A stretch of DNA of 64,000 bases from NCBI GenBank assembly GCA_017470645.1, contig JAFUYJ010000023.1, positions 34,767-98,766 of the forward strand, read 5' to 3'. A program made the translations under genes and the position numbers. Below the pieces are notes generated by a model. The model did no database searches. It had not been told where the DNA came from and was given only the letters and a program-made list of their open reading frames with translations. The stretch comes from Clostridia bacterium. GTDB taxonomy: Bacteria; Bacillota; Clostridia; TANB77; CAG-508. This document shows, one piece after another, positions 1 to 64,000 of the stretch (position 1 is its first letter; each line of letters begins with the position of its first letter).

Positions 1-309
1 AGAAACACCTTCATTTATCTCGATTTGGTCTGCTGTTAAGCCTACGTAATTAATTTTATTCAATTTATTCTCCATAAAAAAGTAGAATGTTAAACCTACT
101 ATTACAGTAAAAAGTATAAAACATGTAAGAATTATTAGTATAATTTTAAGAGCAAGTTTACCTTTACTTTTCTTATTTTTTGAAGGATTGACAGAATCGT
201 TTATAGGAACAAATTTATTATCAAAGTTTGGTATATCTATAGTTGATTGAGTATTTTGCTCGTTCCTTCTATATTTTATAGTTTTATTTTTTCTTCTTTT
301 CTTTTTCAT
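1..309 (-). CDS. LCP (LytR-CpsA-Psr)-like envelope protein, N-terminal part only; the gene continues past the window edge
   Basis: Reverse-strand ATG at 307-309 preceded by GGAG. Translation MKKKRRKNKTIKYRR... has a basic cytoplasmic tail, one TM helix (LALKIILIILTCFILFTVIVGLTFYFF) and then KLNKINYVGL..IEINEGV, as in LCP N-termini. It sits next to a glycan locus. Confidence 0.4.
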   Translation of the reverse strand, partial: MKKKRRKNKTIKYRRNEQNTQSTIDIPNFDNKFVPINDSVNPSKNKKSKGKLALKIILIILTCFILFTVIVGLTFYFFMENKLNKINYVGLTADQIEINEGVS

Positions 310-534
310 ATAATCACTCCAATTTTATTAGTGCGCTTTTGCTATTATACGCTGAAAACGAAGGTTTGTCAATTGGTTGATGAAAAATCCTAAAAAAGTA
401 GTAGAAAAATGTTGAAAAAAATTATTTGTTGAATTATAATATTGAACTTGGGATAGTGAAAATAAAATATTATTCGATATAAAAAATAGTTAAAATATAG
501 ATAGAAAAGATGAATCCAACAGAGGAGGATATGG

Positions 535-1041
535 ATGAAGAAATATAAAATAAATAGAATTCAAATAATAAGAATTATTTTAGTTATATTAATAATTCTA
601 AATTGCATAACTATATTTAAGTTTTCATCTGAACAATCAGAAAAATCAAACAAAACCAGTGGAGTAGTTGTGGAAAAGATAGTTGAATCAAATCCAAAAA
701 CAAGAAATCTTACCCAAAAGGAAAAGCAAGAAAAGAAAGAAAAAATGGTAACACCAGTTAGAAAAACAGCACATTTTTCAGTGTATACTATTTTGGGAAT
801 ATTGTTATATTTGTTAACAAAAACATTTAATGGCAAAGAGAGGAATAGAATAATTATTAGTCTGGGGTTAGCGTTTTTATATGCGTGTTCGGATGAGATA
901 CATCAGTCATTTGTTCCGGGTAGGTCCTGTGAGTTTAGAGATATTTGTATTGATAGTTGCGGGGCTTTGTTTGGGATTTTGATTGTGTGTGGAATGATAA
1001 CCATTCTAACTAAGTTGAAGAATAGAAAAAAATGTGATTAA
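535..1041 (+). CDS. VanZ-like family membrane protein
   Basis: 168 aa. RKTAHFSVYTILGILLY...DEIHQSFVPGRSCEFRDICIDSCGALFG matches the VanZ-like signature. GAGGAGGA ribosome-binding site upstream. Confidence 0.7.
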   Translation: MKKYKINRIQIIRIILVILIILNCITIFKFSSEQSEKSNKTSGVVVEKIVESNPKTRNLTQKEKQEKKEKMVTPVRKTAHFSVYTILGILLYLLTKTFNGKERNRIIISLGLAFLYACSDEIHQSFVPGRSCEFRDICIDSCGALFGILIVCGMITILTKLKNRKKCD

Positions 1042-1144
1042 ATTCGATTTTTTATACTATAAAACCTTGATAAAATACATATATTATGATAGAATAGTGC
1101 CTATCATTGACAGAGGTTTTGTGAACATAAAGGGGGATGTAAAA

Positions 1145-1954
1145 ATGCATGTTAAAGCAGCCAACATAGGTGGAACAGCTGTATTGGGAGAGAATAAAAG
1201 ATTTTTAAAAATAAAAGAGAAAATAGAAAGTCATATTAAGAATGAAGAAAATGAAAGATATGAAATGATCAAGAGTAAAGATATTGCTACTATAACGGCA
1301 TTAGAAGTTAATAAAAAAGAACACAAATTATTAAGATATACTAATGATGCTGTTAAGAGAACTATAGATATTGCAGGAGGAGTGTTTGGGTTATTAATTC
1401 TGATTCCTGTAACAATTATAGTTGCAATAGTAAACTTAATAAATAAAGAAAATGGACCAATTTTTTATTCTCAAAAAAGAATAGGAAAAGATGGAAAGAT
1501 ATTTAGAATGTATAAATTTAGAACAATGGTTGTGGATGCAGATAAAAAATTAAAAGACATTCTTGAAAAAAATCCAGAGATGAGAAAAGAATGGGAAGAA
1601 AACAGAAAATTAAAAGATGATCCAAGAATAACAAAAATAGGAAATTTTTTAAGAAAGACATCTATAGATGAAATCCCTCAATTTGTAAACGTATTAACAG
1701 GCGATCTTTCTTTAGTAGGTCCAAGAGCGGTTGTTGCAGATGAAATTGATAAATTTGGTATGTATCAAATTGATGTGTTATCAGTAAAGCCAGGAATAAC
1801 AGGATACTGGGCAGCAAATGGAAGAAGTGAAACATCTTATGATGAAAGAGTGTTCATGGAAACTAAGTATGCTAGAAATTGGACTGTTTGGATGGATATT
1901 AAAATTTTGTTTAAAACAGTTATTTCTGTAATAAAGAAAGAAGGGGCTGTGTAA
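1145..1954 (+). CDS. Initiating polyprenyl-phosphate sugar phosphotransferase (bacterial sugar transferase, WbaP/EpsL-like)
   Basis: KRTIDIAGGVFGLLILIPV, FYSQKRIGKDGKIFRMYKFRTM, DPRITKIGNFLRKTSIDEIPQFVNVLTGDLSLVGPR. I moved the start to the ATG at 1145, which follows AAGGGGGA. The track ORF begins at 1034. Confidence 0.85.
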   Translation: MHVKAANIGGTAVLGENKRFLKIKEKIESHIKNEENERYEMIKSKDIATITALEVNKKEHKLLRYTNDAVKRTIDIAGGVFGLLILIPVTIIVAIVNLINKENGPIFYSQKRIGKDGKIFRMYKFRTMVVDADKKLKDILEKNPEMRKEWEENRKLKDDPRITKIGNFLRKTSIDEIPQFVNVLTGDLSLVGPRAVVADEIDKFGMYQIDVLSVKPGITGYWAANGRSETSYDERVFMETKYARNWTVWMDIKILFKTVISVIKKEGAV

Positions 1955-1982
1955 GCATATAAATAAAAGTGAGGAAGATAAA

Positions 1983-2771
1983 ATGAAAAATGTGAAAATG
2001 ATTGTAGCAACACATAAGAAATATCAAATGCCAACAGATAAAATGTATGTACCATTACAAGTAGGTGCAGAAGGAAAAGAGGATTTAGGATACGAAAGAG
2101 ACAACACAGGGAATAACATTTCAGAAAAAAATCCCTTTTTTTGTGAGTTAACAGGTTTATATTGGGCTTGGAAGAACTTAGATGCAGATTATATTGGATT
2201 AGTTCATTATAGAAGATATTTTACAATTAATAAAAAAAGATATAAAACCAAATATGAAAAATTTAAAAATGTATTGTCATTAGAAGAAGCGGACAATTTA
2301 TTAAAAGAAACAGATATTATTCTTTCAAAAAAAAGAAGATATTATATAGAAAATTTGTATAGCCATTATAAACACACAATGTATATTGAGCCACTAGACG
2401 TGACAGAAGAGATTATAAAAGAGAAATATCCAGAATATTTTGACGAATTCAAAAAGTTACATAAAAGAACATCTGCGCATATGTTTAATATGTTTATTAT
2501 GAAAAAAGAAATATTAGATGATTATTGTAATTGGTTATTTGATATTCTATTTGAACTTGAAAAGAGGGTAGATAATTCAAAATACGATACTTTCCACTCT
2601 AGATTCTATGGTAGAGTTTCTGAATTATTGCTAGATGTATATATTAATACTAAAGGATTGAGTTATAAAGAAACAAAAGTAATGGATATGGAAAATATAA
2701 ATTGGTTTAAGAAAGGGACTAGTTTCTTAAAAGCTAAGTTTTTAGGTGAAAAATATGACAAGAGTTTCTAA
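1983..2771 (+). CDS. DUF4422-type glycosyltransferase
   Basis: N-terminus KMIVATHKKYQMPTDKMYVPLQVGAEGK and GLVHYRRYF are typical of DUF4422 exopolysaccharide enzymes. Confidence 0.6.
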   Translation: MKNVKMIVATHKKYQMPTDKMYVPLQVGAEGKEDLGYERDNTGNNISEKNPFFCELTGLYWAWKNLDADYIGLVHYRRYFTINKKRYKTKYEKFKNVLSLEEADNLLKETDIILSKKRRYYIENLYSHYKHTMYIEPLDVTEEIIKEKYPEYFDEFKKLHKRTSAHMFNMFIMKKEILDDYCNWLFDILFELEKRVDNSKYDTFHSRFYGRVSELLLDVYINTKGLSYKETKVMDMENINWFKKGTSFLKAKFLGEKYDKSF

Positions 2772-3657
2772 GAGAGTTATAGCTGTTATTGTTACATATA
2801 ATAGAAAAGAACTATTGAAAGAATCAATTGAAGCATTATTAAATCAAAACTATGAAAATTTAGAGATTCTAATTTGTGATAATGCAAGTACAGATGGTAC
2901 TAAGGAGTATATTTATAAATATATAGAAGAGAAAAAAATTATATATAGAAATACAGGTGCAAATCTTGGTGGCGCTGGAGGATTTAACTATGGAATGAGA
3001 GAAGCCTATAAATTAGGATGCGATTTTATGTGGATAATGGATGATGACTGTATTGTTCACAATGATACCTTAGAAAAATTAATAGAAGCAGATGAAAAAT
3101 TAAACGGAAACTATGGTTTTTTAGCTAGTAAAGTATTATGGAAGGATAATACAATTTGTAAGATGAATATACCTAAAAAAACATTTTCTACGTGGCTTAA
3201 GGATTTTGATACAGATTGTCAAGAGATTTCAATGGCTTCATTTGTGTCACTATTTATAAAGTCAGAAATAATAAAAGAATTTGGATTGCCAATAAAAGAA
3301 TTTTTTATTTGGACAGATGATTGGGAATTTACAAGAAGAATATCGAGAAAATATAAATGTTACTATATATCAAGTAGTGTGGTAACGCATAAGTCAAAAG
3401 TAAACATAGGTGCAGACATATCTACTGAAGATGAAGATAGATTATCAAGATTTAATTATTTGTATAGAAATGATATGGTTTTATATAGAAGAGAAGGAAT
3501 AAAAGGATGGGTTTTATTGCGTCTGAGATTAATAAAACATATTCTAAAGATAATAAAGTCAAATAAAACTAATAAAAAAGAAAGAATAAAAATAATATGT
3601 AATGCTATTAAAGAAGGAAAAAATTTTTATCCTGAAATAGAGTATGTAGGTGATTAG
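2755..3657 (+). CDS. Family 2 glycosyltransferase (rhamnosyl/galactofuranosyl-transferase-like)
   Basis: VIAVIVTYNRKELLKESIEALLNQ...ILICDNASTDGT...WIMDDD. Start placed at ATG 2755 after AGGTGA (2744-2749). Confidence 0.8.
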   Translation: MTRVSKRVIAVIVTYNRKELLKESIEALLNQNYENLEILICDNASTDGTKEYIYKYIEEKKIIYRNTGANLGGAGGFNYGMREAYKLGCDFMWIMDDDCIVHNDTLEKLIEADEKLNGNYGFLASKVLWKDNTICKMNIPKKTFSTWLKDFDTDCQEISMASFVSLFIKSEIIKEFGLPIKEFFIWTDDWEFTRRISRKYKCYYISSSVVTHKSKVNIGADISTEDEDRLSRFNYLYRNDMVLYRREGIKGWVLLRLRLIKHILKIIKSNKTNKKERIKIICNAIKEGKNFYPEIEYVGD

Positions 3658-3658
3658 A

Positions 3659-4681
3659 ATGAAAGATGATAAGATTGATATTGTTATAGCGTGGGTTGAT
3701 GGAAATGATTCTGACTGGATAAAGGAAAAAAATAAATACAGTGATAATCCAGAGTATGTAGATGGAATAAATGAGTCTAAATTTAGAGATTGGGGTATTT
3801 TTAAATACGTGTTTAGAGGAATTGAAAAAAATATGCCATGGGTTAATCATATCTACCTAGTTACTTGTGGACAAACTCCAGAATGGTTGGACACATCAAA
3901 CGAAAAGATTAGTGTAGTTAAACATGAAGAATTTATTCCACAAAAATATTTGCCTACATTTAGTTCGCATCCTATTGAATTGAACTTTCATAGAATACAA
4001 GGACTAAGCGAAAAATTTATATATTTCAATGATGACATGTTTGCAATAAATAGTTTGAAACCAGAAGACTTCTTTTATAATGAAAAGCCATGTGATTCAG
4101 CAGTATTAAACGTTCATTGTGTTCAAAATAGTAGTGCTATTTACAGTATTTGCGTTAATGATGTTGCAGTGATAAATGATCATTGTAATTTAAAGAGCCA
4201 GTTAAAACAAAACTTTAATAAATGGTTTAATTGGAAATATGGTATAAAAAATAATATACAAAATATCATTTTTTCAAATTGCCCTAGATTTCCTGGATTT
4301 AAACAATTTCATATTCCAACTCCTTTGCTAAAATCAATGTATAAGGAACTATGGGATAAAGAATATGAGATATTAAATGAAACGTCAGAAAACAAATTTA
4401 GAAGTAAACATGATGTAAATCAATGGGTTATAAGAGATTATCAACTAGCTACAGGGAATTTTAATCCTTCTAAGAGATATAAACTAGGAACTTTAATTGA
4501 TTTTGATAAGAATGAAATTACAGAAGAACTTGAAAAATGCAAAAAGATAATATTAGGTAATAGTTATAAATTAGTTTGTATAAATGATTCTGATAATATT
4601 CCAAACGTAGAACATGTAAAAAATGAAGTAAATAATTACCTAAATAATAAATTTCCACAAAAATCAAAATTTGAAAGGTAA
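3659..4681 (+). CDS. Stealth-family capsular hexose-1-phosphate transferase
   Basis: DIVIAWVDGNDSDWIKEK (CR1-like), FRDWGIFKYVFRGIEKNMPWVNHIYLVTCGQTPEWL (CR2-like), LPTFSSHPIE, YFNDDMF. Start at ATG 3659 after AGGTGA. Confidence 0.7.
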   Translation: MKDDKIDIVIAWVDGNDSDWIKEKNKYSDNPEYVDGINESKFRDWGIFKYVFRGIEKNMPWVNHIYLVTCGQTPEWLDTSNEKISVVKHEEFIPQKYLPTFSSHPIELNFHRIQGLSEKFIYFNDDMFAINSLKPEDFFYNEKPCDSAVLNVHCVQNSSAIYSICVNDVAVINDHCNLKSQLKQNFNKWFNWKYGIKNNIQNIIFSNCPRFPGFKQFHIPTPLLKSMYKELWDKEYEILNETSENKFRSKHDVNQWVIRDYQLATGNFNPSKRYKLGTLIDFDKNEITEELEKCKKIILGNSYKLVCINDSDNIPNVEHVKNEVNNYLNNKFPQKSKFER

Positions 4682-4698
4682 ATGGTAAATAATTTAAA

Positions 4699-5850
4699 AT
4701 GAAAAAGTTTAATCATATTCTAATATTTAATATTATTTTCATTTTAACATACATATATTTTCCTAATTATATTTTGAAAGGATTTGAAGATGTATTTAAT
4801 GTTATATGCTTATTAAGCTATATCATAATAATTATTATGTATTTAAAAAAATATGATTTCAAAATCCCTAATTTTACTGTAATACTATTTATTATGCAAC
4901 TAATTCCACTTATATCTACAATATATTGTGGAAATTATGATATGTTAGCTCAGGGTATTAAAGTATTATTGGCTTCTGTAAGTTTGCCAATGTTAATAAA
5001 ATATAATTACGATATAGACTTTAAAAGTTTTATAAAAGAGATAATGATAATATTTGGAATACTAGTTTCAGTAAATGTATTAACATTCTACATCTATTAT
5101 CCATCTATGACACAATTTTTATATTTCTATTTCTTAGGAAATGATAATGGCTCAATATATGAAACATTTTTATATATTTATATCAGTATAATCTATTATT
5201 TGCATTACAAGAAAAGAATACCAGTTTATTTTTATGTAATAGTAGCGTTTTTAATAAGTGGATATGTGTTTGTTAGATCAGGAAATTCAATGGTATGTTT
5301 ATTTGTAACTGCCACAGTTATATTGCTATCAAAAACTAATATATTTAAAAAAGTATGCAACAATGAGAAGATATTTATGGTGGGGTATATAGTATTCTTT
5401 TTATTAATAGTTATATTTAGAAATAATAGTGCTTTTATGAATGTAGTTTTAACTTTATTGGATAAAAACCCTACTTTTACTGGAAGGACGTTTATTTGGG
5501 ATTATACATTTAAATATATAAAATTACATCCACTAATAGGTAATGGATATGAAAATAGTGTTATACTAACTTCTAAAATTCATCAAGTTAAAGCACATAA
5601 TTTAATTCTCCAATACTTATATATGGGAGGCTTATTTACACTAACGTTATTTTTATATTTTGTATACAAAAATATAAAGATTATAAAAAAAGGTAAAATT
5701 GATAAAAGGGTAAAAGCTTTAATGCAATTTAGTATCTTTTTATTTTTTATTATTAGTGTATTCGATTATTATTATTATAAATACACTTTTATAATAATGA
5801 TATTAGTATATTATTATATAAATTTAGAAAGTGAAAATAAAAATGAATGA
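4699..5850 (+). CDS. Wzy-type polymerase / O-antigen-ligase-like polytopic membrane protein
   Basis: 383 aa with about 10 hydrophobic segments. Contains a loop ...AHNLILQYLYMGGLFTL typical of the O-antigen ligase/Wzy family. Lies inside the glycan locus. Confidence 0.6.
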   Translation: MKKFNHILIFNIIFILTYIYFPNYILKGFEDVFNVICLLSYIIIIIMYLKKYDFKIPNFTVILFIMQLIPLISTIYCGNYDMLAQGIKVLLASVSLPMLIKYNYDIDFKSFIKEIMIIFGILVSVNVLTFYIYYPSMTQFLYFYFLGNDNGSIYETFLYIYISIIYYLHYKKRIPVYFYVIVAFLISGYVFVRSGNSMVCLFVTATVILLSKTNIFKKVCNNEKIFMVGYIVFFLLIVIFRNNSAFMNVVLTLLDKNPTFTGRTFIWDYTFKYIKLHPLIGNGYENSVILTSKIHQVKAHNLILQYLYMGGLFTLTLFLYFVYKNIKIIKKGKIDKRVKALMQFSIFLFFIISVFDYYYYKYTFIIMILVYYYINLESENKNE

Positions 5851-6823
5851 TAAAATAAGTATAATAGTACCTATTTATAACAGTCAAGAAACATTAGATA
5901 GGTGTATAAACTCAATAATTAATCAAAGTTACAGAAATATTGAAATAATTCTTATAAATGATGGTTCTCAGGATAATTCGAAAAATAAATGTAAAGATTT
6001 TCAAAAACAAGATGATAGAATAATACTAATTAATAAAGAAAATACTGGTGTTTCGGACTGTAGAAATATTGGAATAAAGGAATCAACAGGAACGTATATT
6101 GTTTTTGTAGATAGTGATGATTATATAGAACAAGATTATATTTACAATATTTATGAAGAAATAAAGAAGAGTAACTGTAAGGTTGCTTTCTGTGGGATGA
6201 TAGAATCTAACATAAATAAGAATAAGTATAAAAATGTAAATTATTTGGATACAAAGAAAGTTTTAGATTTTAATGATTACATTGATGATTTTATAAATAC
6301 CACTCATTTTTCCATGGTATGGAAAGGAATTTATAAAAAAGAAACAGTAGAAAGCATTAAATTTGATGTTAAATTAAAGTATGGAGAGGACCTGCTATTT
6401 TTATTTAATGTTTTATCAAATAATAGAGTGTTATATTTTCCATATTGTGGATATCATTATGTAAATAATGAAAATAGTACTTTAAATGATATAAATGTAA
6501 TCAAAGCAAATCAGTATATAGAGAACAATATTTATGTATTTAATGAGATAAGAAAAAAATATCCAGAAAAAAAGGTAATAATAGAAAAGAGATTATTAAC
6601 GAAGTTAAATATTACCTTAAGTAGGTTAGCTAAAAGTAAAATATCTATTTTTGAATTCTCAAAGAATGCGAAAATGTTGAGAGAAAAAATATGTTATAAA
6701 CATATTATAATTAACCAAATAAAAAATGAATCCAAAGTAAACAAGGTAAAATTAAAAACAATTAAAAATGGACATTTTTATACATATTATATGTTGAATA
6801 AATTAATAAAAATTATAAAATAA
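5843..6823 (+). CDS. Family 2 glycosyltransferase
   Basis: ISIIVPIYNSQETLDRCINSIINQSYRNIEIILINDGSQDNS...VFVDSDDY. The ATG at 5843 overlaps the wzy stop, which suggests translational coupling. Confidence 0.85.
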   Translation: MNDKISIIVPIYNSQETLDRCINSIINQSYRNIEIILINDGSQDNSKNKCKDFQKQDDRIILINKENTGVSDCRNIGIKESTGTYIVFVDSDDYIEQDYIYNIYEEIKKSNCKVAFCGMIESNINKNKYKNVNYLDTKKVLDFNDYIDDFINTTHFSMVWKGIYKKETVESIKFDVKLKYGEDLLFLFNVLSNNRVLYFPYCGYHYVNNENSTLNDINVIKANQYIENNIYVFNEIRKKYPEKKVIIEKRLLTKLNITLSRLAKSKISIFEFSKNAKMLREKICYKHIIINQIKNESKVNKVKLKTIKNGHFYTYYMLNKLIKIIK

Positions 6824-6846
6824 AAAAGTATGGGGGATCATTAAAA

Positions 6847-7956
6847 ATGAGTAGCATAAAAATATTAACTTTTCACAGGGCTGTAAATTATGGGGCTATA
6901 TTACAGACATACGCTTTGGAAAAAACTCTAACAAAGCTAGGGTATAATGCAAATGTTTTAGATTATAGAGACAATGATATTGAATTACCATTTAAGATTA
7001 ATAATTACAAAGGTATGCCTTTTAATAAAAAAATTAAAAAGTTAATAAAAAACTTAATATTTTATAAAAAAATTAAACAAAGAAATAGTGAGTTTGAAAA
7101 ATTTATTAATCAAAATTTAAGAATAACCGAATCAGTAAATAATGAAGCAGAAATACTTAAAATGGAACAATCAGGAGATGTGTACATAACTGGGAGTGAT
7201 CAAGTATGGAATACATCAATAACTAAAGGTTTGTCAGACATATACACATTAAATTTTAAATCTAGTAATAAAAAAATATCATATGCAGCAAGTGTTGGAA
7301 ACATAGGATATATAGAAGAAAATGTAAGTGAATTTAAAAATAAAATATCACAAATAGATAAAATATCTGTAAGAGAGGATGACGCAAGGGAAACTTTAGA
7401 AAAGCTATTAGATAAAGATGTTGTAACGACATTAGATCCTACACTTTTATTATCTAAAGATGACTGGCAAGAATTAGTAAAAGAAAAGCAATATACAGAA
7501 AAAGAAAAATATATTTTTTCTTATTTTGTTACAAAAGATGAAGAAGAAATCAAAATAGTAAACTATTTATCGAAAAAAACTGGATTAAGAATTATACATA
7601 CAGAATTAATTAACCCAGGCTATAAAAATGTAATAAAAACAATTTTTAATAGTGGACCGATTAATTTCCTAGTTAATATAAAAAATGCAGAATATGTTGT
7701 TACAACATCGTTTCACGCAACAGTATTTTCAATAATTTTTAATAAAAATTTTTTTGTTATACCACATAAAAAGACGGGAGCAAGGGTAACAAATTTACTA
7801 AAAAAATTAGGATTACAAGATAGAATTTTTTCTAGTTTAGAAGATTTCAGTAAATATAATTATAATGAAGATATTGATTGGAATAGTGCTGAAGAAAAAT
7901 TAAATAAGGAAAAAGAAAAATCAATTTATTGGTTGAAAGAAGCAATAGAGAAGTAA
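6847..7956 (+). CDS. Polysaccharide pyruvyl transferase family protein
   Basis: ILTFHRAVNYGAILQTYAL...ITGSDQVWN...TTSFHATVFSIIF. Pattern matches the CsaB/WcaK-type pyruvyl transferase family. GGGGGA ribosome-binding site. Confidence 0.65.
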   Translation: MSSIKILTFHRAVNYGAILQTYALEKTLTKLGYNANVLDYRDNDIELPFKINNYKGMPFNKKIKKLIKNLIFYKKIKQRNSEFEKFINQNLRITESVNNEAEILKMEQSGDVYITGSDQVWNTSITKGLSDIYTLNFKSSNKKISYAASVGNIGYIEENVSEFKNKISQIDKISVREDDARETLEKLLDKDVVTTLDPTLLLSKDDWQELVKEKQYTEKEKYIFSYFVTKDEEEIKIVNYLSKKTGLRIIHTELINPGYKNVIKTIFNSGPINFLVNIKNAEYVVTTSFHATVFSIIFNKNFFVIPHKKTGARVTNLLKKLGLQDRIFSSLEDFSKYNYNEDIDWNSAEEKLNKEKEKSIYWLKEAIEK

Positions 7957-7969
7957 TGGAGGAAAAAAA

Positions 7970-9391
7970 GTGAGTAGGGAAAAAGATTTAGCAAAAAATA
8001 CAATTATCATAACAATAGGTAATATTTGTACAAAACTTATTACTTTTTTTCTGCTTCCATTATATACAGGAATTTTAAGTACAGCTGAATATGGTACAGT
8101 TGATTTATTAAATACATTGGTTTCCTTGTTATTGCCTATAATAACATTTCAAATTGAGCAAGCAATTTTTAGAGAACTAATAGAAAAAAGAAAAGATATG
8201 CAAGGAATGAAAGAAGTCATTTCAACTGGAATTATTACGGTAGCTATACAATGTATTATTTTCTTTATATTATTTTTGGCTGTTGCACCGTTTATAAAAA
8301 ATGAATACAAAACGTATTTAGTAGTTAATGTAATCGTGCATATTATAATGTCATTATTATTGCAAATAGCAAGAGGGGTTGGGGATAATAAACAATATGC
8401 AATTGCTAGCTTTTTAAGTGCAACTTCAACTATCTTGTTTAATGTATTATTTTTAGTAGTATATAAGTTTAGGGTTGAAGGAATGTTAATAGGAACGTTT
8501 TTAGGACAAGTTGTAGGAATTATTTATACATTTTTTTCATTAAAATTATTTAGATATATTACAATAAAAAAATTTGATAAAAAAATTGTAATTAAATTGC
8601 TGAAATACTCTATACCTCTGATACCAAACGCAATTGCATGGTGGGTATTTAATTCTTCAGATAGATTTATTGTATCATTAGTATTGGGGTTATCTAGTAC
8701 AGGTTTGTTATCTGTCTCATATAAGTTTTCCAATATATATATTATGTTATACAATATGTTTAATATGAGTTGGACAGAGTCTATATCATTGAACATAAAT
8801 GATAAAGATATTCAAGAGTATTTTAATAAAATGTTTAATATTGTGTTAAAATTTTTTACATCAATGGGAATAGGTCTTATTTCAGTAATACCTGTTGTTT
8901 GGCCGATAATGATAAATTCAAAATTTATTGGAGGATATGGATTAGTACCAATATTAGTAATAGCAACAATATTTAATGTTATAGTTGGATTGATAAGCGT
9001 AATTTATGTAGCAAAGAAGAATACAAAAGCTATTGCTTCTACATCAATAGTGTCAGCTATTATCAATATAGTAGTACATTTAGTTTTGATAAAATTTGTA
9101 GGATTATATGCTGCAGCTATTTCAACTTTTGTATCATTCTTTGTTATGAGTATATATAGAATTTATGATATAAACAAAAGATACTTTAAAATAAATATTG
9201 ATAAAAAATTTGCTTTAGAAAGTTTAATAATAACATTTATAATAACGACGATTTATTATATCAATAACAAATATGCAGTTATAGTGGGTATAATGATTTC
9301 AATATTATATGCATATTTTTCAAACAAAAACTCAATAAATAGTATTTTAAATATAGTAAAAAAGAAGGAGAATAAAAATGAAACAATATGA
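7970..9391 (+). CDS. Wzx-type oligosaccharide flippase (MOP superfamily)
   Basis: 473 aa with about 12-14 TM segments. N-terminus KNTIIITIGNICTKLITFFLLPLYT is typical of polysaccharide biosynthesis flippases. GTG start after GGAGGA. Confidence 0.75.
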   Translation: MSREKDLAKNTIIITIGNICTKLITFFLLPLYTGILSTAEYGTVDLLNTLVSLLLPIITFQIEQAIFRELIEKRKDMQGMKEVISTGIITVAIQCIIFFILFLAVAPFIKNEYKTYLVVNVIVHIIMSLLLQIARGVGDNKQYAIASFLSATSTILFNVLFLVVYKFRVEGMLIGTFLGQVVGIIYTFFSLKLFRYITIKKFDKKIVIKLLKYSIPLIPNAIAWWVFNSSDRFIVSLVLGLSSTGLLSVSYKFSNIYIMLYNMFNMSWTESISLNINDKDIQEYFNKMFNIVLKFFTSMGIGLISVIPVVWPIMINSKFIGGYGLVPILVIATIFNVIVGLISVIYVAKKNTKAIASTSIVSAIINIVVHLVLIKFVGLYAAAISTFVSFFVMSIYRIYDINKRYFKINIDKKFALESLIITFIITTIYYINNKYAVIVGIMISILYAYFSNKNSINSILNIVKKKENKNETI

Positions 9392-10490
9392 TTATTTGAT
9401 AGTAGGTTCAGGTTTGTTTGGTGCTACAGTTGCCAATAAACTTCATGCAAGTGGAAAAAAGGTATTAGTAATAGATAAGAGAGCTAATATTGCTGGAAAT
9501 ATCTATACAGAAGAAATTGAAGGAATCCAAGTACATAAATATGGTGCTCATATTTTTCATACTGATTATAAGAATGTTTGGGAGTATGTAAATTCGTTTG
9601 TTGAATTTAATAGATTTACAAATTCACCAATAGCAAGAATAAATGGGGAAATATATAATATGCCATTTAATATGAATACATTCAGTAAATTATGGAGCGA
9701 TGTAGTTACCCCAGATGATGCAAAAAAACATATTGATGAAGAAAAAAAAGAATTACATGGTAAAAAACCGGAAAATCTTGAAGAACAAGCTATATCATTA
9801 GTTGGGAGAACTATATACGAAAAACTAATAAAGGGGTATACAGAAAAACAATGGCATAGATCATGTACAGAATTACCATCATTTATTATAAAAAGGTTAC
9901 CAGTTAGATTTACTTATGATAATAATTATTTTAATGACAAATATCAAGGAATTCCAATTGGTGGGTATACAAAATTGGTTGAACAAATGCTAGAAGGTAT
10001 AGAAGTTAGACTAAATACTAATTATTTCGATAATAGAGATGAATTTAACAGTATTGCAAATAAAATAGTTTATACTGGTATGATAGATGAATACTTTGGA
10101 TATAAATTAGGAAGGTTAGAATATAGGTCATTAAAGTTTGATACCAAGATATACGATACTGAAAATTTTCAAGGCAATGCTGTAGTTAATTATACAGGAC
10201 ATGAAGAAGAATATACAAGAGTAATTGAACATAAGCATTTTGATGATACAAATAAAAGTGAAAAGACGGTAGTTACGTATGAATATCCATCAGACTGGAA
10301 TCCAGAAATGGAAGCATATTATGTGATAAATGATGATAGAAATAATATGTTAGCTGAAGAATACAGAAAATTAGCAGCGAAAGAATCAAATGTAATATTT
10401 GGTGGAAGGTTAGCAGAATATAAATATTATGACATGGATGATGTAATAAAAGCTGCTTTCGATTGTGTAGAAAATTTGGAGAATAAATAA
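9378..10490 (+). CDS. glf: UDP-galactopyranose mutase
   Basis: YDYLIVGSGLFGA (FAD fold), KYGAHIFHT, YTEKQW, EYPSDW, GRLAEYKYYDMD. About 370 aa, the usual Glf length. Confidence 0.9.
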   Translation: MKQYDYLIVGSGLFGATVANKLHASGKKVLVIDKRANIAGNIYTEEIEGIQVHKYGAHIFHTDYKNVWEYVNSFVEFNRFTNSPIARINGEIYNMPFNMNTFSKLWSDVVTPDDAKKHIDEEKKELHGKKPENLEEQAISLVGRTIYEKLIKGYTEKQWHRSCTELPSFIIKRLPVRFTYDNNYFNDKYQGIPIGGYTKLVEQMLEGIEVRLNTNYFDNRDEFNSIANKIVYTGMIDEYFGYKLGRLEYRSLKFDTKIYDTENFQGNAVVNYTGHEEEYTRVIEHKHFDDTNKSEKTVVTYEYPSDWNPEMEAYYVINDDRNNMLAEEYRKLAAKESNVIFGGRLAEYKYYDMDDVIKAAFDCVENLENK

Positions 10491-10536
10491 TCATCAAATC
10501 AAAAAGCAGGATAATTTATAAATAATGGAGTTGAAA

Positions 10537-11694
10537 ATGAGTAATATATACCTAGATAATAAAATAAAAAGTTCATGTAATGGTTGTGGTGTATGTGCGT
10601 TAATATGTCCACAAAATTGCATAAAAATGATTGAAGATAGTGAGGGCTTTTTATATCCTGAGATAGATGAAAATAAGTGTATAAAATGTAATAAGTGTAG
10701 AAGATTGTGTAGTAATAACCCAATATCGAACGAGTTTAGCATACAAGCATATGCAACTAAAAATAAAAATAATGAACAAAGAAAACAAAGTACATCTGGG
10801 GGAATGTTTAAGATTCTTGCTGAATATGTTATTGAAAGGCAAGGTGTTGTCTTTGGGGTTGAAATAATGGATGATTTAAAAGTAGTACATGATTATGCAG
10901 AGAGTATGCAAGAATGTAAAAAGTTTAGTGCATCCAAATATGTTAGAAGCGAATTAAATAATTCTTATAGAAAAGTTAAAGAATTTCTAAATCAAGATAG
11001 ATATGTATTATTTACTGGAACGCCATGTCAAAATGAAGGATTAAGAAAGTTTTTAGGAAAGGATAGTAATAAATTAATTCTATGTGAGATTATATGCCAT
11101 GCCAATCCTTCACCAAAAGTATTTAACATGTATATTAGAAATATAGAAAACAAAACGGGAAAATCAGTAAAAATGATATATTTCAGAAGTAAAAATGCTG
11201 AAATGAATAATTCATCTTATATTGAATTAAAAGATGGTACAAAAATCGCGGATAAATTATATAACAAAGCATTTTCAAGTAAGCAACTTATAAATAGACC
11301 TTCATGCTATAATTGCAAATTTGTTGACGAAAATAGAAAGGCTGATTTTACAATTGGTGATTTTTGGGGAATAGAAAATATCTTCCCTGATTTCAATGAC
11401 AATAAAGGAATTTCTCTTTTGACTGTTAATACAAGTAAGGCAGAAAAAATATTTGAAGAAATAAAAGACAAAATGGATTATAAAAAGGTGGAAATAAAAA
11501 AAGCTTTTGAAAAAAATCATAACTCAAATGTTCCTATAAATCCACATAGAGAAATCTTTTTTGAAAAGATTGCTGCTGGGAAAATAAATGAAAACAATAT
11601 AATTAGGTACATGAAAAAATATACTCGCACAGCGTTATATAAAAAAGTTCTTAATAGAGTAAAAAATCATAATGTTCTTCTCAAAAAAGAATAA
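10537..11694 (+). CDS. 4Fe-4S protein of the coenzyme F420 hydrogenase/dehydrogenase beta-subunit (FrhB-like) family
   Basis: CNGCGVCALICPQNCI and CIKCNKCRRLC ferredoxin motifs, followed by an FrhB-like body (TSGGMF, FTGTPCQ, RPSCYNCKF). This family often accompanies pyruvyl transferases. Start moved to ATG 10537 after GGAG. Confidence 0.55.
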   Translation: MSNIYLDNKIKSSCNGCGVCALICPQNCIKMIEDSEGFLYPEIDENKCIKCNKCRRLCSNNPISNEFSIQAYATKNKNNEQRKQSTSGGMFKILAEYVIERQGVVFGVEIMDDLKVVHDYAESMQECKKFSASKYVRSELNNSYRKVKEFLNQDRYVLFTGTPCQNEGLRKFLGKDSNKLILCEIICHANPSPKVFNMYIRNIENKTGKSVKMIYFRSKNAEMNNSSYIELKDGTKIADKLYNKAFSSKQLINRPSCYNCKFVDENRKADFTIGDFWGIENIFPDFNDNKGISLLTVNTSKAEKIFEEIKDKMDYKKVEIKKAFEKNHNSNVPINPHREIFFEKIAAGKINENNIIRYMKKYTRTALYKKVLNRVKNHNVLLKKE

Positions 11695-11731
11695 ACAGTA
11701 TAAATGAACTAAGTTTCTAAATTATTAAAAC

Positions 11732-11761
11732 AAAAAACTCGCACAACAAGTGCGAGTTTTT
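11732..11761. terminator. Bidirectional rho-independent terminator closing the glycan locus
   Basis: AAAAAA-CTCGCAC-aacaa-GTGCGAG-TTTTT, between convergent genes. Confidence 0.75.
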
Positions 11762-11773
11762 ATAGTGTAGCAG

Positions 11774-12097
11774 TTACAATAGTGAATCAAAAGAGATGAT
11801 TCCATTATTCAACTCATCAGTTAAACGTATATAATCTTTCTTTGTGATTCTGGTTTTGTTATACCGTATTCTCATATTATCCTTGTTAGGACATACAGAA
11901 CGGATAGCTGCTGTGGCTAATTCATCTTCATACTCATAAATGTATCCAGATGAAAAACCACCAATAACATACGAACCATTGCTACCGTTTATTACACACA
12001 GATTAGGAGCTGATTTCAATTTCTTGTTTAATTCAGCTTCCGTTCCCTGAAAATAAAACGGCTGAGGAGCAGGTACATACGCATAACGATAGAACAT
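11774..12097 (-). CDS. Hypothetical 107-aa protein, divergent partner of the KAP NTPase gene
   Basis: GGGGGA sits 7 nt upstream of the ATG at 12095-12097 (MFYRYAYVPAPQPFYFQG...). No family recognised. The longer track ORF (to 12187) lacks a ribosome-binding site. Confidence 0.5.
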   Translation of the reverse strand: MFYRYAYVPAPQPFYFQGTEAELNKKLKSAPNLCVINGSNGSYVIGGFSSGYIYEYEDELATAAIRSVCPNKDNMRIRYNKTRITKKDYIRLTDELNNGIISFDSLL

Positions 12098-12295
12098 AAT
12101 CATGTCCCCCTTCATTAAAGTGTAAAATTGTTTTAACGAATGAACTATAGTGTACCACAAAAGTCTTGTTATGTCAACAATTGACAAGGGAATTATTAAG
12201 CAATTATTGATTGGGTTAAATCAATTTGTATTAAAAAAAATAAATATTATACTTAAAAAATATATCTTAAAAAACAGAAAAATATCCCTAAATCG

Positions 12296-12324
12296 TTGTA
12301 TTTTTCACAAAAATTTGATATACT
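12296..12324 (+). promoter_or_regulatory. Putative sigma-A promoter for the KAP NTPase gene
   Basis: TTGTAT, 17 nt spacer, TGaTATACT (extended -10), about 40 nt upstream of the ATG. Confidence 0.3.
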
Positions 12325-12365
12325 ATATAGTATCTAAAAATATTCGAAAGGATGTTGAATAAAAT

Positions 12366-15323
12366 ATGAGAGAAGAATTAAAAAAATACTTCATCAAAGA
12401 TATTGAATTAAATTCAGTAGATGAAGATATGTTAAGTTCAAAAGACGTAGCAGAAAACATCAATTTAATTATAGACAACACTAAACCATCATACGCCATT
12501 GCTGTAACAGGAAAAACAGGGCTTGGAAAATCATCTATAATTAATTTAGTTACAGAAAAATACGAAGATGATAAAGATAATTACAATGTTAGAAAAATAA
12601 ATGTATGGAAAGATGACGTTTCATTAAAAGATTTATTACAGACTAAATATATAACAAGTGTAGATAAAAATACAGCATATAACAATATGAACTCATCATC
12701 AAATGCTGTTAATATGAGTGCTGAACAAAGACAAGAGATATTAGATAGCATTTATAATCAATCACAAAGTCAAAATGAAAGTGAATTAAAAGAATCTAAC
12801 CAAGATGATTCAATAGATTACAACGAAATAAGCAACAATACAAAAAAATCAACACTAAAAACTTTAAAAGGTATTGGAATAGCAGTATTAACATTTTTAG
12901 TTTGCTTTTTAATAACAAGTATAATATTTGTATTAATGGAGTACTTAACAAGCGCAAATATATACAATAAAAACGATATATTCTTTGTTGAAAATACTTA
13001 TTTAAGCTACAAAGAAAATTTTGGTTTCATAATGGTATTTGCGATAGGTTTAACTTTAATTACGTATATATTAAGAACTCTAATTGCTACAAATCGTAAA
13101 AAAGCAAAATCTATCAAATCAGAAAAAGAATCAGAAATTGGAAATCAAGTAAATTCAGAATATTTAAACAGTAATATTAACTATAATGCTAATTCAGCTA
13201 ACAATTTAAATGAAAATGTATCAATGGTTCAAGTACCAGCACATGCAGTAGAATCTTTCATTGCTGTAAATAGCATTATTGAACCAAATAAAACAAATAT
13301 CATAGTTATAGAAGACGTAGACAAACTACCTTTATTTAAAATGCTTAAATCATTAGAAGATATAAAATATTGTAGTAATTATGAAAATACAATATTCATT
13401 GTACCATTTGATGAAGACGTTTTAAGAAAGGCAATTGAAGCAAGAAATGCATCTAAAACAAGTGCAACATACAAACCTTTAAAATTTGAAAAAGTTTTAG
13501 ATAAAATATTCCAATTCAAAGTTTATGTTCCACGTATTTCAAATGGAAATATAAAAGATTATGCATTAGATCTTGCAAATGACTCAATACCTGATTTCAT
13601 CGAAGATTATAGCAATAAAGATATGTTAAAAAGAGTTATAAAAAATGTATTAATTTATAAAAATGTTACAACACCAAGACATGTTAAGAAATTGATAAAT
13701 CAATTTGTTAATAATAAATTATTAATTACAGCAAGAGTTAAAAACGAAAAAGTTAATGAAGATATTATTAAAGCAAACAATTTTGATTTACAGTTAGCAA
13801 AATTAACTGTATTACAATCAGACTTTGACGAGTTTTATGATTTATTATTTGCAAACACTGAATATTTGGAAATATTAACAAAGTTATGTTGCTTAGAACC
13901 AGCTGAACTTGTAGATGTTTATGAAGGAATTGATGATGAATTAAAACCATTCTTTACAGTAAAATATAGACCATTAAGAAACTTCTTGAAACAAACAAGA
14001 AATTATGAAATTGAAAACATTGCAACTTTAATGTATCTAACAAAAATTAAAGCTGAAATGATGTTCAAAGATAAAAGTATATATAGCTATGTTTCAGGTG
14101 AAGAAGATGTAGCAGAACTACGTATTCAAGATGTTCTAGAGTTAGTGAAATCATTAGAAGATAAAGAGGATTTAAGTGAATTCGCATCTAACAACTATGA
14201 AAAATTATTAGAGAAATATGAAGAAAAAGCTTCAAACAAAATTTTCTATACTAATATGAATGAAATAACAGACGTTTTATATGATTATATTGATGAACCA
14301 CATTACACAAGATATTTGGAAATAGTTGCAAATAATTACAATTATTATCCAGAAGAAGCGTTTGAAATGTTTAAAAACACAGAAAATGAAATACCAGTAA
14401 GTGTAATGAATGTATTGTTTGAAAAAATGAATGAAGGATTATCAAAAGATAATTTTGATGAAACTTTTGATTTCCTAAGAGATAACTGTGATGCTTTCTT
14501 TGAAGAAGGTGGAAATGTATCTGGTTATGTCCAATTCTTAGTAGACAATATTGCGTTATCATCTAATCCAACAGAAGTAATAAATGAATTAGACGATAAC
14601 TTTACTAGAATAGGAAAAGTATATGACTTATATGAAAACATTCAAGGTTTAGAAAATTTAGATTATGATGTTGCATATAAATTTATTTCTAAATGCTTAG
14701 ATAATAGTGATTTAGATAAAATGGTTAACGTTATGAATAGCATTTTATCTAATGAAAATTCAGTTGAAAATTGCATAAGCATTGAAAAGAATATGAATAA
14801 TTACAATTTAGTTGATGTAATTGAATGCAATGTTGATGATATAATTGATTACGATTACATGAACAAAAAGAAAAATGCTAAACAAGAAGATTCAGAATCA
14901 GAAGATGAAGAGGATGTTGATGATAATAAAGATTCTGAAGAAAATGTAGAAAATGAAGCTGCATATGAAAATGCAAAATTCATTGAAGGAAATTATACAT
15001 TACTAAAGAATCTATTAGAAGTATGTAGTGTAAAACAACAATATTTAGCACCAGAAGATGTAATGAAAATAACTGAAAAAGCATTATTAAATAACAGTTC
15101 AGAATACTTATTAGAAGTATATGCTATGCTAAATAAATTCGACAGAATGTACTTCTATGAAATAAGAAGAGATTTCAATGATGTTATATACACAAATTTC
15201 CACAATACACAAAATGAGGATGTAAAAAATACAGCTGTAGAATGTACAAAATACTTCAAGAATACTCGTTTATTTAAAATGAAATTAACAGAGGACGAGG
15301 TAAAATACTATAGCGAGAATTAA
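12366..15323 (+). CDS. KAP-family P-loop NTPase with transmembrane helices inserted in the NTPase domain, plus a long helical C-terminal region
   Basis: Walker A GKTGLGKS at aa 49-56. Two hydrophobic helices at aa ~169-192 and ~219-241. Walker B IIVIEDVD at aa 312-318. Then IFIVPFDEDVLRKAIEA...KFEKVLDKIFQFKVYVP, which parallels the KAP conserved block. Confidence 0.65.
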   Translation: MREELKKYFIKDIELNSVDEDMLSSKDVAENINLIIDNTKPSYAIAVTGKTGLGKSSIINLVTEKYEDDKDNYNVRKINVWKDDVSLKDLLQTKYITSVDKNTAYNNMNSSSNAVNMSAEQRQEILDSIYNQSQSQNESELKESNQDDSIDYNEISNNTKKSTLKTLKGIGIAVLTFLVCFLITSIIFVLMEYLTSANIYNKNDIFFVENTYLSYKENFGFIMVFAIGLTLITYILRTLIATNRKKAKSIKSEKESEIGNQVNSEYLNSNINYNANSANNLNENVSMVQVPAHAVESFIAVNSIIEPNKTNIIVIEDVDKLPLFKMLKSLEDIKYCSNYENTIFIVPFDEDVLRKAIEARNASKTSATYKPLKFEKVLDKIFQFKVYVPRISNGNIKDYALDLANDSIPDFIEDYSNKDMLKRVIKNVLIYKNVTTPRHVKKLINQFVNNKLLITARVKNEKVNEDIIKANNFDLQLAKLTVLQSDFDEFYDLLFANTEYLEILTKLCCLEPAELVDVYEGIDDELKPFFTVKYRPLRNFLKQTRNYEIENIATLMYLTKIKAEMMFKDKSIYSYVSGEEDVAELRIQDVLELVKSLEDKEDLSEFASNNYEKLLEKYEEKASNKIFYTNMNEITDVLYDYIDEPHYTRYLEIVANNYNYYPEEAFEMFKNTENEIPVSVMNVLFEKMNEGLSKDNFDETFDFLRDNCDAFFEEGGNVSGYVQFLVDNIALSSNPTEVINELDDNFTRIGKVYDLYENIQGLENLDYDVAYKFISKCLDNSDLDKMVNVMNSILSNENSVENCISIEKNMNNYNLVDVIECNVDDIIDYDYMNKKKNAKQEDSESEDEEDVDDNKDSEENVENEAAYENAKFIEGNYTLLKNLLEVCSVKQQYLAPEDVMKITEKALLNNSSEYLLEVYAMLNKFDRMYFYEIRRDFNDVIYTNFHNTQNEDVKNTAVECTKYFKNTRLFKMKLTEDEVKYYSEN

Positions 15324-15332
15324 AACCTTTAA

Positions 15333-15397
15333 GAAAACTTTTGGGGACACTGGCAGAAAGTTCCAATGATATGGAATTTTTAGTCAGTGTCCCTTTT
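15333..15397. repeat. Family-B palindromic intergenic repeat (partial copy), acting as the terminator between the KAP gene and yabG
   Basis: GAAAACTTTTGGGGACACTGGCAGAAAG...TAGTCAGTGTCCCTTTTT. The left arm is nearly identical to the left arm of the element at 38823-38894. Confidence 0.7.
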
Positions 15398-15418
15398 TAA
15401 TCATAATTTTCAATTTTT

Positions 15419-16216
15419 TTATTTCAGTTTCTTGCCAAAAACTCCAATGCCACTTATTCCTTTTTGTCCATCACGCAATTCATTCTCAAAATCTCTTATA
15501 GTAATAAATTTATTTCGATCTGTAATTGCGATATTTGCAGCTACAATTAGAGGATCAACAAAATCTATCAAAATTCTAGCAGGGGAAGAAGCAAAATTAG
15601 CTCCTGCTTGTATAATTGCTTCATAATAACTTTGACATGCACCGGCAAAAATAGCTAAATTGTTGCTATAATGTTCCCAAGTTCTTGCAGCTAGAACAGT
15701 TTTTACAAAGTAAGCAGAATTTCTATAATTATATATATCATTAAAACCAGTACCTCGTTTAATCATACCATCATGACCTGTAATAATAAGCACATCCGGT
15801 TTATATCTATCTAACAAATTTCTTACTAATAAATGTTGTCTATTTTCCGCAATGTTCTTTACAATAGCGTTAATACCCATTTCTCTATAATATCTCATGG
15901 ATTTTTGAGAGTACCTACTATCACCATCTAAATGTAAAACTTTTCCGTAATCATTAGATTTCTTTAAACGTTTTGTATATTTATTTAAATACGAAAAAAG
16001 CCTGTCTTCAAGGCTTTGTACATTTGACTTTGCAATACGTTTATCAATAATTTCCAAATCTTTAACAGGACTATCAGCCTTAATTCTCATGGTTAAACCT
16101 TTTAAAATAGCAATTTGGGTATTGTCATTTAACTTTATAATTCTATCAACAATAAAAATAATATCTTTCCCATACGATATTCTTCCAACAATATCTCCCT
16201 TCTTAATTTTTTTCAA
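15419..16216 (-). CDS. yabG: Sporulation-specific protease YabG
   Basis: KGDIVGRISYGKDIIFIVDRI, VLHLDGD, VLIITGHD, IFAGACQSYYEAIIQAGANFASSPARILI. Collinear with B. subtilis YabG. TTG start. Confidence 0.85.
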   Translation of the reverse strand: MKKIKKGDIVGRISYGKDIIFIVDRIIKLNDNTQIAILKGLTMRIKADSPVKDLEIIDKRIAKSNVQSLEDRLFSYLNKYTKRLKKSNDYGKVLHLDGDSRYSQKSMRYYREMGINAIVKNIAENRQHLLVRNLLDRYKPDVLIITGHDGMIKRGTGFNDIYNYRNSAYFVKTVLAARTWEHYSNNLAIFAGACQSYYEAIIQAGANFASSPARILIDFVDPLIVAANIAITDRNKFITIRDFENELRDGQKGISGIGVFGKKLK

Positions 16217-16524
16217 CTACAACACATCCCTCCATTTTAAGCAGGTTATTATATAATATGTCGGAAAATGTCGAATGGTTAAAATACTTTTAGGGGGGAG
16301 AGAGAAACTTTGTGGGCGACTTACGAAAGTTTCCATCAAGGCTAAACATAATTCTGTAATATTTTTGTAATATAAATGAAACAAAAAAGTAACAATAAGC
16401 AAATCAAACCTTAAAACGCTTGAAAATACTGATTTGTAGCGTTTTGATTGCCACTCAACCATTTTGACAAAATTCGCCTCAGATGCTATAATCAAAGTAT
16501 CTTAAAGAAGTAGGTGATTGTTAA

Positions 16525-16830
16525 ATGATTTGCAAAAATGATATTTCAAATATTAAAGCAGATATTGAAGAAATGAGTGGCAACAAACAACGTATAATTG
16601 TTAAGGGGTCTCTAGGAAGGAGTAAATCGTTTGAAAAACAAGCTACAGTAGAGAAAGCATACCCTAATATGTTTATTGTTAAATATGATAATGAAGATAG
16701 GAATGCAACTTGGAGTTATATAGATGTATTAACTAGAACTGTAGAACTAGAAATTTTTGATGGAGAAAAATATAATCCATTATTACCACCACTAGCAGCA
16801 GACGTAAAAAGAGCAAAAGCAACATTATAA
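16525..16830 (+). CDS. veg: Veg (biofilm formation stimulator, DUF1021)
   Basis: ISNIKADIEEMSGNKQRIIVKGSLGRSKSFEKQATVEKAYPNMFIV...SYIDVLTRTVELEIF. The yabG-veg adjacency matches Bacillus. Confidence 0.8.
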   Translation: MICKNDISNIKADIEEMSGNKQRIIVKGSLGRSKSFEKQATVEKAYPNMFIVKYDNEDRNATWSYIDVLTRTVELEIFDGEKYNPLLPPLAADVKRAKATL

Positions 16831-16855
16831 AATGAACTAATTGAATATTTATGAA

Positions 16856-16886
16856 ATCAAGAGAATTTATTTCTCTTGATTTTTTT
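16856..16886 (+). terminator. Rho-independent terminator of veg
   Basis: ATCAAGAGA-atttatt-TCTCTTGAT followed by TTTTTT. Confidence 0.75.
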
Positions 16887-16890
16887 GATT

Positions 16891-16950
16891 TTAAATTTGG
16901 GACGGTCCTTTTTTTTAAATTTTTGAAAAAAAGGACCGTCCCAAATTTAA
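16891..16950. repeat. Family-A palindromic intergenic repeat
   Basis: TTAAATTTGGGACGGTCCTTTTTTTT-aaatttttg-AAAAAAAGGACCGTCCCAAATTTAA. Related copies at 24182-24225 and 40015-40070. Confidence 0.85.
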
Positions 16951-17013
16951 AAAAGTCATAAAACAATTTTCATCATAATATACTTTACTAAATAAAAAAT
17001 AGGAGGTAGAAAA

Positions 17014-18543
17014 ATGGCTATAGAAACATTAAAAGAAAACTTATGTGTAAACCAAATAATTGGAAAAGCTAAAGAAAATATAGAAGCTGAAGGCGATGTA
17101 ATAATTCCAGACATAAAACCAGATATATTAAGTACCATCAACACAAACGGAACAGTATGCATTTATAAAAAGGAAATACAAGATGGAAAGATTAGAATTG
17201 ATGGTGGGGTACAAGTATATATTATGTATTTAGCAGATGATGAAAGTAGTAATGTTAGAGGATTAAATACTGTTATAGATTTTACAAAAGTTATTGATAT
17301 GGAAAAAGCAAGTCCAACGATGAATTTAGAAAGCAATATAAACTTGAAGGATATTGAATGTAAAATTTTAAATGGAAGGAAAATCAGCATTAAGGCAAAT
17401 ATAGAAGCGGATGTAAGTTTGTATTCAAATGAAAATATAGAGTTTATAAAAGGAATTGAAAACAGAGAAGATATACAAGTTTTAAACACTTCTTCAACAA
17501 TAGATTCCTTATTAGGAACAGGAGTAACAAAAGCATACGCAAAAGATACTATAACTATAGAAAATACTGATAATTTTGCTGAGATTTTAAAAGTAAATTT
17601 CAATCTAACAAACAGAGAAGTAAAAACAAGCTATAATAAAGTATTAGCAAAATCAGATATGCAGGTAAACATTGTGTATCTAACGGAAGATAATAGAGTT
17701 AATGAAGTGAATTGGCAAATTCCAGTTATGGGATTTATAGATATACAAAACATTTCAGATGATAATGTATGCAACGTAAATTATGAAATAAAAAACATTT
17801 TAATAAAACCAAATTCAACAGAAGAACATTCGATATATGTCGAAATTGAGCTAGAAATATCTTGTAATGTTTATGAAAAAAAAGAATTGGATATAATACA
17901 AGATTTATATAGTCCTACTGAAAATTTAAACAGTAGTCAAAAAAATATTACTGTAATGCAAGATAAAAAAACAATAACAGATAAATGCCAAGTGAAGGAA
18001 AGAATGTTTATTCCAGAACTACAAAATTCAAGAATATGTAATACAGAAGTTAATCCAAAAATAACAAAGCAGAATATATACAATGATAAAATAATGTGTG
18101 ATGGTGAATTGAAAATTCAATTTATGTTTATATCAGCTACAACAAACAGAGTGGAACTTAAAACACAAACCGTACCTTTTAATGTAAATATAGATTGTCC
18201 AGGAGTTTCATCAAATTCAAATTTAAATACAAATATTGAAATAACAAGTAGAAATATAGAATTATTACCAGATGGAAATGTAGATGCAACTATTGAATTA
18301 GCAGTAACTTCTGATTTATCGAAAATGATGGAAGTTAAAGTTATTGACGATATAGAAAATGTAGAGAATAATGAAGAAAATATTTATAGCATAGTAGTTT
18401 ATTTTGTAAAGCCAGGAGATACATTATGGAATATTGCTAAAAGATTTAGAAGTACAATAACTGCAATTGTTTCTGTAAACGGAATTGAAGATGAGAATAA
18501 AATAAATGTTGGACAGCAGTTGTTTATTCCAAAGTTTGTTTAA
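17014..18543 (+). CDS. DUF3794 (SPOCS)-domain protein with C-terminal LysM domain, probably spore-envelope associated
   Basis: N-terminus IGKAKENIEAEGDVIIPDIKPDILSTI (DUF3794-like). C-terminus YFVKPGDTLWNIAKRFRSTITAIVSVNGIEDENKINVGQQLFIP is a LysM domain. AGGAGG ribosome-binding site. Confidence 0.6.
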   Translation: MAIETLKENLCVNQIIGKAKENIEAEGDVIIPDIKPDILSTINTNGTVCIYKKEIQDGKIRIDGGVQVYIMYLADDESSNVRGLNTVIDFTKVIDMEKASPTMNLESNINLKDIECKILNGRKISIKANIEADVSLYSNENIEFIKGIENREDIQVLNTSSTIDSLLGTGVTKAYAKDTITIENTDNFAEILKVNFNLTNREVKTSYNKVLAKSDMQVNIVYLTEDNRVNEVNWQIPVMGFIDIQNISDDNVCNVNYEIKNILIKPNSTEEHSIYVEIELEISCNVYEKKELDIIQDLYSPTENLNSSQKNITVMQDKKTITDKCQVKERMFIPELQNSRICNTEVNPKITKQNIYNDKIMCDGELKIQFMFISATTNRVELKTQTVPFNVNIDCPGVSSNSNLNTNIEITSRNIELLPDGNVDATIELAVTSDLSKMMEVKVIDDIENVENNEENIYSIVVYFVKPGDTLWNIAKRFRSTITAIVSVNGIEDENKINVGQQLFIPKFV

Positions 18544-18560
18544 TGTGTTTAGGAGATTAA

Positions 18561-19389
18561 ATGGATAAAATATATTCAAGAAAAAGATTTTTAATTCCAA
18601 AACTAAGAAGAAGTAGGAGAAGTAGGGGAATTGGCAATATTTTCTCAAACAGGAGCTGGAGAGTCAAAGGTTTAAATGGAAGTATTGGAAGTGGGAATAG
18701 TGGAAATAGGAAAGTTGAAAACAATTTAAATAGTAATATGGAAAAAATAATAAGTAAAAAGACTATAAAAACAGCAATAATAGTTATTATTGCTGTTTTT
18801 ATGGCAAATAGAATTATTTCAACTATTGAGCCAACTATGGATATTCTGTGTAGAGATATGGCAAAATCTATTGCAACAGAGGTTTCAAATGAGCAGGCCA
18901 CTGTTGTTATGCGGTAATTATAAATATGAGGATATATCAAATGTTATTCGAGATGAACAAGGAAATATAAAAATGATTCAAATGAATGTAATAACAGTTA
19001 ATGCAATAACTTCAGATGTAGCAATAAAAATTCAGCAAGAATTAAATAATTACAAGAGTGAAGAATTTTATATAAGACTAGGTACTTTTACTGGAACAAA
19101 AATTTTAGCAGGAAGGGGACCAAACGTACCAATTAAAATGTCAACTATTGGAAATGTAGATACAGAGCTGGTTTCTCAGTTTTCTCAGGCAGGAATTAAC
19201 CAAACATTACATAGGATTTATTTGAATGTTAGTTGTACGGTTACTGTTTTAACACCGTTTGATTCAATTGAACAGAAAATTACAAATCAAGTTTTGATTG
19301 CAGAAGCGGTTATTTTAGGAGATGTTCCAGAAACATATTACAATTTAAATGGAGTGAAGAGTGATGAGTTAATTGAGTTGGTTGAGTGA
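18561..19389 (+). pseudogene. yunB: Sporulation protein YunB, split by a +1 frameshift near 18912-18917
   Basis: ORF 18561-18917 carries the TM anchor and IEPTMDILCRDMAKSIATEV. ORF 18790-19389 carries YEDISNVIRDEQGNIKMIQMN...IRLGTFTGTKILAGRGPNVPIK...GINQTLHRIYL...AVILGDVPETYY. Skipping one nt at ATGCGG|T|AATTAT joins them as ..VVMRNYKYEDIS.. Confidence 0.75.
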
Positions 19390-19457
19390 GATAGTGAGAT
19401 AGTGTGATAATTTTATAAAATAAAAACCCTTGGATATTTCCAAGGGTATATTTGATA

Positions 19458-19865
19458 TTATCTCTTTGAGAATTGTGGTGCACGTCTTGCTTTCTTTAAA
19501 CCATATTTCTTTCTTTCTTTCATACGAGGATCTCTTGTTAAGAAACCTGCTGATTTTAATGTTGGTCTAAATTCTCCATTAGCTTGTAATAAAGCTCTTG
19601 AAATACCATGACGGATAGCTCCAGCTTGACCTGTGAATCCACCACCGATAACTTTACAAATTACATCATATTTTGTAACAGTGTCTGTAGCTGTTAATGG
19701 TTGTCTTACTATAACTTTTAAAGTTTCAGCACCGAAATATTCATCTATATCTCTACCATTAATTGTTATAACACCTGTTCCTTCAACTAATCTAACTCTT
19801 GCAATTGATTTTTTTCTTCTTCCTGTACCGTAGAAAACTATTTTTTCTGATTTTGCTTTAGGCAT
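19458..19865 (-). CDS. rpsI: 30S ribosomal protein S9
   Basis: [15 protein letters not shown]...[19 protein letters not shown]...[27 protein letters not shown]. Confidence 0.95.
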
Positions 19866-19891
19866 TTTTTATTTCCTCCCTTAATAATAAA

Positions 19892-20326
19892 TTAGAAATT
19901 CCAAATTTCTGGTTTTTGTGCTGCGTTGTCATGTTCGCTACCAGCATAAATTCTTACTTTTTTAAGCATTTGTCTTCCTAATGAATTTTTAGGAAGCATT
20001 CCTTTGATTGCTAACATCATAGCTTTTTCTGGATTTTTCTCCATCATTACTCTAGCAGTAGTTTCTTTCATACCACCAATGTATCCTGAATGATGTCTGT
20101 AAATTTTTTGATCTAATTTTTTTCCTGTGAAGATAGCTTCACTTGCGTTTAGTATAATAACGTGATCTCCTGCATCCATGTTTGGTGTATAAGTTGGTTT
20201 GTGTTTTCCTCTTAATAATTTAGCAGCTTCTGTTGCTACTCTACCTAATGGTTTGTTTGCAGCATCAATTATATACCATTTTCTTTCGATTTCATTTCCT
20301 TTTAATACGTATGTTGTGTTATTCAT
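19892..20326 (-). CDS. rplM: 50S ribosomal protein L13
   Basis: [46 protein letters not shown]...HHSGYIGG. Start moved to the ATG at 20324-20326 after GGAGGG. Confidence 0.95.
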
Positions 20327-20581
20327 GGTAAAAATTACCCTCCATTTCATAAAATAATTTAATTTATATATGAAACTTAAAGTGAAACTACCGGGGAGAA
20401 GTTTGCCTTCAAGTCATATGTCAATTTAATTGCTTTACTATTTTATAACATATTATGGCAAAAGTCAAGAGTATAAGCGAAGAAAATTCAATTTATGTTA
20501 TTTTAAATAATAATGTTGAAAATTTACATAAATTTGATATAATGATTGTAATAAATAACAGAGTACAGAAGGTGATAATAA

Positions 20582-21211
20582 ATGAAAAAATCAGATGTAA
20601 TAAAGATTATTCAGATATTAAAAGAATATTATCCAGATGCTACATGTAGCCTAGACTTTGAAACACCTTTTCAAATGGTGGTAGCAGTAATGCTGTCGGC
20701 TCAATGTACTGACGAGCGTGTGAATAAAACAACACCAAACCTTTTCAAAAAATACGGAACACCAGAAGCAGTGTGCAAAATGAAATTATCAGAATTAGAA
20801 AAAATAATTCATCCATGTGGGTTTTATAAAAACAAAGCTAAAAATATTAAAGCTACAGCTGAAATGATAGTAAAAGATTATAATGGGGTTGTTCCAAATA
20901 CTATGGAAGAACTAATGAAGTTGCCTGGAGTAGGCAGAAAAAGTGCAAATGTTGTAATGCTAGAGGCATATAACTCACCACAAGGGATTGCGGTAGATAC
21001 TCATGCCAAACGTATTGCAAATAAAATTGGTCTTTCAAAAAATTCGAATCCTGAAAAAATTGAGCAAGATTTATTGAAGGTTATTCCTAAAGAATACTAC
21101 TATGATGTTAATCACTTATTAGTATGGCATGGAAGAAAAACATGTGTGGCGAGAGCACCAAAATGTAGTGAGTGCCCAATTAATGAATATTGTAAGAATA
21201 GGGAGAAATAG
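20582..21211 (+). CDS. nth: Endonuclease III
   Basis: PFQMVVAVMLSAQCTDERVN, LPGVGRKSANVV, DTHAKRI, and the C-terminal Fe-S cluster C..C..C...C (CVARAPKCSECPINEYC). Confidence 0.9.
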   Translation: MKKSDVIKIIQILKEYYPDATCSLDFETPFQMVVAVMLSAQCTDERVNKTTPNLFKKYGTPEAVCKMKLSELEKIIHPCGFYKNKAKNIKATAEMIVKDYNGVVPNTMEELMKLPGVGRKSANVVMLEAYNSPQGIAVDTHAKRIANKIGLSKNSNPEKIEQDLLKVIPKEYYYDVNHLLVWHGRKTCVARAPKCSECPINEYCKNREK

Positions 21212-21258
21212 TGGATAAATTTAATAAAAATATTGATTTATGAAAGGGGGATTTATTA

Positions 21259-22248
21259 TTGAACAAAATAAACAAAAAGGAATTGCATGAAATATTTGAA
21301 AACTTAAGAAATAAGAATCAAAATGCATATAACAAACTGTACGAAAATTATTATGACCTAATTTATGGAATAGTTTTTTCTTTTATCAAAAATAAATATG
21401 ATTCTGAAGATTTAACCCACGAAATATTCACTAAAATTTATAAATTAGATGTTAGTAAATTGCCAACAAATAATGAAGCAAGCTGGTTGTTTACTGTTAG
21501 TAAAAATGAGTGTTTTCTTCATCTAAGAAAAGCTAAACCTAATATAAGCATGAATGAAATTTATGAAATGCCTGATAATGCAAGTGGGATAGATAATGTT
21601 ATAGATAGTGAGTACTATAATAATTTAATGAACGGATTAAAAGAAGACGAAAAAATGATAGTTTCCTTAAAGGTACTTTCAGATTTTACTTTTAAAAAGA
21701 TTTCGCAAGTTATGAATATTCCTATTGGTACTGTTCAGTGGAAATATTATAATGCTATTAATAGCTTAAGAATATCAATAGGAAGCTTAGTTGGAGCTGT
21801 AATTGCATTTGCTATTGTTCTTGCAAGAGGAGAATTTTGGAAAGAAAAACCATATTTGAATGATAGAGAAAATAGGGAATATGACAAAAATACGGAGATT
21901 AATCAAGACACCGAAGTTAATCAGGAGAGTGCAGAGAATAAAGAAATAGATGATGTTGATTTAAAAGATAACAGCAAGAGTGAAAATATTGAGAATAACA
22001 GTTCTAATATTGAAACTAATGAAGCAACTAATAGTGAAAAAGAAGAAAAGCCACAGGACAATTCTGAAATTTCGAATGACACTTCAACTGTAACATCATA
22101 TAATGAGCCTGTAATTTCAGCTAATAAAAAGACATCAATAGACGAAGTACAAGCTGTTTTGATAGTAGTGGGAATTGTACTTTTTACAATTTTTATAATT
22201 TTTTTCAAAAAATACCAACAAAAACTAAAAAAGAAATCATCTAAATAA
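21259..22248 (+). CDS. ECF-type sigma-70 family factor fused to a C-terminal two-TM membrane tether
   Basis: Region 2 (DSEDLTHEIFTKIYK, WLFTVSKNECFLHLRK) and region 4 (FTFKKISQVMNIPIGTVQWKYYNAINSLR). Then TM1 (ISIGSLVGAVIAFAIVLA), an acidic E/N/D/S-rich linker of about 105 aa, TM2 (VQAVLIVVGIVLFTIFIIFF) and a basic tail. TTG start after AAAGGGGGA. Confidence 0.7.
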   Translation: MNKINKKELHEIFENLRNKNQNAYNKLYENYYDLIYGIVFSFIKNKYDSEDLTHEIFTKIYKLDVSKLPTNNEASWLFTVSKNECFLHLRKAKPNISMNEIYEMPDNASGIDNVIDSEYYNNLMNGLKEDEKMIVSLKVLSDFTFKKISQVMNIPIGTVQWKYYNAINSLRISIGSLVGAVIAFAIVLARGEFWKEKPYLNDRENREYDKNTEINQDTEVNQESAENKEIDDVDLKDNSKSENIENNSSNIETNEATNSEKEEKPQDNSEISNDTSTVTSYNEPVISANKKTSIDEVQAVLIVVGIVLFTIFIIFFKKYQQKLKKKSSK

Positions 22249-22300
22249 TAGATGACGCAAACAGAGAATAATCTGTTTGTATCATAAAGGAGGTATTTAG

Positions 22301-24169
22301 ATGAAAAAGAAAAAAACAATTTTAATAGTAGTATCAATAATTATTATACTATGCATATTAGGTGGAGGATTTGCGGTTTTCTGGTTTAGATTTGATGGTG
22401 CGAAAAATTGGAAAATTGGAAGAGAAAATAATCCAGAGAATGTTCAAATAAAAAAAGAAAATTTAATTGATGATTGGAGTTACAATGCACCTGAATATGC
22501 CTATGAGGATTACTCAATGGTAACATCTTCAGAAACAGCAGTTAGCGGTAGTGCAAAATCAATAAACAGTTCTTTTAGCACAAGCGATTCTAACCTTGGT
22601 TTTTCAGTTGGTGGGGCAAAAAATATAGACAATTTCAGAGAAAATATAAAAAATGGATATTTACCGATATCAACTGATATAACATATAATGGATTATTTT
22701 ATGATTATTATTTTGATACAGGGCGTAGCAAAGAAAATGAAAATTCAACAGAAATGTTTTATCCAACATATAGTAAGGCAATTTCGAAAGATCCAATTTC
22801 TGGATATTCAGAGTATTATATGACTGTTGGACTAAATTCTAATATTAAGGAAAGCGATTTTCAAAGAAAAAAATTAAATACAGTTATTGTAATGGATATT
22901 TCAGGTTCAATGTCATCAGGATTTAACGATTATTATTATGGAGGACAAACTGCGTTCCTTAAAGATGTAATAGGTGATAATAAAAGTAAAATGCAAATTG
23001 CAAATGAATCATTAAATGGTTTGATTGACGAATTAAAACCAGAAGATAGGCTTGGAATTGTATTATTTGATAATACGTCATATTTAGCAAAACCAGTAAG
23101 TTTAGTTGGCGAAACAGATATAGATAAATTAAAAGGACATATTTTGGAGATAAATCCTCGTGGTGGAACAAATTTTGAAGCGGGTTATACAAAAGGAACC
23201 GAACTATTTACTTCAGAAATGCTTAATAATGAAGAGTATGATAATAGAATAATTGTAATAACAGATGCTATGCCTAATTTAGGAAACAGTTCAAAAGAAG
23301 GTTTAACAAAGTATGTAAAAGAAAATGCAGATATTGGTATTTATACTACATTTGTTGGAGTTGGAGTTGACTTTAATACAGAGGTAATTGAATGTTTATC
23401 AGATGTGAAAGGAGCTAATTACTACTCAGTTCATAATTCTGAAGAGTTAAAGAAAACGTTAAAGGATGAGTTTGATTATATGGTAACACCTTTAGTATTT
23501 GACTTGGAATTAAAGTTAGATTCTAATGAGTTTTCAATTGCTAACGTCTATGGATCAGACACAAAAGATAACTCTTCAAATACAATCATGAAGGTAAATA
23601 CTTTATTCCCATCAAGTAGTAATGCTGAAGGCGAAGTTAAAGGTGGAGTTATTTTATTAAAATTAAGTCCACTTATGTATACAACAGAGTATACTGGGCC
23701 AAGGGATTTAGAAACAAATATAGTGGTTTCATACAAAGACAAAGATGGTAAAGTACATCAAAATAAACAAAAAGTATCTTTTGATAACAGGATTGAAGAA
23801 AATTATGATAACACAGGAATTAGAAAAGCTATAGTTTTATCAAGATATGCAAATCTAATGAAAGACTGGATATTGTACGAAAGAATGAATCAAACAGAAA
23901 AGAATCTTGATGTTATTTATAATGAAAATAAGAACAAATTATTAGTAACAAGTGAAACAGGAGTTATAGACTGCCCTTATATAGATGTTGAAGACGTTAG
24001 AGGACTATTAAATCAAAATGAAAGACAATCTCAAGCTTTGAATGTTAGCAAGGAATATGTTTATACTTTATTGAAATTCAAAAATTATATGAAGAGTGAA
24101 ATTAAAGAATTAGGTGATAATGAAATGAATCAGGAAATTGAGATTCTTGATTTACTTGTTAAGGAATAA
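22301..24169 (+). CDS. Membrane-anchored von Willebrand factor A (vWA) domain protein, YfbK-like
   Basis: N-terminal TM. FSVGGAKNIDNFRENIKNGYLPISTDITYNGLFYDYYFD resembles the vWA N-terminal module. MIDAS motif VIVMDISGSMS, then GGTNFEAG and ITDAMPNLG. Long C-terminal beta region. Confidence 0.75.
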   Translation: MKKKKTILIVVSIIIILCILGGGFAVFWFRFDGAKNWKIGRENNPENVQIKKENLIDDWSYNAPEYAYEDYSMVTSSETAVSGSAKSINSSFSTSDSNLGFSVGGAKNIDNFRENIKNGYLPISTDITYNGLFYDYYFDTGRSKENENSTEMFYPTYSKAISKDPISGYSEYYMTVGLNSNIKESDFQRKKLNTVIVMDISGSMSSGFNDYYYGGQTAFLKDVIGDNKSKMQIANESLNGLIDELKPEDRLGIVLFDNTSYLAKPVSLVGETDIDKLKGHILEINPRGGTNFEAGYTKGTELFTSEMLNNEEYDNRIIVITDAMPNLGNSSKEGLTKYVKENADIGIYTTFVGVGVDFNTEVIECLSDVKGANYYSVHNSEELKKTLKDEFDYMVTPLVFDLELKLDSNEFSIANVYGSDTKDNSSNTIMKVNTLFPSSSNAEGEVKGGVILLKLSPLMYTTEYTGPRDLETNIVVSYKDKDGKVHQNKQKVSFDNRIEENYDNTGIRKAIVLSRYANLMKDWILYERMNQTEKNLDVIYNENKNKLLVTSETGVIDCPYIDVEDVRGLLNQNERQSQALNVSKEYVYTLLKFKNYMKSEIKELGDNEMNQEIEILDLLVKE

Positions 24170-24181
24170 AATTTAAAATTT

Positions 24182-24225
24182 GGGAAGATCCTTTTTGTCA
24201 AATTTTTGAAAAAAGGACCTTCCCT
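24182..24225. repeat. Family-A palindromic repeat, degenerate copy; terminator between convergent genes
   Basis: GGGAAGATCCTTTTTGTCAAATTTTTGAAAAAAGGACCTTCCC. Collinear with 16891-16950, including the loop AAATTTTTG. Confidence 0.7.
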
Positions 24226-24229
24226 TATT

Positions 24230-25090
24230 TTAAATATTATAAATATTACTATCTAAGCAAAGCCTAGCTCTTTTTTCACTTTTTCCACCAGCTTTTATAG
24301 ATTCTTCAATAAAATCTGGGTGAGCAATTAAAAAGTTTCTCATTGTTTCATCAGGATTTTCTTTAAATTTCTTTAAAGTGTCTAATTGAGCTTCATTAAT
24401 TATATTTAGTTCTAAAGCTTTTTCAAATAGAGAATTATCAACATTAATTAAGGCAAATGATGTAACTCCAGCTTCTTTTAATGCTTCTGTTCCGCCTTGC
24501 ATTCTGTCAACAGCAACTAAACTCCATTTTAAATTTCCACCTAAATCTTTTATAGCAGGAATCCATGCACGTAGGTAGCTTGATGCAACATTTAGCAAAT
24601 CAGCAACGTGTAAAACGTTTTTATTAGATAAATCAGTTATATCAGTTGTTGAACTAAAATCTGAAGTACTACAAGCTAAAGATAAGTCCTTGAAAATTGT
24701 AATGTGAGGTTTTTCAAGTAAGTTAGCCACCATATTAGAGAAGAACCAGTCTCTTCTTTCACCACCAGAGATGTAGTTAATTTCTGATACGTCAATATTA
24801 TTTTTTACAAAAGAAATAAATTCATCGATAGTTGTTTTATAAATTTCATTTGAATTATATTGTGCTAAAGTTTTTTCAAAAACATCTTTTGGTAAGTCAT
24901 ATTTTGAAGCGTTTTCTAACTCGTCATCAATAAATGCAAGTAAAGCGTTTGCATCGTCCTCACTTCCATACAAAAATTGAGCATTCATGAAATAAGGTCC
25001 TATTTTTCCAGATGTGTACCAAAATGGATTATCTTCAGGGCTTATTTTGAATGCATTTGTTTGAAATAAATATGTAATAATGTTGCTCAT
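24230..25090 (-). CDS. Orotate phosphoribosyltransferase-like (type I PRTase fold) protein with an inserted helical segment
   Basis: LFQTNAFKISPEDNPFWYTSGKIGPYFMN resembles the PyrE N-terminus. ISGGERRDWFFS and VLHVADLLNVASSY resemble the PRPP loop. VAVDRMQGGTEALKEAG. 286 aa is longer than canonical PyrE. Confidence 0.45.
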   Translation of the reverse strand: MSNIITYLFQTNAFKISPEDNPFWYTSGKIGPYFMNAQFLYGSEDDANALLAFIDDELENASKYDLPKDVFEKTLAQYNSNEIYKTTIDEFISFVKNNIDVSEINYISGGERRDWFFSNMVANLLEKPHITIFKDLSLACSTSDFSSTTDITDLSNKNVLHVADLLNVASSYLRAWIPAIKDLGGNLKWSLVAVDRMQGGTEALKEAGVTSFALINVDNSLFEKALELNIINEAQLDTLKKFKENPDETMRNFLIAHPDFIEESIKAGGKSEKRARLCLDSNIYNI

Positions 25091-25275
25091 AGTTCGTCAT
25101 CCTTTCTTATTTTATTTTGATGTATTTGTATTACGGTCAATTTGCTAAAACAATATTAATTTATTTGATGACAAAAGTCAATAGTTAGAAAACTAAGAAA
25201 AAAAGTTAACAATTCACTAAAAATGTAAGATAATCAAGCTACTTGAGCAACGTTTTAAAATAATCAAAAAAATTG

Positions 25276-25304
25276 TTGAAATTTGTAAATTGCAATGTTA
25301 TAAT
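25276..25304 (+). promoter_or_regulatory. Sigma-A promoter of the ThyX-like gene
   Basis: TTGAAA, exactly 17 nt, TATAAT. Located 55 nt upstream of the ATG. Confidence 0.5.
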
Positions 25305-25359
25305 TCGAGTAATCTGTGAAAAGCAGTATATATTATAATTCACAAAGGAGATGTAAGCT

Positions 25360-26505
25360 ATGCAAATTAAGGTTCTAGCATCAACCAAAGTAGGTTACGA
25401 GATGCCAAAAGAGGAGGCTGTTAACTTTTCAGGTAAGTCTGCCGGAATTTGTTATATGCCAGATAGCTTAGATACACTGTTTAGCGAGGATGAAGCAAAA
25501 ACAGAGAGAAGAGCTAAAGGAACATTGGCGTCAGGACATCACAGTGTTTTCGGACATGTGACGTATAATTTGGCGTTGGAGGGAATTCCTAAGATTCTTG
25601 CTATGGTTTTGAATAATGAGAAGATGTATAACACCTCAGAAAAATCAGCAAGATACACCAAAATGGAGCCTTCTGAAAAGGAAAAAGAATTATATGAAAA
25701 ATGGATCAAGATTTATCAAGAAGCAATCCAGGAAAAATATCCTGAAATCGATGAAAAAAAGGTCAAAAAGCTTGCAATGGAGAATGCCAGATATCTGATA
25801 AGTGTCTTCACTCCTGCAACAACAATGGAGTACACCGTTAATTTTGGCCAATTGAACTATATTGCGCATTGGTTCGAAAGATTCATAAAAGAAGCACCAG
25901 ATACACCGTTTAACACTAGGCTAAAAAAGGTGTTTGCTGAGTTCAATGAAGAAATCAGCAATTTGTTAGTTCCAGAGCTTAACTCTGATGCTAAAGGAAG
26001 AACACTTTCACTATTTGCACAGAGGAAAAGAGCAGAGGAGTTTGGTGAAAATTACTGCGTAAATTACGAAGGAACATTTGCAGAACTTGCTCAGGCTCAA
26101 AGACATCGTACACTATATTATGAAATCTTCATTCCTGAAGAACATAAATATTTTGTACCGCCAATTATCAGAGGAACAGACTTTGAAGAGGAATGGTTGA
26201 AAGACATTTCTTCTCTTGATGCAGAGTTTCCACAGGGCTTGATGTTAGAAATCAACGAAAGAGGTACTGTTGAAAACTTCATTATGAAATGTCAAGAGAG
26301 ATTGTGTGGTGCGGCTCAGCTTGAGATTGCATTGCAGACAAAGGAAATCCTTGATAGGTATATGCTAAGCACTAAAGATTCTAAGAAAGAAATCTATGAG
26401 TACTTATTACCTTTTTCAAAGGGGGCAAGATGTACATTTCCTGGATTCCGTTGCACAGCACCATGTATGTGGGGAGCTAAGCGTGGAATTGATAGACAAA
26501 TTTAG
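25360..26505 (+). CDS. Divergent ThyX-like (flavin-dependent thymidylate synthase family) protein
   Basis: SGHHSVFGHVTYNLALEGIPKILAMVLN..SEKSARYT parallels the ThyX sgHeSvlEH..f.ieGiSR....SqRY pattern but lacks RHR there. An RHR occurs later (AQAQRHRTL). NARYLIS..T. AQLEIALQTKEIL. 381 aa is longer than typical ThyX. Confidence 0.4.
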   Translation: MQIKVLASTKVGYEMPKEEAVNFSGKSAGICYMPDSLDTLFSEDEAKTERRAKGTLASGHHSVFGHVTYNLALEGIPKILAMVLNNEKMYNTSEKSARYTKMEPSEKEKELYEKWIKIYQEAIQEKYPEIDEKKVKKLAMENARYLISVFTPATTMEYTVNFGQLNYIAHWFERFIKEAPDTPFNTRLKKVFAEFNEEISNLLVPELNSDAKGRTLSLFAQRKRAEEFGENYCVNYEGTFAELAQAQRHRTLYYEIFIPEEHKYFVPPIIRGTDFEEEWLKDISSLDAEFPQGLMLEINERGTVENFIMKCQERLCGAAQLEIALQTKEILDRYMLSTKDSKKEIYEYLLPFSKGARCTFPGFRCTAPCMWGAKRGIDRQI

Positions 26506-26533
26506 TCTGATGACAAAATTACAAAATGTATGC

Positions 26534-26567
26534 AAAAGATGCAGGAATTTATTTTCCTGCATCTTTT
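26534..26567. terminator. Bidirectional rho-independent terminator
   Basis: AAAAGATGCAGGAA-tttatt-TTCCTGCATCTTTT, between convergent genes. Confidence 0.8.
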
Positions 26568-26616
26568 GAAGTTTTATTGTATTGAAGTTATTTTGAATTA
26601 ATGTAACGCATGAATA

Positions 26617-26910
26617 CTATGAAATTTTCTTTCCTTGCAAATTAAAATTTCCCATGTTAGTCTGAGCTGCTAAATTCAAAACATCTCCTTGAACATTTCC
26701 AACAATAGTATATTGAATATTCATCATACCAGCAGCAATTTTTCCTTTAAGTGACAAATTATTTCCATTAACAACTCCATTATTAAATTCATTTCTTTTT
26801 CCCATAACATCAACGTAGCCACTTAATATAGCCCCACTAGTAATCAATTTAACTAAAGCTTTAATGTTACCCATTGGTGATTTTATATTAAACTCATACA
26901 ATCCATCCAT
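26617..26910 (-). CDS. Hypothetical 97-aa beta-rich protein
   Basis: Strong ribosome-binding site (AGGAGG, 8 nt, ATG). G/N-rich sequence of alternating polarity. No family recognised. Confidence 0.5.
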   Translation of the reverse strand: MDGLYEFNIKSPMGNIKALVKLITSGAILSGYVDVMGKRNEFNNGVVNGNNLSLKGKIAAGMMNIQYTIVGNVQGDVLNLAAQTNMGNFNLQGKKIS

Positions 26911-27086
26911 AAAAATATACCTCCTATTTTTCTAAGTATATGCCTCAAGATACTAATTGTGAACAAAAAAATCAAATTTTACAAAGTGTTAGTAAAAACT
27001 ATTTTGAAAAAATTAGTTGCAACAATAGACATCAGAGTCGTTTTATGATATAAAAAAATAGTAACAATAGCAATAAAAAATAAAGG

Positions 27087-28979
27087 GTGTTTCAAGTGGA
27101 AGAAGTTTTAAAAAATATAAATGGTGTAAAAGATTTAAAAAAATTAAAAATAAAAGAAAAGAAAAAATTAGCTGAAGAATTAAGAGAAAAAATATTAGAT
27201 ATTGTATCAAAAAATGGAGGTCATTTGGCTTCAAACCTCGGAGTGGTGGAACTTACAATAGCATTACATAGCGTATTTAATACTCCAAGAGATTCAATAA
27301 TTTGGGATGTTGGACATCAAACTTATGTACATAAAATTTTAACTGGAAGAAAAAATCAAATGGATACACTTAGAAAATTTAACGGAATAGCAGGTTTTCC
27401 AAAAACATCTGAATCTGAATTTGATTGCTTTAACACAGGACACAGTTCAACATCAATATCTGTCGCTCTAGGAATGGCAAGGGCAAATAAGCTTGATGAC
27501 AGGAAAAACAAAGTTATTGCTGTAATAGGTGATGGAGCTCTAACAGGCGGAATGGCACAAGAAGCTTTGAATGATGCGGGAAGTAGTAATTCAGATATTA
27601 CAGTTATTTTAAATGATAATGAAATGAGCATCTCAAAAAATGTTGGTGGGATGACGTATTTTCTAAGCAAATTAAGAACAAAAAGGTTTTATACTAGAAC
27701 TAATAGTAGGGTTAAAAGATTATTTTTAAGAATTCCAAAAGTTGGAAAAAGCATAGTTAAGGCTGCTCAAAGGATGAAAAGAAGCATAAAGCAAATGTTT
27801 ATTCCAAAAATGTATTACGAAGATATAGGCTTTACATACTTAGGACCAGTTGACGGACACGATATTGAAAAATTAGAAAGTGTATTAAGAACAAGTAAAT
27901 TGATAGACGGACCAGTTTTGATTCATGTTATAACTAAAAAAGGAAAAGGATATAAAATAGCTGAAGAAAATCCAGATAAATTTCATAGTACGTCAAGTTT
28001 TGATATTCAAACAGGTAAGTTAAAAAAAGAAAAAAAGGATGATTATTCAAAAATATTTGGAAGAAAGCTTGTTGAATTAGCAAAAAAAGATGAAAAAATA
28101 GTTGCCGTATCTGCTGCAATGATCGATGGAACAGGTCTTAAAGAGTTTAAAAAACAATTTCCTGAAAGAACTTTTGATGTAGGAATTGCAGAACAGCATG
28201 CATTAGGAATGGCTGCAGGCATGGCTAAAAAAGGATATAAACCTGTTGTTCCAATATATTCTTCTTTCTATCAAAGGGCGTACGATCAAGTTATTCATGA
28301 TATTTGTATTCAAAATTTACCAGTAGTGATGTGCGTAGATAGAGCAGGTATTGTAGGAAATGACGGAGAGACACATCAAGGTCTTTTTGATATGGCGTTT
28401 TTCTCATTAATACCGAATATTACAATTATGGCACCAAAGAATTTTGAAGAACTTGAAAAAATGCTTGAGTTTGCTATAAATTTAAATTCACCGGTGGTAA
28501 TTAGATATCCAAGAGGTGGAGAAGGTGAAACGAAATTTGAAAAATGTGAAGATATAAAATTGGGCAGAGCTGAAATTATCAAGGAAGGCGAAGATTTGAC
28601 AATTGTAGCTATTGGAAAAATGGTTGAAAGAGCTATTGAAGTTAGCGAGATATTGAAAGAACAAGATATAGATTGTGAGGTTATTAACGCTAGATTTTTA
28701 AAGCCATTAGATTCATATACTATTGAACGTTCTATTAGAAAGACTAAAAATGTTATAACTATAGAAGATGGAATATTACGAGGTGGCTTGGGAACAAGCG
28801 TTATAGAACTAATTAATGAATGTAAGATTGATGGAGTACATGCTAAATCTTATGGGTATGATGATTCTTTTGTACAACATGGCAGTGTTGATGAACTTGA
28901 AAAGTTACACGGATTGGACGCGAAAAGTATCGCTTTAAGTATACAAATAAGTCGATTTATGTCGAACGAAATATTGTAA
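27087..28979 (+). CDS. dxs: 1-deoxy-D-xylulose-5-phosphate synthase
   Basis: GGHLASNLGVVELTIALH, WDVGHQTYVHKILTGR, GDGALTGGMAQEALN, DVGIAEQHA. The start is ambiguous between GTG 27087 and GTG 27096. Confidence 0.9.
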   Translation: MFQVEEVLKNINGVKDLKKLKIKEKKKLAEELREKILDIVSKNGGHLASNLGVVELTIALHSVFNTPRDSIIWDVGHQTYVHKILTGRKNQMDTLRKFNGIAGFPKTSESEFDCFNTGHSSTSISVALGMARANKLDDRKNKVIAVIGDGALTGGMAQEALNDAGSSNSDITVILNDNEMSISKNVGGMTYFLSKLRTKRFYTRTNSRVKRLFLRIPKVGKSIVKAAQRMKRSIKQMFIPKMYYEDIGFTYLGPVDGHDIEKLESVLRTSKLIDGPVLIHVITKKGKGYKIAEENPDKFHSTSSFDIQTGKLKKEKKDDYSKIFGRKLVELAKKDEKIVAVSAAMIDGTGLKEFKKQFPERTFDVGIAEQHALGMAAGMAKKGYKPVVPIYSSFYQRAYDQVIHDICIQNLPVVMCVDRAGIVGNDGETHQGLFDMAFFSLIPNITIMAPKNFEELEKMLEFAINLNSPVVIRYPRGGEGETKFEKCEDIKLGRAEIIKEGEDLTIVAIGKMVERAIEVSEILKEQDIDCEVINARFLKPLDSYTIERSIRKTKNVITIEDGILRGGLGTSVIELINECKIDGVHAKSYGYDDSFVQHGSVDELEKLHGLDAKSIALSIQISRFMSNEIL

Positions 28980-28996
28980 AATAAACAAAAAATATA

Positions 28997-29025
28997 TTGA
29001 CATTATAGAACATATGTTCTATAAT
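28997..29025 (+). promoter_or_regulatory. Consensus sigma-A promoter of folD whose spacer is a 22-bp perfect palindrome with a GAACATATGTTC (LexA/Cheo-box-like) core
   Basis: TTGACA (28997-29002), 17 nt, TATAAT (29020-29025). The palindrome TTATAGAACAT|ATGTTCTATAA spans 29003-29024. Confidence 0.6.
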
Positions 29026-29066
29026 TATAAACAGTTAGAATAAATAATAAAAATGGAGGAATAACT

Positions 29067-29915
29067 ATGGCAGTATTAATTGATGGTAAAGAACTTGCAA
29101 AAAAAATCAGAATGGAGTTAAAAGATGAAGTTACTGAATTAAGGGCAAAAGAAATAAATCCAAAATTAGCCGTAATTATGGTTGGTGATGATAAAGCATC
29201 AAAAGTGTATGTAAAGAACAAAAGCAAGGCGTGTGAAGAAATAGGGATAGAGTATGAAGAATTTTTAATGGATTCAAATACAACTATGCAAGAATTATTA
29301 GATTTAATTGAAAATCTTAACAATAGAGAAGATATACATGGAATTCTCTTACAAAGTCCAATACCTAAGAATTTAGACATTAATCAAGCTTTTAACAAAA
29401 TAGATTTTAGAAAAGATGTTGATGGATTTCATCCAATCAATGTCGGAAAACTATCAATTGGAGAAGATTGCTTTATTTCATGCACTCCTTTTGGTGTTAC
29501 AAAAATGCTAGAGGAATACAATATTGATGTTCAAGGGAAAAATGTGGTAATAATTGGCAGAAGCAATATTGTTGGTAAACCACTAATTCAATGCATGTTA
29601 AAGAAAAATGGTACTGTTACCGTATGTCACTCTAAAACACAGAATATAAAAGAAATTACAAAGAATGCAGATATTCTAATTGCGGCACTTGGAAAAGCAA
29701 AATTTGTTACTGCAGATATGGTAAAAGAAGGGGCTGTTATCATAGATGTAGGAATAAATAGAAACGATGATGGAAAATTGGTTGGGGATGTTGATTTTGA
29801 AAATGTAAAAGAAAAGGCATCTTATATAACACCTGTGCCAGGAGGAGTTGGACCAATGACAATAGCAATGCTTATGACAAATGTAGTCAAAGCAGCTAAA
29901 AATTTAAACAAATAA
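29067..29915 (+). CDS. folD: Bifunctional methylenetetrahydrofolate dehydrogenase/cyclohydrolase
   Basis: LAVIMVGDDKASKVYVKNKSKACEEIGI, GILLQSPIP, DVDGFHPINVGKL, VVIIGRSNIVGKP, TPVPGGVGPMT. Confidence 0.92.
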   Translation: MAVLIDGKELAKKIRMELKDEVTELRAKEINPKLAVIMVGDDKASKVYVKNKSKACEEIGIEYEEFLMDSNTTMQELLDLIENLNNREDIHGILLQSPIPKNLDINQAFNKIDFRKDVDGFHPINVGKLSIGEDCFISCTPFGVTKMLEEYNIDVQGKNVVIIGRSNIVGKPLIQCMLKKNGTVTVCHSKTQNIKEITKNADILIAALGKAKFVTADMVKEGAVIIDVGINRNDDGKLVGDVDFENVKEKASYITPVPGGVGPMTIAMLMTNVVKAAKNLNK

Positions 29916-30030
29916 ATAAAATAATAGGGGGCTAAATTATAAATACAGCTCTCTTTTTATGTCGAAAAATGTCAAAAAAGAGGGAAAAGAGGAAAGGAGA
30001 GTATGATAAAAATATCATACAATAAAAAAG

Positions 30031-30900
30031 ATGGATAATAAGTATTGGATTTGGCTTTCAAGAATCAAAAAATTAACTAGTATAAAAAAAGAAATATTGT
30101 TAAAGAGGTTTAAATCTCCTAAAAATATTTGGGATTTAAGTAAAAATGATTTAACAAAAGTTAAAGAACTGAACATAGAAGAAATAAAAGAAATATTGAA
30201 TAAAAATTACAGAGAAAAGATAGAAATCTTTCAAGAATATTTAATTAAAAACGAAATAAACATTGTTACAATGTTTGATAAGCAATATCCTTATAATTTA
30301 AAAAATATATATGATAAACCAGTTATACTATTTACAAAAGGCAATTTAGAATTGCTGAATAAAAAAGGTGTTGCAATAGTTGGGTCACGAGAATGTACAT
30401 CATATGGAGAAAATATAGCTAGAAAGTTGGCCTATGATTTAGCAAAAAATAATATCTGTGTTATAAGTGGACTTGCAAGAGGAATAGATAAATATGCTCA
30501 CATAGGAGCACTGGAGGCAAAAGGAAACACAATTGCAGTTATAGGAAATGGATTGGATGTTGTATATCCATATGAAAATAAAAATTTATATGAACGAATT
30601 ATAGAAAATAATGGTCTAATAGTTACGGAATATATTGTAGGTACAAGACCTAATAAAATGAATTTTCCTGCTAGAAACAGAATAATAAGTGGTTTGTCGG
30701 ACGGAATTGTGGTGGTAGAAGCAAAAGAGAAAAGTGGAGCATTAATAACTGCTGATTTTGGCTTAGAACAAGGAAGAGAAATATATGCAGTTCCTGGGAA
30801 TATCAACGAAGAAAATTCGAAAGGGACAAATGAATTAATAAAACAAGGAGCAAATATACTAACAACCTATGAAGATATTCTTAAAACACATATATTTTGA
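30031..30900 (+). CDS. dprA: DNA processing protein DprA (Smf)
   Basis: VAIVGSRECTSYG, VISGLARGIDKYAH, TIAVIGNGLDVVYPYENK, FPARNRIISGLSDGIVVVEAKEKSGALITA. The ribosome-binding site is weak, so the start is less certain. Confidence 0.85.
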   Translation: MDNKYWIWLSRIKKLTSIKKEILLKRFKSPKNIWDLSKNDLTKVKELNIEEIKEILNKNYREKIEIFQEYLIKNEINIVTMFDKQYPYNLKNIYDKPVILFTKGNLELLNKKGVAIVGSRECTSYGENIARKLAYDLAKNNICVISGLARGIDKYAHIGALEAKGNTIAVIGNGLDVVYPYENKNLYERIIENNGLIVTEYIVGTRPNKMNFPARNRIISGLSDGIVVVEAKEKSGALITADFGLEQGREIYAVPGNINEENSKGTNELIKQGANILTTYEDILKTHIF

Positions 30901-31013
30901 AAGTTTTAACAATTATAATAAAAATTAAAAAAAGGCTTTTATTTTTTGTGTTTTTGTAATATAATAAATGAGTAAGTTTGACTAAAATATTTAGTTGGAA
31001 AAGGAGTAATAAA

Positions 31014-33761
31014 ATGAATAGTAGAATAAATAATAAAAAAGGAAAAACAAATTTTGGAAAAACTACAAAAAAAACTACTAACAGACAACGTATAACAAAA
31101 GGACAGTATTCTACAAATAGTAATGGACCAATAAGAAAGCCCATAAAAAAGAAAAAAATTAAGACGGAGAAGAAAAATCATTCTAAATTAAAGAAGGGAA
31201 TTCTTATTGCAGTAATAATATTGCTTTTATTAGTATTAATAGCTTTAGGAGTTTTTGTAGGAATATTCTTTAGTGATAAATTTGCATTAACGAAGGAAGA
31301 TTTGTTAATAGGTACTTCAAATACAATAATATATGATTCTGAAGGTAATGTAATAGCAGAATTATCTGGAAAAGAAAATAGAAAAATAATAAGTATAGAT
31401 GAGATGAGTAGCTATTTACCAAATGCATTTGTTGCTATAGAAGATGAGAGATTTTATCAACATAAAGGTGTAGATATAAAAAGAACTACAGCTGCAACTT
31501 TTACATATTTGACACATTCAGGTTCATCAAATTTTGGTGGAAGTACTATAACTCAACAATTAGTTAAAAATATAACTAATGAGAAGGAAAGCAGCGGTAA
31601 AGAAGGTATGCAAAGAAAAATAAGAGAAATGTCAAGGGCATACCAAATTGAAAAAATGATTGATAAAAAGCAAATACTAGAATTGTATTTGAATTTGATA
31701 CCTCTAGCATCAAGTGGTGGCGATATATGTGGTGTAGAAGTAGCTTCAATGTATTATTTTAATAAATCAGCAAGAGATTTATCAATTGAAGAATGTGCTT
31801 TTTTAGCTGGTGTTACACACAGCCCAAGTCAATATAATCCTTATAAAGAAAATCCTAATACAGAGAGAATTAATTCAAGAACTAAAACAGTTTTAGGAAA
31901 GATGAAAGAATTAGGATTTATAAATGATGAAGAGTATAATACAGCTATTGCAAAAGTAGATGAAGGATTGAAATTTGAAAAAGGTGAGCTACCATCATCA
32001 ACAATTAAAGACTATTATATTTCAGCTGCTGTTGAAGAAGTAGTAAAAGATTTAGTTGAGCAAAAAGGAATGTCTGAAGAATATGCAAGAAGCCGTATAT
32101 ATGGCGGTGGATTAAAAATATATACTGCACAAGTAAAATCAATTCAAGATACAGTTCAAAATGAATACAGAACAGATACATATATAAGACCAGCAACTAC
32201 AGAAAAAGGAGTTGCAGCAGGTGCTCATACACAATCAGCAATGGTAATAATAGATCATAAAACTGGAAGAGTAGTTGGATGTATGGGAGGTTACGGTACA
32301 GACGTAGATGCAATTGGAATAAACAGAATAAACAGTATACGTCAACCAGGTTCATCAATAAAACCTATAGGTGTATATGGAGCCGCTATTGAAAAAGGAA
32401 TAATAAATGCATCAACAATATATGACAATACTTATCCAACAACTTTTGGAACGGACTACAAGCCTAAAAATGCATCAAATCAAAAAACAGGTTTGTGTAC
32501 GGTAAGAGATGCATTAGAAGTATCATCTAACATTGTTGCATGTAAGGTTATGAGTGAATTGGGTCCAGATAATTCAATAGATTTCATGAGAAGTATGGGT
32601 ATAACTTCTTTAGTAAAAGCTTCAGAATCAACAACCGGAGTTAGTGATTCAAATATTTCACTTGCCTTAGGTACTGCAAGTATAAGCCCATTACAAATGG
32701 CAGGAGCATATGCTACAATTGCAAATGATGGTGTTTATATTGAACCAACTTTCTATACAAAAGTAGAAGATTCATCAGGAAACATTTTAATTGAGTCAAA
32801 ACAAGAAACAAGAAGAGTATTTTCAGAAGGAAATGCATTCATAATGAAAAGCTTGTTAAAGCAACCAGTTGAAGGTTCACAAGGTACAGCAAGAATGTGT
32901 AAAATGGACAATATAGACGTTGGAGCTAAAACAGGTACAACACAGGAACAAAAAGATGTGTGGTTATGTGGATTTACACCATACTATACAGCATCAACTT
33001 GGTTTGGATATGATGAGCCAGAACAAGTAAACACATATGGTGGAAGCCCTGCATCATTAATCTGGGCAAGTGTTATGAAAAATATACACCAAAATTTGGA
33101 AGGAAAGAAATTTGATCAACCAGGTAATGTTGTAAAAGCAAATGTATGTAGAACATCTGGAAAATGTGCAACAAGTGCATGTAAAGATACTTATGAAGAA
33201 TACTTTGTAGAAGGTGCGGTCCCAGGAAAATGTGAAGGTCATAATTCATTCAAAATATGTTCAGAATCTAAGAAATTAGCTACTGAATACTGTGAACATA
33301 CTGAAACAGCATATGGAACAGTAATGCCAGAAAAAGAAGCAAGTGGAAAATGGAAAACAGAAAGTGGAAATAAATATTCTGTTATAACTGAAAAATGTGA
33401 TATTCATACAGCAGAAACTAAGAAAGAAGAAGAAAAAGAAGATGAAACTAAAGTTACAGTTACAGATAATAAAAAGAATGATAATAGTGACATAACAGTT
33501 CAAAATGTTGTAGGAATGTCTGAAACAGCAGCAAAATCTGCATTAAACGGATTAAACGTATCTGTAGTATACAAAACAGATAACAAAAATGATGGAAAAG
33601 TAATTTCTCAAAGTATAAAAGCAAAAACAGTAGTGGCAAAAAATGCAAAAATAACCATTTATGTTGGTAAAAAGGAAGATAAGAAAGATGCTCCTGCTCA
33701 AACAACAACTAAGAAAGAGGAAAAGGAAGAAGAAAAATCTGAAAATAAAGCAACAAATTAA
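31014..33761 (+). CDS. Class A penicillin-binding protein (transglycosylase + transpeptidase) with a Cys-rich insert and a C-terminal PASTA-like domain
   Basis: GT51 motifs (AFVAIEDERFYQHKGVD, GGSTITQQLVKN). Transpeptidase motifs (QPGSSIKP, SSN, KTGT). C-terminal VVGMSETAAKSALNGLN...KITIYVG. Start at ATG 31014 after AAAGGAG. Confidence 0.85.
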   Translation: MNSRINNKKGKTNFGKTTKKTTNRQRITKGQYSTNSNGPIRKPIKKKKIKTEKKNHSKLKKGILIAVIILLLLVLIALGVFVGIFFSDKFALTKEDLLIGTSNTIIYDSEGNVIAELSGKENRKIISIDEMSSYLPNAFVAIEDERFYQHKGVDIKRTTAATFTYLTHSGSSNFGGSTITQQLVKNITNEKESSGKEGMQRKIREMSRAYQIEKMIDKKQILELYLNLIPLASSGGDICGVEVASMYYFNKSARDLSIEECAFLAGVTHSPSQYNPYKENPNTERINSRTKTVLGKMKELGFINDEEYNTAIAKVDEGLKFEKGELPSSTIKDYYISAAVEEVVKDLVEQKGMSEEYARSRIYGGGLKIYTAQVKSIQDTVQNEYRTDTYIRPATTEKGVAAGAHTQSAMVIIDHKTGRVVGCMGGYGTDVDAIGINRINSIRQPGSSIKPIGVYGAAIEKGIINASTIYDNTYPTTFGTDYKPKNASNQKTGLCTVRDALEVSSNIVACKVMSELGPDNSIDFMRSMGITSLVKASESTTGVSDSNISLALGTASISPLQMAGAYATIANDGVYIEPTFYTKVEDSSGNILIESKQETRRVFSEGNAFIMKSLLKQPVEGSQGTARMCKMDNIDVGAKTGTTQEQKDVWLCGFTPYYTASTWFGYDEPEQVNTYGGSPASLIWASVMKNIHQNLEGKKFDQPGNVVKANVCRTSGKCATSACKDTYEEYFVEGAVPGKCEGHNSFKICSESKKLATEYCEHTETAYGTVMPEKEASGKWKTESGNKYSVITEKCDIHTAETKKEEEKEDETKVTVTDNKKNDNSDITVQNVVGMSETAAKSALNGLNVSVVYKTDNKNDGKVISQSIKAKTVVAKNAKITIYVGKKEDKKDAPAQTTTKKEEKEEEKSENKATN

Positions 33762-33816
33762 AAAACGGTATAATATTCAAAATGATGAAGAAAATAATAC
33801 AAAAGGAGAAAAGTAG

Positions 33817-35619
33817 ATGAGCTCAAAGAAAAATGATAAGAATAAAAAAAGTAATATTACTTTAATTATAACAATCATAGCTATATTAGTTCTTACTATA
33901 GTTGGAATACTATTTTATATGAACTATAACAAAAAAGACAAAAACAAAGATTTTGCTTATACTGAGTTATTAACAAGTATAAATGATGGTACAGTTGAAA
34001 AAATAGAAATGACAGAAGGTAGCGATACAGCAAAAATTAAACTTGTAAACGAAGAAAAAGAAAAGCGAGTGTTAATACCAAGTGTAGATTCATTCATTGA
34101 TTTAGTACAAGAAAAAGTTAATAGTGGAAGCAATATTCAATTAATACAAAAACAAAGAAATATTTTTGTTATGATATTAAGAACATTGTTTTCTTTCTTA
34201 CCAACAATAATATTAGTAGTTTTGGTATTAATGATATTCAAAATGCAAGGTTTAGGTGAAAAAGGAAAAGTATATGATTCAGAAACCCAAAAAACAAAAA
34301 TAAAATTTGATGATGTAGCAGGATTAGATGAAGAAAAACAAGAAATGATAGAAATAGTGGATTTCTTAAAACATCCTAAAAAGTTTACAGAAATGGGTGC
34401 GAAAGTTCCTCGTGGAGTACTATTATGTGGTAATCCAGGAACAGGAAAAACATTAATAGCTAAGGCAATTGCAGGTGAAGCAAATGTACCATTTATTTCA
34501 ATGAGTGGTTCTGAATTCATTGAAATGTTTGCAGGACTTGGTGCTTCAAGAGTAAGAAAGTTATTTGAAAAAGCAAGAAAGGTTTCACCTTGTATAGTAT
34601 TTATAGATGAAATTGATGCAATAGGATCAAGAAGAACATCTTCAAGTGGTGCTGAAACTGAAAACAATCAAACGCTAAATCAATTGCTAGTTGAAATGGA
34701 TGGGTTTGATACAGAAGAAAATATTATAGTTTTAGCTGCAACAAACAGACCTGAAATGTTAGATAAAGCTTTATTACGTCCAGGAAGATTTGATAGACAA
34801 ATAACAGTTGGATTACCAGATTTAAATGGAAGAGAAGCAATACTAAAAATTCATGCAAAGGGTAAAAAGTTTGCACAAGATGTTAGCTTAAGAAATATAG
34901 CTGAAGATACAGCTGGGTTTACAGGAGCTGAACTTGCAAATATTTTAAACGAAGCTGCAATAATTGCAACAATAAGAGAACGAGAAAGTATAACCAATAA
35001 AGATATAGAGGATGCTCTTAAGAAAGTAACAGTTGGACTAGAAAAACATAATAGAGTAATATCTGAAAAAGATAAAAAGAGAACTGCAGTTCATGAAGCA
35101 GGACATGCCATAGTAAGTTATTTCTTACAAACACAAAAAGATATTAAGGAAATCTCTATAATACCAAGAGGTATGGCTGGTGGATATACTATGTATAAAA
35201 CAAACGAAGATAAAGCATATATATCTAAAACAGAAATGGAAGAAAAACTTATAGCCTTAATGGGTGGACGTGCAGCTGAAAAACTTGCTTTAAAAGATAT
35301 TTCAACAGGTGCAAGTAATGACTTAGAAGTTGCTAACGAAATTGCTAAAAATATGGTAACTTTGTATGGTATGAGTGATTCAATTGGTCCAATTCATGTT
35401 AATTTAGAGAAAGATCCATATCAATTACAATTACTAGGAGATAAATATGCAGATGTAATTGGAAATGAAATAAAAGCTCTTGTTAACGATGCTGATTTTA
35501 AAGCTCAAACAATTTTAGCAAATCATATGGATGCATTAGAAGTTATTTCAAATGAACTTCTAGCTAAAGAAGTTATAACATCAGAAAGATTCGAAGAATT
35601 AATGGAAAATGTAAAATAA
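33817..35619 (+). CDS. ftsH: ATP-dependent zinc metalloprotease FtsH
   Basis: GNPGTGKTLIAKAIAGEA, IVFIDEIDAIG, the AAA second region of homology, and HEAGHA zinc site. Confidence 0.92.
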   Translation: MSSKKNDKNKKSNITLIITIIAILVLTIVGILFYMNYNKKDKNKDFAYTELLTSINDGTVEKIEMTEGSDTAKIKLVNEEKEKRVLIPSVDSFIDLVQEKVNSGSNIQLIQKQRNIFVMILRTLFSFLPTIILVVLVLMIFKMQGLGEKGKVYDSETQKTKIKFDDVAGLDEEKQEMIEIVDFLKHPKKFTEMGAKVPRGVLLCGNPGTGKTLIAKAIAGEANVPFISMSGSEFIEMFAGLGASRVRKLFEKARKVSPCIVFIDEIDAIGSRRTSSSGAETENNQTLNQLLVEMDGFDTEENIIVLAATNRPEMLDKALLRPGRFDRQITVGLPDLNGREAILKIHAKGKKFAQDVSLRNIAEDTAGFTGAELANILNEAAIIATIRERESITNKDIEDALKKVTVGLEKHNRVISEKDKKRTAVHEAGHAIVSYFLQTQKDIKEISIIPRGMAGGYTMYKTNEDKAYISKTEMEEKLIALMGGRAAEKLALKDISTGASNDLEVANEIAKNMVTLYGMSDSIGPIHVNLEKDPYQLQLLGDKYADVIGNEIKALVNDADFKAQTILANHMDALEVISNELLAKEVITSERFEELMENVK

Positions 35620-35645
35620 ATTCGTGAAAATATGTAATTTAGTAC

Positions 35646-35674
35646 TTGAAAAGTATAAAAAAAAGTGCTATTAT
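35646..35674 (+). promoter_or_regulatory. Sigma-A promoter of the ileS leader
   Basis: TTGAAA, 17 nt, TATTAT. Confidence 0.5.
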
Positions 35675-35719
35675 GTAGATATTGATAAACATAAAAACTA
35701 TGTAAAGGACAACACAAAT

Positions 35720-35992
35720 AATGTAAAACTAATAGAGAGCTAGAGGGTGGTGGAATTCTAGCAAGAGAATAAATTATTTGTTATCACCTTTAGCGTTGTT
35801 TGGCTGAAAGTTAGAAAGCTAGTAAGCTGAATCGTATTCTTGCGTTAAAAGAAATTAAGTGAAAAGATAAAACGCATTTTATATAAACTGTATTTGAAAT
35901 TATATAAAAGGTAAAATATCTTTTAAAATAGGTGGTACCGCGGATTATAAAGCTATTCGTCCTAAATGTTTTAGGATGAATAGCTTTTTTGA
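35720..35992 (+). promoter_or_regulatory. T-box riboswitch leader of ileS
   Basis: AGAGAG box near 35733. Conserved T-box sequence GGTGGTACCGCG at 35931-35942. Terminator AAAGCTATTCGTCCTAA / TTAGGATGAATAGCTTTTTT at 35949-35990. A candidate AUC specifier lies in GCTGAATCGTA. Confidence 0.75.
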
Positions 35993-36053
35993 TATAAAAA
36001 TGTGAAGTCCTGAAACAAAGCAAATAAAATATGAATGATTGGAGAGATGAAAA

Positions 36054-38804
36054 ATGAGTGAAGAGAAGAAAGATTATGGTAAAACACTTAATTTGCCAAA
36101 AACAGATTTTCCAATGAGGGGAAATCTACCAGAAAATGAACCACATATATTTGATGAAGTTTTTAAAAATGGTTTATATGAAAAAATGTTAAAGAAAAAT
36201 GAAGGAAAAGAACCTTTTGTTTTACATGATGGACCTCCATATGCTAATGGTGAAATTCATGTTGGTCACGCTTTAAATAAAGTCTTAAAAGACACTATTG
36301 TTAGATATAAAAACTTGAAAGGATATTATACTCCATTTATTCCTGGTTTTGATACACATGGTATGCCAACTGAGAAAAAAGCAATTGAAAAGCTAGGATT
36401 AAATAGAGATGAAATTCCAGTTTCTCAATTTAGAGATACATGTAAAGAATTTACTCAAAATTATAAAGATGTACAAATTGAAGGATTTAAACGTTTAGGA
36501 GTATTAGCAGATTGGGAAAATCCATATATTACATACCAACCACAAATGGAAGCTAAACAATTAGAAGTCTTTGGTGAAATGTATAAAAGAGGTTACATTT
36601 ACAAAGGTTTGAAACCTGTTTACTGGTGTACAGATTGTGAAACAGCCTTAGCTGAAGCTGAAATTGAATATAAAGATGTTAATTCAAATACTGCATATGT
36701 AAAATTCCCTGTAGTTGAAGGAAATGGCTTATTTGATGAAAGAGACGTATTTTTTGTTATCTGGACAACAACTCCATGGACATTACCAGGAAATGTTGCA
36801 ATAACAATATCTCCTGATTTTGAATATAGTTTAGTAGAAGCAAACGGAGAAAAATTAATTATAGCTACAGATTTAGTAGATAAAGTTATGAAAATTGCTG
36901 AAATAAATGATTATACAACAATTAAAGCTTTTAAAGGAAATGAATTAGAAGGTGTAAGATGTAGACATCCATTTTTACCAAGAGAATCAAAAGTAGTTCT
37001 TGGAAGTGACGACACAATTTTAGTCGAGTTAGATACTGGTACAGGTGCAGTTCATACAGCTCCTGGATATGGTAAAGAAGATTATTTATGTGGATTAAAA
37101 AATAACCTTGATATCATTGTTACTGTAGATAGCAAGGGACATCAAACAGAAGAAGCTGGTCCATTTGCTGGAATGTATTATGCTAAATCTGATAAAGAGA
37201 TTATAAAATGGTTGGAAGAACATGATTTATTATTAGCAAAACAAACTATAAACCACTCATATCCACATTGTTGGAGATGTAAACATCCAATTATATTCAG
37301 AGCTACAAGTCAATGGTTTGCCTCTGTTGATGGATTTAGAAAACAAGCATTAGAAGCAATAAAAACTGTTAAGTGGTATCCAGCTTGGGGTGAAGAAAGA
37401 ATCACAAAAATGATTGAAGATAGAAATGATTGGTGTATTTCTCGTCAAAGAACATGGGGAGTTCCACTTCCAATATTCTATTGCAAAGATTGTGAAAAAG
37501 AATATGTTACTGCGGAAAGTTTAGCAAAAGTTCAAAACATAGTTAAAGAGAAAGGAACAAATGCATGGTTTGACATGGATGTTAAAGATTTAATGCCAGA
37601 AGGTGCTAAATGTTCTGAATGTGGATGTACGGAATTTACAAAAGAAACAGACATAATGGATGTTTGGTTCGATTCAGGTTCAACACATGAATCAGTTTTA
37701 GCTGAAAGAAACTTACCCGAAGCAAATCTATATTTAGAAGGAAGTGACCAATATAGAGGATGGTTCCAATCTTCATTATTAACATCTGTTGCTACAAAAA
37801 ATAAAGCACCTTACAAAGAGGTTGTAACACATGGATATGTTGTCGATGAACAAGGAAGAAAAATGTCAAAGAGTCTTGGAAATGGTATAGATCCAATTCA
37901 GATGTGTAATGAGTTAGGTGCTGACATTCTAAGATTATGGGCTTTATCATCAGATTATACTTCAGATGTAAGTATTTCAAAAGGAATTTTGAAACAAGTT
38001 GCAGAAGTATACAGAAAAATACGTAATACAGCAAGATTTATTCTAGGTAATATCGATGGATTAGATGTTAATTCATTAACTCCATATGAAGACTTAGAAG
38101 AAATTGATAAATTTGCATTAATTAAATTAAACAAATTAATTGCAGATTGTTCAAAAGCATATGAAGAATATGATTTTAATAAAGCATATCAAACAATTAA
38201 TACATTCTGTGTTGTAGATATGAGTAATTTCTATCTAGATATTATAAAAGATAGATTATACACATCAAAACCAGATTCAAAAGAAAGAAAATCTGCTCAA
38301 ACAGCAATGTATTTAATACTAGATGCTTTAGTTAAAATATTAGCTCCAATGACATGCTTCACAGCTGAAGAGATTTGGAAATATATGCCTCACACAGAAA
38401 ATGAAAATGTAGAAAGTGTAATGCTAACATATTATCCAGAGGTTAATAGCAAATATGAAAATAAAGAATTAGAAGCTAAATGGAATAAAATTATAGATTT
38501 AAAAGAAAATGTTGCTAAAAAACTTGAAGAAGCAAGAGCTGCAAAAGTTATAGGTCATTCATTAAATGCTAAAGTTATAATTTCAGCAGAAGGAGCAGAG
38601 TATGATTTCTTAAAAGAAAATGAAGAACTATTAATGACAGTATTTATAGTTTCAGGATTAGAAATTGTTCAAGGAGCTTCAGATATAAAAGTTGAAGTTG
38701 CAGATGGTGAAAAATGTGAGAGATGTTGGATGTATTCTACAACAGTTGGTGAAGACAAGGAAAATCCTACAATTTGTCATAGATGTAGTGAAAATTTAAA
38801 ATAA
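36054..38804 (+). CDS. ileS: Isoleucyl-tRNA synthetase
   Basis: PPYANGEIHVGHALNK (HIGH), KMSKSLGN (KMSKS), and a C-terminal zinc-finger CERCW...CHRC. Confidence 0.97.
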   Translation: MSEEKKDYGKTLNLPKTDFPMRGNLPENEPHIFDEVFKNGLYEKMLKKNEGKEPFVLHDGPPYANGEIHVGHALNKVLKDTIVRYKNLKGYYTPFIPGFDTHGMPTEKKAIEKLGLNRDEIPVSQFRDTCKEFTQNYKDVQIEGFKRLGVLADWENPYITYQPQMEAKQLEVFGEMYKRGYIYKGLKPVYWCTDCETALAEAEIEYKDVNSNTAYVKFPVVEGNGLFDERDVFFVIWTTTPWTLPGNVAITISPDFEYSLVEANGEKLIIATDLVDKVMKIAEINDYTTIKAFKGNELEGVRCRHPFLPRESKVVLGSDDTILVELDTGTGAVHTAPGYGKEDYLCGLKNNLDIIVTVDSKGHQTEEAGPFAGMYYAKSDKEIIKWLEEHDLLLAKQTINHSYPHCWRCKHPIIFRATSQWFASVDGFRKQALEAIKTVKWYPAWGEERITKMIEDRNDWCISRQRTWGVPLPIFYCKDCEKEYVTAESLAKVQNIVKEKGTNAWFDMDVKDLMPEGAKCSECGCTEFTKETDIMDVWFDSGSTHESVLAERNLPEANLYLEGSDQYRGWFQSSLLTSVATKNKAPYKEVVTHGYVVDEQGRKMSKSLGNGIDPIQMCNELGADILRLWALSSDYTSDVSISKGILKQVAEVYRKIRNTARFILGNIDGLDVNSLTPYEDLEEIDKFALIKLNKLIADCSKAYEEYDFNKAYQTINTFCVVDMSNFYLDIIKDRLYTSKPDSKERKSAQTAMYLILDALVKILAPMTCFTAEEIWKYMPHTENENVESVMLTYYPEVNSKYENKELEAKWNKIIDLKENVAKKLEEARAAKVIGHSLNAKVIISAEGAEYDFLKENEELLMTVFIVSGLEIVQGASDIKVEVADGEKCERCWMYSTTVGEDKENPTICHRCSENLK

Positions 38805-38822
38805 CTTTAAATTTTGAAAAAG

Positions 38823-38894
38823 AGAAACTTTTGGGGACACTGACAAAAAGTATCAAACTTTTGAAACTTTTTGTCAGTGTCCCCAAAAGTTTCT
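38823..38894. repeat. Family-B palindromic intergenic repeat (complete copy) with 29-bp perfect arms
   Basis: AGAAACTTTTGGGGACACTGACAAAAAGT (38823-38851), 14-nt loop, ACTTTTTGTCAGTGTCCCCAAAAGTTTCT (38866-38894). Confidence 0.9.
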
Positions 38895-38973
38895 TATCCT
38901 TAATTTTAAACATGTTGATTTTTGTCTTATTTTTTAGTATAATATAACGAGTTATGAAAGGAAAGGAAATAAA

Positions 38974-39999
38974 ATGAAAGTATCAGATTTTAATTATGAT
39001 TTACCAGAAGAATTAATTGCTCAAACACCAATTCAAAAAAGAGATGAATCAAGATTAATGGTGTTAGACAAAACAAATAAAACAATAGAACATAAAGTAT
39101 TCAAAGATATTCTAGATTACTTAAAACCCGGAGACTGTTTGGTTAGAAATAACACAAAAGTTATCCCAGCAAGATTATATGGAATTAAAGAAGACACAGG
39201 TGTGAATGTGGAATTCTTATTATTGAATAGAATTGAAGGAGATATTTGGGAAGTAATGGTTCACCCAGGAAGACGTTTGAAAAAGGGTGCTCAAGTTACT
39301 TTTGGGGACGGATTACTAAAAGCAGAAATTCTAGAACAAATGGACAACGGAAATAGAAAAGTTAAGTTCGAGTACACAGGAATTTTCAATGAAATATTAG
39401 ACCAAATAGGTTTAATGCCATTACCACCTTATATTAAGGAAAGATTAAATGATAAAGATAGATATCAAACAGTTTATGCAAAATATGAAGGTTCAGCAGC
39501 TGCACCAACAGCTGGATTACATTTTACAGATGAACTTTTAGAAAAAATAAAAGCTAAAGGTGTTGAAATTGCAAATGTAACATTACATGTTGGTATTGGA
39601 ACATTTAGACCAGTAAAAGTTGAAAATATAGAAGATCACGACATGCATTCAGAACATTATTACATAAAACAAGAAGATGCAGATAAAATCAATAATGCAC
39701 GTAAAAACGGTGGAAGAATTATTTCAGTTGGAACAACATCATGTAGAGTGCTTGAATCAGTTGCAGATGAAAATGGATTTGTTAAAGAAGTTGAAGGGGA
39801 TACAAGCATATTCATCTATCCGGGATATAAATTCAAATGTATAGATTGTTTGATTACAAATTTTCACTTACCAGAATCAACTTTAATTATGTTAGTTTCA
39901 ACATTAGCTGGAAAAGATTTTGTGATGAGTGCTTATGAAGAAGCTGTGAAAGAAAGATATAGATTCTTTAGCTTTGGAGATGCAATGTTTATTTATTAA
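38974..39999 (+). CDS. queA: S-adenosylmethionine:tRNA ribosyltransferase-isomerase
   Basis: [19 protein letters not shown]...SRLMVL...PLPPYI...[12 protein letters not shown]...VGTTS.R.LES...[10 protein letters not shown]. Confidence 0.95.
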
Positions 40000-40014
40000 G
40001 ATTAAGGATTTTTA

Positions 40015-40070
40015 AAATTGGGGACGGTCCTTTTTTTTAAAAATTTAAAAAAAAGGACCGTCCCCAATTT
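40015..40070. repeat. Family-A palindromic intergenic repeat
   Basis: AAATTGGGGACGGTCCTTTTTTTT-aaaaattt-AAAAAAAAGGACCGTCCCCAATTT, between queA and tgt. Confidence 0.9.
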
Positions 40071-40072
40071 AA

Positions 40073-41221
<1,149 letters not shown>

Positions 41222-41233
41222 GGGGGTTTTTAA

Positions 41234-42766
41234 ATGAATTTAATAGACGAGAGCTATAGTAAAAGTGGAGATACTAGAAAAATAATGATAGCAGGAATTG
41301 TGGGAATAGTACTTTTATTAATCATAATAATTGCACTATTAGTAGTTGTTGTTATGGTAAATAGTAATAGCCTTGGAATAACAATAAATAATAAAAAATA
41401 TAATGCATCTCAGATATTATACGAAACACCTGAGAATGGTATGTACATAAAAATTGAGGATTTATCTAATGCAATAGGATATAGTTACAAAAGCGGAGGA
41501 TTAACAGATGAAGATGAAAACAAGTGCTATGTAACAAATCAAAACATAGAAGAAAGTACTTTTTTTGAAGTAGATTCAAAAGAAATTTATAAGGTAATGG
41601 GTGATACAGGTGAAACAGAGTATTACACACTAGATAATCCTATAATAAAAGTTGATGGTAAAATTTATATGCCAATTAATTCTGTAGATGTTGCTATGAA
41701 TGCAGTTTTGACTACGAATAAAAGAAAATATTCAATTGCGTCTATCGAATCAATAGAGAGTAGATATAACAACAGTAGTGATAAAACTCTAGTAATGAAT
41801 GATTCAATCGTATGGAATACAAATTATTTATCAAATAAGAAACTATTGAAGAAACAATTAGTTATAATAACGGATGGAAATGAAAGATTAGGAATAGCTA
41901 AAGTTGGAATAGAACAAAGCAAAGGTACTGGTAAAAATAAAAAATCAAAAATTTCAACAGTAACAACATCAGCTATTATTGATCCAAAGTACACAGATAT
42001 TAAATATGTTGAGAAATATAACCAATTAATAGTAGAATCAAATGGTAAAAAGGGTATTATACAATTATATGATAATAATGGTGAAATAGATAAAGAAACA
42101 ATAGTTTCTCTTCAATATGAAGACATTAAACCGATATCTCAAAATTTGTTTTTAATAAGTCAAGCAGATTCAACATCCACATCTTCATCTGAAAAAAACG
42201 AGAAGTACGGAATTTTAGATACGTCAAACAATTCAGAAGATATAATTTTACCAATAGAATATGATCAAATTGGAATAGATATTTCAACATTTCCAAATAA
42301 CGGTTTGAATAATGAATATGTTATTTATGATACATTAATACCTGTAAGAAAAGGTGAGTTATGGGGATTTGTTAATTTGAAAGGAAAAATAATTGTTAAA
42401 TTAGAATATTCTGATTTTGGCTGTGTTGGAAAAAATACAAACAATAATGTTTTATTAGTACCTGATATAGAAGGAATTGTTGTTAAAAAAGATAACAAAT
42501 ATGGTATTATATCAAAAACAAATAGAACATTAATAAAAACAGAATTAACAAGGGTTTATAAATCAGTTGTTGATAATACAATGCAATATACTATGGTGTA
42601 TGGTGGAAAAGAATATAATATTGTTGATTATATAAAAAATCCATCAAAATATGATTCAAATAGTAATAGCAAAACAAAGAATACAACCATAAACACTACG
42701 AATAATACAACAAAACAAAACACAACAAACACGACTAATACAAATACAACTAATACAACAAATTAA
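41234..42766 (+). CDS. Membrane-anchored WG-repeat (KWG-like) protein with an N/T-rich low-complexity tail
   Basis: N-terminal TM (IMIAGIVGIVLLLIIIIALLVVVV). Repeats such as EKYGILDTSNN..ILPIEYDQIG, GELWGFVNLKGKIIVKLEYSDFG and NKYGIISKTNRTLIK. Tail NTTNNTTKQNTTNTTNTNTTNTTN. Confidence 0.55.
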   Translation: MNLIDESYSKSGDTRKIMIAGIVGIVLLLIIIIALLVVVVMVNSNSLGITINNKKYNASQILYETPENGMYIKIEDLSNAIGYSYKSGGLTDEDENKCYVTNQNIEESTFFEVDSKEIYKVMGDTGETEYYTLDNPIIKVDGKIYMPINSVDVAMNAVLTTNKRKYSIASIESIESRYNNSSDKTLVMNDSIVWNTNYLSNKKLLKKQLVIITDGNERLGIAKVGIEQSKGTGKNKKSKISTVTTSAIIDPKYTDIKYVEKYNQLIVESNGKKGIIQLYDNNGEIDKETIVSLQYEDIKPISQNLFLISQADSTSTSSSEKNEKYGILDTSNNSEDIILPIEYDQIGIDISTFPNNGLNNEYVIYDTLIPVRKGELWGFVNLKGKIIVKLEYSDFGCVGKNTNNNVLLVPDIEGIVVKKDNKYGIISKTNRTLIKTELTRVYKSVVDNTMQYTMVYGGKEYNIVDYIKNPSKYDSNSNSKTKNTTINTTNNTTKQNTTNTTNTNTTNTTN

Positions 42767-42922
42767 GTAAATAATATAAATTTGACTTTTGAGTAACAGC
42801 AAGTATAAATGAGTATGATATTTAGTTTAAAAACTAAAATTATGCTCATTTTTTGTTCTAAAAAATAAATAACCCCCATAACATTACAGTAAAAAGAATA
42901 AATAAAGGAGTTGTGATTTATA

Positions 42923-43318
42923 ATGAAAAAAATGGGAAAAATAAATAAAGATAGTAAATCGTACTCAATAGCAAAAGGTTTTATAATTGCTTTATTAATA
43001 AGTTTAATATGCATTTTTCTGTATGCCGTAATATTAGTGAATACAACAATTCAAGAAAAAACAATAAAACCTGTAATTATAACTATAACAGGAATTAGTA
43101 TATTAATTGGAAGTTCAATAAGTAGCTTGAAAATAAAGAAAAAAGGAATTGTAAACGGAATGTGTGTAGCTGTGTTATATTTAGGAAGTTTCTATATATT
43201 ATCAAGCATTGCATTATGCGGTTTTTACTTGAATTTATCTTCTATTATAACCATTTTAGTAGGAATTGCATTTGGGGGAATTGGTGGAATAATTGGGGTT
43301 AATATAAAAAGAAATTGA
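42923..43318 (+). CDS. Small integral membrane protein (possibly TIGR04086/YrzE-like)
   Basis: 131 aa with four hydrophobic segments and a glycine-rich final helix (GIAFGGIGGIIGVNI). AAAGGAG ribosome-binding site. Confidence 0.4.
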   Translation: MKKMGKINKDSKSYSIAKGFIIALLISLICIFLYAVILVNTTIQEKTIKPVIITITGISILIGSSISSLKIKKKGIVNGMCVAVLYLGSFYILSSIALCGFYLNLSSIITILVGIAFGGIGGIIGVNIKRN

Positions 43319-43439
43319 AAGTGTAATAAATTTTCTTACTTGATCTTTCAACTTAGTAGAAAAATCTTAATTATTTTAAAAAAATAGTTGATATTTTTAT
43401 TAATTTAATATAAAATTTAAAAGTAATTGGAGGAAGAAT

Positions 43440-44099
43440 ATGGTAACTTTAGAAGATATTAAGAAAAATCCAGAAGTACAGCAATTAATTTTAGGTGCTC
43501 AGGAAGAACTGAATGCCCTAGGGTACACAGAACATTCTTTTAGACATATAGGAATAGTTTCAAATAGAGCGGGTGCGGTATTAGAAGCATTAGGATATGA
43601 TGAAAGAAGAGTTGAACTAGCAAAAATAGCAGGTTATTTACATGATATAGGAAATTGTGTAAATAGAGTTGATCATGCTCACTCGGGAGCTATTCTTGCA
43701 TATCAAATTTTAAAGGATATGGGAATGGATCCAAAAGAAAGAGCGGAAATAATGACAGCTATTGGGAATCACGACGAAAAAACAGGAACCGCAGTTAGTG
43801 ATATTTCTGCTGCTTTGATTTTAGCAGATAAGTCAGATGTTCATAGAGAAAGGGTTGTAAATACTAATTTATCAACATTTGACAAGCATGACAAAGTTAA
43901 TTATGCTGTAACAGATTCAAATTTTACAATTTCAAAAGAAAACAAAAAAGTAGTTTTAGATTTAACCATTGATACGAATATCTCACCAGTATTAGATTAT
44001 TTTGAGATTTTCATGGATAGAACCATGATGAGTAAACATGCAGCAAAATTTTTAAATATTTGGTTTGAGTTAATAATCAATGATACAAAATTACTTTAA
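43440..44099 (+). CDS. HD-domain phosphohydrolase
   Basis: HSFRHI...AGYLHDIGN (HD motif)...HAHSGA...NHDE...LADKSD. Confidence 0.65.
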   Translation: MVTLEDIKKNPEVQQLILGAQEELNALGYTEHSFRHIGIVSNRAGAVLEALGYDERRVELAKIAGYLHDIGNCVNRVDHAHSGAILAYQILKDMGMDPKERAEIMTAIGNHDEKTGTAVSDISAALILADKSDVHRERVVNTNLSTFDKHDKVNYAVTDSNFTISKENKKVVLDLTIDTNISPVLDYFEIFMDRTMMSKHAAKFLNIWFELIINDTKLL

Positions 44100-44116
44100 T
44101 AATGGGAGGAATAAAA

Positions 44117-45559
44117 GTGAAAAAAGAAGGTTCATTAAAAACAATTTTAGCAATATTAGTTATAATATTATTATGCTTAGTTTCATTTGGAGGAGTATTC
44201 GTAAAAAACAAAAATGTAATGAAAAATGTCTTACCAGAATATGTTCTTGGAATGGATTTAGATACAAATACAGTTTTAAAATTAGATGTTCAAAAAGATG
44301 AATCATCTGAAAATCAAGAAGGACAAGCTGATAAATACAATGCAGATAACTATAAAAAAGCAAAAGAAATAATAGAAAAAAGATTAAAACTATCAGGGGT
44401 TGAGCAATACACTATTAGATTAGACGAAAAAACAGGAAGTATAGTTTTAGAATTCCCTGATAAGGTTGATAATAGTATAATAGGATACGCTGTTCAAAAT
44501 GGTGATGTTACAGTAAATATTACAAGTAATATTAAAGATGAAACTACAGAAACAGAAGAAACAGCAGATGAAACAGCAGATGAAACAGAAGACACAACTG
44601 AGGATACAACAGATGAAAATGCAAACGATTCAACTGAATCACAAGATAATTCGTCTGGAGTTACAGGAATAATAGCTGACAATAAAAGTATAAAAAGCGT
44701 AACTATAGCATCAAAAAACATGGAATATGTAAAACAAGGTGGAGCATATGTAGAAATGCAAATTAACTTCACAGGTGAAGCTATAAAGAAATTCAAAGAG
44801 ATACAAAACAATTATGTTGTGCCTAAAGACGCTGATGGAAATGAAACTGATAATACAGTAACAATATTCATGGATGGAACACAGATATATGCAAAAACAG
44901 AAACACTATTTTTACAATCAGCTGTAAATGGAAGCGTAGTGGTAGATAGCAATTATGCAGCAGACGCTAAAGATTTAACATCAATTGAGAACACATTTAA
45001 TAGTGCAAAAGCATTATTAGAAACTGAAAAACTACCTATAAAATACACACCAACTTATGAAAATAAAATACACTCAAACATAAGTAATGCCGGAATTATA
45101 GGAGTATTTGCAGTGATTTCAGTAGTAATGTTGATTTATTTAATTTTAAAATATAAATTAAACGGATTATATGCAGAACTTAGTATATTAGGATTTGGAG
45201 CACTTTTATTACTTATGCTAAGATGGACAAGTGTTCAAATTTCAGTAGCTTCATTAACATCAATAGCAGGAATGTTAGTACTACAATTTATTTATTTAAT
45301 AAAAATATTGAACAATAAAAAAACAAGCTCAAAAGCATTTACAGAAAAAACAATAGAATTTTCAAAAATATTAGTGCCTGCATTTATTTTTGGAATTTTT
45401 GCAGCAGTACTTCCTGCTTTGAAGAACGTAGGAATAATTCCTGGAAATATATTTGAAATTGCTAGTTTCGGAATGGTAATATTCTGGGGATTAATAGTTT
45501 TTGAAGTATTTAACAACATAATAACAAGAGCAATTTTAACAAATGCCAAAAATAAATAA
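44117..45559 (+). CDS. secD: SecD-like protein-export membrane protein (divergent)
   Basis: YVLGMDLDTNTVLKLDV, AKEIIEKRLKLSGVEQYTIRLDEKTGSIVLEFPD, INFTGEAIKKFKEI...TIFMDGTQIY, and a C-terminal multi-TM block. GTG start at 44117 after GGGAGGA. Sits downstream of queA-tgt, as in many Firmicutes. Confidence 0.6.
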   Translation: MKKEGSLKTILAILVIILLCLVSFGGVFVKNKNVMKNVLPEYVLGMDLDTNTVLKLDVQKDESSENQEGQADKYNADNYKKAKEIIEKRLKLSGVEQYTIRLDEKTGSIVLEFPDKVDNSIIGYAVQNGDVTVNITSNIKDETTETEETADETADETEDTTEDTTDENANDSTESQDNSSGVTGIIADNKSIKSVTIASKNMEYVKQGGAYVEMQINFTGEAIKKFKEIQNNYVVPKDADGNETDNTVTIFMDGTQIYAKTETLFLQSAVNGSVVVDSNYAADAKDLTSIENTFNSAKALLETEKLPIKYTPTYENKIHSNISNAGIIGVFAVISVVMLIYLILKYKLNGLYAELSILGFGALLLLMLRWTSVQISVASLTSIAGMLVLQFIYLIKILNNKKTSSKAFTEKTIEFSKILVPAFIFGIFAAVLPALKNVGIIPGNIFEIASFGMVIFWGLIVFEVFNNIITRAILTNAKNK

Positions 45560-45579
45560 ATTGAAAGAGGGATTTTGAT

Positions 45580-46209
45580 ATGAAAAACAAACTTTTTATA
45601 GGATTAGCAGTTGTAATTCTAATTGGAATAATAGTGATTGCTGCATTTGGATTTAATGTAGATTATACTTATAAACATCATTCTTTAATAGATATAAATA
45701 TTGGAAAAGAATTCAATGTATCTGACATAAAAGCTATAACAGACGAAGTATTTGGAAAAGAAAAAGTAGAAATTCATAAAGCAGGAACTTATAGCGATAA
45801 AGTTGTAATAAAAGTAAAAAGTGTAAGTGATGAACAAAAAGTAAATTTAAATAATAAGATAAATGAAAAATATGGAATTAAAAATGAAGTAGACGATGTT
45901 CAAGTTAATAAAATATCAAGCTTTAAACTAAGAGATGTTGCAAAATCTTATGCAATTCCACTTGCTATTACAACCGTTTTAATATTAATTTACATGGCTG
46001 TAAGATATAGAAAAATAGGAGCTAAGAAAGTAGTTTTACAAACTCTACTTTTCACAGTATTAGCGGAATTGTTATATGGTGCATTAATTGCAATAGTAAG
46101 ATATCCAGTAAACAGATTAGTATTACCGGGAGCAGTAGTTATATATGTTGCAATTATCACAGTACTAACTGCTATGTTTGAAAAACAAGTAAGCATAGAA
46201 GAAAAATAA
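45580..46209 (+). CDS. secF: SecF-like membrane protein, short (209 aa) and divergent
   Basis: An N-terminal TM, then FGFNVDYTY... (compare SecF GIDFtGG), a periplasmic alpha/beta segment and about 3 TMs. It lacks the usual C-terminal third. Confidence 0.4.
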   Translation: MKNKLFIGLAVVILIGIIVIAAFGFNVDYTYKHHSLIDINIGKEFNVSDIKAITDEVFGKEKVEIHKAGTYSDKVVIKVKSVSDEQKVNLNNKINEKYGIKNEVDDVQVNKISSFKLRDVAKSYAIPLAITTVLILIYMAVRYRKIGAKKVVLQTLLFTVLAELLYGALIAIVRYPVNRLVLPGAVVIYVAIITVLTAMFEKQVSIEEK

Positions 46210-46226
46210 TTTTTAAGTAAATAAAC

Positions 46227-46270
46227 AAAAAAAGACATTATGAATATTATATATTATAATGTCTTTTTTT
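46227..46270 (+). terminator. Rho-independent terminator after the SecF-like gene
   Basis: AAAAAAAGACATTAT...ATAATGTCTTTTTTT. Confidence 0.75.
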
Positions 46271-46313
46271 GGCATTTCTATATCTCTACAGTAACAATGA
46301 AAAGCTAGGGGGG

Positions 46314-46658
46314 ATGGTTTTGAAAAAATTAATATATAAACTGCAAAGTAGATTACTTCGTACAGGTGGAAATAATATTGATTATGCTACTATGGAAGGT
46401 ATGTTAAGAAACACTAAAAATATAGTTTTAATTGATGTTAGAACAAAAGATGAATATATGAATAATCATTTAAAAGGTGCTATTAATATTCCTTTGCAAG
46501 ATATTAGTAGGAGAATTGAAAGTTATGTTAGAAATAAAAATGATGTTATTATTGTGTATTGTGAATATGGGGGAAGAAGTAAAAAGGCATTGAATAAGCT
46601 TGGAAAAATGGGATATGTAAATGTTTATAATTTAGACGGTGGAATTGATGCAATTTGA
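46314..46658 (+). CDS. Rhodanese-domain protein
   Basis: VLIDVRTKDEYMNNHLKGAINIP...IIVYCEYGGRSKKA...GYVNVYNLDGGI, with the active-site loop CEYGGRS. The start is either ATG 46314 or TTG 46320, directly after GGGGGG. Confidence 0.7.
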   Translation: MVLKKLIYKLQSRLLRTGGNNIDYATMEGMLRNTKNIVLIDVRTKDEYMNNHLKGAINIPLQDISRRIESYVRNKNDVIIVYCEYGGRSKKALNKLGKMGYVNVYNLDGGIDAI

Positions 46659-46665
46659 TAGTAAG

Positions 46666-46726
46666 AAAAAAGTGAGAAGCTTTAGGGATCTTTTTGTAAG
46701 TCGCCCAAAAGTTTTTCTCACTTTTT
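46666..46726. repeat. Hairpin terminator containing degenerate family-A and family-B repeat cores
   Basis: The 12-bp stem AAAAAGTGAGAA/TTCTCACTTTTT encloses GGGATCTTTTTGT (A-like) and GTCGCCCAAAAGTTT (B-like; compare 16306-16321 on the other strand). Confidence 0.5.
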
Positions 46727-46730
46727 CCGT

Positions 46731-47687
46731 TTATTTTATGTTAGTTTCTTTCTCTTCATTATAAGTGTCCACGAAATAAATTGGTCTATGTTTAGTTTCA
46801 TAAAAGGCTCTGCCAAGGTATTCTCCTATTACTCCTAAGAAGATTAGTTGAATTCCTCCAAGAAATAGAATTACAACCATTGTTGATGCATAACCTGGCA
46901 TGTCAATTCCGTAAATTAAAGTTTTAGCTATTATAAATATCATATAGATAAATCCTGCTAAGGATACTAGTAATCCTATGAATGCAGACCATCTAAGTGG
47001 TGCTGTTGTAAATGAAGTAATACCATCAATAGACAAGTCTATTAATTTTTTATAATTCCATTTTGTCTTTCCGGCTGCTCTAGGGTCTCTATCATATAGA
47101 ATTTCTTTTTTATTATATCCAATCCAACTAAATAATCCTTTTGTATATCTTTGAGATTCACGTATTTGTTTTAGAGCTTCAACACAACGTCTATCTAATA
47201 ATCTAAAGTCTCCAGTGTCTTTCTGAATTTCAATTTTCGTTACGCTTTGTAGAGTTCTATAATACATTTTTGAAGTAAATTTCTTTAGCCAAGTTTCGCC
47301 TTTTCTAGACTTTCTTTTAGCATAAACATCATCATAACCTTGCTCCCAATATGTAATCATTTCAGGAATTAATTCAGGTGGATCTTGTAAATCTGCATCA
47401 ATTATAATAACTGCGTCACCCTTTGAATAATCAAGACCAGCCATCATTGCTGTTTCTTTGCCATAGTTTCTTGATAAATTTAGGTAACATACTCTTTTAT
47501 CAACGCTACGAAGTTCTTTTATAATATTTAGAGTATTGTCTTTGCTTCCATCATTTATAAATAGTATTTCAAAATCATAGTTTGTAACTGAATTCATTAA
47601 ATTTAATAGTCTGTCATATAGCATATGTAATACATCTTCTTCATTATATGCTGGTACTAGAATTGTTATTAGTTTTTTATTCTCCAT
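46731..47687 (-). CDS. GT2 polyprenyl-phosphate glycosyltransferase (GtrB/ArnC/DPM1-like)
   Basis: ITILVPAYNEEDVL..ILFINDGSKDNT..IIIDADLQDPPELIPEM, plus two C-terminal TM helices. GGGAGG ribosome-binding site. Confidence 0.8.
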   Translation of the reverse strand: MENKKLITILVPAYNEEDVLHMLYDRLLNLMNSVTNYDFEILFINDGSKDNTLNIIKELRSVDKRVCYLNLSRNYGKETAMMAGLDYSKGDAVIIIDADLQDPPELIPEMITYWEQGYDDVYAKRKSRKGETWLKKFTSKMYYRTLQSVTKIEIQKDTGDFRLLDRRCVEALKQIRESQRYTKGLFSWIGYNKKEILYDRDPRAAGKTKWNYKKLIDLSIDGITSFTTAPLRWSAFIGLLVSLAGFIYMIFIIAKTLIYGIDMPGYASTMVVILFLGGIQLIFLGVIGEYLGRAFYETKHRPIYFVDTYNEEKETNIK

Positions 47688-47816
47688 TTTTTTGCCTCCC
47701 TTAAATACTATGAAAATTATATCACATGTGTTGTAAATAGTTCAACAGATTTATGAAAAAAGGGAGATTTTAGAAATCAGGTTTGAAATTTTCAAAATAT
47801 AGTGTATAATATTCAC

Positions 47817-48680
47817 ATGAGAAGTTTAATTGTAAATAATAAATATAATGGAAAAAAATTAAGTCAAGTTTTATTTGATAATTTTGATGGATTAACAAAC
47901 AATAATTTCAATAAAGCACTAAGAAAGAAGGATATACGTATAAACAATGTAAGAGTTTCAGAAAATAAAACTGTATATGAAGGAGATGAAATAAAGGTAT
48001 ATATAGTCGATGAATTGTTATTAAAAAAGCAAGAAATATCTGAAATAGAAATAGTGTATGAAGATGAAAATATTGTAGTATTTAACAAGCCTTTAGGAAT
48101 TGAAGTTACTGGTGAAAATTCTGTGGAAAGTTATGCCAAAAATAAATATAAAAATCAGTTTGTTGAACCATGCCATAGACTTGATAGGAATACAACAGGG
48201 TTAGTGCTTTTTGCTAAAAATGAAGAAAGTTTAAATATATTATTAGATATGTTTAAAAATCAAAATATAGAAAAACATTACAGATGTATTGTAATAGGTA
48301 TTCCTAAGCCGGACAGCAAAGTCTTGGAAGCATATTTATTTAAGGATAATAAAAAATCTATGGTATATATTTCTGATACTCCAAAAACAGGGTATAGAAA
48401 AATTATTACGGCATATAAGGTTATAAAAAAAGATTATGATAATGATTTAGCTACATTAGATGTTGAACTACACACAGGTAGAACTCATCAGATTAGAGCT
48501 CATCTGGCGCATATAGGTCATCCTATTTTAGGGGATGGAAAGTATGGAATAAATGCAATTAATAAAAGATTTAATAAAAAATATCAACAATTATGTAGTT
48601 ATAGTTTAAAATTCAATTTTAATGGAAGTAAAAATAAACTTGATTATTTAGATAATAAAGTTATTACAATAAATAAATAG
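47817..48680 (+). CDS. RluA-family pseudouridine synthase with an N-terminal S4-like domain
   Basis: VVFNKPLGIEV, the catalytic HRLDRNTTGLVLFAK, and TGRTHQIRAHLAHIGHPILGDGKYG. Confidence 0.8.
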   Translation: MRSLIVNNKYNGKKLSQVLFDNFDGLTNNNFNKALRKKDIRINNVRVSENKTVYEGDEIKVYIVDELLLKKQEISEIEIVYEDENIVVFNKPLGIEVTGENSVESYAKNKYKNQFVEPCHRLDRNTTGLVLFAKNEESLNILLDMFKNQNIEKHYRCIVIGIPKPDSKVLEAYLFKDNKKSMVYISDTPKTGYRKIITAYKVIKKDYDNDLATLDVELHTGRTHQIRAHLAHIGHPILGDGKYGINAINKRFNKKYQQLCSYSLKFNFNGSKNKLDYLDNKVITINK

Positions 48681-48775
48681 TAATAAAATATATTTTGACA
48701 TAGCATCAATTATATAATATAATTGGTGCTATGTTGTGCTTTATGCCAATAAAATTAGCAGAAAGGAAATATAAC

Positions 48776-51343
48776 ATGAAAATAATAGTAAAACACGTAT
48801 TAAAAAATATTAAAGAAAAGAAAATTAGAAGTTTAATTATAGTATTGTCGTTAATTGCAGTATCTATAATTACAATGATTTGCGTATCAATGGGGGATGA
48901 GCTTGAAGAAAAGTATGTTCAAACGTTGAGAGGTGTAGCAGGAGATGTTGATTTAACTGTAAATGTAAAACAGACAACAGATGTTGAAAAAATTGGTGAT
49001 AAAGAAGACTTATCTTCAACAGATGGTGTTAGCAAACTTGATTTATCAAAATTAAATTTACCAAAAGATAAAGTTAGCGTTGCTTCAATTGTTTCAAATC
49101 CAGTTAAAATCGAATATAAAGATGATTATAAATATGCTCTAATTCAAGGGTTTGATCTTAAAGAAGCAGTTGAAATGAGAACATTTAAAAACAATGATAT
49201 TGCTAATCTACAAGAAAACGAAATTGCAATAACAGAAAATACAGCTAAAGACTTAAATGTAAAAGTTGGAGAATATGTTAATGTTATTAAAGAAGATGAA
49301 TCTAAAATTGCTTTGAAAGTAGCAATAATTGCTGAGAAGAAAGGTTATTTCTGCCAAGAAGCAAATAACATTAATATGTTAGTATGTAGCAAGCAAACCG
49401 CTCAAAAAATATTAGGATTTAATGAAAATGAAGTTTCTTCTCTTTTTGTAAAATGTAATGATAGTAAACAGTCTAAAGAAATAAAAGATGAAATTATTAA
49501 TAGCAATAAAGATTATGAAGTAACAGTACAAGAATTTATAGATGCTGAAATGCTTGAAGAAGCAACTGTTTCTATAATGCAAATATTTATCTTATTACTA
49601 GCAATTATATTAGTTATGGTATTTTTTGTAATAAGTTCATTATCTAAAATTATAATCAATGAGAGAATTCCTATAATAGGAACATTCAGAAGTATTGGAG
49701 CAACAAAAACAAAAATGAACTTAATCTTAGTACTTGAAAACGCTATATATGGTTTAGTTGGAGGAACAATTGGAGCTATTATAGGAGCTAATATTAAAAG
49801 CTCGGTTTCTGGTATTTTCTTCCAAGCAGGTGATGGAATTGAAATTGCTAAAACAAATGGAACTGTTCCGTTTATATACATAATAGCAGTAATTGCTATT
49901 GCAGTAATACTACAAATTCTTATGTCTTTAACAGCAATCATCAAGAATAATAGAAGACCTATTAAAGAGATAATTTTCAACACAAAGACTGCTAAATACA
50001 AAAAATCTTATGTGAAAACCGGATTAGGAATTGTACTAGCAATATTAGCTGTTGTATTATACAAAATCAATACAAAGGGAAATGCAGGTATAGCATTGGG
50101 TGCATTAATGTCTGCAACAATAGCATTAGCACTTGAAGTACCACTTGTTTTAAGCATTTTTTCTAAGATATTTAAATTTATAGCTGATAAATTAAACATG
50201 CCAGTTTTAAGCTTGGCAAGCAGTAATATAAAAAATAATAAATCTATAATAAATAGTTCAGAGTTAATAGCTGTAAGTTTATCTTGTATGCTTACATTAT
50301 ATATGATTATTTCATCAACAACAGCAATATTTACAGCTTTTGAAAAAACATTTAAATCGGATCTTTTAATTGAGTATCCATCATACAAAATTGAGGAATA
50401 TGAATATATTAAAGATATAGAAAATGTTGATGATATTTATCCAGAGTATTATGCTTCAAATGTAAAAATAAATGATAGTGAAAAAACTGATTTAATTGTA
50501 GTAGCAAAACACGGTGCAGATAAAAGATTAAAATTTGTTGATGAATTTGTAGTTGATGAAGAAAAATACAACAACTTAAAATATGATGAAATCATTTTAG
50601 ACGAATTAGTTTTAAATAAATATGATTTGAAAGTTGGAGATACTTGTAAGCTAACATTAAATTGTAAGAGTGAAGATAAAAATTGCATTATAGAACAAGA
50701 TGTTAAAATTATTGCATCTTGTGATAGTACGCAATTCTCAACTTCAAGACAAACTGCTATTATAGATTTGGAATTATACAAAAAAGCATATGGAGCAGTA
50801 CCATCAATGATTTTAATAAATATAAAAGATAAAGGGAAAGTTGAAGATACGCTGAATGAACTTAAAAACAAAGTAGATGATTTTGGAGTAACAATTGAAA
50901 CTAAAACTACATATATTGACACTCAAAAATCTCAAGTAATGTCACTAATTTCAGCCTTTTCAGCTTTAATGGGAATGGGAGTTATACTTTCATTTATAGG
51001 TATAATTAATAATCAACTTATTAGTTTTATGCAAAGAAAACGTGAATTTGCGATGTTATATTCAACAAGTATGAGCAAAAAACAATTAAAGAGATTAATT
51101 ACATTAGAAACAGCACTTTCATTTGGAGCAATGAGCATTTTTGCTTTAGTAGTAAGCTATGGAATGAGATTTATTGCGGATGCTGGAATGAAAGCAATGA
51201 CTATATGTGTACCAATTATATATGATTTTAAAGGTTTATTATTAATAACTTTAGGTGTATATGTACTAATGGTATTTACAAGTATTGCACCAAAACGTAA
51301 ATTAAGAAAAATGAAAGTAATTGATGAAATCAAATATGAATAA
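48776..51343 (+). CDS. ABC transporter permease with two FtsX-like domains (MacB-type)
   Basis: About 855 aa. N-terminus LKNIKEKKIRSLIIVLSLIA, two large extracytoplasmic domains and two 4-TM FtsX blocks (RIPIIGTFRSIGATK; REFAMLYSTSMSKKQ). Start at ATG 48776 after AAAGGAAA. Confidence 0.75.
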   Translation: MKIIVKHVLKNIKEKKIRSLIIVLSLIAVSIITMICVSMGDELEEKYVQTLRGVAGDVDLTVNVKQTTDVEKIGDKEDLSSTDGVSKLDLSKLNLPKDKVSVASIVSNPVKIEYKDDYKYALIQGFDLKEAVEMRTFKNNDIANLQENEIAITENTAKDLNVKVGEYVNVIKEDESKIALKVAIIAEKKGYFCQEANNINMLVCSKQTAQKILGFNENEVSSLFVKCNDSKQSKEIKDEIINSNKDYEVTVQEFIDAEMLEEATVSIMQIFILLLAIILVMVFFVISSLSKIIINERIPIIGTFRSIGATKTKMNLILVLENAIYGLVGGTIGAIIGANIKSSVSGIFFQAGDGIEIAKTNGTVPFIYIIAVIAIAVILQILMSLTAIIKNNRRPIKEIIFNTKTAKYKKSYVKTGLGIVLAILAVVLYKINTKGNAGIALGALMSATIALALEVPLVLSIFSKIFKFIADKLNMPVLSLASSNIKNNKSIINSSELIAVSLSCMLTLYMIISSTTAIFTAFEKTFKSDLLIEYPSYKIEEYEYIKDIENVDDIYPEYYASNVKINDSEKTDLIVVAKHGADKRLKFVDEFVVDEEKYNNLKYDEIILDELVLNKYDLKVGDTCKLTLNCKSEDKNCIIEQDVKIIASCDSTQFSTSRQTAIIDLELYKKAYGAVPSMILINIKDKGKVEDTLNELKNKVDDFGVTIETKTTYIDTQKSQVMSLISAFSALMGMGVILSFIGIINNQLISFMQRKREFAMLYSTSMSKKQLKRLITLETALSFGAMSIFALVVSYGMRFIADAGMKAMTICVPIIYDFKGLLLITLGVYVLMVFTSIAPKRKLRKMKVIDEIKYE

Positions 51344-51358
51344 TAAGGAGGATTATAA

Positions 51359-52033
51359 ATGGAAGATATTATATGTGTAAAAAATGTTTATAAAAACTTT
51401 GGAACTAAAAAGAATGAAGTTGAAGTATTAAAAGATATTAATATCAACATAAAAAAAGGTGAATTTGTATCTTTAATGGGGCAATCTGGTAGTGGTAAAT
51501 CAACTCTGTTATATTTAATAGGAGGACTTGATAACCCTACAAAAGGAACAATAGAGATTGCGGGAAAAGATATTAGAAAAATGAAAGATAGAGCTAAATC
51601 AAAAATGCGAAGACAAGATATTGGATTTGTTTTCCAATTTTATAACTTAGTACCAAACTTAACAGTTGAGGAAAATATTTTACTACCCGTTGTTATGGAT
51701 GGTAAAGGTAAAGCAAAATATAAAGATGCTTTAGATGAAATTTTAAAAATTGTTGGTCTAGAAGATAAAAGAAAATGCCTACCAAGACAACTATCAGGTG
51801 GTCAACAACAAAGAGTATCAATAGCAAGAGCTGTAATAATGAATCCATCAATCATTTTAGCAGATGAAGCTACAGGAAACTTAGACAGTAAATCTGGAAA
51901 AGATGTTATGGAATTATTCAGCAAAATTAATAAAGAAAAAAATATTACAATTTTACAAGTTACTCACTCACAAGAAATTGCTGATTATGGTCATAGAACA
52001 ATTCATTTAAAAGATGGATGTATTGTAGAATAG
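51359..52033 (+). CDS. ABC transporter ATP-binding protein (MacB/LolD-like)
   Basis: GQSGSGKSTL, FVFQFYNL, LSGGQQQRVSIARA, ILADEATGNLD, VTHS. Confidence 0.92.
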   Translation: MEDIICVKNVYKNFGTKKNEVEVLKDININIKKGEFVSLMGQSGSGKSTLLYLIGGLDNPTKGTIEIAGKDIRKMKDRAKSKMRRQDIGFVFQFYNLVPNLTVEENILLPVVMDGKGKAKYKDALDEILKIVGLEDKRKCLPRQLSGGQQQRVSIARAVIMNPSIILADEATGNLDSKSGKDVMELFSKINKEKNITILQVTHSQEIADYGHRTIHLKDGCIVE

Positions 52034-52045
52034 AGTACAACTTTC

Positions 52046-52128
52046 AAAATCCCCTTTCTTAGAATAATATATGTATATCTATACAAATTTTAGTAGATAA
52101 TATATTTATGTTTAAGAAAGGGGATTTT
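52046..52128 (+). promoter_or_regulatory. Long hairpin whose 3-prime arm contains the ytxC-like Shine-Dalgarno sequence
   Basis: AAAATCCCCTTTCTTA (52046-52061) pairs perfectly with TAAGAAAGGGGATTTT (52113-52128). The loop is 51 nt. T-run, then ATG at 52133. Confidence 0.45.
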
Positions 52129-52132
52129 TTTA

Positions 52133-52978
52133 ATGAAGTCATTTTGTATAAAAAACAATAACAACCTAATTCTTGATTATCTACTAGCAGAATTAAAAAC
52201 AATCAATTTAGAAAACACGTATATATCACAAAAGAAATTTAAGTATTATAAGAACATAATAGTACATTATACAGGCAAAAACGAAAGCGATTTTATATAC
52301 AAGTTGTCCGAAATTCTAACAAGCTGTATAACGAAATTCTACGAAAAAAACATTGTGAAAAGAGTTATTAACTGTGATTTTTTCTATTTTGATTCAAAAG
52401 AAAAGGGAATGATTTATAATAACTGCTTTGAGATTTTACAAGATGAAAATTCAGATGAATTCATTAATCGAAAAGAAAAAATTTTTTCGTGTTTAGTTGA
52501 CTATATTTCAGAAAATAAATATTTTATATTAGATGGCTTTGTTAATTTTAGATTATTTGAATACAATTCTTTAATAGAAGAATGCGTAGATAGCGCAGTT
52601 AATAAATATATAATAGATAAGGAGTATAAAGAATTTATAGAATTATTACGCGGATATATAAATTCTCAAAATAGCAGAACTGGTACAATTCATGTTATAT
52701 ATTCAAACGCAGAGCCAATTTTGTTAGATGAGAAACAAAATATTTTGGTATATGACAATCAATTTGAACATCCGAAGTATTTGTCGGATATAACTTTTTC
52801 GTCAAAGGATTATTGCTTAAATGCTTTGCTTAATTTGCTGCCAAAGAAAATTGTAGTTCATATGCTCACTACAGAAGATGAATTTATTGAGACTTTAAAG
52901 TTGATTTTTGGTAAGAAATTAATGATTTGCAAGGAGTGTAATATTTGTAAAACTTTTACATTGCTTAATGTTCATTAG
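52133..52978 (+). CDS. ytxC: YtxC-like putative sporulation protein
   Basis: LDGFVNFRLFEY...DSAVNKYIIDKEYKEFIELLRGYI resembles the YtxC family core. 281 aa. Confidence 0.5.
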   Translation: MKSFCIKNNNNLILDYLLAELKTINLENTYISQKKFKYYKNIIVHYTGKNESDFIYKLSEILTSCITKFYEKNIVKRVINCDFFYFDSKEKGMIYNNCFEILQDENSDEFINRKEKIFSCLVDYISENKYFILDGFVNFRLFEYNSLIEECVDSAVNKYIIDKEYKEFIELLRGYINSQNSRTGTIHVIYSNAEPILLDEKQNILVYDNQFEHPKYLSDITFSSKDYCLNALLNLLPKKIVVHMLTTEDEFIETLKLIFGKKLMICKECNICKTFTLLNVH

Positions 52979-53099
52979 TAATAAAAACAAATCCCTCATA
53001 TGAAGATATGGGGGATTTGTTGATATATAAAGTTGAAATATAATCAATTTTATGTTAAAATAATTGAAGTATTTATGAAATTTGTAAGGAAGTGAAAGA

Positions 53100-54038
53100 A
53101 TGGTAAATAAAGATAAAAATAGAGATAAGAATGTTGGTGAAGAATTAGATTCAAAAATAAATATAAACTGGTTTCCAGGCCATATGGCAAAAACCAAAAG
53201 ACAAATAATTGAAGATTTAAAGTTAATAGATGTTGTGGTTGAAATTTTAGACGCAAGAATACCAGTATCAAGTCAAAATCCTGATGTTAAAGGATATACT
53301 AAAAATAAGAAAAAGGTGGTAGTTTTAAATAAATCAGATTTGGCTGATGAAAATGAAACAAAAAAATGGGTGAAGTATTTTGCTGAAAAAGGTATTCCTG
53401 CAGTTGTTACTGATGCAAATAGTGGTAAAGGAATAAACGAAGTAATAAGAGCAGTAAAGGAAGTAGCAAAAGAAGCACAAGATAAATTCGCTGGTAAAGG
53501 AAGAGTTGGAAGATCAATTAGAATAATGATTTTAGGAATTCCAAACGTAGGAAAATCATCATTCATAAATAGAATAACAAAGAAAAACTCAGCACAGGTA
53601 GGAAATCGCCCTGGTGTTACAAGACAGAAACAATGGATTAGAATTGAAGATGGAATAGAATTAATGGACACACCAGGTGTATTATGGCCAAAATTTGAAT
53701 CAGAAGAAGTAGGGTTACACTTAGCATTTACAGGTTCTATAAAAGATGATATTTTAGAAAAAACAGAAATTGTATATCAATTATTAAGATTTTTGGTTAA
53801 CAACTATTTAAAGAATGTTATTGAACGATATAAGTTAGACGAAAATCAAGTTGATGAAATATTAAAATCTGATTTAGAAGAAAATGGAAAAATTGTAGAG
53901 ATAATGGAAACTATAGCAAAGAAAAGAGGAGCAATTTTGTCTGGTGGAAGAATTGATTATGAAAAGGTTTCTATTATTTTGCTAGATGAGTTTAGAAGCG
54001 GAAAATTAGGAAAAATTACGATTGAAAAGAGGGATTAG
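53100..54038 (+). CDS. rbgA: Ribosome biogenesis GTPase A (YlqF/RbgA)
   Basis: INWFPGHMAKTKRQI, circularly permuted GTPase (LNKSDL before GIPNVGKSSFIN), DTPGVLWPKF. Confidence 0.88.
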   Translation: MVNKDKNRDKNVGEELDSKININWFPGHMAKTKRQIIEDLKLIDVVVEILDARIPVSSQNPDVKGYTKNKKKVVVLNKSDLADENETKKWVKYFAEKGIPAVVTDANSGKGINEVIRAVKEVAKEAQDKFAGKGRVGRSIRIMILGIPNVGKSSFINRITKKNSAQVGNRPGVTRQKQWIRIEDGIELMDTPGVLWPKFESEEVGLHLAFTGSIKDDILEKTEIVYQLLRFLVNNYLKNVIERYKLDENQVDEILKSDLEENGKIVEIMETIAKKRGAILSGGRIDYEKVSIILLDEFRSGKLGKITIEKRD

Positions 54039-54046
54039 TAATTTAA

Positions 54047-54439
54047 ATGGAATTAATAAATAGAGAAAAAAATGAAATGGATGTAAACATGTTATCACCA
54101 TTAACATGGGCTTATGTTGGTGATGCTATTTATGAATTATACATAAGAACAAATTTAGTGAATAATACTAAATTAAAACCACATAAATTACATATTGAGT
54201 CAATCAAATATGTTAAAGCGAAAGCTCAAGCCGATATTTTAAAGAGGATTGAGACTAGTTTAACGGATGAGGAGAAGGACATAGTAAGAAGAGCGAGAAA
54301 TGCTGAGAATCACCATTTACCTAAAAATGCAGATCCAGCTGATTACATGTATTCAACTGCGTTTGAAGGGTTGATAGGATTTTTATATCTTACTAAAAAA
54401 GATGAAAGATTAAAAGAAATTTTAAAAATGTGCATGTAA
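54047..54439 (+). CDS. mrnC: Mini-ribonuclease 3
   Basis: LTWAYVGDAIYELYIR...RRARNA...YMYSTAFEGLIGFLYL. Confidence 0.8.
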   Translation: MELINREKNEMDVNMLSPLTWAYVGDAIYELYIRTNLVNNTKLKPHKLHIESIKYVKAKAQADILKRIETSLTDEEKDIVRRARNAENHHLPKNADPADYMYSTAFEGLIGFLYLTKKDERLKEILKMCM

Positions 54440-54493
54440 CCATTGACTATTTTGTGTGAAATATGGTATAAATATAAAGTAGCACAAAAATAT

Positions 54494-54568
54494 GGCCCGT
54501 TGGTCAAGCGGTTAAGACGCGGCCCTCTCAAGGCCGAATCATGGGTTCGATTCCCGTACGGGTCACCA
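54494..54568 (+). tRNA. tRNA-Glu (anticodon CUC), CCA encoded
   Basis: GGCCCGTTGGTCAAGCGGTTAAGACGCGGCCCTCTCAAGGCCGAATCATGGGTTCGATTCCCGTACGGGTCACCA. Acceptor GGCCCGT/ACGGGTC. Anticodon stem CGGCC/GGCCG with loop CTCTCAA. T-arm GGGTTCGATTCCC. Close to Bacillus tRNA-Glu. Confidence 0.88.
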
Positions 54569-54572
54569 ATTA

Positions 54573-54612
54573 AAAAAGTATCAATTATACACAAATATAA
54601 TTGATACTTTTT
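54573..54612. terminator. Bidirectional terminator between tRNA-Glu and gpr
   Basis: AAAAAGTATCAATTATA-cacaaa-TATAATTGATACTTTTT. Confidence 0.8.
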
Positions 54613-54617
54613 GTCTT

Positions 54618-55550
54618 TTATACAGCAAAATTAATAGCTTTGGCAACAACATCTTTCATATTTTCAATTAAGTCATCAATTTCTTTAGGAGTGACAATCA
54701 TATTGTATCCGCTAGGGTTTAAACTTTCTTTAATTTCTTCATAATTATCATGTTCTTTTAGGTCATTTAAGTAATTGTTAGATTTAGCTTCATTTTGCAA
54801 TTTTCCAATAAATAAATCAAGACAATCATTTACTAAAACAGCAGATTCAACAACCATGGGTACTCCAATTGCAATAACTGGAATTCCAATTGTGTTTTCA
54901 CTTAGTTCTTCTCTAGCATTTCCAACTCCACCGCCAGGAACTATGCCTGTATCGGAAATTTGTACTGTGCTGCTAATTCTTTCAATACTCTTAGAAGCTA
55001 AGCTATCAATTACTATTAACATTTTAGGTTTTACGTTATCAACAATTCCTTTTATTATTTCGGATGTTTCTATACCGGTTGTACCAAGAACTCCTGGGGC
55101 AATTGCACATACAGATCGAGTTCCTTCAGCTACGTATTGAGGAGTATATTTTATAAAATGTTTGGTTACGTCTATTTCTGAAACAACTTTTGGTCCAAGA
55201 GAATCAGGTGTTACAAATTGATTGCCTAAACCAACTACAAGAATTTCATCGGTGCTGTTACAATGGGTGTTTATTATTTTTTGCAATTCGTCTTTTACTA
55301 CTTCAGATGCTTTATTTATATCATCATCGGTGGCGAGTTTTAAATTCTTTATATCAATTGTGACGTATGTTCCAATGGGTTTGCCAATTGCTTGTTCTCC
55401 TTGTGCATCAGTGATTTTTACGATGTTTGTTTTTATGTTGTTATCTATTATTTTTTCTTCAGTTTCTATACCGAGGATGCTGTTGAGATTGTTAGCTTTT
55501 TGGTAAATGTCGCGCCTTTCGTCGGCCATGTCTGTTCTAAAATTGTACAT
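54618..55550 (-). CDS. gpr: Germination protease (spore SASP endopeptidase GPR)
   Basis: MYNFRTDMADERRD (RTDLA.E motif), GTYVTI, VVGLGNQFVTPDSLGP, IAPGVLGTTGIET, VIDSLA, DTGI.PG.GVGN. Confidence 0.88.
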   Translation of the reverse strand: MYNFRTDMADERRDIYQKANNLNSILGIETEEKIIDNNIKTNIVKITDAQGEQAIGKPIGTYVTIDIKNLKLATDDDINKASEVVKDELQKIINTHCNSTDEILVVGLGNQFVTPDSLGPKVVSEIDVTKHFIKYTPQYVAEGTRSVCAIAPGVLGTTGIETSEIIKGIVDNVKPKMLIVIDSLASKSIERISSTVQISDTGIVPGGGVGNAREELSENTIGIPVIAIGVPMVVESAVLVNDCLDLFIGKLQNEAKSNNYLNDLKEHDNYEEIKESLNPSGYNMIVTPKEIDDLIENMKDVVAKAINFAV

Positions 55551-55576
55551 TGTGTTACCTCGCTTTCTTTGATTTA

Positions 55577-55605
55577 TAGTATTTCTAATTTTTTGGTTTT
55601 TATTC
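55577..55605 (-). promoter_or_regulatory. Forespore-type (sigma-F/sigma-G-like) promoter of gpr
   Basis: On the minus strand: GAATA (55605-55601), 18 nt, aATACTA (55583-55577). Resembles the sigma-G consensus gHATR-N17/18-CATxHTA. B. subtilis gpr is sigma-F/G dependent. Confidence 0.4.
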
Positions 55606-55634
55606 TTGAATTGGTGTTGGTTTTGAAGTTAGCC

Positions 55635-55847
55635 GTACTAAATTACTAAAAGCCAATGAAGACATTACTTTGTGAGTTTCGCCCCAACTACGAACTAAGA
55701 GTAAGAATCTTTCGTGCAAGATTGGGTGTAGTGATTAGAAATGAGTGTCTTTTGCACGAAATTTTCTAACTCTTACTAGCTTGTCGGTCCCCACCTTGAC
55801 TTCACTTCACAAAGTAATGTCTTCATTGGCTTTTAGTAATTTAGTAC
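55635..55847. repeat. 213-bp element with perfect 41-bp terminal inverted repeats and a GC-enriched, partly self-complementary core
   Basis: GTACTAAATTACTAAAAGCCAATGAAGACATTACTTTGTGA (55635-55675) is the exact reverse complement of 55807-55847. Inner pairing AAGAGTAAGAATCTTTCGTGCAA / TTGCACGAAATTTTCTAACTCTT. Between the outer arms and this inner stem sits an unpaired bubble with CGCCCCAAC on the left strand and CGGTCCCCACC on the right. Confidence 0.9.
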
Positions 55848-55899
55848 TACTCTATGGAAATATGTTGAAAATTGTCGAAAAGTTTTTATGAAAAACATA

Positions 55900-55943
55900 T
55901 TGACTTTTAATTTTAATCAGAGTAAAATAAAAACATAAGTTCG
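55900..55943 (+). promoter_or_regulatory. recN sigma-A promoter followed by a degenerate LexA (Cheo) box
   Basis: TTGACT (55900-55905), 17 nt, TAAAAT (55923-55928). AAAACATAAGTTCG (55930-55943) compared with consensus CGAACRNRYGTTCG. Confidence 0.4.
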
Positions 55944-55961
55944 ACAAAAGGAGGTTCGCAT

Positions 55962-57590
55962 ATGATTAGTACGATGCATATAAAAAATATCGGAATTATT
56001 GAGGATTTAACAGTAGAGTTTAATAATGGATTTAATGTTTTAACTGGTGAAACAGGTGCTGGGAAAACATTGATTATAGATTCACTAGGAATCATTTCAG
56101 GTGATAGATTTTCTAAAGAAATGATAAGAAAGGGAGAGAATCATTCTTTTGTTGAGTTAAATCTATTTTTACCAGAAAATGAAAATTCGGTTGATGGAAG
56201 TGTAGTAGTTTCAAGGGAAATTTATGATAATGGAAGAAACACATGTAAAATAAATGGGAGATTAGTAACTGTAAATGAATTAAAAGAGTTTATGAGCAGT
56301 ATTATAGATATACATGGACAGAACGATAATCAGACTTTAATGAGAAAGCAGGAACATATTAAATATTTAGATAATTTTATAGGAAATGATATTCTAAAGT
56401 TGAAAATAGAGTATTTAGATTTATTTAATAATTACAACTCGATTCAAAAAGAATTAAAGGAAAATTATGGCGATGAGAAAGAAAAACAACGTAAACTTGA
56501 TTTATTAAAATATCAATTAGATGAGATTGAAGAAGCAAATTTGAAAGTAGGGGAAGAAGAAGAACTAGATGAACTACATCAGCTTATGAAAAATTCGGAA
56601 AAAATATATACAAACCTTGAAGAAATACAGGAAAATCTTAGTAATAGTGCAATAGAAGCAATCAATAATTCAATTAGGTGTTTTGAGAAAATAGAAAATT
56701 TAGGGGAGAAATATCAAAATAAATTAACTGAATTAAAAAATGTGTATTATGAGGTTCAAGAATTATCAAGGGATGTTTCTGATATGAATAGTGAATTATT
56801 CTTTGATGAAGAAAAGAGAAATGAGGTAGAAAGTAGATTAGATTTAATATATTCATTAAAAAGAAAATATGGCAATAGTGTTGATGAAATTCTTGAATAT
56901 AAAGAAAAAATAGAGAAGGAAATATTTAATATTGAAAACTGTGAAGAACATAACAATGAGCTAAAAACGAAATTAGATATATTAGACAGCAAAATGTTTA
57001 TAATATGTGAAAAAATGAACAATTTACGCGAAAAAAACAGCAAAAAATTAAGCGAAAATATTAACAAAGAGCTAGTAGATTTAGAAATGCCAAATGCTAA
57101 GTTTTCAGTATATAGCAAATTTAACAGCAACAAGAGTTATACAGAAAACGGATTAAATGAAATTGAATTTTTAATTTCAACAAATGTTGGAGATGATGCT
57201 AAGCCATTAGCTAAAATTGCTTCTGGTGGTGAAATCTCAAGAATTATGCTCGCTATAAAAACTGTTTTAGCTGATTCAGATAAAGTTCCAGTTTTAATAT
57301 TTGATGAAATAGATACAGGAATAAGTGGAAAAGCAGCAAAATCTGTTGGGGAGAAAATAAAAATAATATCAAGAAAACATCAAGTTTTATGCGTAACACA
57401 TCAACCAAGCATAGCTGCAAAAGGTGATTACAACTATTATATCAATAAAAAAGTTAAAAATGGAAAAACAGCTACAGATATAAAATTATTAAATGAACAA
57501 GAAGTTATAAATGAAATTGCAAGAATTTCAAGTGGAGATGTAACTATTACTTCAATAAATCACGCTAAAGAATTAAGAAAAGCTTGCTAA
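55962..57590 (+). CDS. recN: DNA repair protein RecN
   Basis: IKNIGIIEDLTVEFNNGFNVLTGETGAGKTLIIDSL, a long coiled coil, ASGGEISRIMLAIK, LIFDEIDTGISG, CVTHQP. Confidence 0.92.
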   Translation: MISTMHIKNIGIIEDLTVEFNNGFNVLTGETGAGKTLIIDSLGIISGDRFSKEMIRKGENHSFVELNLFLPENENSVDGSVVVSREIYDNGRNTCKINGRLVTVNELKEFMSSIIDIHGQNDNQTLMRKQEHIKYLDNFIGNDILKLKIEYLDLFNNYNSIQKELKENYGDEKEKQRKLDLLKYQLDEIEEANLKVGEEEELDELHQLMKNSEKIYTNLEEIQENLSNSAIEAINNSIRCFEKIENLGEKYQNKLTELKNVYYEVQELSRDVSDMNSELFFDEEKRNEVESRLDLIYSLKRKYGNSVDEILEYKEKIEKEIFNIENCEEHNNELKTKLDILDSKMFIICEKMNNLREKNSKKLSENINKELVDLEMPNAKFSVYSKFNSNKSYTENGLNEIEFLISTNVGDDAKPLAKIASGGEISRIMLAIKTVLADSDKVPVLIFDEIDTGISGKAAKSVGEKIKIISRKHQVLCVTHQPSIAAKGDYNYYINKKVKNGKTATDIKLLNEQEVINEIARISSGDVTITSINHAKELRKAC

Positions 57591-57682
57591 AAAGAATAAA
57601 GAAAAACTCCCAAAACTATTTACTTTTAAGGCATTTTAATATATAATACTGTAAGTTTAGTAAATAAAAGGAGGAACGGCTT

Positions 57683-59188
57683 ATGAGCGAAAATGAAGTA
57701 AACAACGCACAAGAACAAGAATTAGATTTAAATCAATTGATGATGGTTAGAAGAGAAAAACTTTCAGAATTACAAGAACAAGGGAAAGATCCATATCAAA
57801 TAACAAAATTTAATAGAACAAATACAGCAGGTGAAATAAAATCAAATTATGAGAAATTTGAAGAAAAAGATGTAACAGTTGCTGGTAGAATTATAGCAAA
57901 AAGAATAATGGGAAAAGCTTCTTTCTGTACAATACAAGATTGCGATGAAAGAATTCAAAGTTATGTAAGTATAAATGATTTAGGAGAAGAAAGTTACAAA
58001 GCATTTAAAACATACGATATTGGAGATTTTATTGGAATAACAGGTTTTGTGTTTAAAACAAGAACAGAAGAAATTTCTGTACATGCTAAAGAAGTAACAT
58101 TACTTTCAAAATCATTACGTCCATTACCTGAAAAATTCCATGGATTAAAAGATCCTGATTTACGTTATAGACAAAGATATGTTGATTTAATAGTAAATCC
58201 AGAAGTTAAAGATACTTTTGAAAAAAGAAGCAAAATTATAAAAGAAATTCGTAAAATATTGGATGAAAAAGGATTCTTAGAGGTTGAAACACCAATGTTA
58301 AACACAATCTTAGGTGGAGCTAATGCACGTCCATTTGTTACACATCATAATGCATTAGATATAGATATGTATCTAAGAATTGCACCAGAATTATATTTAA
58401 AAAGATTAATTGTTGGTGGATTTGATAGAGTTTATGAAATTGGTAGATTATTTAGAAACGAAGGAATGGATATAAAACATAACCCAGAGTTTACTTCTAT
58501 GGAATTATATGCATCATACATGGATTTCAATGATATGATGGATATAACAGAAGAATTATTCTCAAGATGTGCTCAGGAAGTATTAGGAACAACAAAAATA
58601 ACATACCAAGGACAAGATATAGACTTAACGCCTTCATGGAAAAGAATTACAATGGTTGACGCAATCAAAGAAGTAACAGGTATTGATTTCAATACAATTA
58701 ATTCTGATGAAGAAGCAGTAGCATTAGCTAAAGAAAGAAATATAATAATTCCAGATCCAACAAAAGAAACAAGAGGAGATGTAATTAGCTTATTCTTTGA
58801 AGAATATGTAGAAGAAACATTAATTCAACCTACATTTGTATATGAATATCCAGTTGAAATCTCACCACTTGCAAAAAGAAAAGCAGCTGATCCACGTATG
58901 ACAGAAAGATTTGAATTATTTATTGGTGGAAGAGAATATGGAAATGCATTCTCAGAATTAAATGATCCAATAGATCAATATGAAAGATTCAAAAAACAAG
59001 TTGAAGCAAGAGAAGCTGGAGATGAAGAAGCTGGAATGATGGATGAAGACTACGTTCAAGCGCTAGAATATGGTATGCCTCCAACAGGTGGATTAGGAAT
59101 AGGAATCGATAGAATGATAATGCTTCTTACAGATTCTGCATCAATTAGAGATGTACTATTATTCCCAACAATGAAACCATTAAACTAA
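57683..59188 (+). CDS. lysS: Lysyl-tRNA synthetase, class II
   Basis: [60 protein letters not shown]. Confidence 0.96.
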
Positions 59189-59337
59189 AAATAAATGCAT
59201 TGATAAACTTGAAAAATATGTTATAATATACAAAGTAAAATTCACTTCAGGAAAAACATGCTTCCTGAAGTGTTTAATATTAAGATAAAATGTACAAGAT
59301 TAAATTATATAATTTTGTGCAATACGAAAGGATAATT

Positions 59338-60108
59338 ATGTTTAATTTTGATAAAAGAATTTTATATATCATTTTAGGAATTTTTGTAGTGATGAACATT
59401 GCAAATAGATTAACATCAACAGATAATGTTTTAATACTATTAATAACATTACCTGCAATATTAATAGCAATAACATTTCATGAATTTGCCCATGCATTCG
59501 CAGCAGATAAATTGGGAGATAGTACACCTAGGAACCAAGGAAGATTAACATTAAATCCATTGAAACACATAGATCCTATTGGATTTGCTCTTTTAATTGT
59601 TGCCGGATTTGGATGGGGAAAACCTGTGCAAATTAATCCGAGAAATTTTAAGAGGAATATTTCAATGACAAAGGCTGAAGCAATTGTTTCAGTGGCTGGA
59701 CCTCTAATGAATTTTATATTGGCTATAATATCAACAGTGATAATGGCATGTTTATTAAAGTATAATGTATTAGCAAATGTACCATTTAGAACGATGTGGT
59801 TAATATTAGTATTTATAATGGAACTTATACTAATAAATGTTGGACTAGGATTATTCAATCTAATTCCATTGCCACCACTTGATGGTTCAAAGATTTTAAA
59901 TCATTTTTTACCATATAAAGCAAGAGAATGGTTTATAAGAAACGAATATACTATGTATATAATTTTTATGGTCATATGGGTTACTGGCTTAGCTAGCCTT
60001 ATTATTACTCCTGCTATAAAAGGAGTTACACTTGGTATTGGAATGTTAATAGGAAATATATTTGGAATAGATTTAAACGGGATTTTTGAAATATTCGGAA
60101 TATATTAA
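59338..60108 (+). CDS. M50-family site-2 protease-like membrane metalloprotease
   Basis: [14 protein letters not shown] (HExxH), [27 protein letters not shown]. Start at ATG 59338 after GAAAGGA. Confidence 0.7.
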
Positions 60109-60170
60109 AACTGTATAAGAAAGGAGTATATGATGTATTTGTTTTATTAAATATATCATTAAAGAAATAT

Positions 60171-61169
60171 ATGAAAGACATACTAACTTTAGGAATTGAA
60201 TCAAGTTGTGATGAAACTTCTGTATCTGTTGTAAAAAACGGTAGAGAAGTGCTTTCTAATGTTATAAATTCACAAATAAAAATACATGAGCAATATGGAG
60301 GAGTTGTGCCTGAAATAGCTTCCAGAAATCATGTTGAAGCTATATCAGAAGTAACAAAACAAGCATTAAAAGAAGCTAATGTTACATTTCAAGATATAGA
60401 TCATATTGCATGTACTTACGGCCCAGGATTAGTTGGAGCATTATTAGTGGGAGTATCATATGCGAAAGCTTTAAGTTACACATTAAATATACCACTAGTT
60501 GGAACAAATCATATTCAAGGTCATATAGCAGCAAATTATATAACACACAAAGATTTAGAACCACCTTTTTTATGCATGATAATTTCAGGTGGGCACACAC
60601 ATTTAGTACATATTAAAAGCTATGAAGAATTTGAAATACTAGGAAAAACAAGGGATGATGCAATAGGTGAAGCCTTTGACAAAGTAGCTAGAGTCGTAGG
60701 ATTAGGATACCCAGGAGGACCTAAAATAGATAAACTTGCAAAAGAAGGAACACCCAATATTGAATTGCCTAAAACACATTTTGATAATCTAGACTTTAGC
60801 TTTAGCGGTATAAAAACAGCAATAATTAATTTACATCATAAAAATCCAGATGTTAATAGAGCTGACTTATGTGCTAGTTTTGAAGCAAATGTAACTCAAA
60901 TATTGATTGATAATGTTTTGAAAGCAGCAGAACAGCTTGGAATTAATAAAATTGCATTAGCTGGCGGAGTTTCTGCAAATTCATACATAAGAGAACAATT
61001 TATGAACCTAGAAAAAACTCATGGATTTAAAATATATTATACAGATCAAATTCTATGTACAGATAATTCTGAAATTATTGCAAGTGCGTGATATTATAAA
61101 TACATTAACGGCAAGAAATATGATTTATATTTGAATGCAATACCAAATCTAAAATTAGGAGAAGAATAA
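60171..61169 (+). pseudogene. tsaD: tRNA N6-adenosine threonylcarbamoyltransferase TsaD, interrupted by an in-frame TGA at 61089-61091
   Basis: [64 protein letters not shown]. After the TGA the same frame reads YYKYINGKKYDLYLNAIPNLKLGEE-TAA, a typical TsaD C-terminus. Confidence 0.8.
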
Positions 61170-61194
61170 AAGAAATTTGAAAGGAGGATGATAT

Positions 61195-61902
61195 ATGTCA
61201 ATATATGTAATGGCGGATTTGCATTTATCTTTTAAAGTAAATAAACCAATGGATATTTTTGGTGACAATTGGGATAATCATCCTAATAAAATAAAGAAAT
61301 ATTGGACTGAAAATATTAAACCTGAAGATACAGTAATATTACCAGGTGATTTCTCTTGGGCAACATATATAGAAGATGCGAAACCAGATTTTGATTTTCT
61401 TAATGCATTACCAGGGAAAAAGATTTTATTAAAAGGAAACCATGATTATTGGTGGACAACACTAACAAAAATGAGAGAGTTCGTTCTTGATAATAATTAT
61501 GAAAATATAGACTTTTTATATAATAATGCTTATCTTGTGGAAGACAAGATAATTGTTGGAACCAGAGGTTGGGTTTTACAAGATGGTGAAGAAAATAAAA
61601 AAATGATAAATCGAGAAAATGAGAGATTAAAGCTATCATTTAAATATGGAATTCAAAATTTTGGAGAAGACAAGGAAATAATAACGTTCATGCATTATCC
61701 ACCAGTAGCTTCTAAAAATCTGTTAGGCAGTAACTTTTTAGAATTTTATAGGACTATGAAAGAATATGATGTTAAAGAGTGTTATTATGGACATTTACAT
61801 GGAAATTCACATAAGGATGCAATAGAAGGTGAGGTTGGCGGAATTACTTTCCATTTAATTAGTGCAGATTATCTAGATTTTAAACCACAAAAGATTAACT
61901 AA
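61195..61902 (+). CDS. Calcineurin-like metallophosphoesterase
   Basis: YVMADLHL, LPGDFSW, LKGNHDYWW, FMHYPP, YYGHLHG. Confidence 0.7.
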   Translation: MSIYVMADLHLSFKVNKPMDIFGDNWDNHPNKIKKYWTENIKPEDTVILPGDFSWATYIEDAKPDFDFLNALPGKKILLKGNHDYWWTTLTKMREFVLDNNYENIDFLYNNAYLVEDKIIVGTRGWVLQDGEENKKMINRENERLKLSFKYGIQNFGEDKEIITFMHYPPVASKNLLGSNFLEFYRTMKEYDVKECYYGHLHGNSHKDAIEGEVGGITFHLISADYLDFKPQKIN

Positions 61903-62016
61903 TCTTTAAAAAAGTATTGCAAAACTTGAAAAATGTGATATAATAAATAAGCTTGTTACTATTTAATTAAGTAACATAAATGAGAGCAGATATATTTGAA
62001 AGGATGTATGTGAAAA

Positions 62017-63300
62017 ATGAGTATTAAAGTAGAAAAAACAGAAAATACAAATGAATTAAAATTAACATTTAATGTACCAGCAGAAACATTTGATGCAGGA
62101 ATGAAAAAAGTTTATAGTAAAACAGCAAAATATTTCAATATACCAGGATTTAGAAAAGGTAAAGCTCCAATGGCTTTAGTTGAAAGAACATATGGATCTG
62201 AAATATTTTATGAAGATACTTTCAATGAAATAGTTCCAGAAATTTTCGAAAAAGAAATAGAAGAGAATAAATTAGAAGTTGTAAGCAAACCTGAAATTGA
62301 CATAGTTCAAATGGGTAAAGGACAAGAATTAATATTTACAGCTGTTGTACAAGTTAAACCAGAAGTAAAATTAGGAAAATATAAAGGGGTAGCTCTAAAA
62401 AAAGTTGAATACAAAGTAACTGATGAAGATATTGACCATGAATTAGAGCACATGGCTGACAAAAATTCAAGATTAATAAGTGTAGAAAATGAAGCTGTTG
62501 CTGAAAAAGATATAGCTGTTATTGATTTTGAAGGATTTGTTGATGGTGTAGCTTTTGAAGGTGGAAAAGCTGAAAATCATGAATTAGAAATTGGAAGCAA
62601 AACATTTATCCCAGGATTTGAAGATCAAATTATAGGAATGAAAGTTGATGAAGAAAAAGACATCAATGTAAAATTCCCAGATGAATATTTTTCAAAGGAA
62701 TTAGCTGGAAAAGATGCTACATTTAAAGTTAAATTACATGAAATAAAAAGAAAAGAATTACCAGCATTAGATGATGAATTTGCTAAAGATGTTAGTGAAT
62801 TTGATACTTTAGATGAATTAAAAGCAAGCATTAAAGAAAAATTAGAAACAGAAAATGCTAATAAAGAAAAATATGAAACTGAAGAGAATGCAATTAAAGC
62901 TGTTTGCGAAGCAACAGAAATCGACATTCCATCAGGAATGGTAGAAACAGAAATAGATAACATGTTAAAAGATATTGAAACAAGATTATCTTATCAGGGA
63001 TTAAATATGAAACAATATCTTCAAATGGTTGGTAAAACAGAAGAAGATATGAGAAAAGACTATGAAGAACAAGCTAAAACTTCAGTTAAGAGTAGATTAG
63101 TATTAGAAGCTATAGTTAAAGCTGAAAAATTAGAAGCATCTGAAGAAGAAATAGTTGAAAAAGTTAAAGAAATGGCTGAAAACTATGGAAGAAAAGCTGA
63201 AGATTTACAAGGTAATGAGCATTTAACAAATTACATAAAAGAAAACATGGCAGCAGAAAAAGCAATAAAATTTGTAGTTGATAATGCAAAAATAAAATAA
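62017..63300 (+). CDS. tig: Trigger factor
   Basis: IPGFRKGKAP (ribosome-binding signature), FKBP-type PPIase core (DFEGFVDGVAFEGGKAENHELEIGSKTFIPGFEDQIIGMK), and a C-terminal arm domain. Confidence 0.96.
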   Translation: MSIKVEKTENTNELKLTFNVPAETFDAGMKKVYSKTAKYFNIPGFRKGKAPMALVERTYGSEIFYEDTFNEIVPEIFEKEIEENKLEVVSKPEIDIVQMGKGQELIFTAVVQVKPEVKLGKYKGVALKKVEYKVTDEDIDHELEHMADKNSRLISVENEAVAEKDIAVIDFEGFVDGVAFEGGKAENHELEIGSKTFIPGFEDQIIGMKVDEEKDINVKFPDEYFSKELAGKDATFKVKLHEIKRKELPALDDEFAKDVSEFDTLDELKASIKEKLETENANKEKYETEENAIKAVCEATEIDIPSGMVETEIDNMLKDIETRLSYQGLNMKQYLQMVGKTEEDMRKDYEEQAKTSVKSRLVLEAIVKAEKLEASEEEIVEKVKEMAENYGRKAEDLQGNEHLTNYIKENMAAEKAIKFVVDNAKIK

Positions 63301-63313
63301 GTAATTATTTCAG

Positions 63314-63346
63314 AAAGTTAGGGATGTATAAAGTCCCTAACTTTTT
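63314..63346 (+). terminator. Rho-independent terminator of tig
   Basis: AAAGTTAGGGA-tgtataaag-TCCCTAACTTTTT. Confidence 0.8.
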
Positions 63347-63653
63347 GCGACTATAGGCATTGCAGAATTTTTAAATAATTCTAAATAAGTATTGAAAAAA
63401 AGGCAATTATAGTATAAAATGCAGTTAATAATTTAAATAACAACATTACAAATATATTCAAAAAATTAGTCACTAAAAATATTTTAAATTATAAAATATA
63501 GTGATGTTAAAAAATGGAAATATTTTAGGAGGTTGTTATATAATAAAAATATTTGTGAATAATTATAATAACAGATTTTGAATTTTAAGCAATTACCATG
63601 ATTTAAGGATTAATTTAATTGTATAATTCAAAATGATTAATAGGAGGAGAAAT

Positions 63654-64000
63654 ATGTTAGAGAGAAATAGTTTAGTTCCATACGTTGTCGAGCAAACATC
63701 AAAAGGAGAAAGATCATATGATATTTTCTCAAGATTGTTGAAAGATAGAATTATATTTTTGGGAGAGGATGTTAATCCAACTTCAGCTAGCTTAGTAATT
63801 GCACAATTGTTGTTTTTAGAATCAGAAGATCCAGACAAGGAGATTTCATTATATATTAACAGCCCAGGAGGATCTATAACAGATGGTATGGGTATTGTTG
63901 ATACAATGAATTATATTAAATGTCCTGTTACAACAATTTGTATTGGTATGGCTGCTAGTATGGGAGCAGTACTTTTAGCATCAGGTGAAAAAGGAAAACG
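63654..64000 (+). CDS. clpP: ATP-dependent Clp protease proteolytic subunit, 5-prime partial (runs off the window)
   Basis: [31 protein letters not shown]...[18 protein letters not shown]...[16 protein letters not shown] ribosome-binding site before ATG 63654. tig-clpP order is as in many bacteria. Confidence 0.93.

Follow-up and report, generated by a model that had tools for sequence, protein, structure and literature searches.

The window analysed here is a stretch of 64,000 nucleotides from a Clostridia bacterium (assembly GCA_017470645.1, contig JAFUYJ010000023.1). Between its glycan-synthesis genes and yabG lie two divergently oriented genes, one for a small protein and one for a large membrane NTPase, with the following features:

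11733..11761, no strand assigned: bidirectional intrinsic terminator, its 12-bp stem set between an A-run and a T-run (terminator scan)
11774..12097, minus strand: gene for a small protein of 107 aa, pI 8.5, no transmembrane segment (open reading frame)
12149..12177, minus strand: candidate sigma-A-like promoter of the small gene, TTGACA and TACACT separated by 17 nt, the -10 preceded by TG (scan)
12296..12324, plus strand: promoter of the KAP gene, -35 TTGTAT (12296-12301), 17-nt spacer, extended -10 TGaTATACT (12316-12324)
12366..15323, plus strand: gene for a 985-aa membrane-anchored KAP/YobI-type P-loop NTPase (open reading frame and Pfam match)
12510..12533, plus strand: Walker A motif GKTGLGKS, aa 49-56 (direct indexing)
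12852..13091, plus strand: transmembrane hairpin inside the P-loop domain (Kyte-Doolittle windows, K/R-rich flanks, AlphaFold2)
13299..13424, plus strand: Walker B motif IIVIEDVD (aa 312-319) and the next strand, IFIVPFDEDVL (aa 343-353) (direct indexing)
13716..15320, plus strand: C-terminal region of about 35 helices (aa 451-985), all-alpha and solenoid-like (AlphaFold2)
15339..15395, no strand assigned: long imperfect palindrome followed by TTTTT, between the convergent KAP and yabG genes (fold -32.3 kcal/mol)

The open reading frames, motifs, transmembrane helices, terminator and palindrome that an earlier note had described were all recovered, with two small corrections of span: the Walker B motif ends at aa 319 (312-318 had been given) and the left terminator begins at 11733 by the scan (11732-11761 had been given). 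The small gene is indeed divergent, separated from the KAP gene by a shared intergenic region of 268 bp (12098-12365).

Family and architecture of the NTPase

The 985-aa protein is a real KAP-family NTPase with transmembrane helices inside its P-loop domain. The Pfam profile named in the earlier note as the match to look for, KAP_NTPase (PF07693), scored 58.1 bits (E = 1.1e-15, gathering score 20) and aligned aa 27-449 with model positions 3-288 of 293; the domain is present in 83 of the 84 NTPase homologues, the exception being a 571-aa fragment (P0075). The Pfam YobI-ATPase profile (PF20693, gathering score 27 bits) gave no match to the window protein at E <= 1, whereas its cut-off was exceeded by one member of the clade (P0072, 43.4 bits) and by two distant homologues (P0080 and P0081, 35 bits), which places the lineage at the border between KAP and YobI. 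The PADLOC search returned partial matches to PifA (E 1.8e-12, aa 305-446) and QatA (E 5.6e-7); the NCBIfam QatA model gave 22.5 bits against a cut-off of 600. The PADLOC Tmn model (PDLC02220), which gave 2056 bits with E. coli Tmn as a positive control, matched neither the window NTPase at E <= 1 nor eight of its homologues at E <= 0.01. The NTPase is thus a lineage-specific addition to a known type, the membrane-inserted KAP/YobI NTPases. Since single-protein membrane defences of this type, Tmn (PMC13001434) and EF_KAP (PMC13552941), have already been shown to act against phage, the description of the locus as undescribed was overstated.

The Walker residues G49, G52, G54, K55, D317 and D319 are invariant among 51 homologues, as are many residues of the C-terminal region. 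Read with its next residue, the Walker B motif is IIVIEDVDK (aa 312-320), of the KAP 'DDLDR' type, and KFEKVLDKIFQFKVYVP is located at aa 373-389. The three motifs agree with the patterns of the KAP family, GxxxxGK[ST] for Walker A, hhhh(D/E)DxD(R/K) for Walker B and hhhhxxD for the next strand. In all homologues examined a transmembrane segment lies between Walker A and Walker B; insertion of such helices into the NTPase domain is reportedly a feature of KAP proteins, to judge by how Aravind et al. 2004 is titled. Kyte-Doolittle analysis of the window protein delimits TM1 at aa 163-197 (peak 2.96) and TM2 at aa 217-242 (peak 2.11), AlphaFold2 models the same segments as long helices (157-195 and 219-254), and both bear out the proposed insertion into the P-loop domain. 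Topology was read from hydropathy and the K/R distribution only: with the ATPase core split by the hairpin, its two halves and the solenoid-like C-terminal region are placed in the cytoplasm, with a short predicted extracytoplasmic loop of 22 aa (aa 197-218, NDIFFVENTYLSYKEN) joining TM1 to TM2 on the outward side. Nowhere in the NTPase is conservation within the clade higher than in this loop (mean pairwise identity 72%). Disorder is modelled in the N/S/Q-rich linkers on either side of the hairpin (aa 94-161 and aa 247-302), where pLDDT stays under 50.

The AlphaFold2 model has a mean pLDDT of 78.6 and mostly exceeds 90 in the C-terminal region, where identity within the clade is 53-67%. An acidic tract, indexed at aa 840-864, belongs to a low-complexity acidic loop (aa 838-866). 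The best Foldseek matches of the C-terminal region in the PDB are HEAT/ARM solenoids (RanBP5 at E 2.3e-3, importin-beta, CAND1, beta-catenin); no match reached E <= 1e-3 and TM-scores were <= 0.18. We presume that this solenoid-like region is a sensor or scaffold arm.

A constrained gene fixed beside yabG

Selection on the NTPase gene was estimated by comparing the window with a close relative, L100. The dN/dS ratio, 0.13 overall and 0.04-0.10 in the folded domains, marks the gene as functional; near-neutral values (0.44-0.65) occur in the linkers and the acidic loop. KAP genes are often said to turn into pseudogenes, and a decaying remnant without present function might be read into those near-neutral segments and into the shorter homologues (851 aa in L014; 571-817 aa in P0071, P0075 and P0058). 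We regard this as highly improbable, and in practice it is refuted by the selection data: every folded part is under purifying selection, the frame of 985 codons is intact, Walker A, Walker B and many C-terminal residues are invariant in the 51 sequences, and the promoter and leader are conserved.

That promoter is seen in an upstream alignment of 13 orthologous loci, in which the conserved form is TTGnnn, 17 nt, TGnTATAcT, with a conserved 5' leader, ATTCGAAAGGATGTTGAAT, and a ribosome-binding site downstream of it; no sporulation-sigma motif is conserved in this alignment. The last 88 nt of the upstream region are identical (100%) in the window and L100, and the motif is kept in L005 despite a cassette inserted upstream. 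In this AT-rich region, sigma-70-like hexamer pairs occur at chance frequency (36 found vs 35.1 expected from shuffling), so the promoter calls rest on cross-species conservation and not on the scan. For the same reason, the small-gene promoter is a candidate only; its -35 is kept in L100, where the neighbouring palindrome arm is lost. The terminator at 11733..11761 ends both the adjoining gene of the glycan locus (stop 11694, plus strand) and the small gene (stop 11774, minus strand), and the same hairpin corresponds to a sub-threshold Rfam Leu_leader match (28.6 bits vs 50). The palindrome at 15339..15395 has a second copy at 38821-38895; neither L100, the 91%-identical relative, nor any other locus compared has it. 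It probably terminates transcription from both sides and represents one copy of a short palindromic repeat.

Across 12 related lineages, all of uncultured gut Clostridia, the KAP gene has the same place, converging on yabG, and it stands beside yabG-veg-sipL-(yunB)-rpsI-rplM in every lineage with a readable downstream flank. It is chromosomally fixed within a single narrow clade, with the variable region beginning on its upstream side. The earlier note had seen an accessory-gene landing site here: the junction with a variable glycan locus stands, but the KAP gene itself, syntenic with yabG-veg-sipL and equipped with its own promoter, is no accessory insertion. Around 65 more distant related spore-former genomes are without this KAP gene within 10 kb of yabG, and one clade member (L019) carries AbiEii/AbiEi in its place; universal conservation in relatives, which the note had set against its own proposal, thus applies only by half, to the narrow clade. 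The orientation of yabG and veg also differs, being divergent in the KAP clade and co-directional in the ~65 other relatives. Defence genes are usually patchy and mobile, and the narrow clade and constant locus observed here speak against a role in defence.

In relatives, serine recombinases, HEPN_Apea, AbiE or a PADLOC candidate KAP occupy the variable region; their upstream flanks contain a PADLOC PDC-S49 protein (3.5e-48), Bro-N, an Rpn-like fragment, HEPN_Apea and serine recombinases, these last being large and arranged in arrays. A distant homologue (P0083) has a type I restriction-modification system on one side and an integrase/Mob element on the other. No qatBCD genes were found near the window NTPase. 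No NTPase homologue was found in 50,697 phage records, and 72,556 plasmid records gave one marginal match only.

Between lineages, the NTPase proteins are 46-75% identical, compared with 76-88% for yabG, 68-87% for sipL and 85-98% for veg in the same genomes, and NTPase distances correlate poorly with those of the neighbours (Spearman 0.14-0.27, vs 0.58 for sipL against yabG). On these protein comparisons, the pattern fits a quick turnover or exchange of alleles. Steady rapid evolution of the NTPase is unsupported by the single close pair, the NTPase and yabG proteins of the window and L100 being equally similar (91% identity each).

Could the NTPase then be a lineage-specific housekeeping membrane protein (e.g. 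in the envelope, ion homeostasis or sporulation) that became fixed beside yabG? The constant position, the strong purifying selection on folded domains and the scarcity of phage and plasmid copies are what such a protein would show; moreover, a local rearrangement, the change in yabG-veg orientation, accompanies the gene's arrival, and the outward loop is conserved as if it touched a conserved host component. However, the gene is transcribed from a vegetative promoter of sigma-A type with an extended -10, it is dispensable, as its replacement by AbiE in L019 indicates, it is absent near yabG in the other spore-formers, it diverges between lineages far more than its neighbours do, and those prokaryotic relatives of like architecture or domain that this analysis found to have been studied by experiment (Tmn, EF_KAP, PifA and QatA) are all tied to phage defence or exclusion. 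We consider the housekeeping alternative unlikely.

The 107-aa protein, an optional companion

The 107-aa gene is real. Its dN/dS is 0.07 between the window and L100, GGGGGA sits 7 nt upstream of its start, and the start itself (MFYRY) is conserved in 20 homologues, M1 being nearly invariant and Y3 invariant. A word-indexed profile search collected 22 homologues and a full HMM scan 64 cluster representatives, three of which are repetitive artefacts. AlphaFold2 confidently models an alpha/beta domain (pLDDT 94) that has no Foldseek match in the PDB (best E 0.26) or BFVD (best E 0.12), and Pfam, NCBIfam, PADLOC and PHROG hold no family for it. The family consists of lineage-restricted stand-alone proteins of ~100-125 aa.

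The earlier note had proposed a candidate two-gene module, in which the two genes should consistently co-occur. In its strict form, the NTPase and the 107-aa protein would be an obligate system, with the small protein as regulator, inhibitor or specificity partner. The two genes stand side by side in divergent orientation in the window, L100, L001, L003, L018, L091 and L097, both are under purifying selection, the small protein is a well-modelled domain, and nearly all recovered contexts of the small family lie within 5 kb of this KAP gene; even in L093, where the small gene occurs without this KAP alongside, a different KAP-family protein adjoins it. As the shared locus is vertically inherited, however, adjacency is weak evidence for such a system, and several results count against it: (i), four of the 12 lineages with readable flanks have no small gene upstream of the KAP gene, rarA-ruvA being found there in L014, L016 and L020 and VanZ in L015. 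(ii), its copy number per locus varies from 0 to 3, with two or three divergent tandem copies in L091/L092 and L097, and paralogues of the same locus are only 21-47% identical. (iii), a four-gene AAA/DUF2201 cassette separates the pair in L005, where the NTPase keeps its own promoter, and (iv), the pairwise divergences of the two proteins are not significantly correlated (Spearman 0.25, p 0.20, n = 28, a set that includes seven L005 pairs from out-of-frame KAP translation). Tmn, likewise, has no conserved operon partner. An obligate two-gene system is thus improbable, and the small gene is an optional, fast-diversifying, variable-copy companion in the variable region, dispensable for retention of the NTPase.

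Proposed function and known relatives

We propose that the NTPase is a chromosomally fixed, Tmn-like membrane protein that may act alone in anti-phage defence, which we think somewhat probable and which is the best-supported reading of this protein, drawing on its family, its architecture, the experimental precedents in Firmicutes, the neighbourhoods, the divergence between lineages and the promoter. The gene borders a variable region rich in defence genes and has a conserved vegetative-type promoter of its own. On the model of Tmn and the EF_KAP class, its product would assemble in the membrane, its solenoid arm recognising an invader-derived protein; nucleotide turnover might then be coupled to a membrane change that halts infection, so that the protein would work as a single-gene anti-phage (anti-invader) device. 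A purely cytoplasmic sensing model leaves one feature unexplained, since the most conserved part of the protein is the loop that faces outward.

The combination of a P-loop NTPase with a helical-repeat arm, and possibly ligand recognition, is also found in STAND/Avs-type NTPases and in the RADAR protein RdrA. Unlike STAND/Avs proteins, the window NTPase has a membrane insertion and neither a NACHT/NB-ARC signature nor an effector domain, and the Foldseek match to the RdrA ring (8hr8_F), in spite of a probability of 0.97, is not significant (E 4.6e-2, TM-score 0.18). PifA and QatA, the T7 exclusion protein of the F plasmid and the ATPase of QatABCD, have the KAP NTPase core in common with the window protein; the matches are partial, and that to QatA is far below the NCBIfam cut-off. 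PifA has been reported to lack transmembrane helices (PMC13001434).

EF_KAP and three KAP proteins of gut Firmicutes whose C-terminal regions have no assigned function, all single genes, protect E. faecalis against phage, and proteins of this class require both Walker B and the C-terminal region for defence (PMC13552941). The window NTPase resembles them in its Firmicute/gut host, in its KAP_NTPase domain with membrane helices and in its large C-terminal region without known domains. Compared by description, EF_KAP has one N-terminal helix, one intra-domain helix and a C-terminal region of 322 aa, whereas the window NTPase has an intra-domain two-helix hairpin and a C-terminal region of ~535 aa; genes of the EF_KAP class adjoin small serine recombinases on mobile DNA, whereas the window gene is chromosomally fixed.

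A close parallel is with Tmn, a single-gene protein of the YobI family whose anti-phage activity has been shown experimentally and for which a mechanism has been proposed (PMC13001434). Traits ascribed to the Tmn system are Walker A/B-dependent phage protection, decameric membrane assembly and Mg2+ export. Differences are evident: the window NTPase is shorter (985 aa vs ~1270), its long disordered N/S/Q linkers and strongly conserved outward loop set it apart, it keeps to a single clade and locus, in contrast to the sporadic occurrence of Tmn on plasmids and chromosomes of many phyla, and profile similarity is confined to ~85 residues of the NTPase core around Walker B. There, hhalign of the clade profile against Tmn gave a probability of 72% and E 3.4e-5 over 84 columns, pairing the window Walker B segment with VVIFEDLDRF of E. 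coli Tmn. The overall plan is alike. A P-loop domain with a pair of transmembrane helices inside it is the YobI signature, and Tmn joins it to an ARM/HEAT solenoid sensor and has no conserved operon partner (PMC13001434); the window NTPase shows two such helices by hydropathy and AlphaFold2. In E. coli Tmn, Walker A lies at 61-68, the transmembrane segment starts at 157 and Walker B lies at 271-279. The window NTPase, also without a conserved operon partner, follows this order, with Walker A, ~90-110 residues, a transmembrane hairpin, a Walker B of the form hhhhEDxD(K/R) and a long alpha-helical region modelled as solenoid-like.

A KAP/YobI-type NTPase split by a membrane hairpin

The sequence features that the earlier note had listed for the large protein were all borne out by ORF calling, direct motif indexing, hydropathy and scans. 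The gene and the motifs, placed by direct indexing, are as follows.

12366-15323, + strand: NTPase gene, 985 aa
NTPase aa 49-56: Walker A, GKTGLGKS
NTPase aa 312-319: Walker B, IIVIEDVD
NTPase aa 343-353: IFIVPFDEDVL segment
NTPase aa 840-864: acidic tract

Residues 163-197 and 217-242 exceed the Kyte-Doolittle threshold for transmembrane segments and form long helices (157-195 and 219-254) in an AlphaFold2 model of mean pLDDT 78.6, built with 51 homologues. The flanks of this hairpin on the cytoplasmic side are rich in lysine and arginine (4 and 6 residues) and the 22-aa connecting loop holds 2. In the same model, the N/S/Q-rich stretches on either side of the hairpin (aa 94-161 and 247-302) are disordered and the region from about residue 400 to 985 is all-alpha, with pLDDT mostly >90. 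The core of the NTPase is of the KAP/YobI type and is split by the membrane hairpin, both core halves and the long solenoid being predicted to be cytoplasmic. Conservation peaks in the outward loop (aa 197-218, NDIFFVENTYLSYKEN), with a mean pairwise identity of 72%, compared with 61-63% in the core and 15-18% in the linkers.

The Pfam KAP_NTPase model matched the protein with 58.1 bits (gathering score 20) in a single alignment, aa 27-449, that spans the membrane insertion. Partial PADLOC matches were obtained to PifA (1.8e-12) and also to QatA, and the NCBIfam QatA model gave 22.5 bits (cut-off 600). Among 5.8 billion clusters, 84 homologues were found. About 75 are full-length (42-100% identity), and every one of these belongs to Clostridia that are uncultured and live in the gut of animals or humans (rumen, rabbit, Hadza and others). 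A further nine, mostly of ~1250 aa, are distant relatives that align within the N-terminal half only and score ~120 bits on KAP_NTPase. The Pfam YobI-ATPase model (cut-off 27) was passed by two distant homologues (35 bits) and by a member of the clade itself, P0072 (43 bits), and hydrophobic helices lie between Walker A and Walker B in every homologue checked. The NTPase therefore belongs to the KAP family, at its border with YobI. A PDB sequence search with its profile returned generic P-loop matches alone (ABC transporters, septins), and Foldseek with the whole model found nothing in the PDB at E <= 1e-3, the best of the weak matches (karyopherins, CAND1, beta-catenin) being HEAT/ARM solenoids. 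No match to PHROGs was found for the NTPase, the 107-aa small protein encoded next to it or two paralogues of the latter; tblastn of the NTPase and the small protein found no match in phages and one marginal match in plasmids, to a Mesorhizobium P-loop protein.

A fixed site with a variable flank

Synteny was examined on contigs carrying homologues and in species-representative genomes scanned with the YabG of the window, with tblastn of five window proteins against all loci fetched (L numbers). In seven representative genomes yabG is 78-84% identical, and in six of them (L014-L018, L020) the NTPase gene is convergent on it; the order NTPase-yabG-veg-sipL-(yunB)-rpsI-rplM recurs in L001, L003, L010, L091, L097 and L100. 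The NTPase gene is absent within 10 kb of yabG in some 65 relatives at a greater distance (yabG <=69%), Clostridium sp. CAG:492, CAG:508 and CAG:567 among them. There, yabG, veg and sipL are co-directional (L021-L089), whereas yabG is divergent from veg in the NTPase-bearing clade (L014-L020), indicating that a local inversion accompanies the NTPase gene. The recurrent position convergent on yabG shows a clade-specific, locus-fixed gene and no insertion peculiar to the window genome. The earlier note had taken the junction for an accessory-gene landing site; the position of the NTPase gene is instead conserved across the clade, and it is the upstream side that varies:

window, L003 and L100 (the closest available relative): glycan loci, content differing
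L001: 2376-aa choline-binding protein
L014, L016, L020: addA-spoVAC-ruvA-rarA
L015: VanZ and Bro-N
L092: HEPN_Apea and Rpn-like fragment
L018 14432-19941 and L093 1932-9818: arrays of 3-4 tandem large serine recombinases, 535-565 aa

In L019, the one clade member without the NTPase, the slot downstream of yabG (11182-12827) is occupied by another defence or toxin-antitoxin system, composed of an AbiEii toxin (Pfam 6.4e-38) and an AbiEi antitoxin. A 668-aa soluble KAP, which matches the PADLOC candidate PDC-S49 (3.5e-48), is wedged among recombinases and small-family genes in L093, and the distant homologue P0083 has a type I restriction-modification system on one side and an integrase/Mob element on the other. 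In L005, a cassette of four genes (3309-7924) is inserted between the small gene and the NTPase promoter and may be another conflict system. Besides two small ORFs it holds the genes of a 781-aa AAA_5/MoxR-like ATPase and of a metallopeptidase-like DUF2201_N protein of 473 aa; a UPF0236 transposase is found farther out.

Other observations concern the neighbouring genes. A C-terminal fragment of UDP-glucose dehydrogenase and the serine recombinase arrays adjoin small-family genes (L093, L018). In two lineages yabG is split, at differing positions, into two overlapping ORFs (L091 4020-4818/L092 91-889; L097 1718-2513); either a frameshifted pseudogene or an error in the assembly could account for this. 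The metagenome contig L007 encodes NTPase, small protein, YabG and Veg identical to those of the window; its sipL (14649-16182) is broken up into three called fragments, of 76, 314 and 121 aa, the gene being intact (509 aa) in the window and L009, and the difference is due either to disruption at the strain level or to an artefact of assembly.

The small protein is encoded divergently from the NTPase:

11774-12097, - strand: small gene, 107 aa, with a family-conserved MFYRY start and a GGGGGA ribosome-binding site 7 nt upstream

Searched with a profile, the 5.8-billion-cluster set yielded 22 family members, and scanning all of 1.84 billion representatives with an HMM yielded 64, including three artefacts: P0134, P0141 and P0142, considered as long multi-copy carriers of the domain, proved to be repetitive sequences and were discarded. 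All remaining members are stand-alone proteins of ~100-125 aa. AlphaFold2 gave a mixed alpha/beta domain (pLDDT 94) with no significant Foldseek match in the PDB or BFVD; a PDB sequence search with the profile returned nothing, and no family was assigned by Pfam, NCBIfam, PADLOC or PHROG. Tandem paralogues, 21-47% identical within a locus, number three in L091/L092 and two each in L097 and L093, and in L091/L092 a fragment of an Rpn-like nuclease and a HEPN_Apea protein are encoded in among the copies:

L091 8001-9573: tandem small-family copies
L097 5561-6321: tandem small-family copies
L093 997-1818: tandem small-family copies

The small protein is thus a real, novel, lineage-restricted family residing in the variable flank. 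Its gene adjoins the NTPase gene divergently in seven lineages, and the earlier note proposed that the two form a module. The loci compared do not support this: the small gene is missing upstream of the NTPase gene in L014, L015, L016 and L020, stands 5 kb away behind the AAA_5/DUF2201_N cassette in L005 and adjoins a different KAP in L093. As a test of co-evolution, pairwise identities of the two proteins were correlated, without significance; the set includes an L005 row that is to be disregarded, the L005 NTPase having been read in a frame shifted by one base (its tblastn identity is 55%). An obligate partnership is not supported, and we consider an obligate two-gene system improbable; a facultative link in function may exist. 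We find it equally doubtful that the NTPase cooperates with the small-protein array, the small proteins setting or gating its specificity and acting on the solenoid arm as, say, decoys, inhibitors or adaptors. Zero to three rapidly diversifying tandem copies lie at the upstream flank of the NTPase gene, and their fold is confidently predicted and has no relative in structure or sequence. If true, this would be a polymorphic two-component membrane immune system, new to the KAP/YobI/Tmn group. At 107 residues, modelled with confidence and lacking a known fold, the small-protein family makes a separate and cheap target.

Promoter type and selection

A hexamer scan yielded 36 sigma-A-like matches against 35 expected in this AT-rich DNA, so that the scan alone is uninformative. 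Alignment of the region upstream of the NTPase gene in 13 orthologous loci revealed conserved TTG(A/T)A(A/T) and TGnTATA(C/A)T elements separated by a 17-nt spacer, and a near-invariant leader, ATTCGAA(A/G)GGATGTTGAAT:

12296-12324, + strand: NTPase promoter elements
12342-12360, + strand: conserved leader

The elements are kept whatever sits upstream, including in L005 with its inserted cassette. As judged from these motifs, the NTPase promoter is predicted to be of the vegetative sigma-A type with an extended -10. No conserved sporulation-sigma motif was seen in the 13-locus alignment, and a sporulation-sigma promoter was rejected, the conserved elements (TTGnnn, 17 nt, TGnTATAcT) being of the vegetative type. 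This speaks against a regulation shared with the sporulation genes next to it, and it is a reason to regard a host membrane function of the NTPase (envelope, ions or sporulation-linked) as unlikely.

The boundaries described in the earlier note were recovered: the 268-bp spacer between the two genes, a left terminator, found at 11733-11761 by a terminator scan, and a right palindrome at 15339-15395 (-32.3 kcal/mol) followed by a T-run. Over 11600-16600, Rfam gave a sub-threshold Leu_leader match alone, on the terminator hairpin. The palindromic element has two copies in the window (15339-15395 and 38821-38895; fold energies -32 and -52 kcal/mol) with shared arms AAACTTTTGGGGACACTG(A/G)CA(A/G)AAAGT. 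The copy between the NTPase gene and yabG is missing in the 91%-identical L100 and in every other locus fetched, and so has the appearance of a recent REP/MITE-like insertion, specific to the species, that also serves as a terminator. A TGTCAA..TTGACA palindrome over the -35 of the small gene was discarded as an operator, its second arm not being kept in the 91%-identical relative. Upstream of veg lies a perfect sigma-A consensus (16464-16492; TTGACA, 17 nt, TATAAT, upstream TG; 12/12 matches), the strongest match of the scan.

Selection was assessed on the closest available pair, the window and L100. With a dN/dS of 0.13 for the NTPase and 0.04-0.10 in its folded parts, it is scarcely credible that the gene is a non-functional remnant; the disordered linkers and the acidic loop reach 0.21-0.65. 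The small gene (0.07) is close to yabG (0.08), and these low values indicate that NTPase and small gene are both functional. NTPase and yabG are equally similar in this pair (91% identity each), and dS rises over 11774-16216 from 0.11 in the small gene to 0.35 in the NTPase gene and 0.63 in yabG, a gradient that hints at recombination with a boundary within or near the NTPase gene. Between lineages, identity is 46-75% for the NTPase, 76-88% for YabG, 68-87% for SipL and 85-98% for Veg. Pairwise distances of the NTPase correlate poorly with those of sipL and yabG (Spearman 0.14 and 0.27), compared with 0.58 between sipL and yabG. Some NTPase groupings agree with the neighbours (L014/L016/L020; L001/L017) but L003 and L091, 75% identical in the NTPase, are unremarkable in sipL. 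This divergence fits episodic fast change or allele exchange among relatives, as in immune genes, but with one close pair and ten loci it is no more than suggestive.

A candidate defence protein compared with Tmn and EF_KAP

Tmn has been known since 2020 and its mechanism was proposed in 2026; the EF_KAP class dates from 2025-26. Tmn is a YobI-family protein, detected by PADLOC in 5,915 genomes, 24% of them Bacillota, with two transmembrane helices within the P-loop domain and, at the C-terminal end, an ARM/HEAT-like solenoid by which RIIB of phage T2 is sensed; it forms a decamer, arrests infection via Mg2+ export and plasmolysis, and no conserved operon partner was found for it (PMC13001434). 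Enterococcus faecalis EF_KAP and three gut-Firmicute KAP proteins, which all combine membrane helices with a large C-terminal region whose function is not known, each protect against phage, and defence in this class needs both Walker B and the C-terminal region (PLoS Biology 2026, PMC13552941).

The NTPase gene has a constitutive-type promoter, is under purifying selection and lies in a defence-rich variable neighbourhood. We lean towards the view that its product is a single-protein defence system. By analogy with Tmn and EF_KAP, (i), the NTPase would self-assemble at the membrane, (ii), its solenoid would recognise an invader protein and, (iii), a nucleotide-dependent change at the membrane would block infection. 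A Tmn-like protein domesticated for a host function would fit the fixed locus and the conserved outward loop, and appears less likely still than cooperation with the small-protein array. If the NTPase is an active defence protein, then one clade of uncultured Clostridia from gut and rumen also has membrane immune NTPases of the Tmn/EF_KAP type, a subfamily missed by current detectors is added to that type, and such a gene has long been fixed vertically at one chromosomal site, as opposed to the mobility of plasmids and islands. Current ideas are not overturned by this; its use is practical, for annotation and for picking candidates for tests.

The E. coli Tmn used as comparator (L101:3926-7747; 2056 bits on the PADLOC Tmn model) has its parts in the same order as the NTPase, with Walker A at 61-68, hydrophobic helices from 157 and Walker B (VVIFEDLDRF) at 271-279. 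An hhalign comparison of the clade NTPase profile with this protein aligned the Walker B segment (probability 72%, E 3.4e-5) and found no similarity beyond it, and the PADLOC Tmn model did not match the NTPase, which is how current detectors come to miss the subfamily. The architecture is Tmn-like, yet the protein is outside the Tmn family as now defined. The earlier note had called the system undescribed; with Tmn (PMC13001434) and EF_KAP (PMC13552941) characterised, the class is already known. The NTPase is a new, clade-restricted member of it, invisible to current detectors, with some unusual traits: a strongly conserved outward loop and long disordered tethers, which present Tmn models leave unexplained and by which mutagenesis could be guided, and a fixed locus.

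Follow-up and report, generated by a model that had tools for sequence, protein, structure and literature searches.

The stretch of DNA analyzed here, referred to as the window, is 64,000 nucleotides long and carries at 55635-55847 a 213-bp element in the spacer between two divergent genes. To its left is gpr (54618-55550, minus strand; Peptidase_A25 by Pfam), and to its right is recN (55962-57590, plus strand). The initial annotation had set the element between the promoters of these two genes, and this placement was borne out, with the recN site recovered by a promoter scan. The gpr promoter, which by the consensus looks to be of the forespore sigma-G/F type, has a -10 that is conserved in outgroups, reading TAGTATT on the plus strand. 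The element is separated from the gpr -35 by 29 nt and from the recN -35 by 52 nt, lying upstream of each and thus outside both transcripts. The features of the spacer are as follows.

55577-55605, minus strand: gpr promoter, GAATA-17-AATACTA, read from the sequence, 29 nt from the element
55635-55675, plus strand: left arm of a perfect 41-bp inverted repeat (repeat search, 100%)
55676-55797, minus strand: conserved 122-nt core, common to a second locus, L070, described below
55682-55688 and 55789-55795: direct motifs CCCCAAC and CCCCACC, respectively, from the sequence
55696-55775: inner imperfect hairpin, 88% complementary here and 83% in L070
55722-55748: 27-nt apical loop, C/A-rich on the minus strand
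55798-55806, minus strand: 9-nt unpaired spacer from the core to the right arm, sequence AGTGAAGTC
55807-55847, plus strand: right arm of the perfect 41-bp inverted repeat (repeat search)
55900-55928, plus strand: recN promoter, TTGACT-17-TAAAAT, from the promoter scan, 52 nt from the element

The two 41-nt arms were found by a repeat search of the window to be 100% complementary and 131 nt apart, and none of 100 shuffles of the window equaled this inverted-repeat match. They enclose a core that reads AAGGTGGGGACC...GTTGGGGCGAAAC on the minus strand and has a G+C content of 42.0%, compared to 37% for the whole element, 27% for the other intergenic DNA, and 28% for the window. Within the core, an inner imperfect stem (55696-55719 paired with 55752-55775; 24 nt, 88% complementary, 32-nt loop) is formed, and the two C-rich motifs are direct rather than inverted repeats. 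The two ends of the element pair with one another rather than each folding into a subterminal hairpin of its own. A six-frame check showed that stops break every reading frame of the element, which contains no transposase gene and is smaller than the approximately 400 bp that is the size limit asked of a MITE. Most of the anatomy given in the initial annotation was confirmed by these measurements: the exact 41/41 arms, a core of about 43% G+C in AT-rich intergenic DNA, the inner imperfect stem, and the two similar direct motifs were each recovered. Its statement that the arm has no second copy in the window agrees with a scan allowing up to 3 mismatches, which located no further arm copies within the 64 kb, and with blastn-short and nhmmer searches, which located no further copies of the element there. 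Likewise, as it had reported, terminator-like sites were not found flanking the element.

Several other observations were made in this region. The gpr promoter -10 reads AATAATA in the strains with the empty allele described below. A weak sigma-70-like site on the minus strand (TCGACA-18-TAGAGT, 9/12; 55878-55849) ends 2 nt outside the right arm, is directed through the element at gpr, and was also found in empty alleles. Between the recN -10 and the ribosome-binding site, at window positions 55930-55943, there is a near match (AAAAC-ATAA-GTTCG) to the Bacillus-type LexA (Cheo) box CGAAC-N4-GTTCG. In addition, the block TAAAAACATAAGTTCGACAAAAGGAGG is invariant even in relatives with 88 to 90% identity, whose other intergenic DNA is unalignable. 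SOS control of recN fits both the LexA-like site and the invariant block. On the other side, the DNA separating a Mini-III RNase gene (54047-54439) from the gpr 3' end contains a tRNA-Glu gene (anticodon CTC; 54494-54568, plus strand). The 90% relatives have a 78-amino-acid ORF called between these two genes in place of the tRNA. The gpr neighbors in the window (51359-55550) and in close relatives encode Mini-III RNase, a GTPase, and YtxC, whereas an FtsX/ABC transporter pair adjoins gpr in the 88% relatives (L012-L017), indicating a synteny break on the 3' side of gpr.

Three alleles at one site

The Gpr protein was used to locate an identical locus on a gut-metagenome scaffold (L001; ENA ERZ28656003). 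The nearest GTDB species representatives, which are uncultured Clostridia from animal and human guts, have a Gpr that is 89% identical. We therefore know that the species is absent from the GTDB representatives. The gpr-recN region was then compared among contigs whose Gpr was 97 to 100% identical to that of the window, and three alleles were found that occupy the identical site. The long allele has a 411-bp spacer and is present in the window, L001, and the partial contig L002. The short allele has a 309-bp spacer and was found on three complete contigs (L004, L022, and L023) and a partial one (L021). The empty allele has a 199-bp spacer, was found on seven contigs (L006-L011 and L020), and reads ...CAGTTAGTGCTAC... 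at the site. The short and empty alleles occur in very closely related strains, since the gpr of L021 (short) and that of L006 (empty) are separated by a single nucleotide in 933 nt. Around the site, the relatives with 88 to 90% identity are unalignable and too divergent to reveal the ancestral state. Alignment of the three alleles defined the following features.

55629-55632, plus strand: left TTAG, from the alignment with empty alleles
55633-55844 (or 55629-55840, given the TTAG ambiguity): 212 bp missing from empty alleles, from the alignment
55689-55795: 107 bp absent from the short allele, with CCCCAAC and CCCCACC at its bounds
55841-55844, plus strand: right TTAG, inside the outer end of the right arm

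The spacer of the empty allele reads ...TTTTGCAG TTAG TGCTACTCTATGG... and has a single TTAG. No obvious target-site duplication had been noted in the initial annotation; the empty alleles instead reveal a 4-bp TTAG repeat that is offset from the arms. This repeat is not flush with the inverted repeat, as a CC lies between its left copy and the left arm and its right copy is within the right arm. The empty allele lacks the CC and retains TGC, the last 3 bases of the short allele's right arm. Its junction fits two readings: DNA may have been inserted at TTAG, or the sequence between two TTAG copies, which lie at the hairpin base, may have been deleted. The short allele lacks 107 bp of the long one and has one additional 5-nt unit (TGAAG), which is next to the arm in the spacer, and its loop within the same arms is 29 nt (GTTTCGCCCCAAC|TTGACTTCACTTCACT). 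The use of SNP trees of gpr and recN to polarize gain and loss was dropped due to the conflicting relationships given by the two genes. Strain distances calculated from gpr conflict with those from the first 1 kb of recN, which indicates that homologous recombination within the species is frequent.

The arms also differ between alleles. At their outer ends, the window has GTAC...GTAC and the short allele GCAC...GTGC, so that both sides have changed and the pair has been kept. One position of the short allele is unpaired (GATATT versus GACATT). A separate observation is that L005 has GAAGACA where L004, of the same Gpr type, has GAAGATA, so that there may be a variant of the short allele whose arms are fully corrected. 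Two Logan unitigs, L002 and L005, stop exactly 30 nt into the arm, as expected where a k = 31 graph meets a perfect inverted repeat that is longer than k. An assembly artefact as the source of the arms was rejected, since independent assemblies from at least 6 samples carry them.

A second copy of the core next to a truncated methyltransferase gene

Copies of the element were sought in several DNA collections. An exact search with a 26-mer of the arm gave 0 matches in 185,579 GTDB species representatives, a set that does not include the species itself, making this result uninformative on copy number in the host. A 22-mer of the arm had two matches in the JGI metagenomes, both due to chance (L018 and L019), and a 20-mer had one chance match in IMG/VR, in coding DNA (L003). 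Searches of IMG/VR with three exact blocks and two gapped patterns of the core gave either 0 matches or unrelated loci (L071 and L072), and blastn of the element against phages and plasmids gave no match. For this species, one copy of the element is present within the 64 kb scanned. Since the DNA scans had found no copy, stop-free peptides from all six frames were searched against a protein collection, on the premise that another copy could have been translated by a gene caller as part of an ORF, and one protein was matched (P0121; E = 6.5e-7). This 220-amino-acid protein has HTH_3 and SAM-methyltransferase domains, and its C-terminal 48 residues correspond to the core translated on the minus strand.

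P0121 is encoded on L070 (ENA ERZ28621736), a single 1,164-bp metagenomic contig of 36% G+C from one sample and from a different Clostridium sp. The core of L070 (762-883) and that of the window are both 122 nt and are identical at 92 of the 95 positions outside the apical loop. The apical loop is 27 nt in both and identical at only 9 of the 27. The core boundaries and any properties of the family rest on these two loci (n = 2). In L070, the core adjoins a truncated HTH-methyltransferase gene. The intact methyltransferase (P0122; 272 amino acids) falls in a protein cluster with 556 members, and for one of these, labelled MAG Clostridium sp., 738 contigs are recorded. The position of the L070 junction within the intact protein is shown by the bar in ...EDYDIVLCSGV|FHFLKPEK.... 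At the DNA level, L070 is identical to the intact locus L073 at 318 of 318 positions up to position 760, after which the core begins, and the junction comes after GGAGT rather than TTAG. Beyond this junction, L070 did not match the 1.3 kb downstream of the corresponding point in L073. The DNA past the core is unrelated and contains the start of an ORF, and the contig ends 280 bp past the arm. This partial ORF was without a match by tblastn, Pfam, or PHROGs, and the right part of L070 had none in phages and plasmids by blastn. A likeness between the DNA downstream in L070 and the recN-side flank of the window (CTACTCTAT...) was rejected when 39 of 300 shuffles scored equally. Relatives of the L070 methyltransferase (P0123-P0128) include several truncated or fused forms: in one, an internal stretch is deleted in frame; another is joined to an aldolase C-terminus; and in a third, the N-terminus is replaced. 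These forms are either metagenome assembly chimeras or the products of a rearrangement hot spot.

The L070 core is also enclosed by an inverted repeat (ATATTGTTTTAT / ATAAAACAATAT), in which the 5' arm and the spacer are native methyltransferase coding DNA. The register of the arms is common to both copies, with the 5' partner 9+k nt upstream and the 3' partner k nt downstream of the core. All positions from k = 1 to 41 are paired in the window, and in L070 all positions from k = 3 to 14 are paired (12 perfect pairs), with a G.T at k = 1. The arm sequences themselves differ between the 41 bp of the window and the 12 to 14 bp of L070. Four of the 12 L070 pairs differ from those of the window on both sides, and all of these differences are transitions. 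The inner stem is less complementary in L070 (83%) than in the window (88%), with changes that break pairs rather than compensate.

The arms of the window were compared to the methyltransferase gene in the same fixed register. Over 30 nt of the minus strand, the window arm plus the 9-nt spacer match the L070 methyltransferase DNA at 20 positions without gaps. For the inner 21 nt of the right arm, 15 matched, a score that among 712,000 background positions is reached at a rate of 4e-5. The arm sequence to be compared with motif-II DNA of methyltransferases is ACTAAATTACTAAAAGCCAATGAAGACATTACTTTGTGAAGTGAAGTC. The window stretch translates as N E D I T L * S E V, where the methyltransferase has D Y D I V L C S G V. 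This likeness (67% over 30 nt) is significant, though short. Because of the 30-nt match and the translation, the arms of the window look like a decayed piece of the methyltransferase gene together with its exact reverse complement, rather than like a terminal repeat bound by a transposase.

A probable foreign insertion that folds, and the alternatives to it

Taken together, these results lead us to conclude that the element is probably a foreign, non-autonomous, hairpin-forming insertion of MITE/foldback-like type that is decaying by deletion and has no detectable role in the expression of gpr or recN. A foreign origin is indicated by the 42% G+C of the core in a genome of 28% and by the recurrence of the core in L070. 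Both filled and empty sites, the mark of past mobility, are represented among the three alleles, and the core also occurs at a second locus. The element would have inserted into neutral spacer DNA that separates the divergent promoters of gpr and recN, in one lineage of an uncultured species of gut Clostridia, and it would have arrived already carrying a fragment of its earlier neighborhood. Its arms would be a decayed fragment of the HTH-methyltransferase gene from the core's earlier locus and a reverse-complement copy of that fragment. The position between two divergent promoters would account for its being tolerated, and the same tendency to form a hairpin would account for its instability.

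The complementarity of the arms has most likely been kept through copying at the level of DNA. Template switching copies nearby DNA as its reverse complement and restores pairing in existing stems (PMC8794818), and template-switch mutations that create and repair stems are described in PMC8604942 and PMC7202029. Replication template switching of this type (quasi-palindrome correction), rather than selection on an RNA, would maintain the arms. The perfect arms, the paired changes, and the reverse-complement 3' arm in L070 are all as expected from this process. The initial annotation had proposed, from arms that are more perfect than the interior, that they are homogenized at the DNA level, and the paired changes between alleles support this proposal. 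The element resembles known template-switch mutations in having reverse-complement copies of adjacent DNA, arms that are perfect though diverged from their source, changes on both sides between alleles, and a mismatch left uncorrected in one allele. It differs from them in two respects. Template-switch events are usually short, whereas the stem here is 41 bp around a conserved, foreign 122-nt core, and the element has an equal register at two unrelated loci. Template switching on a pre-existing stem explains this shared register only loosely. An apical loop with a constant length and composition but an unrelated sequence also hints at a constraint that is outside this explanation.

Palindromes are unstable and undergo hairpin-stimulated deletion between short direct repeats, examples of which are Tn10/Tn5 excision and the SbcCD-sensitive palindromes. 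The endpoints of the deletions found here are short direct repeats that adjoin hairpins, in agreement with such instability. The short allele would have arisen by one deletion between the CCCCAAC and CCCCACC repeats, and this loss of 107 bp between 7-bp repeats beside the inner hairpin resembles excision of the Tn10/Tn5 type. The empty allele is consistent with a deletion between the TTAG copies at the base of the outer hairpin and probably arose in this manner; otherwise, TTAG would be the original insertion junction. It departs from Tn10/Tn5-type excision in that loss and gain could both have produced it. References on SbcCD are listed in PMC7999016.

Two alternatives are unlikely, to a similar extent. 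The first is a classical MITE: the element would derive by deletion from an insertion sequence, its 41-bp terminal repeats would be bound by a transposase acting in trans, and TTAG would be its target duplication. Bacterial MITEs are small, are non-coding, and have long inverted ends that form a long hairpin (PMC3184786), and the element shares each of these features. It is further like the MITE/foldback elements (Correia, RUP, and ERIC-like; PMC3184786) in being an approximately 200-bp, intergenic, non-coding, single long hairpin that is present or absent according to strain and has a short direct repeat at its junction. The presence/absence polymorphism and the 4-bp repeat are what a MITE would display. 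Elements of the IS5 group duplicate YTAR. Against a classical MITE, the TTAG repeat is offset from the arms, with CC on the left and an inside-arm position on the right. Moreover, the arms are not conserved between the two copies, those of L070 being unrelated to those of the window and one of them being native gene sequence, so that no terminal repeats common to the copies of a family were found. Neither the expected multi-copy family nor a parent insertion sequence was found: further copies did not turn up in the window, the GTDB representatives, the JGI metagenomes, IMG/VR, phages, or plasmids, and searches of these databases gave no matching ends. In addition, no transposase was found within about 10 kb, as the 17 ORFs covering 44.1 to 63.3 kb encode housekeeping families only by Pfam and include no recombinase or transposase. 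The MITE-like insertion suggested in the initial annotation, which comes nearest among its three hypotheses, is therefore upheld in part. The indel between strains and the presence of the core at an unrelated locus favor it, and the unconserved arms and the offset TTAG do not. A palindromic element derived from IS200/IS605 (PATE) was also considered and rejected, because the ends of the element pair mutually and the L070 junction comes after GGAGT and not TTAG; taken alone, the TTAG preceding the insert would fit insertion at a fixed tetranucleotide.

The second is that the core and its register-fixed arms are the attachment module of an undescribed integrative element of gut Firmicutes, one that recombines as a hairpin, targets the HTH-methyltransferase gene, and has a stem that copies or mimics the DNA adjoining its point of insertion, in one case a conserved motif of that gene. 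The window would then carry an orphan mini-derivative at a secondary site, with TTAG as the crossover, and we regard the whole of this proposal as no less doubtful than the classical MITE. A precedent is provided by phage CTX, which has a folded, single-stranded attP according to PMC3442271 and PMC3089051. As in the CTX attP, L070 has inverted arms approximately 100 nt apart, a stem that equals target DNA (its 12 perfect pairs involve native target sequence), and cargo after the 3' arm. Its order of target, spacer, core, target-complementary arm, and unrelated DNA with a new ORF is the one that integration of a folded single strand should leave at one of its junctions, and both the equal register of the two copies and the resemblance of the window arms to the methyltransferase gene would be accounted for. 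In the window, only the outer 7 bp coincide with flanking DNA, and the TTAG is far from the junction position in L070. No recombinase, dif-like site, or second junction was seen, the L070 contig ending 280 bp after the arm, and the ORF after this arm has no family match. A perfect stem of 41 bp also far exceeds the needs of a recombinase site. Compared to CTX and other Xer-dependent elements, the element has no dif-like sequence, link to Xer, or filamentous-phage genes and gives no sign of a single-stranded form, and its target is a methyltransferase gene in a Firmicute host.

It is very unlikely that the element encodes a structured noncoding RNA, transcribed from the minus-strand site at 55878-55849 through the element to gpr. 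The fold of the whole element as single-stranded RNA or DNA is strong compared to shuffles (z of -10 to -12), the arms have paired changes, two small hairpins on the plus strand display loops of CCCCAAC and CCCCACC, and the weak promoter-like site (9/12) ends just outside the right arm. However, the 131-nt interior alone has z values of only -1.4 and -2.1 on the two strands and the L070 core a value of about 0, near the level of shuffles, and the stability of the whole element therefore comes almost entirely from its arms. Rfam provided no match at any threshold: with Rfam 15 at the gathering threshold, only a tRNA was found in the whole window, and at E values up to 10, the region, the core, and the L070 copy had chance-level matches only. 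There is no terminator or internal promoter, the changes in the L070 inner stem break pairs, sister strains dispense with the element, and paired changes arise by DNA template switching as well (PMC8794818). Given these Rfam results, the lack of promoter and terminator, and a position outside the flanking transcripts, the long-hairpin RNA envisaged in the initial annotation was set aside. Retron, attC, group II intron, IS110 bridge-RNA, and IS605 identities were dropped on anatomy, because there is no nearby reverse transcriptase or recombinase gene, the C-rich motifs are repeated directly and not inverted, and the expected end motifs are missing.

The least credible of the readings is that of an inverton, in which a site-specific recombinase acting on the 41-bp repeats would invert the 131-bp core and thereby switch gpr or recN expression: inverted repeats do surround a short segment between two divergent genes, and invertons are common in gut bacteria (PMC11892184), but all assembled copies (the window, L001, and the short alleles L004, L022, L023, and L021) have one orientation, the promoter scan found no sigma-70-like site within 55676-55806, the gpr and recN promoters are both outside the element, no recombinase lies within about 10 kb (a distant one might still act in trans), some strains are without the element or without 107 bp of its interior, the loop of the short allele is only 29 nt, and the interior is itself a hairpin. 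The invertible switch raised in the initial annotation thus found no support in the orientation of the assembled copies, core promoter, or recombinase, and the nearby recombinase that it had suggested looking for was absent from the ORFs surveyed.

Implications

If the attachment-module proposal were true, the sequence of the arms would record the element's previous target, and the window copy would be a mini-derivative without cargo. With the foreign, hairpin-forming insertion that we favor, the comparison of strains allows an insertion to be seen at three stages of decay. It also indicates that a long inverted repeat found in a promoter region, even a perfect one, is not necessarily a switch and that inverton finders starting from inverted repeats can be misled by such palindromes, which break k = 31 assemblies 30 nt into the arm. 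The natural correction of one arm by the other bears on the reading of covariation as evidence of RNA structure. Finally, the occurrence of the same core at two unrelated loci with locus-specific arms could point to a mechanism of insertion beyond ordinary terminal-repeat transposition.
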